Assembly (NCBI GenBank): GCA_039630545.1
Contig: JBCNUU010000001.1
Span: 160,001 to 224,000 of the forward strand
DNA length: 64,000 nt
From: Endomicrobiia bacterium
Lineage (GTDB): Bacteria; Elusimicrobiota; Endomicrobiia; DTEH01
Direction of reading: 5' to 3'
The first letter of the stretch is position 1. Every line of letters starts with the position of its first letter. Below are positions 1 through 64,000 of this stretch, one piece after another. A model generated the notes under the pieces. It did no database searches and was not told the DNA's origin. It worked only from the letters and a program-made list of their open reading frames with translations. A program made the position numbers and the translations under genes.

Positions 1-449
1 TGAGATTAGTCAAAGAATGTAAAAATATTGTTGGGATAAAAGAAGCATCTGGTTCTATAGAACAAGTATCTCAAATTTATTCTCTTCTTCTTCAGGATGG
101 GTTGGAGAACAAAATTTCAATACTAAGTGGAGATGATAGTATGACTTATCCTATAATGTGTCTGGGTGGAAAAGGAGTGGTTTCTGTAGTAGCAAACATC
201 ATTCCTAAAAAAGTTTCTCAGTTTACTTCACTTTTACTTGAGAAAAAATTTGAAGAAGCACAGAAACTTCACTATGAACTTTATCCATTAATGAAAGCAA
301 TGTTTATTGAGACAAATCCCATTCCAGTAAAGGCTGCTATGGAGATGATGGGATTATGTAGTGGTGAGGTAAGATTGCCACTTACTTTTATTTCTTCACA
401 GAATAAAGAAAAACTAGAAAATATTCTTAAGAAATACAAATTGATTTAA
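1..449 (+). CDS. dapA: 4-hydroxy-tetrahydrodipicolinate synthase, C-terminal part (5' end outside window)
   Basis: Frame is open from position 3: RLVKECKNIVGIKEASGS...ILSGDD...GGKGVVSVVANI...ETNPIPVKAAM...VRLPL, the typical DHDPS motifs. Confidence 0.95.
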   Translation, partial: RLVKECKNIVGIKEASGSIEQVSQIYSLLLQDGLENKISILSGDDSMTYPIMCLGGKGVVSVVANIIPKKVSQFTSLLLEKKFEEAQKLHYELYPLMKAMFIETNPIPVKAAMEMMGLCSGEVRLPLTFISSQNKEKLENILKKYKLI

Positions 450-1229
450 ATGAGATTATTATACATTTATCATATCATATATATTTAAAATTCAACAATT
501 ACAAACTTTTAAGCAAACTATAAAAGAAGATGATTTTTAAAAACACCAAAAAGAAAGGAAATCTAAAAGTATTCCTTGCCAGTCTTTTTTAGAGCAAAAG
601 GACTTACCGGTATAATCAACTAAGCAAAAGAAATAGTTGCAGCAATAAAACATAATTATAATAATACTATGTTGCTTTATAGCTGTTATTCTACTGTTGA
701 GAGTTATGCATATGCCCATAAGTGGAAATTTAGCTAAAAAAATAGTTTTTTTTGACTCTTTTTAAGAGTGATTTTTTTTTAATAATATTAAAATGACAAA
801 AAAATATATCAAACCTCAAATTACTTCCAGGAAAGTTTTATTTCCAAATGATACATCTGTTGTTTAGTTAAATGAAGTTTACTATAAAAATGTAATCTGA
901 AAACTTTATCATCTTTTAAGCTGCTCGATCGTTGGATTTTATTTTATTATCATGTCATTATAAGGTTTATTTTTAAAATAGATAGATTTTTAAAACGTTC
1001 GCTGATGAAGTAAATAAAAAACTGATAACTTTCATAAAAATTTTTTTCTTTCGGTTTTATGTTTTAAAATAAATAAACAGGTTGTTTTTAACATTAGTCT
1101 TCATTTTTTAAAAATGTTTAGGTTTTTCTGCAACAAGAATAAAAACGGTAGAGTATACAATTTGGTGTAGGTTTTTCCACAGGTATAATATAAGGAGCAG
1201 ACCATACTGTGTATGTGCTCTATGTACTA

Positions 1230-1548
1230 AAAGACACTACAACTTCAGCCCTACCTTAACCTAAATTTTTCACAAAAAGATGTGTTAGTTTTTTGAAATG
1301 AAGTTAGTTTTGAGTTGTATGCTTTTTTTGATACACGGAGTTGTGTAAAAAAATAACATGAATTACAAATCTTAACTTCTGTAACATTTAAACATCTTCA
1401 TTATTCAACATCAACAGATGTGATAAACTATACTACCACATTATTATCCTAAAGAAGATACTGCTGGTGTGTAAAAACAAAGAATTATGCAGAAAAGTTT
1501 TCTTTGTAGTTTTCTGCGAGAAAATTCTTGATTGATACGCAACCAGCA
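1230..1548 (+). pseudogene. Decayed fragment of a secreted/surface protein with an FN3/Ig-like repeat
   Basis: 1297-1548 in one frame reads EVSFELYAFFDTRSCVKK*HELQILTSVTF...YTTTLLS*RRYCWCVKTKNYAEKFSL*FSARKFLIDTQP, resembling the D.GSG..Y.LQ.ST...L.EG.YYWRV...D.AGN.S.WS...F.IDT.P repeat pattern, with three in-frame stops. Confidence 0.55.
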
Positions 1549-1872
1549 ATGTTATGTTATTTGTTTGGATTCAGATACAGGTTTATTTAGAATGGTAGTT
1601 TTTCAAGATTTAGACTGAGAACTTACAACCGAGATAAAACTAACAAGTTTGGTTTATAAATTTTTACCTATCAACTTAAGCTTAATAAATCATCGTTAAA
1701 ATTAGATGAAGAAATAAAAAATTTTAAAAATAAGAAAGACTTAGAATGTTTTGGCATTAAAAAACTGCCTCGTTGTGCAGTATTTAGATACCATATTTTC
1801 ACAAAGTAGATATATGTATAAAACTTTTTATTTTTAATTTAAATAATATAAAAAACTTCAATCAAGTTTGTG

Positions 1873-1901
1873 TTGATTTTTTATTAAATTTATTGTATTT
1901 T
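1873..1901 (+). promoter_or_regulatory. Putative sigma70 promoter for tRNA-Pro/rpiB operon
   Basis: TTGATT (1873-1878), 17-bp spacer, TATTTT (1896-1901), 14 nt upstream of the tRNA. The AT-rich background lowers specificity. Confidence 0.4.
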
Positions 1902-1915
1902 TATAAATTCTGCCT

Positions 1916-1989
1916 CGGGGCGTAGCTCAGGTGGCTAGAGCACTCGTTTGGGGTGCGAGAGGTCAGCGGTTCAAGTCCGCTCGCCCCGA
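1916..1989 (+). tRNA. tRNA-Pro(GGG), CCA not encoded
   Basis: Cloverleaf: acceptor CGGGGCG/CGCCCCG, D-arm GCTC/GAGC, anticodon arm CTCGT-TTGGGGT-GCGAG, T-arm AGCGG-TTCAAGT-CCGCT, discriminator A. Confidence 0.97.
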
Positions 1990-2004
1990 GATTATCTCAA
2001 CAGT

Positions 2005-2463
2005 ATGATAATAGCAATTGCATCGGATCATGCTGGGTATAGGATTAAGAAAGAACTGGTTGAATTATTATCAAAAGAGTACAAGATAATAGATTTTGGA
2101 ACTTTTTCAGAAGAATCGTGTGATTATCCTGACTATGTAAAAAAAGTAGTTTTGGCTATAAGAAATAAAGAAGCAGATAGAGGTATACTTTTATGTAGCA
2201 GTGGAGAAGGAGTATGTATTGTGGCCAATAAATTTAAAGGCATAATGGCTGGTTTGTGTTATTCAGAAGAAGTAGCAGGTCTTTTATCTTCTCATAACTT
2301 TACAAATGTGATATGTTTTCCTACAAGAATAAAAAAAGAAATAACATCTGAGATGCTTTATAAGTGGGTAAAAATATGGTTGAATACTCCAAATTCAGAT
2401 GAAGAAAGGCATTTAAGAAGAATAAGAAAAATTAAAGAAATTGAGGAGGAAAATTTTAAATGA
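2005..2463 (+). CDS. rpiB: Ribose-5-phosphate isomerase B
   Basis: IAIASDHAG, DYPDY, GILLCSSGEG, HNFTNVICF, RHLRRIRKI motifs. Start moved to ATG 2005 because the ORF-track start lies inside the tRNA. Confidence 0.93.
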   Translation: MIIAIASDHAGYRIKKELVELLSKEYKIIDFGTFSEESCDYPDYVKKVVLAIRNKEADRGILLCSSGEGVCIVANKFKGIMAGLCYSEEVAGLLSSHNFTNVICFPTRIKKEITSEMLYKWVKIWLNTPNSDEERHLRRIRKIKEIEEENFK

Positions 2464-2864
2464 AATATTTTTCTGTGATTTTTTTGCTGTCTTTTACGAC
2501 TTGTCAAGTATTGTATTCTCAAGTTCATAAGACTATAGACGAAGCAATAGATTTAATAAATAAAAATAAATATGATGAAGCAATAGAAATTTTAGAAACA
2601 AATGGCAAAGAAAACGATATTCTTATAGCTATAGCTTACTTAGGAAAAAAAGATTTCAAAACAGCTAAAGCTTTTGCTTTGCAGTACTGGTTTAACAATG
2701 AAAATGATGTGTTAGCTAACTATGTTCTTGCTTTAATTTCAGAAGAACTTAAAGAGTATAATCTTGCTTTAATGTACTGGTCTGCAGTTTTAAAAAACGC
2801 AAAAGTACCTGTTCTAAAACAGCTTGCAAAAAAGCACATAGAAGTACTCAATAAATTAAAATGA
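2460..2864 (+). CDS. Secreted TPR-like helical protein
   Basis: N-terminal signal peptide, then TPR-like helices (YDEAIEIL, AIAYL, ALISEELKEYNLALMYW). ATGA overlap with rpiB. Confidence 0.7.
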   Translation: MKYFSVIFLLSFTTCQVLYSQVHKTIDEAIDLINKNKYDEAIEILETNGKENDILIAIAYLGKKDFKTAKAFALQYWFNNENDVLANYVLALISEELKEYNLALMYWSAVLKNAKVPVLKQLAKKHIEVLNKLK

Positions 2865-3427
2865 AAAAATCGAAATTCTATTTTATGTTTTCTATCCTTG
2901 CTATCCAGTGTTGTGTAACTCCAAAGGGGGTTTTCCATAAAGATTTTGACATAGACAAACTTACAACGATATTTGTAGAAGAATTCAAGCCCTACAATGG
3001 TTATCCTTCCAGCGGAGAAATGATAAGAGATTTAATAATTCAACATCTTTTAAGAAGAAAATTTGTAGTAAAAGATTTAAATACAGAAGATGTAAAGTAT
3101 ATATTGTCAGGTTCTGTAACCAAGTTTTATCCTGAAAAAAGATATTTAGTTTACATTGGAGAGGAAGGTAAAGATAACATAATAGTAGGAAGCACATTAA
3201 CAGAAATAAGTGGAAGTTATGTTTATAAAATTTCATCTGCGTTTGGCCTTAAAAATGCAGAGATAGTAGCAACTAACTCAGTAGTAGGAGTGTCAGCAAA
3301 ACTTATAGAAAAAGATACAGGTAAAATTTTATGGAGCAGTTCTTTTACATACGAAGCTTTAACTGTAGAAACCGCAGCAGATGTTGTAGTTAACTATTTA
3401 GTTACATCTTTAACTGGCAAAAAATAA
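2861..3427 (+). CDS. Putative lipoprotein (CsgG/DUF799-like alpha/beta fold)
   Basis: Signal peptide ending in Cys-Cys. V.EF..Y, ILSGSV and VGVSAKLIEKDTGKILWS patterns are typical of this lipoprotein superfamily. Confidence 0.6.
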   Translation: MKKSKFYFMFSILAIQCCVTPKGVFHKDFDIDKLTTIFVEEFKPYNGYPSSGEMIRDLIIQHLLRRKFVVKDLNTEDVKYILSGSVTKFYPEKRYLVYIGEEGKDNIIVGSTLTEISGSYVYKISSAFGLKNAEIVATNSVVGVSAKLIEKDTGKILWSSSFTYEALTVETAADVVVNYLVTSLTGKK

Positions 3428-3439
3428 CATAGATATTAA

Positions 3440-4072
3440 ATGGAGATTGCTAAATTTATAGAATACACTAATTTAAAGCCATACGCTACAGAAAAAGACA
3501 TAATAAAACTTTGTAAAGAAGCTATAAGATATGGATTTTTTGGAGTATGTGTTAATCCTGTATATGTGAAATTGTGTAAAGAAATCCTTAAAAACACCAA
3601 TGTTAGAATATGTAGTGTGGTGGGGTTTCCTTTGGGTTGTAATACTACAAAAGTGAAGGTGTTGGAATCCCAGCAGGTAATTTGTGATGGTGCTGATGAG
3701 ATAGATATGGTAATAAACCTTAGTGCTTTAAAATCAGGTAATTATGAAGAAGTTTACAAAGACATAAGCTTTGTAAGGAAAGCTACTGAAGGAAAAATAC
3801 TGAAAGTGATATTAGAAGTTTGTTACCTTACTAAAAAAGAAAAGGTTATAGCAGTTGAAATAGCAAAAAAGGCAAAAGCAGATTTTATAAAAACTTCAAC
3901 AGGATTTGGAACAAGCGGAGCAAATGTAGAAGATATTAAATTAATTAAATCCATAGTAAAAGAAAACATAGGAATAAAAGCAGCAGGGGGAATAAAAGAT
4001 AAAAATACAGCTTTAAAAATGATAAAAGCAGGAGCAGATCGTATAGGAACTTCATCTTTAATTAAGGACTGA
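3440..4072 (+). CDS. deoC: Deoxyribose-phosphate aldolase
   Basis: VVGFPLG, GADEIDMV, LKVILE, DFIKTSTGF, IKAAGGI, GADRIGTS motifs. Confidence 0.97.
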   Translation: MEIAKFIEYTNLKPYATEKDIIKLCKEAIRYGFFGVCVNPVYVKLCKEILKNTNVRICSVVGFPLGCNTTKVKVLESQQVICDGADEIDMVINLSALKSGNYEEVYKDISFVRKATEGKILKVILEVCYLTKKEKVIAVEIAKKAKADFIKTSTGFGTSGANVEDIKLIKSIVKENIGIKAAGGIKDKNTALKMIKAGADRIGTSSLIKD

Positions 4073-4079
4073 ATTATTT

Positions 4080-5513
4080 ATGATCCATAAATGGGAGATA
4101 AAATCATTTAAAGAAGCTAATAAGGTAGAATATAGAATAAGATTAAAAGCACAGGAAGAAGATTTAGTAGAACTTAAAAATTTTCTTAGAGAAAACAAAA
4201 TATAAATCTCAAAAGAATTTTCTTCTTTGAGCACAGAGTTTAATTATGTGTTATATGTAAGCAAAGTAGCTCAAGAAAAAATAAGTAAATTATCACTATT
4301 GCTTAAAAATCTATGTAATGATGGTAGTTTTATAGATATAGAGGAAGCTTCTGTTAAAGATGATGATGGTTTAAAATATCTCTATGAGATTTTAAGAGGT
4401 ATGTATGAATTGCCGATAGTAGGACAGCAGAAAGAGTTAAAAGAGGAATATTATGATATTCTAAAAGAGGCAAGTAAAATGATTTCTTCGGTTACAGATT
4501 TTAGTCAGCTCATAAAGATACTTTTTAAAATTTCGCATCAATTAAACTATGACAAAACAGTTATACTTCTTAGAGACGAAGATATGTTTAGTTTTGTTGA
4601 TGGATATGGAATAGACAAAAGCATTGCTGGTTTATATAAGTTAGATTTGAGCGTTGGGGAGATGATAAAAGATTTAGGAAGGATTGTCCCCAAAGAAAAA
4701 ATTCCTATAGAGATTTTAAATTCACAAGAATTATTTAAGATATTTCCAGTAGGTATAATAATTTCTTTAGTTTCTGAAAAAGAAACAGAAGGATTTATAT
4801 TGTTAAATGAAAAATCTCATATTATGAAAAATTTTAAAACCGATTATGATTTATTAGAAATTATTTCTTCTCAGATTTCTTCAGTTATTAAGAATTTTCG
4901 TCTTTCTAAAGAAGCAATTACTGATCCATTAACTGGTACATATAGGTATAACTATTTTGTAAAAAGATTAAATGAAGAAATTTACAGAAGTATACTATAC
5001 AAACATCCTTTAAGTTTATTGATGATAGATGTAGACAATTTTAAAACAATAAATGATACATATGGACACCAAATAGGAAATGTTGTGTTAAGAGAAATAG
5101 GTAAAGTTTTAAAAGAAAATGTTAGAATAAGTGATATAGTGTGTAGATATGGCGGTGATGAATTTGCTATAATTTTTCCAGAAACTAATATAGATGAAGC
5201 ATTGAGATCTGCAAAAATATTAAAAGACCATATAAATAACGTAGTTAAAATTACAAATGAATTAAAGCAAAAAATAGAAAGAATTGGAATAGAAATTATT
5301 CCTAAAATTATTATTTCTGATATTGAACCGAAGGTTACAGCTTCTATGGGTTTAGCTTTTATTACTGGGAAAGAAGAAAGAAAAATTACTTCAGAAGAGT
5401 TTATTAATTATGCTGATAAAGCTTTATATTTATCTAAAATAGAAGGTAAAAATAAAATAACCATATGGAATGAAGAAGAAATTATAAAATTTTTAAATGG
5501 AGAGATCTACTAA
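4080..5513 (+). CDS. Diguanylate cyclase (unrecognised N-domain + GAF-like + GGDEF); in-frame TAA at 4203-4205, intact ORF from 4227
   Basis: TDPLTG, LMIDVDNFKTINDTYGHQIGN, RISDIVCRYGGDEF (RxxD I-site present), ADKALY..K..GKN. ATG 4080 is in frame with 4227 and separated from it by one stop codon. Confidence 0.88.
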
Positions 5514-6603
5514 AGCTATGAAACCTGCAGATATAGACCAACTGTTACGGTTGATGGTTAAGAAAGGAATTTCTGATATTCATTTTAAAGCGAATTCTTC
5601 GCCACTAATTAGAATAAATGGTAAAATAGTATCTTCCAGATATGAAAAACTTTCTAAAGAAACAATAGAAAATATAGCATATGAACTGATGAATGAAGAA
5701 CAAAGAAAAACTTTTGAAAGAGAATACGAACTGGATTTTGCTTATTCAATAGAAGGATTCGCCAGATTTAGAATAAATGTTTATAAACAAAAAAATACAA
5801 TAGCTTTGACATTAAGAGTTATACCGTTAGAAATCAAGTCATTTAAAGAGTTAAATTTACCAGAAGAAGTGTTAATAAAACTTGCTCACGAACCACGTGG
5901 TTTGATACTTATAGCTGGTATAACAGGGTCTGGTAAGACAACCACTTTAAACTCAATGTTAAATTACATCAATGAAAATTTTGAATATAATATTATCACC
6001 ATAGAAGATCCTATAGAATATTATCACGTAGATAAAAAATCATCCATTTCACAAAGGGAAATAGGTTCCGATACTAAATCATTTAAAAATGCTCTTAAAT
6101 ATGTATTAAGACAAGATCCTGATGTTGTAGTAATAGGAGAGATGCGTGATTTTGAAGCAATATCTGCAGGAATAACAGCAGCAGAGACTGGGCATCTTGT
6201 ACTTTCTACAATTCATACTATTGATGCTGTTCAGACAATTGACAGGATAATAGATAGTTATCCTCCTCATCAACAAAAGCAAGCACGTATACAACTTTCA
6301 AATGTTTTGAAAGGAATTGTAGCACAAAGACTATGTAATTTAAAAGATGGTTCCGGAAGAATTCCAGCTGTTGAGGTGCTTATAGGAACTTCCTTCGTTA
6401 AAAAACTTATTTTAGAAAATAAAACGCAGGAAATATATAAAGCAATGGAAGCAGGAGAGTATTATATGATGAATACTTTTGACCAATCATTACTTAAACT
6501 ATACAACTCAGGTCTTATTACATTTGACGAAGCTCTGGATAAAGCTACAAATCCAGAAGATTTACAGTTAAAACTCCGTGGAATTTCTCAAACAAGAGGT
6601 TGA
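5497..6603 (+). CDS. pilT: Type IV pilus retraction ATPase, PilT/PilU family
   Basis: SDIHF, GITGSGKTTT (Walker A), TIEDPIEY (Asp box), LRQDPDVVVIGEMRD (Walker B), AETGHLVLSTIHT (His box). Confidence 0.92.
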   Translation: MERSTKAMKPADIDQLLRLMVKKGISDIHFKANSSPLIRINGKIVSSRYEKLSKETIENIAYELMNEEQRKTFEREYELDFAYSIEGFARFRINVYKQKNTIALTLRVIPLEIKSFKELNLPEEVLIKLAHEPRGLILIAGITGSGKTTTLNSMLNYINENFEYNIITIEDPIEYYHVDKKSSISQREIGSDTKSFKNALKYVLRQDPDVVVIGEMRDFEAISAGITAAETGHLVLSTIHTIDAVQTIDRIIDSYPPHQQKQARIQLSNVLKGIVAQRLCNLKDGSGRIPAVEVLIGTSFVKKLILENKTQEIYKAMEAGEYYMMNTFDQSLLKLYNSGLITFDEALDKATNPEDLQLKLRGISQTRG

Positions 6604-7337
6604 TTATGCTGCAGGATAAAGACAAAAAAGTAGACGAAATACTGGAAGAATTAAAAAATGTATTAGATTCTATTACTAAAAAAACTCAGACGAATACTCA
6701 ACCATTGCAAGAAGACAGTTTCAAAAAGATAGAAGAAATGAAAAATATATTGAAATCTAAAGAAAAAGAAGAAATTAAACTTGAAGAGAAAAAAGAAGCA
6801 ACACCTACCGAGAAGGTAGACAATGTTAATAAATTAAAAACTTCGTTAACTATCTTCTCTGAAACGACTAAAGAAGAGAAAACAGAACAAAAAATATCTT
6901 CCACAGCTCCAGAGAAACCATCTACTGAAGTGATGCCTCCTGAGGAAGCTGATAAAAAAGAGGGTATTGTAATAAAAACTATGGTGCTGGTTCCATTAGC
7001 TTTACAGGATGCCAAAGATGAGTTTTTTAATAATGTTAATTCTACTTTAAAACGGGTAAGTAAAAAGAATATAGAATTTAAAGAAAGTATCTGTGTAAGT
7101 TATAGTTCTTTAACCAAGGATATTTTTTTACAATATAGTTTAGTAGTTGAAAAAATCAGAAACAATAACATAAATGCCTTAATTTTTATAGTTAATGAAA
7201 ATACCTTAGAAGTAGAAGAGTTTATTAAAAAAATATCATCCTTTGTTATCTTAGCAAAAAGTATAACAATGAAAGAATTAAAAATGAGATCTACATATTT
7301 AGATCTTTCTATAGATTTACTTTTAACTATAAAATAA
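6600..7337 (+). CDS. Hypothetical protein: N-terminal helix, low-complexity E/K/T linker, and a C-terminal alpha/beta domain homologous to the C-terminus of the downstream DnaA-like protein
   Basis: 245-aa ORF overlapping the pilT stop and ending 1 nt before the next ATG. Alternative start ATG 6606. Confidence 0.8.
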
Positions 7338-7338
7338 C

Positions 7339-9135
7339 ATGATTTCTACATGGGATTTAAAATTTTTACCAACAGATAAATATCCTAATAGGTATAGATT
7401 AAGGGTTAAGTGTTCTGCAGAAGATTTGGAAGAGTTATGTAATTTTCTTAAAGAAGACCTAAACTTAGACATATCACCTCCTTTTAATGTTTTATCTTCA
7501 AATTATAATATAGGAATTTTTATATATGAATTACCACTAGAAACTAAAAATAAACTTGTAGATAAACTATTTTCTATTTGTAAAAGTGGTACAGTAGATG
7601 AAGGAATTTCTTCCAAAGAAGAAAATCAAGAAGAGAAATCTTCTAAAAAAGAATCTTTTCCTGACGAACTAAGCAGTGTCCTTGCCGATTTGGTTGAACA
7701 ACTAAGTTCAAAAGCAGTTGAAGAAGATAGCTCATCCAAGCAAAATATCTTCAATGGGATGCCTTTGAATCCTAAATATACTTTTGAAAATTTTGTAGTA
7801 GGTGCAAGCAATAGATTTACTCATGCTGCTGCTTTAGCAGTTGCTGAAAATCCAGGAAAAGCATACAATCCCTTATTTATATATGGTGGTGTTGGTTTAG
7901 GTAAAACACATCTTATGCAGGCAATAGGACATTATATAAAAAAGAAACGTCCATTACTAAAAGTAGTTTATATCCCATCTGATAAGTTCGTTACTCAGGT
8001 AATAGAAGCTATCCGTTCCGGTAATATTCAAATGTTAAGGGATGCTTATATGAGGGTAGATGTATTATTAGTGGATGATGTTCAGTTTATGGCTAGTTCA
8101 GAATCTACACAAGAAGAGTTTTTTCATATTTTCAACACTTTGCATCAGTATGGAAAACAAATTGTTCTTACAAGTGACAGACCTCCCAAACTTTTATCCA
8201 CACTTGAGGATAGATTACGTTCTAGGTTTGAATGGGGACTTATTGCAGATATAAAATCACCTTCTTTAGAAACAAGGGTAGCTATTCTTAAAAAGAAAGG
8301 AGAAGAAGAAAAGGTTAATGTTGATGATAATATTCTTTTATATATTGCATCAAAATTGAAATCAAATATAAGAGAACTTGAAGGTTTCTTAAAAAGAATA
8401 ACAGCATATGCTCATTTAAACAATGTGCCTATAAATATGGAGCTGGTTAAACAGTTAATGAGCGAACTTTTACCAGAAGAAGAACTCACAGAAGAAGAAA
8501 AAGCATTATCTGAAACAAGAAAAGAAAAAATAGAAGAAAAATCTAAAGAAGAACCCAAAGTTTCAGTAGCGCAAGAAGCTGCTTCTAAGAATAAACAAAA
8601 AGAACCTCAAACTATTTCTCTTGAAGAAATATACAGTTCAACACAACCTCCACTTCAACCTCAAACTCCACAGGTTTCTTCCGAAACAGTTGCTTCAAGA
8701 TCATCTGCACCAGATGAACAGAAATTGTATCAAGAGTATGAAGCAGAAACAAATGTAATTGAGGCTGCATTTTTCTATCCTGAAGGTAAAACTGAAGAAC
8801 TTAATATAGTAAAACAAAAATTTACTGAAGTTATTAAAAAACATAATTTAAAATATAAATTGGCTACAGCTTTTGATAGACCATACATGTTAGAAAATAT
8901 AAACTATAGATTATTTATAGAACTATGTAAGACAAACAAAGTAAATATATGTATAGTTATATCACCTCCGCCCAATAGTAATCTCTCTGCAGAAGAATTC
9001 TATAATAATCTTTTACCATTAGCAGAATCAGAAGGTATTAGATTGGAATACATTAACTGGAAGGAAATAACAAAAGAATACAGATACCTAAATCTCGCCT
9101 TGGATATAGCCCTATCAAAATTTAAGATGTTTTAG
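7339..9135 (+). CDS. dnaA: DnaA-family AAA+ ATPase paralog lacking DNA-binding domain IV, with atypical N- and C-terminal domains
   Basis: [66 protein letters not shown] and NIRELEG are present. No RQxAMYL or GGRDHTTV domain IV signature. Confidence 0.85.
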
Positions 9136-9198
9136 GCCTTTTTTTTCATTTCATAAACTATTGATTTATAATCATAAATTTCTTAAAAATTATGAATT

Positions 9199-10959
9199 AT
9201 GAAATTAACAAATTTTTATTTACCAACATTAAGGGAACCGCCAAGTGAGTGTGATATAATTTCTTCTAAGCTAATGTTTAGAGCAGGTATGATAAGAAAA
9301 CTTGCCAGTGGTATATATGAGTATTTGCCACTTGGTTTAAGGGTTCTTAAGAAGATAGAGCAAATAATACGTGAAGAGATGGATAGAATAGGTGGTCTTG
9401 AAGTGTGGCTTCCTCATCTTTTGCCTCGGGATATATGGGAGCAGACAGGTAGATGGCAACTATACGGTAAAGAACTTTTTAGATTAAAAGACAGAAAAAA
9501 CGCCGATTTTTGTTTATCTCCTACAGCTGAAGAAGTTATAACACATCTTATAAGAAATGAAATGCGTTCTTATAAACAATTACCAAAAATGTTTTATCAA
9601 TTTGGTACAAAATTTAGAGATGAAATAAGACCAAGATTTGGAGTAATAAGAGCCAGAGAATTCTATATGAAAGATGCTTATTCTTTTCATAAAGATGAAA
9701 AAGATGCGGAAGAGTTTTACCAGAAGGTTTTTGATGCCTATTGTAGAATTTTTAAAAGATGTGGATTAAATTTTGTTGCGGTAGAGGCATCTACAGGGGC
9801 TATTGGAGGCAAATTTTCTCATGAGTTCATGGTTGTCAAGGAAAAAGATCCTGATTTTGTGGGTGAAGAGACAATAGTGTTTTGTTCTAATTGTGGTTAT
9901 TCTGCAAATATAGAAAAAGCAAAGTGCATATATGAAGATACTACTGAAAAGTTTTTGAAAATGGAAGAATTATGCGAAGTGTTTACTCCGGGTATGAAGA
10001 CAGTGGAAGAAGTAGCCGGTTTTTTGAAGGAATCTAAAGATAAATTTATTAAAACTTTAGTGTATAAAGAAGAAACACAAAATTATGTGTATTTAGTTCT
10101 TATTAGAGGTGATTATGAAGTAAACGAAGCAAAACTTAAAGAAGTTTTGTCATTGTCAGATATTAAGTTGGTAGAACCACAGGAGGTGGAAGAAATCTTT
10201 GGTGTTCCTGTGGGTTTTTTAGGACCTGTTAATTTAAATATTGTCAATAAAAAGTATGTAGTTAAGACTGTAGCAGATGAGTCTGTGAAATATATAATGA
10301 ATGGTATTTCTGGAGCAAATAAAAAAGATTATCATTTAAAGAATATAAATTATCAAAAAGATTTTACTGTAGATATAGTTGCTGATATTAGAAATATTAC
10401 TAAAGAAGATTTATGTCCTGTATGTAGAAATAAGAGTACTTTAAATTTTTCAAAAGGGATAGAAGTTGGTCATACTTTCAAATTAGGTACAAAATACTCA
10501 AAGTCGATGGAAGCCACTTTTCTTGATGAAAATAATAATCAGAAGTACTTTGTCATGGGATGTTATGGGATTGGTGTTTCAAGAATTATAGCAGCAGCTA
10601 TAGAACAAAATCATGATGATAAAGGGATTATCTGGTATCCTGAGATTGCTCCATTTTTAGTATATATATTGCCTATTGATTATAGTGATCCCCAGATCAA
10701 AAATATTACTGATAAACTCTATAACTTATTGTTAGACAACAATATAGAAACAATCTTAGATGACAGAGATGAACGGCCAGGAGTAAAATTTAAAGATGCG
10801 GATCTTATAGGAATACCTCTAAGAATAACTATAAGTAAAAAACTACTTCCATCAAAAGTTGAATTATATTTTAGAAAAAACTCTGAGAAAGAAGTTGTGG
10901 AGTTGGATGGTATAATAGATAAAATTAAAAAAACACTTGCTTCATTAAAAAATTTTTAA
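9199..10959 (+). CDS. proS: Proline--tRNA ligase (bacterial type with editing domain)
   Basis: PTLRE, AGMIRKLASGIY, FRDEIRPRFG, GIEVGHTFKLGTKYS, MGCYGIGVSR, DDRDERPGVKF. Confidence 0.98.
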   Translation: MKLTNFYLPTLREPPSECDIISSKLMFRAGMIRKLASGIYEYLPLGLRVLKKIEQIIREEMDRIGGLEVWLPHLLPRDIWEQTGRWQLYGKELFRLKDRKNADFCLSPTAEEVITHLIRNEMRSYKQLPKMFYQFGTKFRDEIRPRFGVIRAREFYMKDAYSFHKDEKDAEEFYQKVFDAYCRIFKRCGLNFVAVEASTGAIGGKFSHEFMVVKEKDPDFVGEETIVFCSNCGYSANIEKAKCIYEDTTEKFLKMEELCEVFTPGMKTVEEVAGFLKESKDKFIKTLVYKEETQNYVYLVLIRGDYEVNEAKLKEVLSLSDIKLVEPQEVEEIFGVPVGFLGPVNLNIVNKKYVVKTVADESVKYIMNGISGANKKDYHLKNINYQKDFTVDIVADIRNITKEDLCPVCRNKSTLNFSKGIEVGHTFKLGTKYSKSMEATFLDENNNQKYFVMGCYGIGVSRIIAAAIEQNHDDKGIIWYPEIAPFLVYILPIDYSDPQIKNITDKLYNLLLDNNIETILDDRDERPGVKFKDADLIGIPLRITISKKLLPSKVELYFRKNSEKEVVELDGIIDKIKKTLASLKNF

Positions 10960-10980
10960 TATAAACACAATTTACTTACT

Positions 10981-11478
10981 ATGAGTAAAAATGAAATAAT
11001 AGAAAAAGTAAAAGAGGTAATTTCTCCAGTTTTAGAATCAGGTGGATATGAATTAGTAGATATAGAATATGATTTATCACAAGAAGGAAGAGTTTTAAGG
11101 ATATATATAGATAAAGATGGTGGTGTCAAAATCAAAGATTGTGAAACAGTAACTGCAATGGTTTTGACTGTATTAGATACTCATAAGATAATTGAAGAGG
11201 ATTATTTCATAGAAGTTTCATCCCCTGGAATATATCGTGAGTTAAAAAAAGAAAAAGATTTTTTAAGATATATAGGACATAGAATAAAAGTAAAATTATA
11301 CAATTCAATGGAATTGCCTCAGTTTGGTAAGCAGAAAGTTTTTTTTGGTAAATTAAAAGATTTTAAAAATAATACTTTGTGGATCGTCTTGGATAACAAC
11401 TTAGAAATATGTTTTGATATGAGTATAGTTGCGAAGGTAAATTTAGAACCAGACATTTCTATTTTATTTGATAAATAA
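10981..11478 (+). CDS. rimP: Ribosome maturation factor RimP
   Basis: ELVDIE, LRIYID, DCE, IEVSSPG motifs; lies upstream of nusA. Confidence 0.95.
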   Translation: MSKNEIIEKVKEVISPVLESGGYELVDIEYDLSQEGRVLRIYIDKDGGVKIKDCETVTAMVLTVLDTHKIIEEDYFIEVSSPGIYRELKKEKDFLRYIGHRIKVKLYNSMELPQFGKQKVFFGKLKDFKNNTLWIVLDNNLEICFDMSIVAKVNLEPDISILFDK

Positions 11479-11488
11479 CTTTAAATCT

Positions 11489-12562
11489 ATGACAGAAATA
11501 AAACTTGAAGATATATTACCAGCATTAGAACAAATAGAAAAGTTGCATAAAATACCTCGTGAGGAGGTTATAAAGTCTATAGAATCAGCTATAACTTCAG
11601 CTGCTAACAAATTTTTTGGTTCCGAATATAAAATCGTAACTAACATAGATTTTAACAGCGGTACTGGAGTGCAAACTTTTATCATTAAAAAAGTTGTTGA
11701 AAAAATTACTGATGAAAAACAAGAAATTTCTTTAGAAGAGGCAAAAAAATATAATTCTCAAGCTAAAATAGGAGATGAAGTAAAAATTTTAGTAAATAAT
11801 GCTTCTTTTAGCAGGTTAGCTGCTCAGTCTGCTAAGAAGATTATTTTACAAAAACTCCGTGAAAGTTACAAAAAGAATATCTTTGAGGAATATAAATCAA
11901 AAGTAGGTGAAATAGTATCAGCAAATGTGTATGCTATAAAAGGCAAAACCATTATATTAGAAGTGATGGGAAATATTGAAGGAATAATTCCACAGAGGGA
12001 ACAGGTGTTTAAAGAGAAATTTAGAATAGGACAAACAATAAAAGTATTAATAAAAGATGTTGAAAAAACAAAAAAAGGTATAAGAATAATAGCATCCAGA
12101 TTTGACAAAGATTTTATTAAAAAACTTTTTATGTCTGAAATCCCAGAGATAAAAGAAAATGTAATAGAAATAGTAGAAATTGTCCGTGCAGCTGGACATA
12201 GGACAAAAATAGTATTAAAATCAAATAATCCTAAAGTGGATCCTGTAGGATCTTGTGTTGGAGTAAAAGGTTCAAGAATAAAACCAATAATTGATGAATT
12301 ACAAGGAGAAAAAATAGATTTGATACCATATACCGATAATATTACAAAATTCATACTTTATTCCTTAGCTCCATGGAAAGTAGAAAAAGTAGAAGTAGAA
12401 GATGCTGACAAAAAAATAGCGAATGTTTATTTGTCTAAGGATTTTTACGAAACTGTTAGTGACAAAGCTAACATTAATCTTAATCTTGCTAAGGAATTAA
12501 CAGGTTGGGAGATAAAGATATATCCTTTAGAAACTAATGTAGATACTAAAAAAAATGAATAA
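11489..12562 (+). CDS. nusA: Transcription termination/antitermination factor NusA
   Basis: FSRLAAQSAK, S1 domain, EIPEI, RAAGHRTK, VDPVGSCVGVKGSRI, LAKELTGWEI. ATG 11489 preferred as start. Confidence 0.96.
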   Translation: MTEIKLEDILPALEQIEKLHKIPREEVIKSIESAITSAANKFFGSEYKIVTNIDFNSGTGVQTFIIKKVVEKITDEKQEISLEEAKKYNSQAKIGDEVKILVNNASFSRLAAQSAKKIILQKLRESYKKNIFEEYKSKVGEIVSANVYAIKGKTIILEVMGNIEGIIPQREQVFKEKFRIGQTIKVLIKDVEKTKKGIRIIASRFDKDFIKKLFMSEIPEIKENVIEIVEIVRAAGHRTKIVLKSNNPKVDPVGSCVGVKGSRIKPIIDELQGEKIDLIPYTDNITKFILYSLAPWKVEKVEVEDADKKIANVYLSKDFYETVSDKANINLNLAKELTGWEIKIYPLETNVDTKKNE

Positions 12563-14525
12563 AAAAAGTACCAAAAAAGACATAGATAAAATTAAAAAGA
12601 CAATTGTTGATAAGAAGAAAAAAGAAAAAAAAACTTTGCCTAAAAAAAACAATCTCAAGTCTTCTACAACGCTTTCTCGTAAACGAGAAGTATCACAGAA
12701 GTTGTTAACTATAAAGTTAACTAAGGAAGGCATTTCTCCCCAGGAAATTTCAGAGATTATAAAAGAACCTGTCAATAAAATCATTACAGAGTTGATAAGC
12801 TTAGGAGTAATAGTTTCTGCCACACAGAAAATTACTGATAAAGATACTCTTGAATTATTATTTATTCAGTTAGGAAAAAAAATAAAATTTGAAGAGGTTG
12901 TGGAAGCAAAAGAAGAGATTACTATTGAAGAAAAAGAAATTAAAGAAATTAAGGTAGAAGAACCAAAAATAGAAAAAAAACCAAAAGTAGAACAAGTTAA
13001 AAAAGAAATACCTCCTAATTTTGTTAAAAAAATTCCTGTAGTCACAGTAATGGGACATGTAGACCATGGCAAAACTACTTTATTGGATACAATTAGAAAA
13101 ACTAATGTTGTTTCACAGGAATACGGAGCTATTACTCAACATATTGGAGCTTATAAAGTTAAGTATAAAGAGAATTTTATAACTTTCATAGATACTCCGG
13201 GCCACGAAGCTTTTTATGCTATAAGAGCAAGAGGTGCTAAAGTTACTGATATTGTAGTTTTAATAGTAGCAGGTGATGAGGGGATTAAACCCCAAACTAT
13301 TGAATGTATAAATCATATAAAATCTGCTAATGTTCCCTTTATAGTTGCTGTTAACAAAATAGATTTACCACAGTGTAATGTAAACAATGTTAAAAAACAG
13401 TTTTCTGATTTAGGGATTATACCAGCAGATTGGGGGGGAGATGTTGAGTTTGTAGAGATTTCTGCAAGAAACAACATTAACATAGACAGGTTATTAGAAA
13501 TAATAATTGCTCAAACTGAACTAATGGAGTTATATTCACCAATTGATGTTCCTTGTGAAGCTGTGGTAATTGAAACTAAGTTTGATCAAAAAAAAGGATT
13601 TTTAGCCACTGTAATAGTCAACAAAGGCAAATTGAAAATAGGAGAAAGTTTTATATGTGGTTATTCATATGGGAAGGTAAGATCTATTTTTGATGAAAAT
13701 GGTCAAAAGTTAAATGAGTTAAATCCCGGAGAACCTGGAGAAATTTTTGGTTTTGAAGTTTTGGCTAATGCCGGAGATATTTTAAAAGTCGTAAAAGATG
13801 AAAAAGAAGCAAAAAGGATATATGAAGAACTTGAGGCTCAAAGGAAGATACAATTAAGTAAAACAAAAAGACATCTTACTATAGAAGATGTGATATCTGG
13901 TAAAAGAAATGTTTTAAGTTTAGTTATAAAAGCAGATACTCAGGGTTCTTTAGAAGCTATACTAAAGATGTTAAATAATTTATCAGAGGAACTTAAAAAT
14001 TCTGCGGAACTTCCGGAGCTAAAGATATGTCATTCTTCTGTAGGAGAAATAAAAGAATCCGATGTATTACTTGCTACAACAAGTGACGCTATAATAATAG
14101 GTTTTAATGTGAGACCCAATATTCAAGCTTTAAAAGACGCTAAACATGAAGGTATTGAGATAAGAACTTATAGGTTAATTTATGAACTTATAGATGACAT
14201 AAGAAAAACACTGCAGCGTTTAGAAATAAAAAAAGAAACAGAAGAGTTTTTAGGAAGAGCAAGAATTAAAAAAATTTTCGAGATTTCCAAAGTAGGAAAA
14301 ATAGCTGGATGCATAGTGGAGGAAGGCAAAATTGTAAGAAATTCAAAGGTAAGAATTTTGAGAGATAATGTTATTATAGGTGAGACAAAAATTATTTCTT
14401 TAAAACATTTCAAAGAAGATGTGAAAGAAATTCAGCAAGGATATGAATGTGGTATTGGACTTGAAAACTTTCAAAACATAAAAGAAAACGATGTGATAGA
14501 ATGTTATCAAATTGTAATTAAATAA
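12555..14525 (+). CDS. infB: Translation initiation factor IF-2
   Basis: VVTVMGHVDHGKTTLLD, GAITQHIGAY, DTPGHEAF, NKID, KADTQGS, ECGIGL. Confidence 0.98.
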   Translation: MNKKSTKKDIDKIKKTIVDKKKKEKKTLPKKNNLKSSTTLSRKREVSQKLLTIKLTKEGISPQEISEIIKEPVNKIITELISLGVIVSATQKITDKDTLELLFIQLGKKIKFEEVVEAKEEITIEEKEIKEIKVEEPKIEKKPKVEQVKKEIPPNFVKKIPVVTVMGHVDHGKTTLLDTIRKTNVVSQEYGAITQHIGAYKVKYKENFITFIDTPGHEAFYAIRARGAKVTDIVVLIVAGDEGIKPQTIECINHIKSANVPFIVAVNKIDLPQCNVNNVKKQFSDLGIIPADWGGDVEFVEISARNNINIDRLLEIIIAQTELMELYSPIDVPCEAVVIETKFDQKKGFLATVIVNKGKLKIGESFICGYSYGKVRSIFDENGQKLNELNPGEPGEIFGFEVLANAGDILKVVKDEKEAKRIYEELEAQRKIQLSKTKRHLTIEDVISGKRNVLSLVIKADTQGSLEAILKMLNNLSEELKNSAELPELKICHSSVGEIKESDVLLATTSDAIIIGFNVRPNIQALKDAKHEGIEIRTYRLIYELIDDIRKTLQRLEIKKETEEFLGRARIKKIFEISKVGKIAGCIVEEGKIVRNSKVRILRDNVIIGETKIISLKHFKEDVKEIQQGYECGIGLENFQNIKENDVIECYQIVIK

Positions 14526-14878
14526 TGAAGAATTTTCTTTACAGAACATATAGAGTAAGAAAGCAACTTCATAGAGAAATAGCTAATATAATTTCTAACT
14601 TAAAAGATCCAAGAGCTAACAACATTACTATTACTGAAGTTGAACTTTCATCAGATCTTAGAACTGCGAAAATATATTATACTGTGATTGGTAATAATAT
14701 TCAGGATATAAAAGAGATGTTTAATTCGGCTAAAGGTTTTATTAGAAGTTCTTTAGCGCAAAAGTTAAATCTTAAACATGCGGTTGACATAGAATTTATT
14801 TATGATAAATTTTTAGAAAAAGCTTTTAGAGTTATCACAATTTTAGATAAAATTAAAGATGAAGAAAGTAACAAGTAA
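14525..14878 (+). CDS. rbfA: Ribosome-binding factor A
   Basis: KDPR, ITEVELSSDLRTAKIY, AKGFIRS, F.YD motifs; follows infB. Confidence 0.93.
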   Translation: MKNFLYRTYRVRKQLHREIANIISNLKDPRANNITITEVELSSDLRTAKIYYTVIGNNIQDIKEMFNSAKGFIRSSLAQKLNLKHAVDIEFIYDKFLEKAFRVITILDKIKDEESNK

Positions 14879-15854
14879 AGAAGCAAAAAAGTTCTTTGAA
14901 TTAGTAAAAAATTCAAAAAGTATCCTTATTATAGGTCATGAATTTCCAGATGCTGATGTAGTTGGAAGTGCTTTAGCTATTTTCTTATTTATAAATAAAC
15001 TTTATCCAGAGAAGAAAATAGATATATATTCAAAAGATAAAATACCCGAATATTTAAAGTTTCTACCTGAAATAGATAAAATAAAAATAATAAGAAAAGT
15101 TCCACATTATAAAAAATATGATCTTGGTATCATGCTTGAATGTATAGATAAATCTAGGATAGGAGATATAATAGAATTTTCTCAACTTCGTTATATAGTG
15201 AATATAGATCATCATTTAAATAATCAGAATTTTTCAGATAGAAATTTCTTAAATATTGTATACACTGAATATGCTTCATGTGCTGAGATTGTTTTTGACA
15301 TATTTAAATTAAATAAAGTTAAACTTAACAAAGAGATGGCTTTATGTATATATGTAGGGATTCTTACCGATACTGGAATGTTCCAGTGGACAAATACTAA
15401 TAGACATACTTTTACTACTGCAGCTGAACTTCTTTTATATGGGATAGAACCATATTTTGTTTATAAAAGTTTGTTTAGAAATAAAAGCTACGAAAGTATG
15501 TTGCTTTTGAGTAAAGCACTGTCTACTATGAAGTTTGAAAAAATAAAAAATTATAAGGTAGGCACAATGCAAGTAACACAGAAGATGCTAAAACAAACAA
15601 AAACTACTTTGCGGGATACAGAAAATTTTATAAATTTTATAATGGATGTATCTAACACAAATATAGGAATTTTATTTAAAGAAGAAGAAAAAAATTCAAT
15701 AAAGGTAAGTTTCAGGTCAGATGTAGTTGATGTTGAAAAAATATGTAAAAATTGGGGAGGTGGAGGGCATAAATCTGCTGCTGGAGCGATGATAAAAGGT
15801 AACATCGAAAAAGTTAGAGTTGAAGTTTTAAACTACTTAAGAAAAATATTGTAA
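14859..15854 (+). CDS. nrnA: DHH family phosphoesterase (bifunctional oligoribonuclease/PAP phosphatase NrnA)
   Basis: HEFPDADVVGS, NIDHH, GILTDTGMF, VSFRS, GGGGHKSAAG. Confidence 0.9.
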   Translation: MKKVTSKEAKKFFELVKNSKSILIIGHEFPDADVVGSALAIFLFINKLYPEKKIDIYSKDKIPEYLKFLPEIDKIKIIRKVPHYKKYDLGIMLECIDKSRIGDIIEFSQLRYIVNIDHHLNNQNFSDRNFLNIVYTEYASCAEIVFDIFKLNKVKLNKEMALCIYVGILTDTGMFQWTNTNRHTFTTAAELLLYGIEPYFVYKSLFRNKSYESMLLLSKALSTMKFEKIKNYKVGTMQVTQKMLKQTKTTLRDTENFINFIMDVSNTNIGILFKEEEKNSIKVSFRSDVVDVEKICKNWGGGGHKSAAGAMIKGNIEKVRVEVLNYLRKIL

Positions 15855-16741
15855 TGCAAAAAGCTGGTGTTGCTACGATTGGTTTTTTTGACGGAGTTCA
15901 TCTGGGACATCAGAAATTGATATCTATAGTTAAAAAAGTAGCTGCGGCTTCTAACTACAAAAGTATTCTTTTTACTTTTAATAAAACTTTAAAATCTGAA
16001 AATTTGATTTATAGTTTTAGAAAAAAGATTGAGATTTTAAAATCATGTAATTTGGACAAAATTATTGTACTTGATTTTTGGAAAATAAAAAATTTAACAC
16101 CTCAGATGTTCTTTGAAAAATTTATAATAAAAAATAAAATTAAACTAGTTATTGTAGGCAGAAATTTTAGATTTGGGAAAGACGCATCTGGCGGAACAAA
16201 AGAGTTGATAGAATTATCACATAAATACAAAGTTTCTTTAGGAATAATCAAAAATGTTAAAATTAAGTTGAACACAAAATCCTATTCCGTATCTTCATCA
16301 ATGATAAGGAATAAAATATTAAAAAGTAAATTTGAATATGTCAACAAACTCCTTAATAGGGATTATTATATTGAGGGCTTTGTTACAAAAGGATATGGGA
16401 TTGGCAGTAAGCTTCTGGGTGTTCCTACTTTGAATATTTCACCTAAAAATCTTGTGTTACCCAGAGGTGTAATTTTAGGTATAACAGAGATAGACCAAAA
16501 AAAATTTTACTCAATTGCAAATTTTGGATTCGCTCCTACTTTTAAAAAAAAGTATTTTTCTGTGGAGATACATATTTTGAACAAAAGTATTAATATCAAA
16601 AATAATAGGACAATAAAATTTTATCCTATAAAAAAAATAAGAAATGAAAAATTTTTTTCTTCAGTTTCGTCTCTTAAAAAGTGTATTCTAAATGATATTA
16701 AAAAAGCTTCGCTTTTTTTTCGGTCATATAAAATTGATTAA
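15854..16741 (+). CDS. ribF: Bifunctional riboflavin kinase/FAD synthetase
   Basis: IGFFDGVHLGHQ, GRNFRFG, VSSSMIR, LGVPTLN, NFGFAPTF, VEIHIL, IRNEKFF. Confidence 0.93.
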   Translation: MQKAGVATIGFFDGVHLGHQKLISIVKKVAAASNYKSILFTFNKTLKSENLIYSFRKKIEILKSCNLDKIIVLDFWKIKNLTPQMFFEKFIIKNKIKLVIVGRNFRFGKDASGGTKELIELSHKYKVSLGIIKNVKIKLNTKSYSVSSSMIRNKILKSKFEYVNKLLNRDYYIEGFVTKGYGIGSKLLGVPTLNISPKNLVLPRGVILGITEIDQKKFYSIANFGFAPTFKKKYFSVEIHILNKSINIKNNRTIKFYPIKKIRNEKFFSSVSSLKKCILNDIKKASLFFRSYKID

Positions 16742-16750
16742 GGAGGAAAT

Positions 16751-18742
16751 ATGAATAATATAATAAACATCTCTGTGATAGGTTCATCTACTTCAGGTAA
16801 AACTTCTTTAGTTGAAGCAATTTCATTTTTGGCCGGTATAACTTCAAGATTAGGAAGTGTTCAAGACGGAAACACTATATCAGATTATTTGCCTGAAGAA
16901 ATAGAAAAACAAATGTCAATAAGTAATTCTGTAATTACATTCACTTATAAAGATAAAAAAATAAATTTAATAGATACACCAGGATTTCCTGATTTTATAG
17001 GAGAAGTTTTGTGTGCTTTAAACGTAGTAGAAAATTGTATTTTAGTGGTAAGTGGAGACTCACAGCTGGATGCCCAAACCATGGACTTTGTAGATATGCT
17101 TCGCGAAAAGCAAATACCTTTTGTTACAGTAATAAGTAAAATGGACAAGGAAAATATTAATTTTGAAGAGAAATTAAAAGAGATTGAAGAAAAATTGGAG
17201 TTAAATTTTACTCCTGTTACAATTCCTAAATCTGTTAGTAGTAATCTTGAAATTATTAATTTGTTATCTCTTCAAGAGAGACCCTCGCAAGCTGAAATTG
17301 CTAAACTTTATGATAAATTTTTTGAAAATGTTGTCAGTTTAAATGAACAGCTTATGGAGAAATATTTAAATAATGAAAAAATCTCTTTAAATGAAATTTC
17401 CTCACAAGTTAGAATAGGATACCAATCCTTACAGATAAGACCTTTGTTTTGTGCTTCTTTTAACAAATTAGTTGGTGTTAAAGAAATTTTAGAATTTGTT
17501 TTAGAAAACTTTACAGATGCCCAAAGTGTTTTAAAAAAGAATGGATTTTCTTTAGATCAGCAAGTATCAGCTTTAGTGTTTAAAACTGTAAGTGAACCTG
17601 GCATGGGACAGATGAATTATATTAAGGTTTATAGTGGAAAGTTTGTAAGTGGTATGGATGTTAAAAATATTACAAGGAATATTACAGAACGAATAGGTCA
17701 ATTAGTGTTTTTACAAGGTAAAAAACGTCAGGAACTAAATGAGATTGTATTTGGAGATATTGGCGGATTGATTAAGCTTAAAGATACAAGAACAAATGAT
17801 ATTTTATCTAACGATGAAACATTAGCAAAAAAAATAAAAAGAATAGAATTTCCAGAACCTTTAACAGATATGGCTGTAGTAAGTAAGTCTAAGGGAGAAG
17901 AGGAAAAAGTAGGTAACGCTTTCAGTAATATTCTGTTAGAAGATCCGACTTTAAGATTTAAATACAATCCAGAAATAAAACAAATGATAGTTTCAGGGAT
18001 AGGCTTTACTCAGTTGGATATTATAGTTAAAAGAATAAAATCAAGATATAATGTTGAAGTTGATCTCATTAAACCGAAAATACCTTATAAAGAAACAATT
18101 AAGAAAAAAACAGAAGCTGAAGGTAAATACAAAAGACAGTCAGGAGGAAGAGGGCAGTATGGTCATTGTTTCCTAAGAGTTGAACCTCTTCCGCGAGGAA
18201 AAGGTTTTGAGTTTGTAGATGAAATTTTTGGAGGGGTTATTCCTAAAAACTATATACCTTCTGTTGAAAAAGGTGTTTTGGAAAAAATGGCAGAGGGTGT
18301 GATTGCTGGCTATCCGGTGGTTGATATAAAAGTTACATTATATGACGGTTCTTATCATGAAGTAGATTCTTCTGATATGGCATTTAAAATTGCTGCAAGA
18401 ATGGCTCTTCAAAAAGCAATAATGGAAGGTTCTCCATGTATTTTAGAACCAATAATGGATGTTGAAATAAAAGTTCCTGAAGAGTACCTTGGGAATGTCA
18501 TAGGAGATATAAATAGTAGAAGAGGTAGAATAATATCTTTTGAAAAAGAACATAAATATCAAAAAATTAAAGCACAGATTCCTTTAGCTGAACTTCACGG
18601 ATATACTATGGATTTAAGGAGTTTAACTAAAGGTGCAGGTAAATTTTCAATGAAACTTTCTCACTATGAAGAGTTACCACCACATCTATCTCAGCCTTTA
18701 ATTGAAGAATATCAAAAAAGTAAAACTCAACAAGAAGAATAA
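16751..18742 (+). CDS. fusA: Elongation factor G-like protein (EF-G2 / EFG II type)
   Basis: Five-domain EF-G architecture with KRQSGGRGQYGH and YHEVDSS, but divergent G-motifs (GSSTSGKT, KQMSI, DTPGFPDF, SKMD). Not in an str operon. RBS AGGAGG. Confidence 0.88.
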   Translation: MNNIINISVIGSSTSGKTSLVEAISFLAGITSRLGSVQDGNTISDYLPEEIEKQMSISNSVITFTYKDKKINLIDTPGFPDFIGEVLCALNVVENCILVVSGDSQLDAQTMDFVDMLREKQIPFVTVISKMDKENINFEEKLKEIEEKLELNFTPVTIPKSVSSNLEIINLLSLQERPSQAEIAKLYDKFFENVVSLNEQLMEKYLNNEKISLNEISSQVRIGYQSLQIRPLFCASFNKLVGVKEILEFVLENFTDAQSVLKKNGFSLDQQVSALVFKTVSEPGMGQMNYIKVYSGKFVSGMDVKNITRNITERIGQLVFLQGKKRQELNEIVFGDIGGLIKLKDTRTNDILSNDETLAKKIKRIEFPEPLTDMAVVSKSKGEEEKVGNAFSNILLEDPTLRFKYNPEIKQMIVSGIGFTQLDIIVKRIKSRYNVEVDLIKPKIPYKETIKKKTEAEGKYKRQSGGRGQYGHCFLRVEPLPRGKGFEFVDEIFGGVIPKNYIPSVEKGVLEKMAEGVIAGYPVVDIKVTLYDGSYHEVDSSDMAFKIAARMALQKAIMEGSPCILEPIMDVEIKVPEEYLGNVIGDINSRRGRIISFEKEHKYQKIKAQIPLAELHGYTMDLRSLTKGAGKFSMKLSHYEELPPHLSQPLIEEYQKSKTQQEE

Positions 18743-18768
18743 TTTATGTTTAAAGGAGGATTTTAAAA

Positions 18769-19377
18769 ATGAAAAACATATTACAAATGATTTTTTTAAT
18801 TGTAATTTGTTGTTTTATTTTTAACAGTTGTGCTACAACTCCTACTGTTACCAGGATAGATGTTTCTGAACAGATAGATTTAAGTGGAGAATGGAATGAT
18901 ACTGATTCTCAACTTGTAGCTGCTGAGATGATAAAAGATGCGTTAAGCCGTCCATGGATAGATGAATTTGTTTCAAAGAAAAAACAAAAGCCCAGAATAA
19001 TAGTAGGTACAGTAAAAAATCGTTCTCATGAACATATAAATACTCAGACTTTTGTTAAAGATCTGGAAAGAGAATTAATAAATTCAGGAAGAGTAGTATT
19101 TGTAGCTTCTAAAGAAGAAAGACAGGAAATAAGGGAAGAAAAACTTGACCAGATGATGCATGCTTCAGCTGCTACGAGAAAACAGTTAGGGGAAGAATGG
19201 GGTGCAGATTTTATTCTTCAAGGACAGATAAACACTATTCTTGATCAAGCTGGCAACAAAACTGTAAAATATTATCAAGTTGAATTAGAAATGGTAAATA
19301 TCTTGACTCATGAAAAAGTCTGGATAGGGCAGAAAAAAATTAAAAAGCTTGTTGAACGTCCAAGAACTAGGTTCTGA
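18769..19377 (+). CDS. LpoB-family lipoprotein (penicillin-binding protein activator-like)
   Basis: Lipobox-like FNSC, DLSGEWNDTDSQLVA, VKNRSHEHI, GADFILQGQI, VWIGQKKIKK. Confidence 0.78.
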   Translation: MKNILQMIFLIVICCFIFNSCATTPTVTRIDVSEQIDLSGEWNDTDSQLVAAEMIKDALSRPWIDEFVSKKKQKPRIIVGTVKNRSHEHINTQTFVKDLERELINSGRVVFVASKEERQEIREEKLDQMMHASAATRKQLGEEWGADFILQGQINTILDQAGNKTVKYYQVELEMVNILTHEKVWIGQKKIKKLVERPRTRF

Positions 19378-19398
19378 TTAAATTTGTTATTTAAAAAT

Positions 19399-20358
19399 AT
19401 GAAAGTTTTAATTACAGGTGGTGCTGGTTTTATAGGTTCTCATTTAACAGATGAATGTTTAAGAAAAGGTTGGGATGTGGTGGTTGTAGATAATCTTTCT
19501 ACAGGAAAACAAAAAAATGTAAATAAAAATGCTAAGTTTTATATGGTTGATATTACAGATCTAGGAACACTAAGAGATATATTCAAAAAGGAAAAACCAC
19601 AAATAGTAAGTCATCATGCTGCTCAGATAGATGTAAGAAAGTCTGTAAGTAATCCTCAGTATGATGCAACTGTAAACATAATTGGTTCTTTAAATTTACT
19701 GCAACTTTCTGTAGAATATAAAGTTAAAAAATTTATATTTGCTTCTTCAGGTGGAACTATTTATGGGGAATGCAAGAATAAAACCGCGCCTAAAGAAACA
19801 TCAAGAATGTCTCCTGAATCTCCCTATGGTTGTGCAAAATCTTCAGTGGAGCTTTATTTGTGGTATTACTATAAAGTTTATGGATTAAATGCGATCTCTT
19901 TAAGATATGCTAATGTATATGGCCCAAGACAGGATCCAAAAGGAGAGGCAGGAGTGGTAGCTATATTTATAGATAAAATGTTAAACAATCAAGATGTGTA
20001 TATCTATGGGGATGGTAATCAAATGAGAGACTTTGTATATGTAAAAGATGTAGTGGATGCTAATATAAAAAGCATGCTTAGCAAAAAAGAATTTGGTATC
20101 TTTAATGTAGCCACTGGTAAATCAATTTCTATCAATAAAATATTCAATCTTCTTAGTAAGTTTTTAGAATACCACAAACCACCAATATATAAACCATCCA
20201 GACCAGGTGAGATATTTAGAAGTTGTCTTAATATTGAGTTAATAAAAAAAGAACTTAAATGGAAACCGAGATTTTCAATTGTAGATGGACTTAAAGAAAC
20301 TGTTTTATATTTTAAAAATCAATTTAGTATAAATGGAAAAATCCAAAATTATAAATGA
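19399..20358 (+). CDS. NAD-dependent epimerase/dehydratase (UDP-glucose 4-epimerase-like)
   Basis: ITGGAGFIGSH, HHAAQIDVRKSV, YGCAK, RYANVYGPRQDP.GEAGVV. Confidence 0.92.
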   Translation: MKVLITGGAGFIGSHLTDECLRKGWDVVVVDNLSTGKQKNVNKNAKFYMVDITDLGTLRDIFKKEKPQIVSHHAAQIDVRKSVSNPQYDATVNIIGSLNLLQLSVEYKVKKFIFASSGGTIYGECKNKTAPKETSRMSPESPYGCAKSSVELYLWYYYKVYGLNAISLRYANVYGPRQDPKGEAGVVAIFIDKMLNNQDVYIYGDGNQMRDFVYVKDVVDANIKSMLSKKEFGIFNVATGKSISINKIFNLLSKFLEYHKPPIYKPSRPGEIFRSCLNIELIKKELKWKPRFSIVDGLKETVLYFKNQFSINGKIQNYK

Positions 20359-20941
20359 TTTAATTAATATTTTTAAAAATTTTCCTTCAGTAGGTCCAAA
20401 AACCGCAGAAAGATTTTCTTATTTTCTTTTAGATAATGAAAATTTGTTGGATTCCTTTATAGAAGTTTTAACAAAGATAAAAAATAATGTAATTAAGTGT
20501 AAATATTGCCATAACTTTTCATCTGTAAATCCTTGCGAAATTTGTACAGATCCAAAAAGAGATTTTAAACTTTTATGTGTGGTGGAAAAGTATCAGGATA
20601 TTTATTCTATAGAAAATACAGAATATAATGGTTTATATTATGTGCTAGGAACAATTATAAATCCTCTTGAAGGTAAAATGCCTAGTAGTTTAGATGTAGA
20701 ATCTTTATATAAAAGAATAGTAAATGTAGAAGAAAATTATAAACCCGACGAAGTAATTATAGCTTTAGGTTTTACAACAGAAGCAGACATTACTTCAAAT
20801 TTTATAACTGAATATCTAAAGTCTAAGAATTTAAAAATAAAAATGTCTAGAATTGCTAAAGGTTTACCTGTAGGGGCTGAGGTAGAATATTCAGATCCAC
20901 AGACTTTAAGTTTTGCTTTTAAAAATAGAGTAATTATATGA
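20333..20941 (+). CDS. recR: Recombination mediator RecR
   Basis: PSVGPKTAER, C4 zinc finger CKYC...CEIC, LCVVE, Toprim domain, SRIAKGLPVG. Confidence 0.95.
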   Translation: MEKSKIINDLINIFKNFPSVGPKTAERFSYFLLDNENLLDSFIEVLTKIKNNVIKCKYCHNFSSVNPCEICTDPKRDFKLLCVVEKYQDIYSIENTEYNGLYYVLGTIINPLEGKMPSSLDVESLYKRIVNVEENYKPDEVIIALGFTTEADITSNFITEYLKSKNLKIKMSRIAKGLPVGAEVEYSDPQTLSFAFKNRVII

Positions 20942-23529
20942 AAATCTCTCAACCAGAATTTCCAACTCGTCTATATTTAATACTTGATAATCTGTTAAAG
21001 TATAGTTTGCCTGTGTTTTATTTTCTTATAGCTGTAATGTTTTATTTAAGAACATATGACTCCTGTCAAATAAAAATAACGATTTTTCAGATAGGTGGTA
21101 CTGTGATGGTATTATTGTGGTTTTTGAAATCACTAGAAAATCTGAAAGAAACAAAAGAATTTTATTTTAAAAACTGGCAGATAACTTTGGTATTTGTTTT
21201 ATTTTTGCTTTCAGGTATTCAGTCGCACATTTTTATGTCACCTCTTAAAAAAGCCTCGGGAATGGAGTTGATAAGAAGAGTTATATATATGTTGTCTGTT
21301 TTGGTGATAATGAAAGAAATAGATAGCATAGAAAAATTTCAAAGGATGATAAGATGGCTTCTAGCTGCGTTGTTTATATCTACTTTTTATGGTATTATTC
21401 AATATCTGGATATAAAATATTTCCCTCCTAATCCTGCAGTTGGCTTAGATCCTTTTATTTGGAGGCAGGCTTTTGGTAGCAGAATATTTTCTACATTTGG
21501 TAATCCGAATTTTTATGGAGATTTTCTTGTAACAATGGCACCTGTAAGTTTATCATTGTTTTTATATAAGAAAAAAATTTTCTTTTTAATACTCTGGATA
21601 ATGACTTTATTTAACACATATGTTACTTACTCAAAAGGAGCTTGGATTGGATTTGTTGCTGGATTTATTTATTTTTGTTTTTTATACATAATATTTTTTA
21701 TTCATACTAAACAGCAAAAAATTAGGATTTATGTTTTAATAGCAAGCATATTTGCGATTTTGATTACTACATATGGAGTTTATTTTCAGTTAACACAGCG
21801 TACGGATTCTGCAAAGTTTAGAATTTATACATGGCTTTCTTGCTGGGAAATGATAAATACCTCGCCTGTTCTTGGCACAGGTATAGGAACTTTTTATGTT
21901 ACTTATCCAGCATGGAGAAGACCTCAAATTTTTTATATCGAAGGTAAACATAACACAGAATCAGATCATCCTGAAAATGAATATTTAGAAGTGTTGTATG
22001 ATGAAGGTATAGTTGGTTTTGGAATATTTTTGTTTATTATAACTTTATTGGTTGTTTCATCTATTAAAGCACTTAAAAAATTTTCTTACGGAGTAATTAC
22101 AATAGATAAAAAGGGAACCAAAAAAGAAATTACACAGGATATAAGAGCGTTTTACTTATTAGGATTTCTTTCTGGATGGTTGGGATCACTTACTCATAAC
22201 TGGGTATGTGTTTCAATGAGGTTTGTATCTTCTGGAAGTATTGTATGGATGATGGCTGGTTTGATATGTTCTTTGTTGATTAATAATCCTTTGTCTGAAA
22301 AATCAAAACAAGCAGATGTTTTATCTCCACTGACAATTTTATTTTTTATATGTATGTTCTGGTTTTTAAATTTTTTATGGTGGAAAATGACTACAGATGT
22401 TTCTTTAGCAGTAAGTGTTTTTTTATTTGTGTTAGGAATTATATTAGAGACGAGAACTTTAAAACCCTTAAATTTAGCTACTAATTTTTCTGCTTCTAAG
22501 AAATCTATTGTTTTGAGAATTACACAATTGGCTTCTTTTATTGTTTCTTTTTATTTGATGAATATTTTTAGAGGATATTTTATAGGTGATATACATCATA
22601 ATATAGCAATTTTTTATTCAAAACAAGGCAATTGGTCTGAGGCCTTAAATAACTACAATATAGTAGCTAAAAATAATCCTGGGTTCATAATGTGCCACTA
22701 TTTTATGGGAAATGTATTTAATGACCGGTGGAGTTTACAAAGGGAATACCATCCTGAATGGGGAGACAAAGAAAGTGACACTCCATTTGTGGAAATAGAT
22801 TTAGGTAAACCTGGAAGAGTAGATCCTGAAAGATCTATTTCAAAATATCAAGATGTTTGGAGGTTAGCTCCTAATTATGTTCAAAGTCATCATCAAGCAG
22901 GTGTAGTGTATATGAAATTAGGTTTGCATTTTAGAAACATAGACATTCAAAAGTCCATCCTTTATTTTAATAAAGCTCTTGAATATTTTTGGAAATACCA
23001 CAAAATCGATCCTATCTTTCCGGTAAACTATCAACGAATGGCATCCATTTACCTAACTTTAGGTAATTTAGAAATGGCAGAGAAGGTGCTAAAAGGTCAT
23101 CTTTTTACACAGTGGTTGTGTCAAAATCCTGAAGATATTATCAACCCTAAAAAAATAAAGACTGAACAAGATAAAATTAAATATGAAGAAATAAAACAAA
23201 GATTTGAAGAAGAAAAAAACTGGCACTGCTGTGATTATCATAAAAGAGAACATTACCTTTTATCTACTGAAAACTGGGCCAGAAGAAGATCACATGAGTA
23301 TTCTGAAACGTATTTACAACTAGCTAAACTTTTTGTTGGAAGAAATAATTCTGAGGCAGAAAAATTCTTTATTCGTGCTGTTAAAGTGTATCCTCAAAAT
23401 TTTCAGGCCTGGAAAAGTTTGATAACTTTTTATCAACAATTTAACCTCAATGACAAGATAAAGGAAACAATTAAATGGTATACTCAAGAGTTTCCACAAG
23501 ACAAAGAGTTGTCTAACCTAAAAAATTAA
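20938..23529 (+). CDS. O-antigen ligase (Wzy_C)-family membrane protein with C-terminal TPR region
   Basis: Many TM helices; STFGNPNF, TYSKGAWIG, R..TW, GTGIGTF, HPENEYLE..GIVG; TPR-like C-terminus. Confidence 0.85.
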   Translation: MKISQPEFPTRLYLILDNLLKYSLPVFYFLIAVMFYLRTYDSCQIKITIFQIGGTVMVLLWFLKSLENLKETKEFYFKNWQITLVFVLFLLSGIQSHIFMSPLKKASGMELIRRVIYMLSVLVIMKEIDSIEKFQRMIRWLLAALFISTFYGIIQYLDIKYFPPNPAVGLDPFIWRQAFGSRIFSTFGNPNFYGDFLVTMAPVSLSLFLYKKKIFFLILWIMTLFNTYVTYSKGAWIGFVAGFIYFCFLYIIFFIHTKQQKIRIYVLIASIFAILITTYGVYFQLTQRTDSAKFRIYTWLSCWEMINTSPVLGTGIGTFYVTYPAWRRPQIFYIEGKHNTESDHPENEYLEVLYDEGIVGFGIFLFIITLLVVSSIKALKKFSYGVITIDKKGTKKEITQDIRAFYLLGFLSGWLGSLTHNWVCVSMRFVSSGSIVWMMAGLICSLLINNPLSEKSKQADVLSPLTILFFICMFWFLNFLWWKMTTDVSLAVSVFLFVLGIILETRTLKPLNLATNFSASKKSIVLRITQLASFIVSFYLMNIFRGYFIGDIHHNIAIFYSKQGNWSEALNNYNIVAKNNPGFIMCHYFMGNVFNDRWSLQREYHPEWGDKESDTPFVEIDLGKPGRVDPERSISKYQDVWRLAPNYVQSHHQAGVVYMKLGLHFRNIDIQKSILYFNKALEYFWKYHKIDPIFPVNYQRMASIYLTLGNLEMAEKVLKGHLFTQWLCQNPEDIINPKKIKTEQDKIKYEEIKQRFEEEKNWHCCDYHKREHYLLSTENWARRRSHEYSETYLQLAKLFVGRNNSEAEKFFIRAVKVYPQNFQAWKSLITFYQQFNLNDKIKETIKWYTQEFPQDKELSNLKN

Positions 23530-23544
23530 GCGATATTAATCTCA

Positions 23545-25914
23545 ATGAAATCTAAAACTATAAACTTTCTTTTTTATTCATTAATAACAATATCACCCCT
23601 TGTCTTCTTTACTGATCTTACAAGAAATCCATATTACTTTCAGATTGTTTTTGCTCAATCAATGATGGTGGTGTTATGGATAATAATTTTGTTAAGAAAT
23701 AAAGATGGAATTTATCATTTTACAAATCCTTTTGAAATTCCAATGTTTAGTTTTTATGGTTTTGCAGTAATCAGTTGGGGTATATCAATGTTTTTGAATC
23801 ACAATTATAAAGTCCCAGAAGTTATTTTTGATTCTCTTAAAGTTTACAAAAAAAATTTTCTTTTAATGAGTATGTTTAATGAGGGTTTAAAAAAATTTAT
23901 TTTTACTATCACAAATATAATTTTGGTTTATGTTTTTGCTACAAATTATGTAAATAGAGAAAATTTTAAAAAAATTTATTTTACTTTCTTTATCGTTGGA
24001 TTTTTGGCAAGTATATATGGAATTTTGCAATACTTTGGTATAGAATTAATATGGCCTAAAGTTCTTAATCCATTTGGAGGTAGATGTGTTTCTACTTTTG
24101 GAAATCCAAATTTTTTGTCGTCATTTTTGATTTTACTTTTTCCAATAATGATGGTAGAATATTTTTATGGGAATAGTGTGGTTATGTTTATATTTTTAAT
24201 TGTTTATTTTTTTGCGCTTCTTGCTACATTGACAAGATCCTCCTGGTTAGGATTGACAGCAAGTTTAGTTTATATTTTTATTATTTTGTTTATAGAAGAA
24301 AAAAAAGTGTTAAAGGAAAATAAAAATAAAATTTTAATTTTGTTAGGAGTTTTAGTTTTAACATTTTTAATATGGCCTAAAAGTCCTGTTGGTAAAAATC
24401 CTTCTGCAATTGAGAGATTATTAGAAGTTAGACAAGCAAAAGAGATATATAGTCCTTTACATCAAAGATTTCTTATATGGTTGTGTGGTTTTGATATGAT
24501 AAAAGAGAAACCTATAACAGGTAAGGGATGGGGTTTATTTGAACTTTTTTATCCATTCTATCAAGGAAAATATCTTTTTATTAAAAAACTATCACATAGA
24601 ACACATGCAAATAACGCGCATAATGAAATTATAGAAGTATGGTCTCAGACAGGTACTGTAGGGTTAGGAATTTATATTTTATTTTTAATCACATTTTTTA
24701 TCTATAGTTATAAGTTATTTAAGAGAGAAAAACAAATTTATTACAAACTTGTAATTTTAGCAATATCAAGTTCAGTGTTAGGAATGCTGATAGATAACTT
24801 ACTAAATGTTTCGATTCATTTTTGTATTCCAGCATTTTTATATTTTTTTAATATAGGTGCTTTAGCTACTTTTGATGTTGCAAGAGTAAAAATAAAGGTT
24901 AAGTTTAAAAGTATTTTCAGATATTTGTTAGTGGTTGTCGGATTGTCTATTGTGATTCGTCTTTGGTTAAATTTCTTAGGTGAAATTAATTACTTTAAAG
25001 GTTTTAAATATTCCAAAAGGAATGATTTAGAACCTGCGTTGTATTATTTGTCTAAAGCAAATAAATTTCAAAAATATGAAGTAAATAATAATTATGAACT
25101 AGCGAACACATATGCTCGTCTTAAAAGATTAAAGGAAGCTGTATATTACTACTACGAAGCTTTAGCAAGCAATTGTGGGTATGATGAAATTCACTTTAAC
25201 TTAGCAACAGTTTATTCTCAGCTGAATAATTTTGATATTGCTAAGTTTCATTATACTCAAGCACTGTTTATAAATCCTTTGTCGAAAGAAGCTTATATGG
25301 CATTAGGAAGTATTTTTTTATCAGATATCGACAAAAATTTACAGTCAGCGGTTAAACTTTTTGAACAAGCAATTTTAGTTTTCCCAGAAGAAAAAGATTT
25401 TTATAATAATTTAGGTTATCTTTACATAAAATCTAATCAAGAACAGAAAGCTTTAGAATATTATGAGAAAGCTCTAAAAATAGACCCTAATTATGAATTT
25501 GCTAAAAAAAATTATATGATTTTAGCAAACAAACTGAATGTAAAAAACAATCTGGTTGTTATTTATAATGATATTTTTAACGAAATGTTAAAAGATATAA
25601 ATCAAAAAAAATTTGAAGAAGCAGAAATAAAGTGTTATAAACTTCTTGAAATCTTTCCTAACGATTACAATGCTAAATTTTATTTAGCCAATATTCTGTT
25701 TTCAAAAAATGAGTTTAGGAAAGCTTCTGATCTATACAAAGAAATAATTTTGGCTCAACCAGACAATTTGAATGTTAGGTACAACTATGCTGTTACTTTG
25801 GTTAAATTACAAAATTATAATGAAGCAGAAGAACATCTTAGATATATACTTTCAAAACAACCGAACAACATTCAGGCTAAACATTTATTAATAAGTATTA
25901 AAAAAAATTTTTGA
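23545..25914 (+). CDS. O-antigen ligase (Wzy_C)-family membrane protein with TPR repeats
   Basis: STFGNPNF, TRSSWLG, RFLIW, GKGWGLF, NAHNEIIE..QTGTVG; many TPRs (YNNLGYLY, EKALKIDPNY). Confidence 0.88.
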   Translation: MKSKTINFLFYSLITISPLVFFTDLTRNPYYFQIVFAQSMMVVLWIIILLRNKDGIYHFTNPFEIPMFSFYGFAVISWGISMFLNHNYKVPEVIFDSLKVYKKNFLLMSMFNEGLKKFIFTITNIILVYVFATNYVNRENFKKIYFTFFIVGFLASIYGILQYFGIELIWPKVLNPFGGRCVSTFGNPNFLSSFLILLFPIMMVEYFYGNSVVMFIFLIVYFFALLATLTRSSWLGLTASLVYIFIILFIEEKKVLKENKNKILILLGVLVLTFLIWPKSPVGKNPSAIERLLEVRQAKEIYSPLHQRFLIWLCGFDMIKEKPITGKGWGLFELFYPFYQGKYLFIKKLSHRTHANNAHNEIIEVWSQTGTVGLGIYILFLITFFIYSYKLFKREKQIYYKLVILAISSSVLGMLIDNLLNVSIHFCIPAFLYFFNIGALATFDVARVKIKVKFKSIFRYLLVVVGLSIVIRLWLNFLGEINYFKGFKYSKRNDLEPALYYLSKANKFQKYEVNNNYELANTYARLKRLKEAVYYYYEALASNCGYDEIHFNLATVYSQLNNFDIAKFHYTQALFINPLSKEAYMALGSIFLSDIDKNLQSAVKLFEQAILVFPEEKDFYNNLGYLYIKSNQEQKALEYYEKALKIDPNYEFAKKNYMILANKLNVKNNLVVIYNDIFNEMLKDINQKKFEEAEIKCYKLLEIFPNDYNAKFYLANILFSKNEFRKASDLYKEIILAQPDNLNVRYNYAVTLVKLQNYNEAEEHLRYILSKQPNNIQAKHLLISIKKNF

Positions 25915-26036
25915 TATACTATTGAAAATTTTTAGAATTATTTATAAAAAATAAACATCTTAAGCAGTATAGGTTAGGTCGTTGAGCTTGATCTGATACT
26001 GCTACATTTTTATTTTTAAGGGAGGTGTTAAAAGAA

Positions 26037-26249
26037 GTGGTAAAAGGTAAAGTAAAGTGGTTTAATGAGAAGAAAGGCTTTGGGTTCATTAGTTGTGAAG
26101 ATGGCTCAGGTGATGTATTTGTGCATTATTCGGGTATCCAAAAGAAAGGTTTTAAAACTCTGAAAGAGGGCGAAGAAGTAGAATTTGAAATTACTACGAC
26201 AAGCAAAGGTCCGAAAGCAATTAATGTTAAAAAATTAAACAAATTTTAA
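26037..26249 (+). CDS. cspA: Cold-shock domain protein
   Basis: [16 protein letters not shown] (RNP1), DVFVHYS (RNP2), GPKAINV. GGAGG at 26021-26025 favours GTG 26037 as the start. Confidence 0.95.
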
Positions 26250-26485
26250 TATTATTGACACTTTGTGCAGAAAAATTTTGCTTTGGTTATATTTGTTATA
26301 ACCAAATTTAAGTAGCACAAAGTTATATATAATAAGATTTTACTGATAGTTAGTTGGTAAAGTCTTATTTATTAAAAAATAAAACTTTTTTAGAAAATTG
26401 GTTTGTCTTTCCTTAATAATAATTACTTCTTGTATTTCTCTTGCTTATTTTATATTAAGATATAAATTTTAGGAGAAAAACCACC

Positions 26486-29131
26486 ATGTTAAGATATATT
26501 TTATCCAAAATTTTTGGTTCACAAAATGAAAGATATTTAAGATCACTAAAGCCAATAATAGAAAAAATTAATTCTTATGAAAATGAATTAGAAAAACTAT
26601 CAGATAGTGCTTTAAGAGAAAAAACTTATGAGTTTAAACAAAGGCTTAAAAACGGAGAGACGCTTGATGAAATTTTACCAGAAGCTTTTGCCGTAGTTAG
26701 AGAAGCCTCTAAACGTACAATAAAATTACGCCATTTTGATGTTCAACTTATAGGAGGAATTGTTTTACATCAAGGGAAAATTGCTGAAATGAAAACTGGA
26801 GAAGGAAAAACTTTAGTTGCAACTTTAGCTGCTTATCTTAATGCTTTAGAAGGCAATGGCGTTCATATTGTAACAGTAAATGACTATCTTGCAAAAAGAG
26901 ATAGATTCTGGATGGGGCCAATTTATGAATTTTTAGGTTGTAGTGTTGGTTATATTGAGCATGATATGGATCCACAAATAAGAAAGCAGATGTATGCATG
27001 TGATATTACCTATGTTACAAATAATGAACTTGGTTTTGATTATTTAAGAGATAATATGGTGTTAAAAAAAGAAGATAAAGTCTTAAGAGGTCTTAATTAT
27101 GCTATTGTGGATGAAGTAGATTCTATTTTAATAGATGAAGCAAGAACACCCCTTATAATTTCAGGTCCAGCAGAAGAATCCACAGAAAAGTATTATATAG
27201 CCAACAAGCTGGTTCCAAGATTAAATATAAAAATTATCACTGAAGATGAAGAAATAGAAGCAAAATATAAAGGAATAAATATCTATAAAGGTTATGATGC
27301 TATAGTAGATGAAAAAAATCATACAGTAGTTTTAACCGATGAAGGTATCAAAAAATGTGAGAAATTACTAAATATTTCAAACCTATATGATGATTTATCT
27401 TCTGACTGGGTTCACATAATTACCCAGGCGATAAGAGCTCATAAACTGTTTCATAGAGATGTTCACTATGTAGTTAAAGATGGAGAAATAATTATTGTTG
27501 ATGAGTTTACTGGTCGTCTTATGCCTGGTAGAAGATGGTCCGATGGATTGCATCAAGCAATAGAGGCAAAAGAAAACTTACCTATCAGAGAAGAGAACCA
27601 AACACTTGCAACCATAACATTTCAAAATCTTTTTAGAATGTATAAAAAACTTGCTGGTATGACCGGAACGGCGTTAACTTCAGCTGATGAATTTTGGGGT
27701 GTTTATAAACTTGATGTAGTAGTGATACCTACTCACAAGCCAATGATAAGAAAGGACCATCCAGATGTTGTATACAGAACAGAAAAAGAAAAATGGCAAG
27801 CGATAGTAAATGATATTGAGTATCACTACAGAAAAGGTCAACCTGTACTTGTAGGGACTCGTTCTATAGAAAAAAATGAATTTCTTTCATCTCTTCTAAG
27901 AAGAAGAGGGATTCCTCATCAGGTATTAAATGCAAAACACCATGAAAGAGAAGCTCAAATTATTGCTCAAGCAGGAAAACTTAAAACAGTAACAGTTGCT
28001 ACCAATATGGCGGGTAGGGGGGTAGATATAATTTTGGGAGGTAAACCTTCTCCTGAAGATGCTTCTCATCTTATATGCAATGATCCGAACTGTAAAGTTG
28101 AGTTTCTTCATAATAAAGAATATCATGAAGTGGTAAATTTAGGAGGGCTTTATGTTATAGGGACTGAACGTCATGAAGCCAGAAGAATAGATGATCAACT
28201 AAGGGGAAGAAGCGGTAGGCAAGGAGATCCTGGTGAATCAAGGTTTTATGTTTCACTTGAAGATGAACTCATGAGATTATTTGGTGGTATAAAGATGTCT
28301 GAAATTATGCTTAAGTTGGGAATGAAAGAAGGAGAAAGTATTCAGCATCCGTGGATTACAAAATCAATAGAAAGAGCACAAAAGCGTGTTGAAGCTACAA
28401 ATTATGATATAAGAAAACAACTTTTAGAATATGACGATGTAATGAATAAACAAAGAGAAGCTGTTTATTCTTTAAGGGATGCAATATTAGAAGGAAAAGA
28501 TCTTGAGGAGAGAATACTCACAATGTTAGAGGAATCAGTGGAAGATAAAATAGAAAATTTTTGTACTGCCAAATATCCTGAGGAATGGAACTGGACTGCT
28601 TTAAATTTATGGTTAAACAGAGTATTTGATGTTTCGTTTCAGCTTCAAGATAGAGATGTAAACAAAATAACTAAACAAAAGCTGAAAGAGGAGATTGTTA
28701 AGTTAGTAAAAGAAAGATATTATAAAAGAAAAGAGGAACTTACACCAGAAGTATTTTTTGAATTACAAAAAATAGTGTTTTTAAATATGTTAGATATAGC
28801 TTGGAGAGAACATCTCTATGAGTTAGATCATCTTAAAAGAAGCGTAGGACTTAGAGCATATGGCCAAAAAGATCCTCTTGTGGAATATAAAAAAGAAAGT
28901 TATATCTTATTTAATAATCTAAAAACAAGAGTGAGAGAACAAACAATTGAATATGTGTTTAAATTACAACCAATCGTAAGACAATATCAACCATCCAGAA
29001 CAATGGGTGGAGTTGTTTCTACCATTAAAGAACCTTCACAAAAAGTAAAAATTGGAAAAATAGGCAGAAACGATCCCTGTCCTTGTGGTAGTGGTAAAAA
29101 GTACAAAAAGTGTTGTGGAAAAAGTGTATAG
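26486..29131 (+). CDS. secA: Preprotein translocase subunit SecA
   Basis: [39 protein letters not shown]-terminal [22 protein letters not shown]. Confidence 0.99.
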
Positions 29132-29162
29132 TTTTTATAAAAATAAATTATAATGTCTAAGA

Positions 29163-30752
29163 ATGTCTAAGCAATACTTAATTAGTTTTTTTTTGAATTT
29201 ATTGTCAGGTATTCTTTTCTTTTTATCTTTTCCTAAATTTGGTCATGGTATTTTTGCTTGGTTTTGTTTTGTTCCGTCTTTACTTGTACTATTTTATTTA
29301 AAAAATACCCAGGTAAGTTTGAAAAAAATATTTCTTTTAGGTGTAGCATTTGGTATAGCTGGATATTGCGGATTACTTTATTGGATTGTTCCTACCTTTG
29401 TTGTAGCTGGAGAAAATGTTATTTTTGGTGTTATTGCAGTGATTTTGCTTAGCTTATATTGTAGCTTATATTATAGTTTATTTTATATTTTTTCGTTTTA
29501 TGTTCAAAAAATAAATTTATTTTTTTATTCTCTATTGTTATCTTGTTTGTGGATTTTGCTTGAATATTTAAAAAGTTTTCTTTTCAGTGGATTTCCATGG
29601 ATGTTGCTGGGATATTCACAATATGAGAATCTAAAAATGATACAGATTGCAGAATATTTTGGTGTATACGGAGTTAGTTTTATTTTGATATTTTTTAATG
29701 TTTTTTTAACGAGAGCTCTATATGAATTATTTTTGAAAAAGAAGTTTTTAGAATTCATTTTTAGAATATCTTTGTTGTCTTTTTTCATTTTATTAGTCAA
29801 TATATATGGCCACAATAGAATAAAAACAATCAATGAAAAAATAAAAAAAATTAACAATAAACTTACAGTAGCTATTCTGCAGGGAAACATTGATCAGTAT
29901 AAAAAGTGGGACAGACAATATATAGATTATATTATGAATACATATTCGGAACTCGTTTTTTTATCTCATAAAGAAATAGAAGAAAAAAAACATAATTTAG
30001 TACTTTATATCTGGCCTGAGAGTTCAGCACCAGGATGTGTACTGCAAGAAGATTACTTATATAACTGGATAGTGTCTCTTGTAAAGTTAACAAATACTAA
30101 AAAAATTATTTCATACCATCTAGTTGGAAGTATAAGAAAAGGAAATAAGAAAGATGAGTACTATAACTCAGCCATGTTATTTGAATTTAAAAATTCTAAA
30201 GTAATAGTTAGACAGATATATGATAAAATTCATTTGGTTCCATTTGGAGAATATGTGCCTTTAAGAAGTGTTTTAGGCAAATTTATAAGTACTGTAAATG
30301 AACTTGGTGAATTTACAGAAGGGAAGAGAAATGTTGTTTTTAGGTTAAATGCTAAAGAAATGAGATTTTCTACTCTTATTTGTTATGAAAGTGTTTTTCC
30401 AGAGTTAACTAAAAAATTTGTTATTAATGGAGCTAAATTTTTAGTTAATATTACTAATGATGCATGGTTTCTTAAAACATCAGCTCCTTATCAACATTTT
30501 ATTTTTAATATATTTAGAGCAATAGAAAATAGGTGCTACTTGATTAGAGCAGCTAACACAGGAATTTCTTCTATAATTTATCCAACTGGTTATGTTTATA
30601 AAAAAACTAATTTATTTGAAACAACAAAAATTGTAGATGTTATTAATATCTACCATGAAGATACTTTTTATACTAAATATGGTGAATATTTGTGGCTAAT
30701 GTATTTAGCTGGGTTTTTATTATTAACCATTTTTCTTTATAAAAAAACATGA
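29163..30752 (+). CDS. lnt: Apolipoprotein N-acyltransferase
   Basis: GFPWMLLGYSQ, QGNIDQ..KW, WPES, YDKIHLVPFGEY, LICYES, NITNDAWF, RAANTGIS. Confidence 0.96.
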   Translation: MSKQYLISFFLNLLSGILFFLSFPKFGHGIFAWFCFVPSLLVLFYLKNTQVSLKKIFLLGVAFGIAGYCGLLYWIVPTFVVAGENVIFGVIAVILLSLYCSLYYSLFYIFSFYVQKINLFFYSLLLSCLWILLEYLKSFLFSGFPWMLLGYSQYENLKMIQIAEYFGVYGVSFILIFFNVFLTRALYELFLKKKFLEFIFRISLLSFFILLVNIYGHNRIKTINEKIKKINNKLTVAILQGNIDQYKKWDRQYIDYIMNTYSELVFLSHKEIEEKKHNLVLYIWPESSAPGCVLQEDYLYNWIVSLVKLTNTKKIISYHLVGSIRKGNKKDEYYNSAMLFEFKNSKVIVRQIYDKIHLVPFGEYVPLRSVLGKFISTVNELGEFTEGKRNVVFRLNAKEMRFSTLICYESVFPELTKKFVINGAKFLVNITNDAWFLKTSAPYQHFIFNIFRAIENRCYLIRAANTGISSIIYPTGYVYKKTNLFETTKIVDVINIYHEDTFYTKYGEYLWLMYLAGFLLLTIFLYKKT

Positions 30753-31210
30753 AGGTTCAACTCACATTAATCTCAATATCTGCCCTAGCTTGGATATATT
30801 TCAATAAGATTATTAAATCTGACATGTTTGTTTTTAGATGATGTCCAGTATAAAAAATGGATGGCAAAATAGAAACAAAATAAAATCTTCAAAATAGAAA
30901 AACTCCTTAATGTATATTTAGGAATTAAAAGGAAAGTAATAAGTTTTCATCTCTTAAAGTAGAAAACTAAAAAAACTTTAAAATTAGTAAATACATGTAA
31001 AAGTCTTTCTTCTTGCATATATATTTCAGTAAGCGCTGTTAAAGGAATGTTTAGTTTTGGATAAATTCAAAAGATACAATATAGATGTATTTTTTCAAAA
31101 TTATACTACTTCAGTATATTCTTAGCTTTATAGAGAGTTTATACCAAATCTTTCTATAATAGAGATGATTTTTAATGTAAGAAAAGAAGAAACTCTTAAA
31201 TATTATAAGC
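30749..31210 (+). pseudogene. WbqC-family pseudogene
   Basis: Fragments across shifting frames: H*SQYLP*LGY / FNKIIKSDMFVF / LDDVQYKK / GWQNRNKIKS ... KTLKLVNTCKSL ... FFQNY...[19 protein letters not shown]. Confidence 0.8.
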
Positions 31211-31212
31211 AT

Positions 31213-32080
31213 ATGATACAGCATTTAAAACTTTAAATTGTAGAATGAATTTTTTTCTTTATAAAAGCATAAAATAAATCTTAAAATCAGCTCAACTTTC
31301 CGAAGAAGAATTTGTAAATGGATTTGGGGAACTGTTATGTAAATTTTTTCAAAACAAAATATAGCATATGTGTTTCTTAAGAAAGCGTAGATTTATATTT
31401 AGCACTTTAAAGTTTAAGTATAGGAAAAAGTTGTGATGTGATAATCTCTTCTTATAGTTGCTTTTGGCAGTTATTAATAGTGTTCTTTAAACTAGCGAAA
31501 TCCTATAATTGCTAATTGTGAATATGGACACCTTACTTATTTGGATATCCAACTGAAGATATTAGATTTAGGAATTCCAGTAATAGAAGATACTGCTCAA
31601 ATTAAATTGTCAGTACAAAAATTAATGGAAAGTTTGTAGTTAATTTTGGAGTAATAAATACGATTTTTTTTATGCAACTAAAATGTTTACGACTTTTGGA
31701 GAAGGTGATGCTTTTTTAACCAATTATTAAAAAATATGAATTTATAAAAGACATAAAGAGTTATGACAAAAAATATAGTTTTTTTGTGTACAGGATGATT
31801 TTAAAATATCAAAAATTCAAGCACTTAAGAGATTAATTCAACTTAAAAATATCTATATAATAAAAAAAGAAAAAATTTTTTTAATGCTACAAAAATAGAT
31901 TTAAAAATTGTAATAATATAAAAATATTCACTTTGTTGAGTAATATAGAAACAGTATTTTACAGATTTAAATTATAGAAAACAAAAAACATATAAAGTAG
32001 TTGAATATAAAAAGTGACGGAATCAGTGTATCTTCCTTTATATAAATATTATTCAGACAGTATAGAGTTTTCTGGAAACA
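31213..32080 (+). pseudogene. DegT/DnrJ/EryC1/StrS aminotransferase pseudogene
   Basis: Fragments: ILKSAQLSEEEFV..., SLSIGKSCDVIISSYSC, PYLFGYP, LGIPVIEDTAQ, FYATKMFTTFGEGD, TVFYRF, SVYLPLYKYY, with many stops and frameshifts. Confidence 0.78.
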
Positions 32081-32375
32081 TTCCAAGAAGAAACACCCAA
32101 ATATGCAATACTGCACCTCTTGCATTATTAGTTCAAATATTTACTACTTTAGTAGTAGTATTTTTTGAATTTAAAATCACAACTTTACCTATTGGGTTTT
32201 CTATTGAAAAAAGTTCTGTGGGTTTAATTTTGTTAGTAAGTTTCTGTACAGGTTTTTATTCAATAATTATAAGATACGCCTGTATAAATAATTTTGTTGC
32301 TTCTTTGATACTATTTCAAGTTTTTTTAATTTTTTGTATAATATCACTGATAATGTACGCTGGGAGAGAAAAGAC

Positions 32376-32903
32376 ATGAAAAAGAAATGTCTTAAAATAA
32401 CTGCTATACTAGTTTTAATTTTTTCATTATTGATTTCTAATTTATTTTCTTCTTCATGGAGTTCATCTAAAAACAATTCCTGTGTAATAGTTAAGGAAAT
32501 TCATGAACAAGAAGATGTGGATTCCTTAGTTTTTACTTCAAAAAGAAAAGTTTTAACTAAAAAATCTCCTTTTGTAGCCTTGTTTTTAGCTTTGGTTCCT
32601 GGATTTTTCATTCATGGTCTTGGACATTTTTATGCTGGCAAACCGTTGATAGGTAGTGTATTGCTAATATGTGGTGTGGTAGGCACTGTAATGTTAATTA
32701 CAGGGATAGTAATGGTATGGTTTTCGGGTGCTATTTTAAGTCCCGGAATTATAGTTTCTATTTTAACAGGAACAAATATTTTTGTTTCCGAAACTGTGAC
32801 AGGAATGGTTTTAGGTGTAGAATTAATTAAGTATGGAAGTATTTTGTTTATTGGAAGTTGGTGGATAGATATAATAGGTGCCTATTCATTGTGGGTTATA
32901 TAA
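32376..32903 (+). CDS. TM2-domain-like membrane protein with signal peptide
   Basis: KKSPFVALFLALVPG..HGLGHFYAGK motif plus hydrophobic helices. ATG 32376 preferred. The C-terminus may be frameshifted. Confidence 0.65.
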   Translation: MKKKCLKITAILVLIFSLLISNLFSSSWSSSKNNSCVIVKEIHEQEDVDSLVFTSKRKVLTKKSPFVALFLALVPGFFIHGLGHFYAGKPLIGSVLLICGVVGTVMLITGIVMVWFSGAILSPGIIVSILTGTNIFVSETVTGMVLGVELIKYGSILFIGSWWIDIIGAYSLWVI

Positions 32904-32990
32904 CAGGAAAATAGATACTCAACCAATAAAAACTGACTATTCTATGCCGTTGCTTCTAGTAAAATTTTAAATCTACAGGAGGACAAATTT

Positions 32991-33452
32991 ATGTGCGCTA
33001 AAATTTATGAGGGTAAACTCACAGGTAAAGACAAAAAAATATGTATAGTGGTTTCAAGGTTTAATGATTTTATCACTAAAAATATGTTAGAAGGAGCCAT
33101 TGATACTTTAATAAGACATGAAGTAAAACAGGATGACATAGATATTGTCTGGGTACCAGGGAGTTTTGAAATTCCTTATATATGTAAACGGATAGCTTTA
33201 AGCAAAAAATATGATGGGATTATAACAATTGGTGCTATAATAAAAGGTGATACTTCTCATAATGAGTATATAGCTACTGAAGTAACAAAAGGTATAGCAC
33301 AGGTGATGTTAGAAACAAATGTCCCTATTGCTTATGGAATAATTACACCTGATAACTTAGAACAGGCAATTGAGAGAGCTGGAACCAAGCATGGTAACAA
33401 AGGTTCCCAGGCAGCTTTAACACTTTTAGAACTTATAAATTTAAATATTTGA
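32991..33452 (+). CDS. ribH: 6,7-dimethyl-8-ribityllumazine synthase
   Basis: VVSRFNDFIT, WVPGSFEIP, GAIIKGDTSH, QAIERAGTKHGNKG; RBS AGGAGG. Confidence 0.97.
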   Translation: MCAKIYEGKLTGKDKKICIVVSRFNDFITKNMLEGAIDTLIRHEVKQDDIDIVWVPGSFEIPYICKRIALSKKYDGIITIGAIIKGDTSHNEYIATEVTKGIAQVMLETNVPIAYGIITPDNLEQAIERAGTKHGNKGSQAALTLLELINLNI

Positions 33453-33465
33453 AAAAAATAGATAA

Positions 33466-36034
<2,569 letters not shown>

Positions 36035-36062
36035 TTTTTTACCTCATCTTCAAGTACTCTAA

Positions 36063-37109
36063 ATGAGCACTATCCTATATTTCATTAAAACTGCTAACAA
36101 AGAGAGTTTTAAGAAAATTCTGGAGAAAATAGATCTTGGATTTATAGATAAAAAAGAATTTGTAGCTTTAAAAACACATTTTGGTGAAAAAGGTTGTGAT
36201 ACTTTTGTACCTTCGGATATGTATAGACCCCTTGTAGATATATTGCTTAAAAAAGAGACACTACCATTTTTTACAGACACAAATACAATTTATACAGGGA
36301 AAAGAGCAAATGCTATAGAACATCTAAAATTAGCAGCTGAGCATGGTTTCAGCTTAAATAAGTTAGGTGTTCCTGTAGTTATAGCAGATGGCTTAAAAGG
36401 TAATGATTATGTAGAAGTAGAAATAAATCTTAAAAATTTTAAAAAAGCAAAAATTGCTTCATGGATTTATTATTCTGATGTCATTATCTGTTTGACACAT
36501 TTTAAAGGTCATATGTTGTTTGGTTTTGGTGGGACACTTAAAAACTTAGGTATGGGTTGTGCAGCAAGGCCTGGCAAGTATTTACTTCATAATGTTTTAA
36601 AACCAAACTTAAAACTGGAAAGATGTATAAGATGTGGAAAGTGTGTTGTTTTTTGTCCGGCAGGAGCTTTAAGTTTAGAAAAAGACAAAAATATTACTCT
36701 TAACTATTCAAGATGTACAGGCTGTGGTGAATGTATTCATACATGTGCATATAAAGTATTTAGCATACCATGGGATTTGTCATATAAAGAAGTCCAGGAG
36801 AGGACGGTAGAATATGCATATGCTGCTGTAAAGAACAAAAAAGTTTTGTTTATTAATTTTCTTTTAAATATTACAAAAGACTGTGATTGTATAAACAAAC
36901 AACAAAGGCCTATAATTAAAGATATAGGAATTGTCATAGGTAGTGACCCTGTTGCTTTAGATTTTGCATCTTTGCAGATGGTTAATTTTTATTATGGAAA
37001 GGATCTTTTTAAAGAACTTTGGCCAGAAATAGATTATTTGTATCAAATTGATTATGCTGAAAAAATAGGTTTGGGCAGAAGAGAATATAAAATAGTAGAG
37101 GTAGAATAA
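36063..37109 (+). CDS. DUF362 family protein with 2[4Fe-4S] ferredoxin insert
   Basis: KTHFGEKG, THFKGH..GFGGTLKNLGMG, CIRCGKCVVFCP and CTGCGECIHTC, DPVALD. Confidence 0.85.
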   Translation: MSTILYFIKTANKESFKKILEKIDLGFIDKKEFVALKTHFGEKGCDTFVPSDMYRPLVDILLKKETLPFFTDTNTIYTGKRANAIEHLKLAAEHGFSLNKLGVPVVIADGLKGNDYVEVEINLKNFKKAKIASWIYYSDVIICLTHFKGHMLFGFGGTLKNLGMGCAARPGKYLLHNVLKPNLKLERCIRCGKCVVFCPAGALSLEKDKNITLNYSRCTGCGECIHTCAYKVFSIPWDLSYKEVQERTVEYAYAAVKNKKVLFINFLLNITKDCDCINKQQRPIIKDIGIVIGSDPVALDFASLQMVNFYYGKDLFKELWPEIDYLYQIDYAEKIGLGRREYKIVEVE

Positions 37110-37115
37110 ACTTTT

Positions 37116-37586
37116 ATGGAAGATAAACCAAAATTTATAGTAGATTTTATGTGTGGAAGATTAGCGAAATGGTTAAGAATTTTAGGATATGATGCTTATT
37201 TTTTTAATGACACATCAAGAAATAAAATTTTAATTGAAAGTTTAAAAACTCAAAGAATAATTTTGACACGAGATACTCGTTTGAGTAAAAAAAAGGCATA
37301 TAAAATTATTCTTATTAGTTCTGATAAAATAAGGCAGCAAATAAAACAGGTAATAAAAGAACTAAACTTAAAACTAAATCCTGAAGAATTTTTTAGTATA
37401 TGCTCTATTTGTAATAGAAAAATAGAAAAAATAGAAAATAAACAAGAAATAAAAGAAACAGTTCCTATATATGTATATGAAACTGCTAAAGAATTTTATA
37501 AATGTCCTGAATGCAACAGAATTTATTGGCAAGGATCTCATTATGAATTGTTTTTAAAAGAGATTGAAAAAATCCTTCAAAAATGA
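37116..37586 (+). CDS. Mut7-C RNase domain protein
   Basis: FIVDFMCGRLAKWLRILGYD, ILTRD, CSICN...CPECNRIYWQGSH. Confidence 0.9.
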   Translation: MEDKPKFIVDFMCGRLAKWLRILGYDAYFFNDTSRNKILIESLKTQRIILTRDTRLSKKKAYKIILISSDKIRQQIKQVIKELNLKLNPEEFFSICSICNRKIEKIENKQEIKETVPIYVYETAKEFYKCPECNRIYWQGSHYELFLKEIEKILQK

Positions 37587-37641
37587 TAATTTTAACCTCT
37601 GTTACTATATTCTTAAAGAAAGAATACTAATAAGTAATGTA

Positions 37642-38766
37642 ATGAAAGTTCCATTTATTAATTTATCCGCAACTGAAAAGTCCATAAATAACATTATAAA
37701 AAGAAAAATTCTTCAAGTAATAAAAAGAAAAGATTTTATATTGGGTAAAGAAGTTAAACAATTTGAAGAAAATTTTTCTAAATATATTGGATGTAAATAT
37801 ACCGTAGGTGTAGCTTCTGGTTCGGCAGCTTTATTTCTATCATTAAAAGCACTGGATATTAAACCAGGGGATTATGTTGTTACAACACCTTTTACATTCA
37901 CAGCTACAGCTGAATGTATTGTACATTGTAATGCTAAAATTGTATTTGCTGATATAGATGAGAAAACATATAATATTTCTGTAGAGGAAATACACAAATG
38001 TGTAGACAAATTTAAAAGAAAAATTAAGGCAATTATTCCTGTTCATTTATATGGTCTACCATGTGAGATGTACAAAATTATGGAGATATCTAGAGAGTAT
38101 GACATAAAAGTAATTGAAGATGCAGCACAAGCTCACGGAGCTATGTATAATTTCAATGGGTTAAAAAAAATAGTTGGTTCCATAGGTGATACTGGTTGTT
38201 TTAGTTTTTATCCAACAAAAAATTTAAGCTGTTACGGTGACGGTGGAGCAATTACAACTAATGAAGATGAAATATATCACAAGTTGTTAAAGTTGAGAAA
38301 TCATGGAAGAGAAAAACACTATTTTTATAGCCAAATAGGATTTAATTCTCGTTTAGATAATCTTCAGGCAGCTATCCTGTTGGTAAAACTAAAATATTTA
38401 GATAAATGGAATAAAGAACGACAAAAAATAGCTAAAATTTATACTGAAGAACTTAAAGGTGTAGGAGATATAATCACACCTTATATTTCAGACAATGCCA
38501 CTCATGTTTTTCATTTATATGTTATAAGAACAAAACAAAGAGACAAGTTGATGAATTATTTACTTTCAAAAAACATAGGTTGTGCCATCCAGTATGGTGT
38601 ACCTTTACATTTACAACCAGCTTATAAAGGGCTATACGAAACAGCAAACACTTTGACGACTTCAGAAAGAATTTCAAATGAAGTTTTAAGTTTACCTCTT
38701 TATCCTGGTATTAAAGAGTTAGAGTTAGAATGCGTAATAGATTCTATAAAAAAATTTTTCAAGTAA
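37642..38766 (+). CDS. DegT/DnrJ/EryC1/StrS family sugar aminotransferase
   Basis: MKVPFINL start, PVHLYG, IEDAAQAHG, SFYPTKNL.CYGDGG, NSRLDNLQAA. Confidence 0.93.
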   Translation: MKVPFINLSATEKSINNIIKRKILQVIKRKDFILGKEVKQFEENFSKYIGCKYTVGVASGSAALFLSLKALDIKPGDYVVTTPFTFTATAECIVHCNAKIVFADIDEKTYNISVEEIHKCVDKFKRKIKAIIPVHLYGLPCEMYKIMEISREYDIKVIEDAAQAHGAMYNFNGLKKIVGSIGDTGCFSFYPTKNLSCYGDGGAITTNEDEIYHKLLKLRNHGREKHYFYSQIGFNSRLDNLQAAILLVKLKYLDKWNKERQKIAKIYTEELKGVGDIITPYISDNATHVFHLYVIRTKQRDKLMNYLLSKNIGCAIQYGVPLHLQPAYKGLYETANTLTTSERISNEVLSLPLYPGIKELELECVIDSIKKFFK

Positions 38767-38781
38767 GGGGGAAAATACATA

Positions 38782-39897
38782 ATGAACATTCTGGTTACAG
38801 GGGGTGCTGGTTTTATAGGTTCGTTTCTTGTTGATGAATTAGTTAGAAGAAAACATAGGGTTATAATATATGATGTTTTAGACAAACAGGTTCATCAAGA
38901 TAAACCGCCATATTATTTAAACAAGAAGGCATCTTTTATACAGGCAGATATTAGAGATTATAATAAACTTAAGCAGATAATTATAAATAACAAAATAGAC
39001 ACTATTTATCATTTAGCTGCAAAAGTTGGAGTTGGGCAGTCACAATATCAAATTAAAGAATATATGGATGTTAATGTAGGAGGGACAAGTAATTTATTAG
39101 ACATAATAGTAAACAACGAGATAAAAATTAAAAAACTCATAGTAGCTTCTTCTATGTCGACTTATGGCGAAGGGATGTATTATTGTAAAAAATGTAGAAT
39201 TACATTTCAGGGAGATCTTCGTCCTAAAGAACAGTTAGAAAAATGTTTTTGGGAAATAATGTGTCCTGAATGTGGAACTGTAACATCTCCCCAGCCAACA
39301 CCTGAAACTTCAAAACAAGTTTGTAATTCAATTTATGCCTTATCAAAAAAAGTTCAAGAAGAAATGTGTATGATTATAGGAAAAACTTATAATATTCCTG
39401 TTGTTGCCTTAAGATTTTTCAATGTCTTTGGTCCAAGGCAGTCACTTTCAAATCCATATACAGGTGTTGCAGCAATTTTTATGTCAAGAATAAAAAATAA
39501 CAAGCCTCCGGTTATATTTGAAGATGGTCTACAAACACGAGATTTTATTTATGTTACAGATGTAGTTCAAGCTTGTCTGCTTGCACTTAAACCTCAGGCA
39601 AATTTTAGAATTTATAATGTTGGTTGTGGAAAGCCGATTAAAATTTTAGATGTTGCAACTACAATTGCAAAACTCTGCAATAAAAATATCTCTCCAGAAA
39701 TTAGAAACAAGTATAGAAAAGGAGATATAAGACATTGTTTTTCTGACATAACTAGAATTAAAAAAGAATTAGGATTTAAGCCTAGGATAACATTTCTTGA
39801 AGGAATAAAAAAACTTGTTAGATGGGCTCAAACAACTCAAGCTAAAGATTTTTATAGTCAGGCAGAAAAAGAGTTAAAACAAAAAGGTTTAATTTGA
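38782..39897 (+). CDS. NAD-dependent nucleotide-sugar epimerase/dehydratase with CxxC...CxxC insert
   Basis: VTGGAGFIGS, HLAAKVGVGQS, YALSK, RFFNVFGPRQSLSNPYTGV. Confidence 0.9.
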   Translation: MNILVTGGAGFIGSFLVDELVRRKHRVIIYDVLDKQVHQDKPPYYLNKKASFIQADIRDYNKLKQIIINNKIDTIYHLAAKVGVGQSQYQIKEYMDVNVGGTSNLLDIIVNNEIKIKKLIVASSMSTYGEGMYYCKKCRITFQGDLRPKEQLEKCFWEIMCPECGTVTSPQPTPETSKQVCNSIYALSKKVQEEMCMIIGKTYNIPVVALRFFNVFGPRQSLSNPYTGVAAIFMSRIKNNKPPVIFEDGLQTRDFIYVTDVVQACLLALKPQANFRIYNVGCGKPIKILDVATTIAKLCNKNISPEIRNKYRKGDIRHCFSDITRIKKELGFKPRITFLEGIKKLVRWAQTTQAKDFYSQAEKELKQKGLI

Positions 39898-39920
39898 TTT
39901 TTATTTGATTTGTTTTATAT

Positions 39921-40952
39921 ATGAAAATTTTAGTTACTGGTAGTTGTGGTTTTATTGGGACAAACGTTTGTTTGTTTCATTTGAAACGTGGTGACGAAAT
40001 AGTTGGTTTGGATAATTTATCTCGTTGTGGAACAGAATTAAATCTTAACTTTCTTAAGAAGTATTCAAAATTTAAATTTTATAAAGCTGATATTAGACAT
40101 AGAGAAGTTGTTGATAAAATTTTTAAAAGTAATGGAAAGTTTGAAATTATATATCACCTTGCAGCGCAAGTTGCAGTAACCTTTTCAGTTGAAAATCCAA
40201 TCCAAGATTTTGAAGTCAACCTTTTAGGCACTTTGAATTTGCTTGAAGCTACACGGAAATATCAAGCCCAGGCATTTCTTATATTTGCTTCAACAAATAA
40301 AGTTTATGGCAGTATGGAGCATATAAGAATAAAAGAAAAAAATAGCAAGTATTATGCTGTTGATTATCCGAATGGCATTGATGAAAGTTTTAACCTTGAT
40401 TTTCATTCACCATATGGTTGCTCCAAAGGTTCTGCAGATCAGTATGTTAGAGATTATAGCAGAATATATGGACTAAATACAGTGGTATTTCGTCAATCAT
40501 GTATTTATGGGCCCTATCAATTTGGTATTGAAGATCAAGGGTGGGTGGCGTATTTTTGTATACAGGCGAATTTTAACAAACCTATTACAATTTATGGAGA
40601 TGGCAAACAGGTTAGAGATGTTTTGTACATTGACGATTTAATAAATGCGTATTGGCTTGCATATAAGAATAGAAATAAAGTTTCTGGAGAAGTTTTTAAT
40701 ATTGGAGGTGGAAAAAAGAATGTTTTAAGTATTGTTGAGTTTATAAAATATCTTGAAAAGAAATTTAATAAAAAAATTAAATATAAATATGCACCATGGC
40801 GTCCTGGTGATCAAAAATATTTTGTTTCAGACAACAAAAAGTTAAAAAAAATTTTGAACTGGCAACCAAGAGTAAATTTTGAAAAAGGTGTTGAAAAGCT
40901 TATATCATGGATTGAAAAAAATGAACAATCTATAAAAATGGTTATGGAATAA
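39921..40952 (+). CDS. CDP-paratose 2-epimerase-like SDR epimerase
   Basis: VTGSCGFIG, HLAAQVAVT, STNKVYG, FHSPYGCSKG, FRQSCIYG, EDQGWV, GKQVRDVL, WRPGDQ. Confidence 0.85.
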   Translation: MKILVTGSCGFIGTNVCLFHLKRGDEIVGLDNLSRCGTELNLNFLKKYSKFKFYKADIRHREVVDKIFKSNGKFEIIYHLAAQVAVTFSVENPIQDFEVNLLGTLNLLEATRKYQAQAFLIFASTNKVYGSMEHIRIKEKNSKYYAVDYPNGIDESFNLDFHSPYGCSKGSADQYVRDYSRIYGLNTVVFRQSCIYGPYQFGIEDQGWVAYFCIQANFNKPITIYGDGKQVRDVLYIDDLINAYWLAYKNRNKVSGEVFNIGGGKKNVLSIVEFIKYLEKKFNKKIKYKYAPWRPGDQKYFVSDNKKLKKILNWQPRVNFEKGVEKLISWIEKNEQSIKMVME

Positions 40953-41042
40953 AGTTATACTAAATTTTTTGCCAGAAGTTTTTATTTTTGAATTGTAATA
41001 ATAAAATTGTGATGAGATAGATATAAAAATTTTACCAAAAAA

Positions 41043-42971
41043 ATGTGTGGTATTACAGGTATATATAGTTTCAACAATAAACAGGTAGAATTTACATTAT
41101 TAAAAAAAATGGCAGATGTTTTGCTCCATCGGGGTCCAGATGAAGAAGGCTTTTACATAAGTAAAAATTTTAATATTGATGAAAAAAAATCTATTCAGGT
41201 TGGCTTAGGAATAAAAAGACTAGCAATTATAGACCTTAAGACAGGTTCTCAGCCTATTCATAATGAAGAAAAAACTGTTTATGTCGTTTGCAATGGAGAA
41301 ATTTATAATTTTATTAATTTAAGAGAAGATTTACAGAAACAGGGACATGTTTTTTATACAAAATCGGATGTTGAAGTTTTAGTACATCTTTATGAAGAAG
41401 AAGGAATTGGGTTTCTATCAAAACTTCGTGGAATGTATGCTTTTGCAATTTGGGATGAAAAAAATAAAAAATTATATCTGGTGCGCGACAGAGTTGGTAA
41501 AAAACCCTTATATTATACACTTCATAATGGAGAACTAATTTTTGGTTCAGAGATTAAATCTATTCTTGTTTACTTAAATAAACAGCCTGAAATAAATTTT
41601 GAAGCGATAGATTTTTTTCTTACCTATCAATATATTCCACAACCCATTACAATTTTTAAAAACATCTACAAACTACCACCTGCTTCATATTTAGTAATTG
41701 ATAGTTCTGGCAGTTATGATATTAAAAAATATTGGCAACTTGATTTCAGAAAAAAAATTAAAATAAATTTTGAAGAAGCAAAACAAAAAATAAGAGATAT
41801 TTTAACAGAAGCTGTCAAACTTAGGTTAATAAGTGATGTGCCACTTGGTGCATTTCTTTCTGGTGGACATGACTCCAGTATTATAGTTGGACTTATGGCA
41901 GAGAGCTCTTCAACAAAAGTAAGAACATTTTCAGTAGGTTTCAAAGAACAGGATTTTTCTGAATTAAAATATGCAAGAATCGTAGCAAAACATTTTAATA
42001 CGGACCATACCGAGATTATAGTTGAACCTAAAATGGTTGAAATTTTACCTAAACTTGTATGGCATTACGACCAACCTTTCGCTGATACTTCTATGATACC
42101 TTCATATTATGTTGCTAATGTAGCAAGAAAACATGTAAAAGTAGCACTTAATGGCGATGGCGGAGATGAGAATTTTTGTGGTTACTTAAGATATCCTGCA
42201 ATAAAAATTTCTTCATTATTCCCATTTGAATTGGTCGGTAAAAATTTTTATGAAAAATTAGGAAACTTAATCCCGCTTGTAGAAACAATTTCTGCTACAC
42301 ATAAACTCAGATTTTTTAGACGGTTTTTTACTGCTTTAGGAAATCCTATTCCTGTAAGAAATGTATTGTGGCATTGTTTTTTTACTAACGAACTTAAAGA
42401 TTTTATTTACTCTGACTTTATGAAAAAAATAGTTAAAAATAATGTTTACAACTATCTTGTAAATACATTTTATTTAGCAAACGCATACGATACAATTGAC
42501 AGAATCTCTTACACAGACATTACCACATATTTGCCAGAGGATTTACTTGTAAAAATGGACATAGCCTCAATGGCCAACTCTCTTGAGGCACGTTCTCCAT
42601 TTTTAGATTATAAACTTTTAGAATTTACCGCATCTATTCCTTCAAGCTGGAAACTAAAGTTTGGATTTAAGACAAAATATATTCTTAAAGAAACATTTAA
42701 AAATTTTTTACCTAAGCAAATACTTAAACGGAGCAAAAAAGGTTTTGGATTGCCTGTTAGTGAATGGCTAAAATCATCTCTTAAGGATTATGTGAAAGAA
42801 ATTCTTTTATCTGAAAAGTTTAGAAATCGTAAGTTATTTAATTTCAGAAATATAAAATTTTTAATTGAACAGCATTTTCAAAATATACAAGATCACGGAA
42901 ATAGAATTTTTGCTTTAATTGTCTTAGAAATTTGGTTTCGTATTTTTGTTGAAAAAGAAGACATGTTATGA
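41043..42971 (+). CDS. asnB: Asparagine synthase-like glutamine amidotransferase (glycan amidation type)
   Basis: MCGITG N-terminal nucleophile, HRGPD, NGEIYN, FLSGG.DSS, LNGDGGDE, SLEARSPFLD. Confidence 0.93.
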   Translation: MCGITGIYSFNNKQVEFTLLKKMADVLLHRGPDEEGFYISKNFNIDEKKSIQVGLGIKRLAIIDLKTGSQPIHNEEKTVYVVCNGEIYNFINLREDLQKQGHVFYTKSDVEVLVHLYEEEGIGFLSKLRGMYAFAIWDEKNKKLYLVRDRVGKKPLYYTLHNGELIFGSEIKSILVYLNKQPEINFEAIDFFLTYQYIPQPITIFKNIYKLPPASYLVIDSSGSYDIKKYWQLDFRKKIKINFEEAKQKIRDILTEAVKLRLISDVPLGAFLSGGHDSSIIVGLMAESSSTKVRTFSVGFKEQDFSELKYARIVAKHFNTDHTEIIVEPKMVEILPKLVWHYDQPFADTSMIPSYYVANVARKHVKVALNGDGGDENFCGYLRYPAIKISSLFPFELVGKNFYEKLGNLIPLVETISATHKLRFFRRFFTALGNPIPVRNVLWHCFFTNELKDFIYSDFMKKIVKNNVYNYLVNTFYLANAYDTIDRISYTDITTYLPEDLLVKMDIASMANSLEARSPFLDYKLLEFTASIPSSWKLKFGFKTKYILKETFKNFLPKQILKRSKKGFGLPVSEWLKSSLKDYVKEILLSEKFRNRKLFNFRNIKFLIEQHFQNIQDHGNRIFALIVLEIWFRIFVEKEDML

Positions 42972-44140
42972 AACTATCATTAATGCAAAAAATTGATAAA
43001 ATATTAGGACCTCCTATTTGCACAGTTTTGACTATTTATGATAAAGTTTTATTATTATTAAAAATAAAAAGTCAAAAGAATAATTTCCAATTAGACAACT
43101 GCAGAATTTTAGTCTTAAAATTTTGGGGAATGGGTAGCATTATTCTGGCAATGTCAGTTATAAAGAAAGTTAAAGAACGACTTCCTAATTGTAAGATATA
43201 TTTTTTGACTTTACTTCGTAATAAAGAACTACTCGAAGGGTATAAACACATAATTGATGGATGTGTTTTTCTAGATATAGACAAAAGCTTCCTAAAATTT
43301 ATATATGACTTAATTAAAATTTTAATAACGATTCGAAAATTAAAGTTAAGTCTATTAATAGACTTAGAATTTTTTACAAGATTTTCTGCGATTATTTCAT
43401 ATCTAAGTGGTGTAAAAAATAAAGCAGGCTTTGCAGCATGGGAGGTTTGGAGGGGTTTTCTTCATACAACAACAGTTCCATTCAATAGATATTGGCATGT
43501 AAAGAAAAATTTTACAAATTTAATTTCTAAAGCGCTTAAAAAAGATATAGATTTTGATAGTAAGTTATACCCACCTTATTTTGAATTTGAATCTGAAAAT
43601 ATCAAAAAGTTTGATTTTCATAAATACATATCAATTAATCCAAATGCTGGAGAATTGGCATTAGAAAGAAGATGGCCATATGAAAACTTTATAAACCTAA
43701 CTAAAAAAATCCTTGATAACTGGGATGGATATGTTGTGTTTTTAGGTACCAAAATGGAAAAAAGATATGTTGAGAAGATTGTTTTGTCTTTAGATTCAAA
43801 AAGAGTAAAAAATTTAGCTGGAGAGTTGTCTTTTAAAGATTTGGTTTTAGTACTTAAAAACTCAATTTTGTTAATCACAAATGATAGTGGACCACTTCAT
43901 TTAGCAGTGGCGTTAGATGTTCCCACAATTTCATTTTTTGGGCCAGAGACTCCTGTTCTTTATGGCCCTTTAGAAAAAAAACACGTAGTGTTTTTCAAAG
44001 ATTTGGATTGTAGTCCGTGTATAAATGTTCACACTGGTAAAATAGTAAGATGTATTAAACCTTTACCAGAATGTATGACAAAAATTTCACCAGAAGAAGT
44101 ATGGAAGACTATAAAAGAAAAAATTTATGCAACAACATAG
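42968..44140 (+). CDS. Glycosyltransferase family 9 (heptosyltransferase-like)
   Basis: GMGSIIL, RRWP.ENF, LITNDSGPLHLAVAL, FFGPETP, CSPC. Confidence 0.88.
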   Translation: MKLSLMQKIDKILGPPICTVLTIYDKVLLLLKIKSQKNNFQLDNCRILVLKFWGMGSIILAMSVIKKVKERLPNCKIYFLTLLRNKELLEGYKHIIDGCVFLDIDKSFLKFIYDLIKILITIRKLKLSLLIDLEFFTRFSAIISYLSGVKNKAGFAAWEVWRGFLHTTTVPFNRYWHVKKNFTNLISKALKKDIDFDSKLYPPYFEFESENIKKFDFHKYISINPNAGELALERRWPYENFINLTKKILDNWDGYVVFLGTKMEKRYVEKIVLSLDSKRVKNLAGELSFKDLVLVLKNSILLITNDSGPLHLAVALDVPTISFFGPETPVLYGPLEKKHVVFFKDLDCSPCINVHTGKIVRCIKPLPECMTKISPEEVWKTIKEKIYATT

Positions 44141-44768
44141 TTTACCTTTGGACAAGTTGGTACCAGAATATAGACACAAAATTTGGTTTATAAGAAAATA
44201 TTTTTTAGATAGAATAAAAGTCTCTTTAAGAATTGCAGATATAAAAGACAAAGAAGTAATTCTAGATGTAGGATGTGGAGAAGCAGTTTTATTAAAAGAA
44301 ATTAATAAAATGAAAAAAAATATAGACTATTTTGGAGTGGATATTAATGAAAATATCAGATCTTTATCACTATATTACAGAGGTGAATTTAGAGTATGTA
44401 ATATACAAAATGGTTTACCATTTCAAAATGAATGTTTTGATGTAGTTTTTGCTTTAGATGTATTAGAACATATAAATAATATTGAAAAAGTTTTGAAAGA
44501 AGTTTTTAGAGTGTTAAAAAGCCAAGGTAGATTTGTAGTATGTGGACCTACTGAAAGTATGTGGTATAAATTTTGTAGATTTTTAATAAAAGGGACATTT
44601 TCTTCTAAACATGGACCTTCATCTGGAGAACATGTTTTTAGTATATATGATATTTTTAAAAAAATTGAAGAATTAGGTTTGTTCATTAAAAAGAAAACTC
44701 TACATTTGCCATCTTTTTTACCCAAGAATTTTGCTGGAGTTTTGATAACATTGTATGTTAAAAAATAA
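44127..44768 (+). CDS. Class I SAM-dependent methyltransferase
   Basis: ILDVGCGEA, LPFQNECFDVV, DVLEHI, RVLKSQG. Confidence 0.9.
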   Translation: MQQHSLPLDKLVPEYRHKIWFIRKYFLDRIKVSLRIADIKDKEVILDVGCGEAVLLKEINKMKKNIDYFGVDINENIRSLSLYYRGEFRVCNIQNGLPFQNECFDVVFALDVLEHINNIEKVLKEVFRVLKSQGRFVVCGPTESMWYKFCRFLIKGTFSSKHGPSSGEHVFSIYDIFKKIEELGLFIKKKTLHLPSFLPKNFAGVLITLYVKK

Positions 44769-45969
44769 AAAAAGATATTTTATTTTAATATTTCTTTTAT
44801 CGATGTGTGTTAGAATAGGATATTTATCTATTTCTAACTATCCAGATTATTCTTTGAGATTATATGATGCACCTTCTTGGGATGGAATTGCATGGAATTT
44901 GGTGTTGTCTAGAGGGTTTGTTGAACCTAACGATAAACCTACTTCCGTCCGTCCACCTATTTATCCTATATTCTTAGCTACCATCTATTATATTTTTGGC
45001 AGAAACTATTTCGTGATATATATTATTCAGAGTTTCATAAGTAGTCTTACCAATATGCTAATTTTTTTACTGTTTAATTATATCTTTAATACAAAAATAG
45101 CTTTCTTAACAGCTCTAATTACCAGTATATGGCCTGCCTTTGTGGTGTACAGTGGATTAATATGTTCTGAAACTTTATATGTTTTTTTATTTATACTTTT
45201 TCTGATTTTTTATTTTAAATCTTATGTTACTGACAACCTCAAGATGTATATATTGACTGGATGTATACTTGGAATTTTAAATTTGACTAGATCTACGATA
45301 TTTTTATATCCCATTTTTTTAATGTTTTTCTTTATGTTATTTAAATTAAATAAAAAAATTATTCTAAATAACTTAATTATGTTCTTGATAAGCTTAATAG
45401 TAATATCTCCCTGGACAGTAAGAAATTATCTTGTTTTTAAAAGATTTCTCTTGATAAACACAGCGGCAGCCGAATTGTTTTGGAGTGGTACTTATATCCC
45501 TTGGGATGGAATTTGTAGACACAACAGAGATGAGGATTTTTATAAACTTTTTAATTTAGAAAATCCAGTAGATAACGAAAGAAAGATGATAAAAGAAGGT
45601 ATAAAAAATATTATTTCAAATCCTTTAGGTTTTGTTATTTTAAGTGTAAAGAAATTTTATAGATTTTGGTTTAAACCTATAGGTTTTGAAATGTTGAGAA
45701 TTTTTGATTTCAAAATGTTCAGCTTTATAATTTTGTTTTTTCATGTTTTATTAGTTATAATTTGTTGGGTAGATATTTATTTAAATTTTTCTACAAAAAA
45801 AGAAAAATTTTTGCCGTGGCTGGTTTTATTTATATACTTTACAGTGATGCATAATATTTTAGCTCCAATTCCGAGATATAGGCTTCCATTGGAAGTAGTT
45901 ATGTTAGGTTTTAGCGTAAATGGTATACTTAGAATTTTCGGTTTGTATGAAGGAAAAAATAATAGATAG
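44755..45969 (+). CDS. GT-C fold membrane glycosyltransferase (ArnT/GT39-like)
   Basis: Acidic residue after TM1 (YDAPSWD), RPPIYPIFLA, SETLY, SPWTVRNY, RYRLP; multiple TM helices. Confidence 0.8.
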   Translation: MLKNKKRYFILIFLLSMCVRIGYLSISNYPDYSLRLYDAPSWDGIAWNLVLSRGFVEPNDKPTSVRPPIYPIFLATIYYIFGRNYFVIYIIQSFISSLTNMLIFLLFNYIFNTKIAFLTALITSIWPAFVVYSGLICSETLYVFLFILFLIFYFKSYVTDNLKMYILTGCILGILNLTRSTIFLYPIFLMFFFMLFKLNKKIILNNLIMFLISLIVISPWTVRNYLVFKRFLLINTAAAELFWSGTYIPWDGICRHNRDEDFYKLFNLENPVDNERKMIKEGIKNIISNPLGFVILSVKKFYRFWFKPIGFEMLRIFDFKMFSFIILFFHVLLVIICWVDIYLNFSTKKEKFLPWLVLFIYFTVMHNILAPIPRYRLPLEVVMLGFSVNGILRIFGLYEGKNNR

Positions 45970-47590
45970 ACTGACTTTTTTAGTTGTGATTAGTGCTTTT
46001 TTGTTAAGAATTTGGAATATAAATTGGGGCTTACCATATATTTATAACACAGATGAGTATAAATTAGTAAATTATACTCTTAAAATGGGTGCTACTAGAA
46101 GTTTAAATCCTAAATTTTTTATTTATCCAAGTTTTTATCTTTACTTTATGCTTTTTGTATATTTTATAATATTTATTGTAGGGAAAATTCTTGGTTATTA
46201 TGCAAGTTCTATAGATTTTGGAATTAAGTTTTTAAAAGACCCATCAGTTATATATATTGCAACAAGAAGTTTTTCTGCGTTTTTTGGTTTTTTAGTAGTT
46301 TTATTTAGTTATATTTTGGCTAAAAAAATGTATGACAAAAAAATAGGAATTTTAACTGCTTTACAACTTACTTTTTTACCCAGTTTTGTAGAATATTCAC
46401 ATTACGCAAAAATTGAAATGTTTTCAACATTTTTAGTTGTAATTTTTGTTTATTTTCTTTATGAATATTTTATTCGTAATGAGATAAAATATCTCTATTT
46501 AAGTTGTTTATTTTTAGGATTAGCAATTTCATCAAGATATCTTCCTGCGGTGTGTATACCTGCAGTAATTTTTGTAATTTTTAAAAAGAAATTAAAGTTA
46601 AAATATTATGTTTTTTGTATTTTGATTATAATTTGTGCTTTTTTAATTGGTACACCGTTCGCTTTACTTGACTATAAAACTTTTTTTAAAGATGTCTTTT
46701 ATGGACATGCTATTGGAAATGAAGTTAAACGAAATTTTATGTATTCGTTATATTTAACTGTTGTTAAAAACTATCTTTTTTTAGGAAGTGAAACATTTAT
46801 ATTAGGCTTGTTAGGAATAAGTGGTGTTGTGTATTATATTCTGTTTAAGTCATCTTTTAAAGAAAAACTTTTATTAATAATTTTTTTTGGTTATTTTTTA
46901 ATAAGTGCTTTTCACTATCATACAGAATGGCATTATGTAGCAGGATCATATCCATTTTTGTGTATTTTAGCCTCAGTATTTGTAGAGAATTTTAGGAAAT
47001 ATAAATTTAGCCATAAACTTATTTTTGCTATTTATACTATTTTGTTGTTTATTGCAGCAATAGAATCTATCAAATTTGGCTTATCATTAGGTATTAAAGA
47101 TACACGTACTGAAGCTAAAGAGTGGATTGAAAACAACATACCATATGGAAGCAAAATTTTGATAGATATGCATACTTATTCACCTCAGATAAAAATGACA
47201 AAGTCACAACTTGAACTGCTTTACAAAAAAGCTGTTGAGTTAAATCATTATAAAAAAGAATATCTTTATTATCAAATTTTGGCACATCCCGGAGGAAATT
47301 ATGGATATGAAATTTATCAAGTATGGCGTCCTTTTCATGAAGTTTCCACGATAAAGCATGAAGTAGAAGAAGCACAAAAAATGCAGAGGCTTATTGACGT
47401 AAAAAAGGGATTAGATTATGTAAAAAGTTTAGGAATTCAGTATGTTATTATAAACAGCATAAACTATTCTGGATACCCACTTACTTTCTATAAAGAAGTT
47501 GAACAAAAAGGCTTACTTCTTAAAAAGTTTGTGCCTAAAAATAAATTTCAGCCTGGACCTACTATAAAAATTTATAAGATTCAATGGTAA
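45947..47590 (+). CDS. GT-C fold membrane glycosyltransferase (ArnT/GT39-like)
   Basis: WGLPYIYNTDE, LNPKFFIYPS, GTPF, KDTRTEAKEWIENNIP, PGPTIKIYK. ATG 45947 preferred as start. Confidence 0.82.
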   Translation: MKEKIIDRLTFLVVISAFLLRIWNINWGLPYIYNTDEYKLVNYTLKMGATRSLNPKFFIYPSFYLYFMLFVYFIIFIVGKILGYYASSIDFGIKFLKDPSVIYIATRSFSAFFGFLVVLFSYILAKKMYDKKIGILTALQLTFLPSFVEYSHYAKIEMFSTFLVVIFVYFLYEYFIRNEIKYLYLSCLFLGLAISSRYLPAVCIPAVIFVIFKKKLKLKYYVFCILIIICAFLIGTPFALLDYKTFFKDVFYGHAIGNEVKRNFMYSLYLTVVKNYLFLGSETFILGLLGISGVVYYILFKSSFKEKLLLIIFFGYFLISAFHYHTEWHYVAGSYPFLCILASVFVENFRKYKFSHKLIFAIYTILLFIAAIESIKFGLSLGIKDTRTEAKEWIENNIPYGSKILIDMHTYSPQIKMTKSQLELLYKKAVELNHYKKEYLYYQILAHPGGNYGYEIYQVWRPFHEVSTIKHEVEEAQKMQRLIDVKKGLDYVKSLGIQYVIINSINYSGYPLTFYKEVEQKGLLLKKFVPKNKFQPGPTIKIYKIQW

Positions 47591-49119
47591 AAAGAAAAAC
47601 AAAAATTGTATTTATAGTATATTTATGCATTTATCTATGTTGGCATTCGTTTTATTTAAGCAAATATCCTTTACCTAATACTGATGATGTGTGGTTAACA
47701 GAACCTGTTTGGAGACTATTTACATTTAAAAAATTTTCTTCTGTAATTTTTGGAAATGTTTATGATTTAGATAAAACAGATACATATCATGGTAGGCTTT
47801 ATAGTATTTTTCACTTTCCAATTTTATTATTTGGACTTGGAATATATCAAGCGAGATTATCTTCTTTGATAGCTGGTTTGATTGTTTTATACTTGACATT
47901 TCTTATTAGTAAAAAACTTTTTAATTTTAATATTGGAATACTTTCAACTTATTTTCTTTCTTTAACTTATTTATTTATCAATCTGACTCATAGAGTGCGT
48001 CAAGAAATGGCGCTGGTAAGTTTTTTGTTATTGTCGTTTTATTTTTTTAATCTTTCAATAAATACTATCTCCAAAAACAAAAAGAAAGTGTTAATTCTTA
48101 TATCTGGACTTTTTTCTTCATTATCAATTGATATTCATTTAAATGGAATTATAGTTGTTTTTACTATAACTTTGTTAGTTTTTTTAGAATTTTTTAAAAA
48201 AGTTAAGACGATAGAAATAGATGAAATAGTTTGGTTTGTTTTTGGTATTTTTTTAGGAATATTTTGGTGGATATATTCTCATGTTTTTATTAATTCTGAA
48301 GCGTTTTTTTGCCAACTTTATTGTATAGTACTTTCAAAACAGTTTATGCCAGGTTTATTAAAACTAACCTCAATATATGAGTTATTTAAAAAACTTTTTT
48401 ATGATTACTTTTATCAGTATTGGATAATGACAGGATTATATAGGGGAGTTTTAGAATATTTGTTAATTGTAGGATTAGTAATTTATTCCTTTTTTGTTAC
48501 ACAAAACAAAACATCAAAGTATATTGCTTGGATTATTACTATAATCTATTTTCTTCTTCCTTTATTTTCACGTGTTTCGCTAGACTACTGTTTCATATTT
48601 TATCCGTTTGTAGGCATGTTGTTTGGGTGTGTAGTGGCTAATTTATGGAGAAAACAAAAGTTTTTTGCAAAAACTTTGTTAATTGGTTTTGCAGTATTTT
48701 CTTTTTGTTTCAACATATTGCCTATTAGTGTTAGATACTTTAAAGTTAATTTTAATAATTATGCAAAAAGAGTGTGTAGTTTTCTCCCTGCCAATGCAAA
48801 AGTTTTTAGTGACCTTCCTATTTGGTTTTGCCGTACAGATATACAGTATTATCTTCATCATGGCTACTATTTTTACAGAAATAATAAGAATAAAAGTTTA
48901 AAAAATTTTTTTAATGAAAATCAAATAGAATATTTAGTGCTTTCTGAAGAAGACTTTAAGGGTAATTTAAATGAGTATCTTATTTATCAAAAAGATTTTT
49001 CAGAATTAAAATTAGAACTTATTGGTAAAGTAGAAGATAGATTTTTTGGCGGCAATTTTTCATATTGTGGTCTACATAAATTTCATACAACAGGAATATT
49101 TAAAGTAAGAAATGAGTGA
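47584..49119 (+). CDS. GT-C fold membrane glycosyltransferase (ArnT/GT39-like)
   Basis: PNTDDVW after TM1, ARLSSL, RVRQE; multiple TM helices and a soluble C-terminal domain. Confidence 0.75.
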   Translation: MVKRKTKIVFIVYLCIYLCWHSFYLSKYPLPNTDDVWLTEPVWRLFTFKKFSSVIFGNVYDLDKTDTYHGRLYSIFHFPILLFGLGIYQARLSSLIAGLIVLYLTFLISKKLFNFNIGILSTYFLSLTYLFINLTHRVRQEMALVSFLLLSFYFFNLSINTISKNKKKVLILISGLFSSLSIDIHLNGIIVVFTITLLVFLEFFKKVKTIEIDEIVWFVFGIFLGIFWWIYSHVFINSEAFFCQLYCIVLSKQFMPGLLKLTSIYELFKKLFYDYFYQYWIMTGLYRGVLEYLLIVGLVIYSFFVTQNKTSKYIAWIITIIYFLLPLFSRVSLDYCFIFYPFVGMLFGCVVANLWRKQKFFAKTLLIGFAVFSFCFNILPISVRYFKVNFNNYAKRVCSFLPANAKVFSDLPIWFCRTDIQYYLHHGYYFYRNNKNKSLKNFFNENQIEYLVLSEEDFKGNLNEYLIYQKDFSELKLELIGKVEDRFFGGNFSYCGLHKFHTTGIFKVRNE

Positions 49120-49864
49120 TAAAGTTATATCGATAATAATACCTGTAAGAAACGAAGAAGATACAATAATTAATGTATTATCTTTGTTGATTTCAAAATT
49201 AGAAAAAGAAAATGTAAATTTTGAAATTATAGTTGTTAATGACTACAGTACGGATAGCACAAGAAAATTAATAGAAAGTTTTATTGAAAAAAATAGAAAG
49301 GTTAAATTGATAGACAACAAATTTCAGGCTGGATTTGGACATGCTATAAAATATGGTTTAGAAAACTTTAGTGGTGATTATGTAGTAATTTATATGGGGG
49401 ATGGATCTGATGATCCTGAAGATGTTGTGAAATATTATTATAAACTTCAAGAGGGCTACGATTGCGTGTTTGGTTCAAGATTTATTAAAGGAGCAAAGAT
49501 TAGTGGTTATCCTTTTGTAAAACTAATTTTTAACCGTTTAGGAAATTGGTTTATCAAATTTTTGTTTGGTATAAAATATAATGATGTTTCAAATGCGTTT
49601 AAAGCATATAGGCGAGAAGTAATAGAAAATATAAAACCACTTATTTCAAACTATTTTAACATTACAGTTGAAATTCCACTTAAGGCAATAGTTCGAGGAT
49701 ATAAATATACTGTAATACCTATTAAATGGTATGGAAGAACAAGTGGTGTGTCTAAATATAAACTTAAAGAATTACAGAAAAAATACTTGTTTTCTGTATT
49801 ATATGTATGGTTAGAAAAGGTTTTACTAAAAGAAGAATTAGATAGGAATGTCATTACAAAATAA
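49112..49864 (+). CDS. GT2 polyprenol-phosphate glycosyltransferase (Dpm1/GtrB-like)
   Basis: ISIIIPVRNE, VVNDYSTD, GFGHAI, MGDGSDDP, VFGSRF, DVSNAFKAYR, R.SG.SK. Confidence 0.88.
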   Translation: MSDKVISIIIPVRNEEDTIINVLSLLISKLEKENVNFEIIVVNDYSTDSTRKLIESFIEKNRKVKLIDNKFQAGFGHAIKYGLENFSGDYVVIYMGDGSDDPEDVVKYYYKLQEGYDCVFGSRFIKGAKISGYPFVKLIFNRLGNWFIKFLFGIKYNDVSNAFKAYRREVIENIKPLISNYFNITVEIPLKAIVRGYKYTVIPIKWYGRTSGVSKYKLKELQKKYLFSVLYVWLEKVLLKEELDRNVITK

Positions 49865-50576
49865 AAATTTAGAAAAAATTTTTTTTGATAAATTTGGAGA
49901 ATCTGGTTACGAAGTATTCAAAACAGAAAGTTATATTAGATTTTTAAGATTTCTAAAAAATCTTGTTGTTCCACTAGAAGGTCAAAAATGCTTAGAGATA
50001 GGTTGTGGTAGTGGTGCTTTTACAAGATTTATTAAAAGTTTAAAGTTAGATATAACAGCATTAGATATCTCCTCTGAATGTATAAAATATGCTAAGCTAC
50101 ATATTCCAGAAGTTAATTTTCAGATCGGTGATATAGAAAATTTACATTTTAAAGATAACACATTTGACATCGTTATAAGTGGCGCAGTTATTCATCATTT
50201 TGCTAATGATCTTTATAAAGTATTTACACAAATCTATAGAGTTTTAAAAGTCAATGGCAAATTCTTTGCCTACGAACCAAATAGGAGAAATCCAATAATG
50301 TATTTATACAGAGATCCCTCTTCACCATTTTATTCACCAGTAGGTGTTACAAAAAATGAACGTCCATTAGATAAAAGTGAGTTAAAGAAGGCTTTGTATA
50401 AAGTAGGATTTTCAGAAGTTAAAATTTTTGCTACATCTGGTGTGTGTTATAAATATGTTGAAAGTAAATTTGCGTTAAAACTTTTACCATTATATAATTT
50501 GTGGGAAAAATTTTTAGGTATTACTCCTTTTGCAAAGGAATATGGTTCGTTTTTGATTATTTTTGCAATAAAATAA
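49848..50576 (+). CDS. Class I SAM-dependent methyltransferase
   Basis: LEIGCGSG, LDIS, GDIENLHFKDNTFD, IHHF, RVLK..G, EPN. Confidence 0.9.
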   Translation: MSLQNKNLEKIFFDKFGESGYEVFKTESYIRFLRFLKNLVVPLEGQKCLEIGCGSGAFTRFIKSLKLDITALDISSECIKYAKLHIPEVNFQIGDIENLHFKDNTFDIVISGAVIHHFANDLYKVFTQIYRVLKVNGKFFAYEPNRRNPIMYLYRDPSSPFYSPVGVTKNERPLDKSELKKALYKVGFSEVKIFATSGVCYKYVESKFALKLLPLYNLWEKFLGITPFAKEYGSFLIIFAIK

Positions 50577-50579
50577 GAT

Positions 50580-52153
50580 ATGAAAAAATATACTTTTATA
50601 GTGGTTATTATATTTTATGCTATATTTACATTGTTAGAATTTAAATTTCAGCCAGTTCCTGCTTATTGTGATGGCTACTGGTATATAAAGGTTGCACAAA
50701 ATATTGCAAATGGTAAAGGAATGGTTGAAGATATTGTTTTGTATCATTTTCCGCGGATAGAAAAAATGAAAAAATTTCCACATCCAATCGGTAATTACTG
50801 GAATCCATTAAATTCTATTATTCTTGCCGGATTTTACAAAATTTTTGGTATTACAAATTATACTTCAAGATTAGCTGCGTTTATAATTGATTTAATTGTT
50901 GTTTTGACAATTTTTTTTATTGCTAAAAAATTATTTTCTGATGACTTATTTATAGCTATTTTTTCATCCTTAATTTATATTGTGCATTATTATTCACTAA
51001 CTTTAAGAGCTTTTTCGGGATTACCAGAAACTTATACTACTTTGTTTTTAGTTCCAGCATTGTATTTTTTATATCTTTCGTTAACAAAAAGATGGGATTA
51101 TGTTATTCTATCTTCTTTATTTGGTGGTCTTTCATATTTATCCAGAAATGAGTCCGGAATTTATGTAATTTTATTATTAGTGTTATTTATATTAAGAAAA
51201 AAATATAAAGAAAATTTTAGGTGGTTTTTAACTGGTATTTTGATATTTTTGATTACAGTAAGTTGGTGGGAGATAAGAAATTTTGTTATTTTTGGCAAAT
51301 ATACAGGTGAAATGAAGAAAAATTTGTTGTTATGTAACGAATTTTTTGACTATATGTGTTTTAATAAGCAATGGACAATAAAAGAATGGTTATCAGATGG
51401 AATAATGAATGTTGTTATAAGAAAGTTTGCTTCTTTGCATTACAAGATAGATTCTTTTATTTCAATTGTTCATTGGATAGTTGGTACATTTTTGTTCTAT
51501 CCTTTATAAAATACAAAAATCATTTACTGCTTAAAATTGTAGCATTATATTTAGTTTTAACATATTTATCAGTTGGAATTTTATTTTCTTTTATGCAACG
51601 AGGTGGATGGCATGCACCATCCAATCTTTTACCATTAATTATTTTATTTGCAGTAGCAGGGATTAAAGATTTCATTTCTTATATAGGAGTTTCAAAAAAA
51701 TGGTTGTATTTTTTGGCTATTTTTGTTTTCATTTATTTTGTTGGAGGGAATGTTAAAAGATATAAGGATATCATTGTTGCTAATAGCGTGGATTTATATA
51801 AACAGGTAGCTGCTGACATTGTGGAATATTTTTCTTCACAGAAAATTAGTTCTCCTAAAATAATGGTTAATGACTCACCGATTATATGGTATTATACTAA
51901 CTATAACCTAATACAAATACCATTTGATAAAGATATTGATTCCCTAAAAAAAGCTATTAGATATTATGAACCTAATTATCTAATACTTACGGGATACTAT
52001 CCTGTATCAACTCGCCGAATTTATATGGGCGAGGAGACAGATGAAAGTTTATTGCTGGTTTACTCTAAAAAGTATCCGTTTCAGATACCTGTAACTGATG
52101 GCAATGGTGGTTATGAATTAAAAATTTACAAAATTCTATATGATAAGTTATGA
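50580..52153 (+). pseudogene. GT-C fold membrane glycosyltransferase split by a single-base frameshift (ORFs 50580-51509 and 51371-52153)
   Basis: AYCDGYWY..VAQNIA.G.G, YWNPL, SRNE, WEIRNF. Adding one T to the T5 run at 51489-51493 gives a continuous GTFFVLSFIKYKN reading. Confidence 0.75.
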
Positions 52154-53809
52154 AAAAATTTCTAAGGATATATTGGTTAGAATCTATAATTTTGTTTTTT
52201 TCTTTTATTATTAAAATTACTGGTATCAATTATGGATTACCTTATTCTTATCATACAGAAGAATATAAGATAGTAAACTATGCTTTAAAATTTGGTACTG
52301 GAGATTTTAATCCACGTTTTTTTGAATATCCATCTTTATATCTGTATTTTATATTCTTTATTTATGGTATTATATTTGTGATTGGTAAGGTTTTAGATTT
52401 TTACAAATCAGTCTCAGATTTTGCATTGTTGTATTTTAGGAACCCTACTATATTTTATCTTTCAGGCAGAATAATATCTTCCATTTTTGGCACTTTGTCT
52501 GTGTTAATATTATATTTTATTGTAAAAAAAATTTACGATAGAAAAACTGCTATAATTTCTATGTTATTATTTTCTGTAGTGCCTTCTGTTGTTGTTTCTT
52601 GTAAAATTGTTAGAATAGAAATGGCGTTAATTTTTACATCATTAGTCTTCTTTTGTTTTTTTTTAAAGACGTTTTATGATAGAGAAGATAAAGATAGTAA
52701 TTGATCACATTGTGCCATCTTGTGGGTATAGGCACTTCATAAAATATATACCTGCAATTTTTTTACCTCTTATATTTTATGTTCATTTTTTAAAAAGGAA
52801 AAAGTTAATTAATAAAACTACAATAATATGTTGTTTACTTTTTATTTTATCTTTTATTTTAGGCACACCTTATTCTGTTTTTGATTTTAGGACATTTATA
52901 CAGGATATAAAAGGCTTGTCAGTAAGTTCTTACGGAAGACAAATATCATATATTAAAAATTTTTTTACAGTGATGTCACATTATCTTTATATAGGGAATG
53001 AAAAAACTTCTTTATTTCCATTTTTAGGTCTTATTGGTTGGGGTGTTTTTGTGATTATGTTGTATGAGTTTATTAAATTTAAACAATATGTAAATTTTTT
53101 ATTACTTTATCCTATATTAGCAAATGCAATATTAGTTATAAGACATTATTTTCCAGGGAAAGGTTTTTTGTTTGTTTCCTTTCCATATTTTATAATTCTA
53201 ACATCTTATGGTTTAAGCAAGATATTAGAAAGAAATAAGTTATTTTTTGTTATTATATTTATGTTGAGTTTTATGCCTTCTTTAGTAGAAAGTATTTTTT
53301 ATAATATTTATTATTCACAGAAAGATACCCGCACATTAGCACTTGAATGGATTGAAAAGAATATTCCTCCAGGAGAAAAAATTCTTATAGATAGGTATCC
53401 AAACTCTCCACCGCTTAAAATGACAAAACAGCAACTTGAGAAACTCTATAAAAAAGCGGTTGAACTTAATCATTACAAAAAAGAGTATTTCTACTGGCAA
53501 TTAAAAGCACATCCGGGTGAAGGATATGGATATGAAGTTTATGAAGTTTACCACCCACCACATGAAATCGGGACTATTAAGCATCAGGTAGAAGAGGCAC
53601 AGAAAGTTAGAGAAATTATTGATGTTTCTTATGGTATAGAATATGTAAAACAACTTGGTATAAAATATATCATTCTTAATAGTTTTTCTGAAACAGAATT
53701 TACAAAAAAATTTTATCAAGAAGTTAAACAAAAATGTTTACTTTTTAAGAAATTCAAACCTAAGACAGAGCTTTATCCAGGTCCTATCATATGGATTTAT
53801 AGGACATAA
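52150..53809 (+). pseudogene. GT-C fold membrane glycosyltransferase, paralog of 45947-47590, disrupted near 52700-52745
   Basis: YGLPYSYHTEEY, FNPRFFEYPS, GTPY, KDTRTLALEWIEKNIP, PGPIIWIYR. The two ORF halves align end to end with the intact paralog. Confidence 0.78.
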
Positions 53810-53965
53810 AATCTTCAAGTTTGTGATTTTTAAGTTTCGCTTTATAAATCCTTAGGTGTTTAATAGTAGATTAAAAAAATACTTCAATATTATTGAAATT
53901 AACTCTATAATTATGTAATAAACAACTTTAAGTTGATTTAATTAAACATCAAAGGAAAAATTTAT

Positions 53966-56422
53966 ATGAGTTGGCAAGAAAATTTTTTAGAAAAGGAATT
54001 ATTCTGGCAAAAGAAGTGGGAAGAAAATAAAATTTTTAAAACAGAAGTTAAGCTAGATAAAAAAAAATTTTATTGTCTTGTTATGTTTCCTTATCCGTCA
54101 GGAAAAATCCACATGGGGCATGTAAGAAATTATGTGATAGGGGATGTTATTGCAAGTTACTGGCGAATGAAGGGGTATAATGTATTTCATCCAATAGGTT
54201 GGGATGCTTTTGGTCTTCCTGCGGAAAACGCTGCTATAAAACATAATGTCCATCCTGAAAAATGGACAAAGAATAATATTCAAAATATGCGAGATCAACT
54301 TAAACGTTTAGGTATAAGTTATAACTGGGATGTTGAAATTACGACTTGTGAACCAAGTTACTATAAATGGAATCAATGGTTTTTTATTAAAATGTTTGAA
54401 AGAGGATTAGTCTATAAGAAAAAAGCATTAGTTAATTGGTGTCCAAAATGTCAAACAGTTCTTGCTAATGAGCAGGCTCAGCAGGGTGTATGCTGGAGAT
54501 GTGATAATATAGTTGAACAAAAAGAGCTTGACCAATGGTTTATAAAAATTACAGAATATGCAGAAAAATTACTGGATGGTCATAAATTTTTAGAAAATAA
54601 CTGGCCTCCAGAAGTTTTAACAATGCAAAAAAATTGGATTGGAAAATCAGAAGGTGCAGAAATAAAATTTGCAGTTAGAGATTCAGATTTTAATGAAATA
54701 GTTGTTTTTACAACAAGAGCTGATACTTTATTTGGTGCGACATTTATAGCTGTAGCACCAGAACATGATTTTTCAAAACTTGTTGCAAAAAATAATTTTA
54801 AAGTTGCTGAATATCTCAACAAAATACTTAAAAAACCTCTTAATGAGAGAAAACTTGCTAAAGAGAAAACTGGTATATTTAGTGGTTTTTACGGTATAAA
54901 TCCAATAAATAATGAAGCTATACCGATATACATTGCTGATTATGTTTTAATGGAGTATGGAACAGGAGCTATAATGTGTGTACCAGCTCATGATCAGAGA
55001 GATTTTGAATTTGCTAAAACACACAATATTACTATTAGAGAAGTAATAAAACCTTTATCAGGTACTACAACATTGCCAGAAGCTGCTTATGAACTGGATG
55101 GTATAATGGTAAATTCTGATAGATTCAGTGGTTTGTCATCATATGAAGGGAGAATAAAAATTATAGAATATCTTGAGTCAAAAAATTTAGGAAGAAAAAA
55201 AATCTACTATAAACTAAAAGATTGGTTAATTTCAAGACAGAGATACTGGGGTACTCCAATACCTATAATATACTGTGAAAAATGTGGGATTTTAACTGTA
55301 AAAGAAGAAGATTTGCCTGTGATGTTACCTCAGAATGTACACATTACAGGTACAGGTGAATCACCTCTTAAGTATATAGAGGAATGGGTAAATACTAAAT
55401 GCCACAAATGTGGTGGCAATGCTAAACGAGAAACTGATACCATGGATACTTTTGTTGATTCTTCGTGGTATTATGCAAGATATTGTGATTCTAAAAATGA
55501 TAAAGAACCTTTTGATGTTAATATTACAAATTACTGGTTACCTGTGGATCAGTACATAGGTGGTATTGAGCATGCATGTATGCATTTAATATATTCGAGA
55601 TTTTGGCATAAATTTATGTATGATTTAGGTTTGGTAAAGACAGAAGAACCATTTTTAAAACTTTTAACCCAAGGAATGGTAACTTTAGGTGGAGTAGCTA
55701 TGTCAAAATCCAGAGGTAATATTGTAGAACCCGATGAGATAATTTCTAAATATGGTGCAGATACAACAAGATTGTTTATTCTTTTTGCAGCTCCACCCCA
55801 GAAACAACTTGAATGGTCTGATAAAGGTGTTGAAGGATGCTGGAGGTTTATTAATCGTGTTGATAGACTTGTTGAAAAATTTTTGGAAGTCAAAAATAAA
55901 AAACAATTAGATACAGAGCAGCAAGAATATGAAAAAGAAAAGAAGTATCTTCTATCAGAATACAATAAACTTTTAAAAGGAATAATTTTAGATATTGAAA
56001 AAGAATATCAGTTTAATACTGCTATTGCAAAAACTATGGAAATAACAAATTTATTGTATTCCTACAAGTATTTTGGCGATGAAGTTTCAGAAAAGGTTTT
56101 AAAAGAATTAGTTGTAATTCTTTCTTTATTTACTCCGCATTTATCTGAGGAGCTTTGGTATAAACTTGGAGAAAAATTTTCAGTAAGAAAGACAAACTTT
56201 CCTGAGTATAATGAAGATTTAATTATTGAAGATAAAATAGAAATTCCTATAGAAATTAATGGTAAATTAAAATCTAAAATTTTAGTTGACAAAGATTTGC
56301 CTGAAGAAGATCTTAAAAGAATTATATTAAAAGACACAAAGATACTACAAGCTTTACAGAATAAAAAAATTTTAAAATGGGTAATCATTAAAAATAAACT
56401 TGTAAATATTGTGCTTGAATAA
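53966..56422 (+). CDS. leuS: Leucine--tRNA ligase
   Basis: [13 protein letters not shown] (HIGH), [35 protein letters not shown] (KMSKS-like). Confidence 0.98.
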
Positions 56423-56441
56423 AAAAACTTTAAATTAAAAT

Positions 56442-56942
56442 ATGAAATGTCCTTTTTGTGATGAAAACGATACCTATGTTGTGGATACCAGAACTCTGAA
56501 AGGAGCTTCTGTAATTCGTAGAAGAAGAATTTGCAAAAAATGCCAAAAAAAGTTTACTACATATGAACGTGTAGAAGAACCTTTAGTAAATGTTATTAAG
56601 TCTGACGGGAGAAGAGAACCTTTTGATGCAAACAAGATAAAAGAAGGAATATTAAAAGCAGTAGAAAAACGTCCTGTGACAGTTGAGGAGGTAGAAAAAA
56701 TTGTTGCTGAAGTTCAACAAGAAATCTCAAAAAAGTTTGTTTTAGAAGTTCCAAGTTCTCTTATTGGGAAAATTGTTTTAGAAAAGCTTTTTCCTGTTGA
56801 TCCTGTAGCATATGTGAGGTTTGCATCTGTTTATTACCAGTACGATAGTATAGATAAATTTCTTAAAGAGCTTAAAGAACTTAAAAAGAGATATTTATTA
56901 AAAGATAAAAAAAAGAAAGGTAATAAAAATGCAAAATCATGA
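56442..56942 (+). CDS. nrdR: Transcriptional repressor NrdR
   Basis: MKCPFC, IRRRRIC..C..KFTTYE, ATP-cone, VAYVRFASVY. Confidence 0.97.
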   Translation: MKCPFCDENDTYVVDTRTLKGASVIRRRRICKKCQKKFTTYERVEEPLVNVIKSDGRREPFDANKIKEGILKAVEKRPVTVEEVEKIVAEVQQEISKKFVLEVPSSLIGKIVLEKLFPVDPVAYVRFASVYYQYDSIDKFLKELKELKKRYLLKDKKKKGNKNAKS

Positions 56943-58053
56943 AGTTATAGAAACATTATATGATGAAATAAAATCTTCAGGATATAACTTAGAAGAGGTT
57001 GTTTCTGGTGATGTTGTGCCTCCTGATACGGTGAGAGAAAAAATTAACAAATTAGTCTCTCTGGATCCTAATTTTTATTCTAATCTACTATCAAAACTTT
57101 TATCTGAGGAATTTGATGAGGAAGTAGCTAAAAAATTATGGTTTGAGATTCTTGAGCATAAATACCGCATTTCGGAAAAATTAGGAAGAAATGTGGGAAT
57201 TAGAGTTGCTACATTGGATTATCTTGAAAATATAAAGAAGATTATCAAAGCTCCTAAAATTATAGAAGAAGAAGAATTTATAAAAACTTTAAAATTAGCT
57301 ACAAGAGACCCCCTTACAGGGCTGTACAACAGAAGATATTTATTTGACTATGTTAGACAGTTGATAAGAAAAAAACAAAGATTTTCCTTAGCTTTTTTAG
57401 ATCTGGATGGATTTAAAAGATATAATGATAAAGAAGGACATCAAGCAGGTGATGTGATTCTTCAAGAATTTGCTGCAGTTTTAAAATTAAGTTTTAACGA
57501 TGAAAACAAATATATAGTTGGAAGATATGGTGGTGATGAATTTATTTTATGTATGCTTGATGTAGATAAAAGAACAGCTCAGGATATCCTGGATAAATTT
57601 AGACAGGAAATTCAAAGACAGTTTGCTGAAATAAAAATAACAGTAAGTATAGGTGTATGTGAATACAATCCGGATCTTGAAAAATCAGATGTTAAAGATT
57701 TTGATGAACTTATTGAAAAAGCTGATGAACTTTTGTATAGAGTAAAAGAATTTGGTGGGAACAAGGTGTTTAGATTAAGAACAATATTTTTTTATTATAC
57801 TCCGGAGGGAAATTCTGCTCCTAAAGAGGTGGCGGTGGTGGGTGATTTTAATAACTGGGATAGAAAAAAAGGGCAGATGCAGTTCATATCACAACAAAAC
57901 TTGTGGTGCAAAAAAATGTTACTTAAACCGGGAGTTTATAAGTATAAGTTTCTAATAGATACAAACATATGGTTAGCAGACAAAAATGCTAAATTTTTTG
58001 CTGATGATGGATTTGGTGGTAAATGTTCTGTCATCACAGTAGCTGAGAAATAA
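56929..58053 (+). CDS. Diguanylate cyclase (GGDEF) with C-terminal CBM48/AMPK-beta-like glycogen-binding domain
   Basis: DPLTGLYNRRY, DLDGFKRYND..GHQAGD, GRYGGDEF; C-terminus EVAVVGDFNNWD...W...LKPGVYKYKFLID..W.AD.NA...DDGFGG.CSV. Confidence 0.88.
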   Translation: MQNHEVIETLYDEIKSSGYNLEEVVSGDVVPPDTVREKINKLVSLDPNFYSNLLSKLLSEEFDEEVAKKLWFEILEHKYRISEKLGRNVGIRVATLDYLENIKKIIKAPKIIEEEEFIKTLKLATRDPLTGLYNRRYLFDYVRQLIRKKQRFSLAFLDLDGFKRYNDKEGHQAGDVILQEFAAVLKLSFNDENKYIVGRYGGDEFILCMLDVDKRTAQDILDKFRQEIQRQFAEIKITVSIGVCEYNPDLEKSDVKDFDELIEKADELLYRVKEFGGNKVFRLRTIFFYYTPEGNSAPKEVAVVGDFNNWDRKKGQMQFISQQNLWCKKMLLKPGVYKYKFLIDTNIWLADKNAKFFADDGFGGKCSVITVAEK

Positions 58054-58095
58054 AAATTTCATTAATATTAAATATTAAAAGGGAGGTATAAATTT

Positions 58096-58278
58096 ATGTC
58101 AGAAATTCTTGTGGTAGTAAGTAAAATAAAAAAGATGGTAAAAGAGCAAGGTTTAAGAACAGGTGAAGGTTTTATAGAAGCTCTATCTAAAAAAGTTGAA
58201 GAAATGGTGAAAAATGCTGCCCAGAAAGTGAAATCTGAAGGTAAAAAGAAAACCCTCGGAGCTGAAGATTTAATGTAA
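58096..58278 (+). CDS. Bacterial histone-fold protein (Bd0055/HBb-like singlet)
   Basis: 60 aa, basic. LVVVSKIKKMVK...FIEALSKKVEEMVKNAAQKVKSEGKKKTLGAEDL fits alpha1-L1-alpha2-L2 with a K-T-h-x-x-x-D end motif. Strong RBS GGGAGG at 58081-58086. Confidence 0.82.
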   Translation: MSEILVVVSKIKKMVKEQGLRTGEGFIEALSKKVEEMVKNAAQKVKSEGKKKTLGAEDLM

Positions 58279-58285
58279 GTTTTGT

Positions 58286-58324
58286 TAAAGATTGTAAAGA
58301 TTGTAAAGATGTAAAGTTGTAAAA
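58286..58324. repeat. Short tandem repeat, (TAAAGATTG)-like x4
   Basis: TAAAGATTG TAAAGATTG TAAAGATG TAAAGTTG TAAAA. Confidence 0.75.
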
Positions 58325-58335
58325 ACTATTTATAA

Positions 58336-58929
58336 ATGACAAACAAAATAATTATTGGTATTACAGGACCAAACGCTTCAGGAAAAAGTGAAGTAATAAA
58401 ATATCTTGTAAAAAAAAAATTCTACAGTGCTTCTTTATCAGATATTTTAAGAAAAAAAGCAAAGGAGTATAACTTAGGATCTGACAGAGAGACACTTATT
58501 AAGTTAGGTAATGATTTACGCAAGAAATATGGTTGTGGGATTTTAGCAAAATGGCTCATAAAAGATCTCGATAAGGTTTTTAAAAATAAAATAGTCATAG
58601 ATAGTATAAGAAATGTTTCTGAAATAAAAGAATTTAAAAAGAAATTTAAAGATAATTTCTATCTTATTTATATTACAGCACCCAAGAAAAGAAGATTTAA
58701 ATTTATGCAGTTGCGCAAGCGACAAGGAGATCCTGTTAGTTATAAGGAATTTTTAGAAATAGAAAAAAAAGAAAATTCTAATAAATCTTACCAGCAACAG
58801 ATAAATAAATGTAAGGAATATAGAGATTTTTTTATTAATAATAACTCTACATTAAAAGAGCTTTATAAAAAAGTTGATATAATTATAAAAAAAATAGATG
58901 AGAAAAATTTTGCGACCAAGTTGGGATGA
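58336..58929 (+). CDS. P-loop nucleoside/nucleotide kinase-like protein (dephospho-CoA/NMP kinase-like)
   Basis: IIGITGPNASGKS, SLSDILR, GNDLR, IDSIRN..E, R.R.GD, INNNSTL. Confidence 0.8.
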   Translation: MTNKIIIGITGPNASGKSEVIKYLVKKKFYSASLSDILRKKAKEYNLGSDRETLIKLGNDLRKKYGCGILAKWLIKDLDKVFKNKIVIDSIRNVSEIKEFKKKFKDNFYLIYITAPKKRRFKFMQLRKRQGDPVSYKEFLEIEKKENSNKSYQQQINKCKEYRDFFINNNSTLKELYKKVDIIIKKIDEKNFATKLG

Positions 58930-59380
58930 ATATTTTTTGAAATTAGCCTTCCTTGTAGCTGAAAGATCCACCTGCTTGAGGCATCATGTAGGTGCTGTTA
59001 TTGTTAGGGATAGGAGAATTTTAACTACAGGTTATAATGGTGCGCCTGTTGGATGTCAAGATTGTTTGCAACTTGGTTGTTTAAGAGATGAGTTAGGTGT
59101 TCCTTCAGGAGAAAGACATGAAATTTGTCGTGCTGTTCATGCTGAGCAAAATGCTATTGTTCAAGCAGGAGTTCATGGGATAGACATTACTAATGCAACA
59201 ATGTATTGTACCCATTCACCCTGTGTAATCTGTGCCAAAATGATAGTTAATGCTAAAATAAAACGGTTTGTAACAGCACAAGATTATTCAGATAATAGTT
59301 TTAGAAAATTATTTGACGAGGCAAAAATAGAATTTGTTAAGTTACCTATTCCATTGTTGGAAATTTCTTTGCTGCTTTAA
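58898..59380 (+). CDS. dCMP deaminase (ComEB family)
   Basis: RPSWDEYF, RSTC.R..VGAVIV, TGYNG, HAEQNA, HSPCVICAK. Confidence 0.93.
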   Translation: MRKILRPSWDEYFLKLAFLVAERSTCLRHHVGAVIVRDRRILTTGYNGAPVGCQDCLQLGCLRDELGVPSGERHEICRAVHAEQNAIVQAGVHGIDITNATMYCTHSPCVICAKMIVNAKIKRFVTAQDYSDNSFRKLFDEAKIEFVKLPIPLLEISLLL

Positions 59381-59382
59381 TT

Positions 59383-59895
59383 TTATGCCCATTCTCTTAC
59401 AGGATAGTTATTTTTGTAAACAATTTTTGTTTCGTATATTGGTTCAACAATCTCGTCAGGTTTAAACCATAATTTTATTTCTCTTTCTGCTGATTCTTCA
59501 GAATCAGAACAATGTATAACATTTTCCATAATTCCTTTTTTGTTAATTCGTCCATATGCTCCTCTTATAGTGGTAGGATCGGCTTCAAGAGGGTTAGTAG
59601 CACCAGCTATTTTTCTTACTCTCTCTATAGCATCTACTCCTTCATAAACAAATACTAATATGCGTTCATATTCTGGACCGTATATTTTACCGGAAAAATA
59701 TTCATATAAATCATCAAAGAATGGTTTGTCAACAAGATGTGCATAATGTTTTTCTGCCAGCTCTCTTGTTACTTTTACAACTTTTGCACCAATTATTCTT
59801 AATTTAGCTTCAGAAAGACGTGTTAGTATGTTGCCTGTTAATGATTTTACTAAGGCATCTGGTTTTATTATTATTAAGGTATACTGGTGTTTCAT
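59383..59895 (-). CDS. ndk: Nucleoside diphosphate kinase
   Basis: TLIIIKPDA, AEKHY, GATNP..A.P.TIRG.YG, NVIHCSDS.ESAEREI.LWF. Confidence 0.95.
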   Translation of the reverse strand: MKHQYTLIIIKPDALVKSLTGNILTRLSEAKLRIIGAKVVKVTRELAEKHYAHLVDKPFFDDLYEYFSGKIYGPEYERILVFVYEGVDAIERVRKIAGATNPLEADPTTIRGAYGRINKKGIMENVIHCSDSEESAEREIKLWFKPDEIVEPIYETKIVYKNNYPVREWA

Positions 59896-59913
59896 AGGAG
59901 ATTACATTTACAA

Positions 59914-59940
59914 TTTAAGATTTTTAAGATTTTTAAGATT
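59914..59940. repeat. Perfect tandem repeat (TTTAAGATT)x3 upstream of ndk
   Basis: Copies at 59914-59922, 59923-59931 and 59932-59940. Confidence 0.75.
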
Positions 59941-59988
59941 ATAATTTTAGATAAATTTTATACAACAAAAAATTTTTATTTTCAACTA

Positions 59989-60017
59989 TTGACAGAAAAT
60001 TTTTTTTATTTTATATA
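59989..60017 (+). promoter_or_regulatory. Putative sigma70 promoter of rho
   Basis: TTGACA (59989-59994), 17-bp spacer, TATATA (60012-60017), with an AT-rich upstream element. Confidence 0.6.
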
Positions 60018-60303
60018 AATTAAAAGACAAATGAAACCTACCATGGAGCTAGATAATGAAAATTTCTTGTTCTAACCTTTGCATCAATAAGACAACAATT
60101 TTTATAATTTTTAATCTTTTTATATTGTTAAAAAGTTGAAATAAATTGAATATAACTATTTTAATCTCATTGAAAGTTCCTTTTCGGTATGTGTCTTGCT
60201 TTATTCTTTAAAATTTTACTTTCTTTTAAGAATACCGAAAAAATATCTTTTAAAAATATTTAAAATATTGGAAAATTTATAGCTAAGGAGGTAAAAAAAC
60301 ATT

Positions 60304-61605
60304 ATGACTTTACAACAAGTTACCTTTGATATGTCTTCTCTTGCTAAAATGAAAGTTCAAGAATTAGCAAAACTTGCTAAAGAACTTAAAATAGAAAACA
60401 TAGAAGGTCTAAAAAAACAACAGTTAATATCTAAAATTATAGAAGTGCAGTCACAAACAAACGGTCTTATGTATAATGAAGGTGTGCTTGAGATTCTGCC
60501 TGATGGATTTGGTTTTTTGAGATCGCAAAATTTTAATTACCTTCAAAGCAATGAAGATATATACATTTCTCCTTCGCAAATCAAAAAATTTGGTTTAAGA
60601 AAAGGTGATACTGTCGGAGGTTATGTAAGACCACCTAAAAATGATGAAAAATATTATGCTTTGTTGCAGATAAAAACTGTAAATGGTGAAGATCCAGAGA
60701 AAATCAGAAATAGACCTTTATTTGATAATTTAACACCTTTATATCCTCAAGAACAAATAAAACTTGAAACAGATCGTTATGAAATTTCTACTAGAGTAAT
60801 TGATTTGCTTACTCCATTGGGTAAAGGTCAAAGAGCTTTAATTAACGCAGCACCAAGAACAGGTAAAACCGTTCTTTTGCAAAAAATTGCCAATGCTATA
60901 ACTAAAAATTACCCAAACATAAAACTAATAGCTCTTTTAATAGATGAGCGTCCAGAAGAAGTAACAGATATGATAAGAACTGTAAAGTGTGAAGTGATTT
61001 CTTCCACATTTGATGAACCAGCGGAAAGACATGTACAAGTAGCAGAAATGGTTTTAGAAAAAGCTAAAAGATTAGTGGAACATGGTCACGATGTGGTAAT
61101 ATTATTGGATTCAATTACCAGATTAGCTAGGGCATATAACACAATTACACCTTCAAGTGGTAGGGTGTTATCTGGAGGTTTAGATGCTACTGCTTTACAA
61201 AGACCAAAAAGATTCTTTGGATCCGCAAGAAAGGTTGAGGAAGGTGGTTCTTTAACAATAATTGCGACTGCGTTGGTAGAAACCGGTTCAAGAATGGATG
61301 ATGTTATATTTGAAGAATTTAAAGGTACAGGTAATATGGAAATATACCTGGATAGAAAACTTGCAGATAGACGAGTTTTTCCAGCTATAGATATTACCCG
61401 TTCAGGAACAAGAAAAGAAGAGCTTTTAATAAATGAAAAAGATCTGAAAAAGATATGGATATTAAGGAAAATACTAATGCAGATGTCTCCTATTGAAGCA
61501 ATGGAAAAATTAATAGAAGTATTAAAAAGAACAAAGTCAAATGCTGAATTTTTAAAATCTCTGGGTGATAAAGTTGAGGAGATAGACATAGAATCTTTAC
61601 TTTAA
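60304..61605 (+). CDS. rho: Transcription termination factor Rho
   Basis: [77 protein letters not shown]. Confidence 0.99.
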
Positions 61606-61638
61606 TACATCTCTTTATTTATCTTACCGTTATTAGTA

Positions 61639-62967
61639 ATGAATTCAATAAATAAAGCTAAAAGTTTATATTTTTCCTTTATTGATGGTTTCTTTGCATC
61701 TATTATGACTGGCTTGACTATGAACTATATAATTCCATTTGGGATTTTACTTGGTGCAAAAAATTTCCAAGTAGGAGTATTGAATGCTTTACCTCAGCTT
61801 TTAGGTTCTGTAGTTCAGCTAAAAACGGCAGACATTGTGGAGAAAACTAAAAGTAGATTGAGAATAGTGACTCTGTTTGTGTATTTACACGGTTTAAGTT
61901 TTTTTTTGGTTTTATTTCTTGATTTTTTTCCTGACAAAGTTAACTGGTTTATATTTGTGGTTACTTTATCTACAGCTTTGACTTCAATAGCAGGCCCTGC
62001 GTGGTGGTCATTGATGAGTGATACTGTAGAAAAAGAAAGATATGGAGAGTATTTTGCCTGGCGTGGAAAAGTTTTAGGGATTGTTAGTTTAATTTCTAGT
62101 TTTGTTGCTGGATTTTTTTTAGGGATTGTTAAAAATAAGTTTTATGGATTTTTGATCTTGTTTGTAGTAGCAGGTTGTATGAGGTTGATTTCTGGATATT
62201 TCATAAGTAGAATGGAAGATATACCATTAAAAATTTCACAAAAATATAGATTTAGTTATCTTCAATTTATAAGTAGAATTAAAGAAAGTAATTTTGTAAA
62301 GTATGTTATGTTTGTATCTTTATTTAATTTTGCTGTAGCTATTTCTTCTCCCTTTTTTAGTGTTTATATGTTGAAAGAATTAAATATGGATTATTATCAA
62401 TATACAATTGTTAGTTTATCTTCTTCTATTTCTACTTTGCTATTTTTACCATTTTGGGGTAAAATGTCTGATAGAATTGGCAATGTAAGAGTAATAAAAA
62501 TTACTGGTTTTTTGATATGTTTTGTGCCAATTCTGTGGATATTTTCTTCGGATTTATTGTATCTAATTTTAATAAATGGTATCGCTGGTTATGTGTGGGC
62601 AGGTTTTAACTTAGCAACAGTAAATTTTATATTTGATGCAGCAAACGAAGAAGTAAGAACAAGATGTGTAGGATATTTTGGTTTTACTAATGGCATATTT
62701 ATATTTTTGGGCAATTTGATTTCTGGATGGTTGGCAACTCATTTGCCTAGTTTAGTAAGAAATTCCAGTTTACTTACTTTATTTACTGTATCAGGAATTT
62801 TAAGATTAATATGCATTTTAGTATTTAGAAATAAATTTTATGAAGTAAAACCAGTTGAAAATGTTGATACCAAAGAGCTTCTATTTACAGTGCTTGGTAT
62901 CAAACCAGCTCTTGATTTTAGTAAAGATATTTTTTATCCTTTGTATAGAAAACTAAATAATAAATAA
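61639..62967 (+). CDS. MFS transporter
   Basis: About 12 TM helices in two halves; PAWWSLMSD.V...YGEYF and WGKMSDRIGN (motif A-like). Confidence 0.88.
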   Translation: MNSINKAKSLYFSFIDGFFASIMTGLTMNYIIPFGILLGAKNFQVGVLNALPQLLGSVVQLKTADIVEKTKSRLRIVTLFVYLHGLSFFLVLFLDFFPDKVNWFIFVVTLSTALTSIAGPAWWSLMSDTVEKERYGEYFAWRGKVLGIVSLISSFVAGFFLGIVKNKFYGFLILFVVAGCMRLISGYFISRMEDIPLKISQKYRFSYLQFISRIKESNFVKYVMFVSLFNFAVAISSPFFSVYMLKELNMDYYQYTIVSLSSSISTLLFLPFWGKMSDRIGNVRVIKITGFLICFVPILWIFSSDLLYLILINGIAGYVWAGFNLATVNFIFDAANEEVRTRCVGYFGFTNGIFIFLGNLISGWLATHLPSLVRNSSLLTLFTVSGILRLICILVFRNKFYEVKPVENVDTKELLFTVLGIKPALDFSKDIFYPLYRKLNNK

Positions 62968-62971
62968 TCTT

Positions 62972-64000
62972 ATGAATTATAAACGAATTGTAATAAAAGT
63001 CGGCTCTCATTTAATTATAGAAGGTAGTAAATTTTTGTTTTCTTCTTTAGCTTCTCAAATTAAAAAAATAAAAGATAAAGGCATAGATGTAATAATAGTC
63101 TCCTCTGGAGCTATAGCTACAGGAGTTCTTCAATATAACTTACCTTCAAAACCAAAAAGTATTGTAGAAAAACAGGCATATGCTGCTATTGGACAACCCC
63201 TGTTAATGAATAAGTACATTTCAGCTTTCAAAAAATACAACATAAAAGTTGCGCAGATTCTTTTAACTAGAGAAGATTTTGAAGCAAGAGAGAGATATTT
63301 AAATGTAAGAAATACCCTAAATTATCTTTTAAGAGCTGGTGTAGTGCCTGTGATCAATGAAAACGACACCGTAGCGACAGAAGAAATAAAACTTGGAGAT
63401 AATGATAATTTATCTGCAATTGTGGCTAGTAAAATTGATGCTGATCTTTTAATTTTACTTACAGATGTAGATGGAATCTATGAAAAAAATCCCAAAATTT
63501 ACCCAAATAGTAAAGTGATTGAGGAAGTAAAAGATATTAACGATTTATTATCTAAATGTGAAATTTCTTCAAAAAGTAATTTTTTTTGCGGAACAGGCGG
63601 AATGAAAACCAAACTTGAAGCAGCGCATCTTTGTAGTCTGGCAGGTATAGATACAGTAGTAGCTAACGGATTAAAAGAAAATATAATTTTAGAAATTCTA
63701 GAAGGTAAAAAGGTTGGTACATATATTTACTCTAAAAACAAAAAGTTACTTTCTAAGAAGAAATGGATAGCGTTTGCGAAAAAATCAAAAGGAAAAATTT
63801 TAATAGACAGTGGCGCTGTAGTAGCTATAACTAAAAAACATAAAAGTTTGCTTCCTGTGGGAATAAAAAAAGTTGAAGGAGTATTTAGAAAAGGAGATGT
63901 AGTGTCTGTAGTTTCAGAAAATGGTGAAGAAGTAGCTCGTGGTATAACCAATTATAATTCTGAAGAAATTGAAAAGATGATGGGTAAAAAGACACAAGAA
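62972..64000 (+). CDS. proB: Glutamate 5-kinase with PUA domain (3' end outside window; missing from the ORF track)
   Basis: ATG 62972: MNYKRIVIKVGS, IVSSGAI, KQAYAAIGQ, AQILLT, PVINENDTV, GDNDNLSA, LTDVDG, GTGGMKTK, SLLPVGI. Confidence 0.96.
   Translation, partial: MNYKRIVIKVGSHLIIEGSKFLFSSLASQIKKIKDKGIDVIIVSSGAIATGVLQYNLPSKPKSIVEKQAYAAIGQPLLMNKYISAFKKYNIKVAQILLTREDFEARERYLNVRNTLNYLLRAGVVPVINENDTVATEEIKLGDNDNLSAIVASKIDADLLILLTDVDGIYEKNPKIYPNSKVIEEVKDINDLLSKCEISSKSNFFCGTGGMKTKLEAAHLCSLAGIDTVVANGLKENIILEILEGKKVGTYIYSKNKKLLSKKKWIAFAKKSKGKILIDSGAVVAITKKHKSLLPVGIKKVEGVFRKGDVVSVVSENGEEVARGITNYNSEEIEKMMGKKTQE

Follow-up and report, generated by a model that had tools for sequence, protein, structure and literature searches.

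The window analyzed here, a 64,000-nucleotide stretch of DNA from an Endomicrobiia bacterium, carries a run of same-strand genes preceded by conserved upstream neighbours and followed by proS (Table 1). An earlier sequence-only reading had described four consecutive open reading frames encoding a diguanylate cyclase, a PilT protein, a small adaptor, and a DnaA paralogue (here DnaA'), and their boundaries and junctions were reproduced: the cyclase and pilT genes overlap (5497 < 5513), as do the pilT and adaptor genes (6600 < 6603), and the adaptor gene abuts that for DnaA' (7337/7339). The second product was confirmed as a member of the PilT/PilU family by NCBIfam model TIGR01420 (465.2 bits, cut-off 319.1; the alignment spans positions 2-343 of the 343 in the profile). 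The last product contains DnaA domain III as proposed (Bac_DnaA, PF00308, E 3.3e-71, residues 143-303) and lacks domain IV, with no Bac_DnaA_C match (PF08299) in the Pfam scan; PF08299 was likewise absent from all 120 best homologues.

Table 1. Genes and domains of the locus, numbered from the first nucleotide of the window.
Feature	Position	Strand	Basis or remark
rpiB (conserved upstream neighbour)	1948-2463	+	
TPR-like gene (conserved upstream neighbour)	2460-2864	+	
GNA1162-like lipoprotein gene (conserved upstream neighbour)	2861-3427	+	
deoC (conserved upstream neighbour)	3440-4072	+	
Cyclase gene, 5' piece: first half of domain X, 41 codons	4080-4205	+	Ends at in-frame TAA 4203-4205
Cyclase gene, remainder: second half of X, unassigned middle region, GGDEF domain	4227-5513	+	Pfam, translation
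PilT-family ATPase	5497-6603	+	TIGR01420; distinct paralogue travelling with DnaA'
Adaptor, 245 aa: conserved N-terminal helix, disordered acidic linker, domain Y	6600-7337	+	Alignments, hhalign
Domain Y of adaptor	about 6960-7334	+	hhalign against Y of DnaA'
DnaA', 598 aa: X, linker, AAA+ domain III, Pro/Gln-rich linker, Y	7339-9135	+	
Domain X of DnaA', residues 1-88	7339-7602	+	AF2 pLDDT about 95, alignment
DnaA domain III of DnaA' (AAA+ core and lid, residues 140-400)	7756-8538	+	
Domain Y of DnaA', residues 472-598, four strand-helix units	8752-9132	+	pLDDT about 93

The cyclase gene is broken in the window because an in-frame TAA interrupts its X domain. The stop codon lies in the frame that starts at 4080 and was also called by the profile search tool within a 483-aa cyclase frame; the same sequence was present in contigs of three public runs from one study, possibly of the source sample. 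The first start codon past it is a TTG at 4227. The X profile matched the 47-aa 5' frame at positions 1-40 (E 1.5e-4) and intact cyclase orthologues with E values of 5e-11 to 4e-09. In three relatives (G001, G002, and G003) the gene is intact, with E, K, or L at the position of the TAA codon, and the 4227-5513 product was 82% identical to an intact 477-aa orthologue (L024:2368-3798). The proposal that X is common to the cyclase and DnaA' holds when the TAA is read through (38% identity over 69 aa, E 5e-13), but without read-through the match was not significant (best E 5.2). The GGDEF domain was recognized by Pfam (PF00990, E 3.7e-37), and its GGDEF and RxxD motifs are intact in the translation. 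For a GAF domain in the middle of the cyclase, Pfam returned nothing at E ≤ 0.01 and a weak GAF_3 match (E 0.05; 14.5 bits, below the cut-off of 27).

Comparison across the Elusimicrobiota bore out the central idea of that reading, a conserved and undescribed module of proteins that are tied together by two shared domains and are syntenic across the phylum. The conserved core order is the PilT paralogue, one or two ATPase-less adaptors with X, Y, or both, and DnaA'; domain Y was found in 231 of 401 genomes and in none of the 89 from one family. PilT lies directly upstream in 16 of the 17 relatives' loci having upstream sequence and in 31 of 52 species loci (absent in 10, with 11 ending at contig edges), counts in which related genomes are non-independent observations, and in family f20 it lies outside the locus altogether. 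The longer synteny that had been proposed as a search target, GGDEF-pilT-Y-dnaA', was retained across the phylum for PilT, adaptor, and DnaA', but its GGDEF link is confined to the family of the window, where X-GGDEF was present at 3 of 17 relatives' loci and, in G009, on another contig. The core of the module does not include the diguanylate cyclase. This distribution bears on the suggestion of a DnaA' hub bound to the cyclase through X-X contacts and to the adaptor through Y-Y contacts, so joining c-di-GMP synthesis to pilus retraction. The sharing of X by cyclase and DnaA' and of Y by adaptor and DnaA', the intact catalytic motifs, and a PilZ gene at one distant locus (L064) are consistent with such a hub; its family-restricted cyclase, the deoC gene that separates X-GGDEF from pilT in G001, the TAA that cuts X in the genome of the window, and the histidine kinase found instead in most lineages make it quite improbable.

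That kinase and the pair comM-dprA are more widespread partners, which the sequence-only reading had missed. A histidine kinase gene directly follows DnaA' in 30 of 51 loci, its start lying −22 to +126 nt from the DnaA' stop in 29 of them and one more having been recognized by Pfam; most of those checked encode multi-GAF proteins, and a single receiver protein often accompanies the kinase. The kinase frames gave no X or Y match, and no orthologue was detectable in the genome of the window. In five of the six genera of family f20, DnaA', two unassigned genes, comM, and dprA follow one another in that order, and the sixth has a PilM-like gene near DnaA'. Secretin genes lie upstream in two other loci (L062 and L065). 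Phylum-wide, the most constant neighbours are sugar-phosphate and nucleoside genes (tpiA, rpiB, deoC, transketolase, and PNP), and a phosphopentomutase-like gene also occurs in the constant deoC/PNP/rpiB/tkt context. Such variety downstream of DnaA' (proS in the window, the kinase in most lineages, comM-dprA in f20), together with the ten loci that have no PilT, could mean that the gene order is simply inherited and that DnaA' acts alone in an unrelated process. We consider this very improbable, given that start and stop codons overlap or abut between the genes, that neighbouring genes share domains, that the PilT paralogue and DnaA' are jointly present or jointly absent, and that their adjacency is kept across families of the phylum.

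The second shared domain, Y, was verified in the adaptor and DnaA' by profile-profile comparison (97.3% probability, E 1.8e-11, 112 columns), the corresponding BLASTP alignment having an E value of 0.017. Domain X, with a predicted order of strand-strand-helix-strand-helix-strand, had no match in Pfam, PDB sequences, or the Atlas, and no Pfam family was found for the 245-aa adaptor or for Y. In profile searches both domains were almost exclusive to these loci: the best 150 Y-domain proteins all had X-Y, X-AAA-Y, AAA-Y, or Y-only forms, and among 71 members lacking the AAA domain that were scanned with Pfam, 70 had no family and one was a REC-REC-Y protein. X and Y would be two new protein domains.

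The genome of the window encodes three PilT-like proteins (two besides that of the locus), three PilB-like proteins, and one PilC. Of 19 genomes carrying DnaA', 17 had an orthologue of the locus PilT (at least 56% identity), as did 1 of the 22 genomes that lack DnaA'. On the basis of these sequence comparisons, the locus PilT is a paralogue of its own that appears dedicated to the module. Complex prediction weakly supported the pairing of PilT with the adaptor, at an ipSAE of 0.54 (runs 0.52-0.57; best of three controls 0.00), with a partner pLDDT of at least 63 and contact agreement of at least 38%. Of the solved pairs, 116 of 157 attained this mark, against 2 of 215 mismatches, yet it falls in a weak band, as values up to 0.60 hold only 18 of the solved pairs but both mismatches; the prediction reported no interface. 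PilZ- and FimX-type c-di-GMP receptors and PilG/PilH-type receivers are known regulators of PilT and PilU. We know of no described PilT regulator that contains X or Y or belongs to the DnaA type of AAA+ proteins. Like the systems of these regulators and of the tandem-receiver regulator DrdR (PMC13507683), the module has a bona fide PilT-family ATPase, and GGDEF, PilZ, single REC, or REC-REC-Y proteins accompany it in various lineages.

To place DnaA' relative to known members of its clan, we compared it with canonical DnaA and with Hda. It scored 369 bits on TIGR00362 (cut-off 344), and its domain III aligned without gaps, at 47% identity, to that of the same genome's own DnaA. In an 8-row alignment K178, D235/D236, R285, and R334 (E. 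coli numbering) were invariant; K178 and D235/D236 are the Walker A and B residues and R334 is the sensor II residue. Conservation of DnaA' was very high family-wide. The roles of R285, V211, and R245 are treated in PMC3287180, which gives R285 as the arginine finger and R245 as the ssDNA-binding residue of the B motif. At the R245 position, 42 DnaA' sequences had Ser (38), Ile (3), or Ala (1) and none a basic residue, compared with Lys in the genome's canonical DnaA, and an invariant SES(T)Q replaces the B motif. Taken with the added X and Y, this invariant sequence suggests that DnaA' has a new set of partners. Domain I was not recognized in DnaA' (no PF11638 match), and comparison of X with 22 canonical DnaA N-termini gave an hhalign probability of 0.3%. 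DnaA' thus resembles DnaA in its full domain III with lid, Walker motifs, arginine finger, and sensor II but differs in having neither domain I nor domain IV, no basic B-motif residue, and the additional X and Y. These features support the view that DnaA' is a paralogue predicted to be unable to bind DNA in the manner of DnaA.

As anticipated, the genome has a separate canonical DnaA on another contig (C82), a 454-aa protein with DnaA_N, Bac_DnaA, and Bac_DnaA_C that holds the genome's only Bac_DnaA_C match; all 46 genomes of the phylum that were searched have a canonical DnaA. In a quick tree with one outgroup, DnaA' and canonical DnaA formed two cleanly split groups (SH-aLRT 99 and 96). DnaA domain III is an origin-melting device and, in Hda, an off-switch for the same process. 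Like Hda/HdaA and the DnaC/IstB loaders, DnaA' is a DnaA-clan AAA+ protein without the dsDNA-binding domain IV, but its length of about 600 aa and its two additional folded domains set it apart from them, and its domain III is DnaA-like rather than Hda- or DnaC-like. It fell below the cut-off of the Hda model TIGR03420 (106.7 against 194.8 bits), and the clamp-binding motif, searched with the N-terminal consensus of Hda, was found in 0 of 43 sequences as QL[SDNT]LF and in 1 of 43 as QLxLxL, that match lying inside the AAA+ core. These results bear on a role for DnaA' as a regulator of replication initiation, either Hda-like or as a poisoning subunit that joins or caps canonical DnaA oligomers and couples initiation to signals from pili, surfaces, or nutrients. 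A genuine DnaA domain III with R285 kept, the presence of canonical DnaA throughout the genomes searched, and constant neighbours that are growth and nucleotide-metabolism genes are in keeping with such a role. It nevertheless appears improbable in view of the Hda-model score, the missing clamp-binding motif, the apparent new partner set, and the clean separation in the tree; moreover, dnaA and dnaN never adjoin the module among the loci read. No result obtained here points to the coupling by co-polymerization with canonical DnaA that had been suggested earlier, although the arginine finger, which would permit it, is kept, and a replication role for the module is not supported.

Structure searches with the model of a relative's X-Y protein gave, in two independent programs, the MID domain of Argonaute/PIWI proteins as the best match for the fold of Y. 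Foldseek returned 3lud_B (hAGO2 MID domain) with E 3.3e-4 and a TM of 0.62 on the target, and VIA returned 4p1z_A (MIWI MID domain) with a Z score of 13.5 and an rmsd of 2.4 Å over 122 of 127 residues; a weak Atlas lead (0.76-0.79) was also to Piwi/ArgoMid. The likeness is one of fold only, a Rossmann-like arrangement of four strand-helix units: sequence similarity between Y and MID was not found (best Piwi chain E 0.2), Pfam found no Piwi family in the module proteins, and, in contrast to Argonaute, Y proteins have no PAZ or PIWI domain. A MID-like Y might grip a 5' end or nucleotide while the AAA+ oligomer handles the strand, such that DnaA' would act directly on incoming DNA in uptake or natural transformation, alongside ComM and DprA, with freed deoxynucleosides supplying the adjacent deoC, PNP, and pentose genes. 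The fold matches, the comM and dprA order in f20, the PilT, secretin, and PilM-like neighbours, the constant nucleoside-gene context, and the presence of dprA, comM, and comEC in the genome of the window are all consistent with this idea. The last point says little, because these three genes are common to most bacteria (10-14 of 14 control genomes); receiver and other flavodoxin-like folds trail MID by only 2-3 Z units, Y lacks sequence similarity to MID, and the B-motif position is never basic in DnaA'. We regard direct handling of DNA as rather unlikely.

The position of DnaA' beside PilT and small X/Y proteins suggests a device, driven by ATP, that controls pili or DNA uptake. The explanation that we tentatively prefer, with somewhat less than even confidence, is that the module serves a pilus or competence motor as a docking switch that depends on ATP; with similar reserve, the locus in the window may be the form taken in this lineage by a cytoplasmic module that occurs across the Elusimicrobiota and centres on an AAA+ ATPase derived from DnaA. 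The ATP form of DnaA' would oligomerize like DnaA and would, we propose, therefore show many X and Y docking domains to the PilT-type motor at the pilus base, whether of a type IV or a competence pilus. From their architecture, the ATPase-less X/Y proteins may occupy these docking sites as well, acting as bridges or as competitors, and the same tags could plug in other proteins, such as the X-tagged diguanylate cyclase in the family of the window and the REC-REC-Y protein elsewhere. The kinase and receiver might provide input or output, and the overall effect would be to control pilus retraction or DNA uptake. In the genome of the window, the nonsense codon has cost the cyclase its X tag, and only PilT, adaptor, and DnaA' would therefore stay linked. 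KaiC is a slow ATPase hub for which KaiB and the kinase SasA, sharing one domain, compete for one site, and the ATPase-less X/Y proteins beside X-AAA-Y and an adjacent kinase may work in an analogous way; the two systems have no sequence or fold relation, and the kinase of the module has neither X nor Y. Speaking against a docking switch are the ten DnaA' loci without an adjoining PilT, its absence from those of f20, the weak complex score, and the lack of a detectable kinase orthologue in the genome of the window. The constant sugar-phosphate and nucleoside neighbours are not explained by such a switch.

A further reading, possible but doubtful when its parts are taken together, is that a DnaA-type ATPase has been taken wholly out of replication to become a phylum-specific signalling core. 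A MID-like sensor of nucleotides or nucleic-acid ends would then replace the DnaA-box reader, and PilT, the GAF histidine kinase with its receiver, and competence proteins would be coupled such that ATP-dependent assembly of a DnaA-type filament both senses and regulates the uptake of external DNA.

Public records label the DnaA' family "chromosomal replication initiator protein DnaA", a label that can cause errors when origins are predicted or dnaA copies counted in Elusimicrobiota. If the interpretation is true, a deeply conserved copy of the DnaA ATPase, unable to read DNA and connected instead to a pilus motor, to two-component signalling, and to competence genes, would represent a new use for this enzyme, and the module offers a way into the control of pili and DNA uptake in a phylum with hardly any experimental study.

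The gene for the DnaA paralog (DnaA') lies in a close-packed run of plus-strand genes that spans 1948-9135 of the window and continues beyond, with genes for a GGDEF cyclase, a PilT-family protein, and an adaptor directly ahead of it (see the table). Scans of 1500-9400 yielded 35 promoter-like sites versus 42.3 in shuffled sequences and 3 terminator-like sites versus 2.4, i.e., no excess of either. Over window positions 1-14000 the G+C content was 25-33% throughout, and the GC skew was positive all along, without a switch. The pair of TPR-like and GNA1162-like genes (2460-3427) recurs upstream of pilT at many loci of the phylum (e.g., L031, L059, L064, L072, and L090).

Genes of the locus (window positions) and predicted domains of DnaA' (residues)
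Feature	Position	Strand	Remarks
rpiB	1948-2463	+	
TPR-like gene	2460-2864	+	
GNA1162-like lipoprotein gene	2861-3427	+	
deoC	3440-4072	+	
Cyclase gene	4080-5513	+	GGDEF, E 3.7e-37 (Pfam)
PilT-family gene	5497-6603	+	TIGR01420 PilT/PilU, 465 bits vs cut-off 319 (NCBIfam)
Adaptor gene	6600-7337	+	245 codons, without known family
DnaA' gene	7339-9135	+	598 codons
proS, rimP, nusA, infB	downstream of DnaA'		
X of DnaA'	residues 1-88		pLDDT ~95; strand-strand-helix-strand-helix-strand
AAA+ module of DnaA'	residues 140-400		AlphaFold2
Y of DnaA'	residues 470-597		pLDDT ~93; four strand-helix units

The sequence-only reading had described the last gene as a DnaA domain III lacking domain IV and had called for a search for a separate canonical dnaA in the genome; the description holds and such a gene is present, because the Pfam and NCBIfam matches cover domain III alone and the single Bac_DnaA_C match lies elsewhere. 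Domain III is the sole DnaA part of DnaA' (PF00308, E 3.3e-71, residues 143-303; TIGR00362, 369 bits, profile positions 99-363 of 437). In the assembly of the window's genome (1.6 Mb, 95% complete), Bac_DnaA_C matched only one protein, a DnaA of 454 aa that has domains I, III, and IV and is encoded on another contig (C82, L002:970-2334, minus strand) between KsgA-like and family-3 glycosyltransferase-like genes and not adjoining dnaN. Canonical DnaA was present in 46/46 genomes searched, domain IV was absent from all of the best 120 homologs of DnaA', and public records label the DnaA' family "chromosomal replication initiator protein DnaA". One further, weak match to Bac_DnaA, the third in the genome (contig C31:72-518, L003, 3-575, plus strand; E 3.9e-11), falls in a frame of 190 aa that extends past the start of its contig and may represent an Hda-like gene or a fragment.

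Domain III of DnaA' aligned without gaps to its counterpart in the genome's own DnaA (249 residues, 47% identity). Residues K178 and D235/D236 (Walker A and B), R285, and R334 (sensor II) were invariant in an alignment with E. coli DnaA numbering. Judging from these residues, DnaA' appears to retain all requirements for ATP binding and arginine-finger oligomerization. R285 is reported to be the arginine finger of DnaA, and V211 (H motif) and R245 (B motif) to be needed for binding single-stranded origin DNA (PMC3287180). In DnaA' the V211 position is Ile. The R245 position falls within SES(T)Q, a stretch that hardly varies, and among 42 family members it is occupied by Ser (38), Ile (3), or Ala (1); the genome's canonical DnaA has Lys there. 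We conclude that all three DNA-reading elements of DnaA are lost from DnaA'. In a quick tree, 43 DnaA' domains and 31 canonical Elusimicrobiota domains formed two separate groups (SH-aLRT 99 and 96), and this tree cannot be rooted because it has one outgroup only. Its terminal branch for domain III was very long for the genome's canonical DnaA (0.99 changes/site) and very short for the window's DnaA' (0.023). By hhalign, the end domain X is not a divergent form of DnaA domain I (probability 0.3%). No clamp-binding motif was found in DnaA', and Hda models scored below their cut-offs on it; that DnaA' acts as a regulator of DnaA is, in our judgment, quite improbable.

AlphaFold2, run on DnaA' with a 43-row alignment, confidently predicted distinct folds with disordered linkers between them. 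The proposal that the adaptor and DnaA' share the C-terminal domain Y was borne out when 19 DnaA' C-termini were compared with 13 adaptor C-termini by hhalign (97.3% probability, E 1.8e-11, 112 columns); BLASTP gave only E 0.017, and when all six-frame ORFs of the genome were searched with the adaptor profile, DnaA' was detected at E 1.5e-7. Within the window's genome, Y was confined to the adaptor and DnaA', and X to DnaA' and both pieces of the cyclase gene. X had no Pfam match even at E <= 10, a best E of 0.13 in a profile search of PDB sequences, and no usable match in the Atlas; Y had no Pfam match, and its profile reached a designed protein (E 0.0012), a Piwi chain (E 0.2), and nothing else among PDB sequences. 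Single-region word-based querying with X returned 6 close relatives and no others, and profile querying returned 42 proteins (6 DnaA' and 36 without a Pfam family) with no new fusions. The Y profile had 338 matches at E <= 0.001 in 1.84 billion representative proteins, always C-terminal. On the basis of our own profiles, the best 150 of these 338 comprised 96 Y-only proteins (many of them fragments or helix-linker-Y adaptors), 21 X-AAA-Y, 1 X-X-AAA-Y, 17 X-Y, and 15 AAA-Y. When 71 non-AAA Y proteins were scanned, 70 had no Pfam family and one was REC-REC-Y. In the latter (P0096, 543 aa) two receiver domains precede Y, a layout suggesting that in a response regulator Y can serve as the end for output or docking. 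X and Y thus recur in neighbors that lack the ATPase and as tags on signaling proteins. From the X-Y architectures it follows that the adaptor of deeper lineages, some of which have two copies, is DnaA' minus its ATPase (X-linker-Y); the window's adaptor has lost X. A short N-terminal helix of pattern D/E-x-I-L-x-E-L-x-x-V-L is conserved among the adaptors (alignment A9; window 6600-6700). A helix with a similar pattern is conserved in the linker after X of DnaA' (alignment A1; window 7660-7720; residues 111-128, pLDDT ~59), and the X-Y proteins have one in the corresponding position. This helix may be a third shared element.

The fold of Y was searched with the model of a relative's X-Y protein (299 aa, pLDDT 80), in which the matches cover residues 172-297. 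Foldseek returned four matches at E <= 0.001, headed by Argonaute/PIWI MID domains (hAGO2 MID 3lud_B, E 3.3e-4, TM 0.62 on the target). An independent scan of 48,161 chains placed the MIWI MID first (Z 13.5, rmsd 2.4 A, 122/127 residues), with Drosophila Piwi at Z 13.2, Ago2 MID at Z 12.3, and receiver domains next after the MID domains at Z near 10.5; the Atlas gave a weak MID lead (0.76-0.79). The modeled Y resembles MID in fold, within a common fold class, but has no detectable sequence relation to it, and the likeness is read as one of fold only. The MID-like fold and the comM-dprA neighbors of some loci would fit a protein that acts directly on incoming DNA, but the B motif is lost, and we hold such a role to be unlikely.

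The relatives are placed by name in Elusimicrobiota, class Endomicrobiia, with 49/52 species-representative loci so named and 3 carrying another phylum name or none. At E <= 1e-5, Y was found in 231/401 genomes of the phylum, including 9/9 other genomes of the window's family and 0/89 of a second family (f4). PilT immediately preceded the adaptor or DnaA' gene in 16/17 relatives' loci having upstream sequence; over the 52 species loci it was present upstream in 31 and missing in 10, the contig being too short in 11. The PilT of the locus is a paralog of its own, with orthologs (at least 56% identity) in 17/19 genomes with DnaA' and 1/22 without, counts that describe a pattern rather than a test because related genomes are not independent. 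Genomes of f4 either lacked PilT or had just one, at 42-45% identity. That these genes have no joint function is the least probable of the readings considered. At one relative's locus (L056:3384-4459) the DnaA'-adjoining PilT gene is split into three frames and so is probably frameshifted, and the PilT ortholog of another relative (G019) contains one in-frame TGA.

Other neighbors varied by lineage. In 30/51 loci the start of a histidine kinase gene lay between -22 and +126 nt relative to the DnaA' stop; in many cases one receiver gene came next, and a transketolase or nucleoside phosphorylase gene after that. Eight of ten kinases scanned with Pfam contained GAF, and seven of these (870-1004 aa) had three such domains. 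The kinase gene was absent from all nine loci that belong to the window's family, and a search of the window's genome with the kinase of a relative's locus (L053) found no ortholog, the best match being 27% identical over the sensor part. Family f20 encodes a longer DnaA' (526-1624 aa), in which an N-terminal part without assignment precedes AAA+ and Y; this extension matched neither a Pfam family nor the X profile. It measures 500 to >1200 residues in the DnaA' proteins of L147:5901-10772 (minus strand) and L146:3289-6579 (plus strand). The gene order in 5/6 f20 genera was tpiA, deoC, DnaA', one or two unassigned genes, comM, and dprA; the sixth had an OmpA-family gene and a PilM-like gene after DnaA'. 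Two loci had a secretin gene upstream, and one had a PilZ gene. The constant backbone of the loci is tpiA/rpiB/deoC upstream and tkt/PNP downstream, and these sugar-phosphate and nucleoside genes are unexplained by any of the readings given here.

The claim that the cyclase shares X with DnaA' was confirmed, with one correction. With an in-frame TAA (4203-4205) read through, the cyclase N-terminus was 38% identical to DnaA' over 69 residues (E 5e-13), but the frame from ATG 4080 is interrupted by this codon in the middle of X. The ORF finder resumed at TTG 4227, and the ORF from there had no significant similarity to DnaA' (best E 5.2). Three same-genus genomes encode the whole protein (474-481 aa), with E, K, or L in place of the stop codon. 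Contigs assembled for one hot-spring metagenome study (three public runs) matched 3800-4700 exactly; the source sample may be the one behind these runs, and minor variants do not show in contigs. We read the TAA as a recent nonsense mutation within the window's population; the cyclase, if made at all, is without its X domain. The GAF domain proposed for its middle was unconfirmed by Pfam scans, and that region had weak similarity to the L053 kinase (E 2e-4 over 83 aa). X-GGDEF fusions were observed in the window's family only. In a distant lineage, a DnaA' gene that lacks X has a GGDEF gene, likewise without X (L052:1164-2201), ~3 kb upstream. The hub first proposed, in which DnaA' would link c-di-GMP synthesis to pilus retraction through X and Y, is very unlikely.

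Pfam, NCBIfam, and the PDB held nothing for X or Y, and a literature search at the level of titles and abstracts found no description of a DnaA-like protein without domain IV tied to PilT or Elusimicrobia. Complex prediction for PilT and the adaptor gave 0.54 (best control 0.00), weak support, in a range of scores where a pass is usually false unless the pairing was probable beforehand. We tentatively favor DnaA' as an ATP-dependent assembly switch on a PilT-type motor or the base of a competence pilus. Under this proposal, ATP would drive assembly of DnaA', which would display X and Y to the dedicated motor or pilus base; proteins with only X and Y would bridge or compete, and the kinase and receiver or, in the window's family, the cyclase would supply signaling.

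What the first reader, a model, noticed from the sequence alone, without database searches (positions are those of the whole stretch)
58096..58278. Bacterial histone gene
MSEILVVVSKIKKMVKEQGLRTGEGFIEALSKKVEEMVKNAAQKVKSEGKKKTLGAEDLM closely follows the pattern I recall for the Bdellovibrio histone Bd0055/HBb (M.E.LVV.SK.KK..K...LSK..E......K..G.KT....D). It is a minimal histone fold with a truncated alpha3. The strong RBS suggests high expression as a nucleoid protein. Bacterial histones are rare and only recently characterised. Here Lys replaces the usual Arg of the RKT motif.
Basis: partly seen in the sequence, partly recalled or inferred. Interest (0 to 1): 0.75.

Follow-up and report, generated by a model that had tools for sequence, protein, structure and literature searches.

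The report
HBb-type bacterial histone of Elusimicrobiota
This is a real 60-residue gene for a small basic histone-fold protein of the kind first characterised in Bdellovibrio (HBb), but histones of this kind are already published for this phylum, so the call is right and not new.

Summary
The ORF at 58096-58278 (+) is real and translates exactly as quoted. A GGGAGG Shine-Dalgarno lies 9 nt upstream. Purifying selection is strong: 31 synonymous against 1 non-synonymous difference to the closest ortholog, dN/dS 0.045-0.137 where measurable.

It matches the solved Bdellovibrio histone HBb/Bd0055 over its full length: single sequence E 3.5e-8, family profile E 7e-22. The AlphaFold2 model (pLDDT 91) has a short alpha1, a 25-residue alpha2 and a 4-residue alpha3. 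It superposes on HBb at TM 0.89, Z 8.6. A homodimer test passed, 0.68 against 0.00 for the best control, possibly from likeness to solved HBb dimers.

The named relatives are Endomicrobia/Elusimicrobiota "hypothetical proteins". The gene was found in 86 of 301 sampled genomes of the phylum, 85 of which also carry HU.

Lys does replace the clamp Arg. This is a clade trait: KKT in 111 of 120 close homologs.

Hocher 2023, Schwab 2024 and Hu 2024 already list Elusimicrobiota among the phyla with "bacterial dimer" histones. DNA binding and abundance remain inferred.

The parts
58096..58278 (+). 60-codon CDS (stop included) for an HBb-type alpha3-truncated singlet histone. Predicted alpha1 8-16, L1 17-23, alpha2 24-48, L2 49-55 (KKKT), alpha3 56-59.
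58080..58086 (+). Shine-Dalgarno AGGGAGG, 9 nt upstream of the ATG
   Evidence: A strong SD is conserved in 9 of 9 orthologs. GGAGG occurs upstream of only 5 of 51 long ORFs in the window.

Best explanation
The gene encodes a singlet, alpha3-truncated histone of the 'bacterial dimer' (HBb/Bd0055) class in an Elusimicrobiota (Endomicrobiia-like) genome. Two chains form the classical histone-fold handshake dimer: antiparallel alpha2 helices, with L1 of one chain paired to L2 of the other. By analogy with HBb, the dimer binds the DNA backbone without sequence specificity. The contacts would come from the L1/L2 pair (R21-T22 with K52-T53) and from the N-terminal turn of alpha1 (S9-K10, K12, K16). 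It would bend or compact DNA as a nucleoid-associated protein working beside HU. Shown here: a real conserved gene, HBb-family sequence, histone fold, single copy, coexistence with two HU/IHF genes. Predicted: the homodimer. Inferred from HBb: DNA binding, bending, abundance.
For: (1) Sequence. phmmer against PDB gives HBb at E 3.5e-8 over the full length. A 54-sequence family profile gives HBb 7.4e-22, HTkC (9f2c) 2.6e-18, HLp (9qt0) 7.3e-17, HmvA 1.5e-6, HMfA 1.1e-4 and HMfB 1e-3.
(2) Fold. The AF2 model has pLDDT 91 with helices 8-16, 24-48 and 56-59. Foldseek gives TM 0.89, rmsd 1.0-1.4 A to HBb, and every listed row is a histone-fold protein. VIA gives Z 8.6/8.5 for HBb, 8.1/8.0 for HLp, 7.7 for HTkC, then at most 6.1 for canonical histones.
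(3) Dimer. ipSAE was 0.67/0.69/0.68 against a best control of 0.00. There were 115-119 contacts, partner pLDDT 84-85, and at least 98% contact agreement between runs. The mark was reached by 20 of 30 solved homo-pairs and 1 of 23 single chains. Contacts run L1(20-23) to L2(53-55) and alpha2 to alpha2 (30/34/37/38).
(4) Contact residues. Of the ten HBb DNA-contact residues named in Hu 2024 (passages), S9, K10, K12, K16, K52 and T53 are identical here and invariant in the 40-sequence clade alignment. N22 becomes an invariant R21.
(5) Selection. dN/dS is 0.045-0.137.
(6) Distribution. The gene is in 86 of 301 phylum genomes and all 7 other sampled genomes of the window's genus. Of those 86 genomes, 85 also have HU. 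The window's own genome has 2 HU/IHF genes and one histone.
(7) Literature, passages read. Bacterial dimer histones are 'predominantly found in Bdellovibrionota, Elusimicrobiota...' (PMC11390915). HBb is an essential, non-specific, DNA-bending dimer (PMC11317129).
Against: No experiment on any Elusimicrobiota member was found in the literature searched. The protein on its own does not reach Pfam's threshold for PF00808 (E 0.031, 15.0 bits against 21.4), its best Pfam row is an unrelated sub-threshold DUF1198, and NCBIfam gives nothing. No Foldseek match reached E<=1e-3; the best was 1.6e-3, as expected for 60 residues. HBb's R57, its second-ranked DNA contact, is Glu here, and Glu precedes the clamp Asp in 120 of 120 close homologs. 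T8 is Val and S24 is Gly. The clamp Arg is Lys. The dimer pass may reflect the model's memory of solved HBb dimers. Net charge is only +4.
Confidence: 0.78

Rival explanations
1. Same family, different DNA mode. Dimers bind DNA edge-on and polymerise into a dense nucleohistone filament that coats straight DNA, as Hocher et al. proposed for Bd0055, rather than bending it.
For: Hocher 2023 (passages) reports edge-on binding and filament formation in vitro for Bd0055. It argues that lack of a tetramerisation domain is general to bacterial singlets. The protein here shares the fold and the L2 KT motif.
Against: Hu 2024 (passages) reports a second DNA interface, MD and in-solution data supporting bending by single dimers. 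Residues that would mediate dimer-dimer contacts in a filament were not examined here. E57 in place of R57 changes the surface charge.
Confidence: 0.12
2. It behaves like face-to-face (FtF) alpha3 histones such as HLp and HTkC: a stable tetramer that wraps about 60 bp of DNA.
For: The model superposes on HLp and HTkC almost as well as on HBb (Z 8.1 and 7.7 against 8.6). The profile E-values are 7e-17 and 3e-18. K44 sits where HLp has the tetramer residue R49 (alignment numbering).
Against: Sequence is clearly closest to HBb: E 3.5e-8 against 1.6e-3 and 2.7e-3. HLp's conserved N53 aligns with E48, a variable position. Schwab 2024 defines bacterial dimers by lack of these residues.
Confidence: 0.05
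3. It is a histone-fold protein that does not organise the nucleoid. It could be a specific regulator or a protein-protein adaptor, as suspected for DUF1931-type bacterial histone folds.
For: Schwab 2024 cautions that not all prokaryotic histone-fold proteins need be genome organisers. Net charge is modest at +4. There are no expression data. Family-level synteny with dNTP-metabolism genes (NrdR, P-loop/deaminase pair, NDK) could hint at a local role.
Against: The DNA-contact motifs S9-K10, K12, K16 and K52-T53 are invariant. Neighbours change completely between classes of the phylum, which argues against a fixed partner or target operon. A strong SD is conserved.
Confidence: 0.05

Closest known systems
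HBb / Bd0055 of Bdellovibrio bacteriovorus (PDB 8FVX, 8FW7, 8CMP, 9EZZ, 9F0E); 'bacterial dimer' class of alpha3-truncated histones (Schwab 2024)
   Same: About 60-aa singlet with 38-39% identity over the full length. Same helix layout with a 4-residue alpha3. Shares the S9-K10 motif, K12, K16, K52-T53 and D58. Predicted handshake homodimer.
   Different: L1 is one residue shorter and carries an invariant Arg (R21 for N22). L2 is one residue longer (KKKT). The clamp Arg51 is Lys in 111 of 120 close homologs. HBb's DNA-contact R57 is Glu in 120 of 120. T8 is Val. There are no experimental data for this clade.
HLp (Leptospira perolatii, 9QT0-2) and HTkC (Thermococcus kodakarensis, 9F2C): face-to-face alpha3 histones
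   Same: Same truncated histone fold (Z 8.1 and 7.7; 25-34% identity), the KT motif in L2 and alpha1 lysines.
   Different: Those proteins form stable tetramers through R49/N53/R55 (HLp numbering). Here the equivalents are K44/E48/K51. The sequence match is much weaker (E about 2e-3).
Archaeal nucleosomal histones HMfA/HMfB (1B67, 1A7W, 5T5K); Pfam PF00808
   Same: Histone fold with an L2 [R/K]-K-T...D motif. Profile-level homology at E 1e-4 to 1e-3; Z 5.7-5.9.
   Different: Those have a longer alpha2, a full alpha3 and a tetramerisation interface, and they wrap DNA into hypernucleosomes. This protein is below Pfam's cutoff for PF00808.

Membership tests
Bacterial dimer (HBb-type) alpha3-truncated histones | Significant full-length sequence similarity to HBb. 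Schwab 2024 defines the category by sequence clustering. | tested here: met
   E 3.5e-8 for the single sequence over residues 1-58. The family profile gives E 7.4e-22.
Bacterial dimer (HBb-type) alpha3-truncated histones | Singlet histone fold of about 65 aa or less, with a shortened alpha2 and an alpha3 of only 3-4 residues | tested here: met
   60 aa. AF2 helices at 8-16, 24-48 and 56-59, pLDDT 91. TM 0.89 and Z 8.6 to HBb. This rests on a prediction, not a solved structure.
Bacterial dimer (HBb-type) alpha3-truncated histones | L2 RKT motif with the R...D clamp (R51-D58 in HBb) | tested here: inconclusive
   K52, T53 and D58 are invariant, but the clamp position is Lys (K51). The triplet is KKT in 111 and RKT in 9 of 120 close homologs. 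In the wider family, 66 of 100 representatives carry the motif, with 55 RKT and 6 KKT. Whether Lys forms the salt bridge was not measurable with these tools.
Bacterial dimer (HBb-type) alpha3-truncated histones | Bacteria-specific S9-K10 motif and alpha1 lysines | tested here: met
   S9, K10, K12, K13 and K16 are invariant in 40 of 40 clade sequences. The motifs are described.
Bacterial dimer (HBb-type) alpha3-truncated histones | Forms homodimers and no larger oligomers | tested here: inconclusive
   The dimer is supported by prediction: 0.68 against a best control of 0.00, possibly from memory of solved HBb dimers. Tetramers or higher oligomers were not tested.
Bacterial dimer (HBb-type) alpha3-truncated histones | Non-specific DNA binding and high cellular abundance | not testable with these tools
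   No RNA run was listed. The only indirect support is a conserved strong SD.
Face-to-face (FtF) alpha3 histones (HLp/HTkC) | Conserved tetramerisation residues (HLp R49, N53, R55) | tested here: not met
   The aligned residues are K44, E48 (a variable position) and K51 (alignment, numbering).
Pfam PF00808 CBFD_NFYB_HMF | Score at or above the gathering cutoff of 21.4 bits | tested here: not met
   15.0 bits, E 0.031, covering only residues 27-59. Of 54 family members, 14 hit PF00808 at E<=0.01, best 5.1e-6. This shows limited model sensitivity, not absence of homology.
Nucleosomal archaeal histones (HMf type) | Full-length alpha3 (about 10 residues) with a four-helix-bundle tetramer interface | tested here: not met
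   alpha3 is 4 residues and the protein ends at residue 60.

The most novel reading that the evidence does not exclude
The Elusimicrobiota proteins form a distinct subtype of bacterial histone. They have a Lys-based clamp in a one-residue-longer KKKT L2 loop, an invariant Arg in a shortened L1, and Glu where HBb uses Arg57 to contact DNA. Their DNA-binding geometry or oligomerisation would therefore differ from HBb. The gene has also been lost wholesale from the two most heavily sampled families of the phylum (0 of 89 and 0 of 88 genomes) while persisting almost everywhere else. That would make the phylum a natural experiment on when a bacterium can dispense with a histone.
Probability: 0.2. 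Interest if true: 0.45.

Novelty: already known. Interest (0 to 1): 0.22.

Why it matters
Bacterial histones were characterised only in 2023-2025, and only HBb (Bdellovibrio) and HLp (Leptospira) have structures and biochemistry. This window adds a clean, well-conserved Elusimicrobiota example. It shows that the databases still call such genes "hypothetical protein", or mislabel them "N-methylhydantoinase B". Pfam and NCBIfam miss it entirely.

That has annotation value but is not a discovery. The phylum is named in the published catalogues, and a cladogram of its histones is a supplementary figure of Hocher et al. Modest new points are the clade signature (KKKT, R21, E57), the family-level losses, and coexistence with HU in 85 of 86 histone-bearing genomes.

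Tried and rejected
(1) Histone methyltransferase idea. In 23 of 48 genomes outside the window's family, the gene immediately downstream on the same strand is a SAM methyltransferase. It is UbiE/COQ5-type in 12 and Methyltransf_28 in 11. I considered a histone-modifying enzyme. I rejected it as the best reading because the next gene is NuoA (9 loci) or NuoB (2 loci) in 11 of the 15 methyltransferase loci that had longer flanks. One further locus has an unassigned 228-aa gene followed by NuoA. The methyltransferase therefore heads a complex I cluster. By recall, Methyltransf_28/NDUFAF7 is a complex I assembly factor and UbiE a quinone methyltransferase. None of the 14 loci from the window's own class has it, nor does the window.

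(2) Expression. No RNA holder was listed for window:56400-59900.

(3) Promoter and terminator scan. No terminator-like site was found. Two promoter-like sites were found, fewer than the shuffles gave (2 against a mean of 4.6), so the scan is uninformative.

(4) The 9-bp tandem repeat just after the stop (58286-58323) is not conserved in the 8 orthologous loci. I dropped it as part of the feature.

(5) A second histone copy in this genome. The only other matches were E 0.1-0.25 inside long unrelated ORFs. The PF00808 scan gave nothing above the cutoff.

(6) Spurious-ORF reading: rejected by the dN/dS result.

(7) Notes of this scan near the place: nothing to show.

(8) A tetramer prediction and measurement of the K51-D58 distance in the model could not be done.

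Full report
OBSERVATION. The window holds an ATG-to-TAA ORF at 58096-58278 on the + strand. AGGGAGG lies at 58080-58086, 9 nt before the ATG. The window is 28.5% G+C. Only 5 of its 51 non-overlapping ORFs of at least 120 aa have GGAGG in the stretch -20 to -4, with the start taken as the first start codon of each ORF. The site is therefore stronger than usual locally. A strong SD is kept in all 9 genus/family orthologs examined.

The gene is under strong purifying selection. In 8 pairwise comparisons with orthologs, pS is 0.60-0.85 and pN is 0.007-0.148. Against the closest ortholog there are 31 synonymous and 1 non-synonymous differences. dN/dS is 0.045-0.137 in the 5 pairs where dS is not saturated. 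This is a real protein-coding gene.

WHAT IT IS. Pfam and NCBIfam do not name it. PF00808 scores 15.0 bits (E 0.031) against a cutoff of 21.4. The top Pfam row is an unrelated sub-threshold DUF1198. NCBIfam returns nothing.

A direct search of PDB sequences is clear. The two depositions of the Bdellovibrio histone match residues 1-58 at E 3.5e-8 (8fvx) and 4e-8 (8cmp). They are followed by 9f2c at 1.6e-3 and 9qt0 at 2.7e-3. Later calls identify 9f2c as the archaeal HTkC and 9qt0 as the Leptospira HLp.

A profile built from 54 singlet relatives (A2) raises these matches to 7.4e-22, 2.6e-18 and 7.3e-17. It also reaches canonical archaeal histones: HmvA 1.5e-6, M. kandleri 1f1e 3.5e-6, HMfA 1.1e-4 and HMfB 1e-3.

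The AlphaFold2 model built on that alignment is confident, with mean pLDDT 91 and pTM 0.68. It shows alpha1 at 8-16, alpha2 at 24-48 and a one-turn alpha3 at 56-59. Foldseek ranks HBb chains first at TM 0.89, rmsd 1.0-1.4 A and 38-39% identity, then HLp and HTkC at about 0.80, then only histone-fold proteins. Its E-values are weak for so short a chain: the best is 1.6e-3 and none reaches 1e-3. VIA-align gives Z 8.6/8.5/8.5 for HBb, 8.1/8.0 for HLp and 7.7 for HTkC, then drops to at most 6.1 for TAFs, HMf and the core histones.

The homodimer test passed. ipSAE was 0.67, 0.69 and 0.68 against 0.00 for the best of 3 controls. There were 115-119 contacts, partner pLDDT was 84-85, and runs agreed in at least 98% of contacts. 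In the tool's calibration, 20 of 30 solved homo-pairs and 1 of 23 single chains reached the mark. The interface is the histone handshake: L1 residues 20-23 against L2 residues 53-55 of the other chain, with alpha2 crossing alpha2 at residues 30/34/37/38. HBb dimers are solved, so this pass shows likeness and does not show binding.

RESIDUE-LEVEL COMPARISON. Hu et al. 2024 (PMC11317129; passages read) name three sets of HBb residues:
- the RD clamp R51-D58, augmented by D49;
- the dimer core L31, I35, L38, V11 and I59;
- ten DNA-contact residues, ranked N22, R57, S9, T53, T8, S24, K10, K12, K52, K16.

I mapped these using the alignments. S9, K10, K12, K16, K52 and T53 are identical here, and they are invariant in a 40-sequence clade alignment. 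N22 corresponds to an invariant R21, in an L1 loop that is one residue shorter. T8 is Val and S24 is Gly. R57 is Glu.

L2 is one residue longer (G-K-K-K-T), and the clamp Arg position holds Lys. This is a property of the clade and not of this one gene. Among the 120 closest homologs the triplet is KKT in 111 and RKT in 9, and Glu precedes the clamp Asp in 120 of 120. Among 100 representatives of the wider family, 66 carry the motif, of which 55 are RKT and 6 are KKT.

The FtF tetramer residues of HLp are R49, N53 and R55 (PMC12701072; passages). They align with K44, E48 (a variable position) and K51. The FtF signature is therefore not met.

ORGANISM AND DISTRIBUTION. The 272 homologs at E<=1e-3 that carry names are all "hypothetical protein" from Endomicrobia/Elusimicrobiota MAGs. 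A few carry JGI's mislabel "N-methylhydantoinase B".

The window's own assembly is 1.60 Mb in 82 contigs and 95.5% complete. It has one copy of the gene, no other PF00808-like gene above the cutoff, and two HU/IHF genes.

Across 301 sampled genomes of the phylum, the window's own included, the histone was found in 86. That is 74 of the 234 high-quality genomes and 55 of 98 genera. It is present in all 7 other sampled genomes of the window's genus. It was not found in the two most heavily sampled families (0 of 89 and 0 of 88) and was found in only 2 of 22 genomes of a third. It is present in most of the small families.

HU is found in 289 of the 301 genomes. Of the 86 histone-bearing genomes, 85 also have HU; the exception is 79% complete. 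The histone is therefore an addition to HU and not a replacement for it.

CONTEXT. Within the genus and family, the gene order is NrdR, a GGDEF/CBM48 diguanylate cyclase, the histone, a P-loop protein, a dCMP-deaminase-like protein, and NDK on the opposite strand. Eight orthologous loci in other genomes of the family carry parts of it, as far as each locus reaches. None of these neighbours is kept in 11 more distant loci.

In other classes of the phylum the histone usually sits directly upstream of a methyltransferase-NuoA-NuoB cluster. This holds in 23 of 34 genomes of other classes and in none of the 14 genomes of the window's class. I read this as inherited gene order next to complex I genes and not as a histone-modifying enzyme. 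The changing neighbourhoods fit a stand-alone housekeeping gene.

MECHANISM. The most likely picture (0.78) is an HBb-like homodimer that binds the DNA backbone non-specifically. The contacts would come from the paired L1/L2 loops and the first turn of alpha1. The dimer would bend or compact DNA as an abundant nucleoid protein alongside HU. The gene, the family, the fold and the genomic facts are shown here. The dimer is predicted. DNA binding, bending and abundance are inferred from HBb.

The rivals are:
- the edge-on filament mode that Hocher et al. proposed for Bd0055 (0.12);
- an FtF-like wrapping tetramer (0.05);
- a role outside the nucleoid (0.05).

NOVELTY. I searched the literature for 'bacterial histone'/'Bd0055' and for 'Elusimicrobia' plus 'histone'. 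I read passages, not whole texts.
- Schwab 2024 (PMC11390915) lists Elusimicrobiota among the phyla where bacterial dimer histones predominate.
- Hu 2024 says the DNA-contact residues are conserved in Elusimicrobiota homologs.
- Hocher 2023 notes "phylogenetic persistence" in Elusimicrobia and has a supplementary cladogram of the phylum, a figure I could not see.

The kind, and its presence in this phylum, are therefore already known.

The increments here are the clade signature, the family-level absences, the coexistence with HU, and the failure of Pfam and NCBIfam to detect the gene. I found no paper describing experiments on an Elusimicrobiota histone in those two searches. Supplementary tables of the catalogues were not opened and may list near-identical proteins.

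Noticed in passing
window 58336-58929 (+) and 58898-59380 (+): The two genes just downstream of the histone overlap by 32 nt. They are a 197-aa P-loop protein and a 160-aa dCMP-deaminase-like protein. They match consecutive parts of the anti-phage dCTP deaminase models. Against NCBIfam NF041025 they cover positions 2-216 and 332-401 of 437 (69 and 86 bits, cutoff 400). Against PADLOC dCTPase PDLC02373 they cover 152-340 and 434-501 of 630 (E 2e-27 and 2e-32). This looks like a split two-gene form of the P-loop plus deaminase architecture, and both genes are present in 7 of 8 orthologous loci from other genomes of the family. It could equally be housekeeping dCMP deaminase (ComEB, 121 bits against cutoff 219) with a nucleotide kinase..
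   Followed up: partly
L047-L062, L010, L012, L020, L022-L026 (histone loci of other Elusimicrobiota classes): In 23 of 34 genomes of other classes the histone gene lies directly upstream, on the same strand, of a SAM methyltransferase (UbiE-type or Methyltransf_28/NDUFAF7-like). NuoA or NuoB follows the methyltransferase in 11 of the 15 such loci that had longer flanks. This gives a conserved histone-MTase-complex I gene order that spans ten families..
   Followed up: partly
window 58286-58323: A 9-bp tandem repeat (unit TAAAGATTG, 4.4 copies, 90% matches) lies between the histone stop and the next gene. It is not conserved in orthologous loci, although L013 has a different short repeat at the same place.
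   Followed up: partly
window 56929-58053 (+): The upstream gene is a diguanylate cyclase (GGDEF, E 2e-34) fused to a C-terminal AMPK1_CBM/CBM48 glycogen-binding-type module (E 5e-10). This is an unusual sensor/localisation pairing. Its start overlaps the end of NrdR by 14 nt..
   Followed up: no
proteins P0123, P0129-P0132 and others: The wider family includes tandem doublets (about 118-160 aa with two matched stretches) and a 279-aa protein with the histone domain at its C-terminus (224-279). Ten phylum genomes carry a second, very divergent copy (E 1e-7 to 1e-4). The window's genome does not.
   Followed up: no
one search hit table: Several JGI entries name these 60-aa histones 'N-methylhydantoinase B/oxoprolinase/acetone carboxylase alpha subunit'. 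This annotation error probably comes from a weak Hydantoinase_B hit (E 0.13 for the window protein).
   Followed up: no
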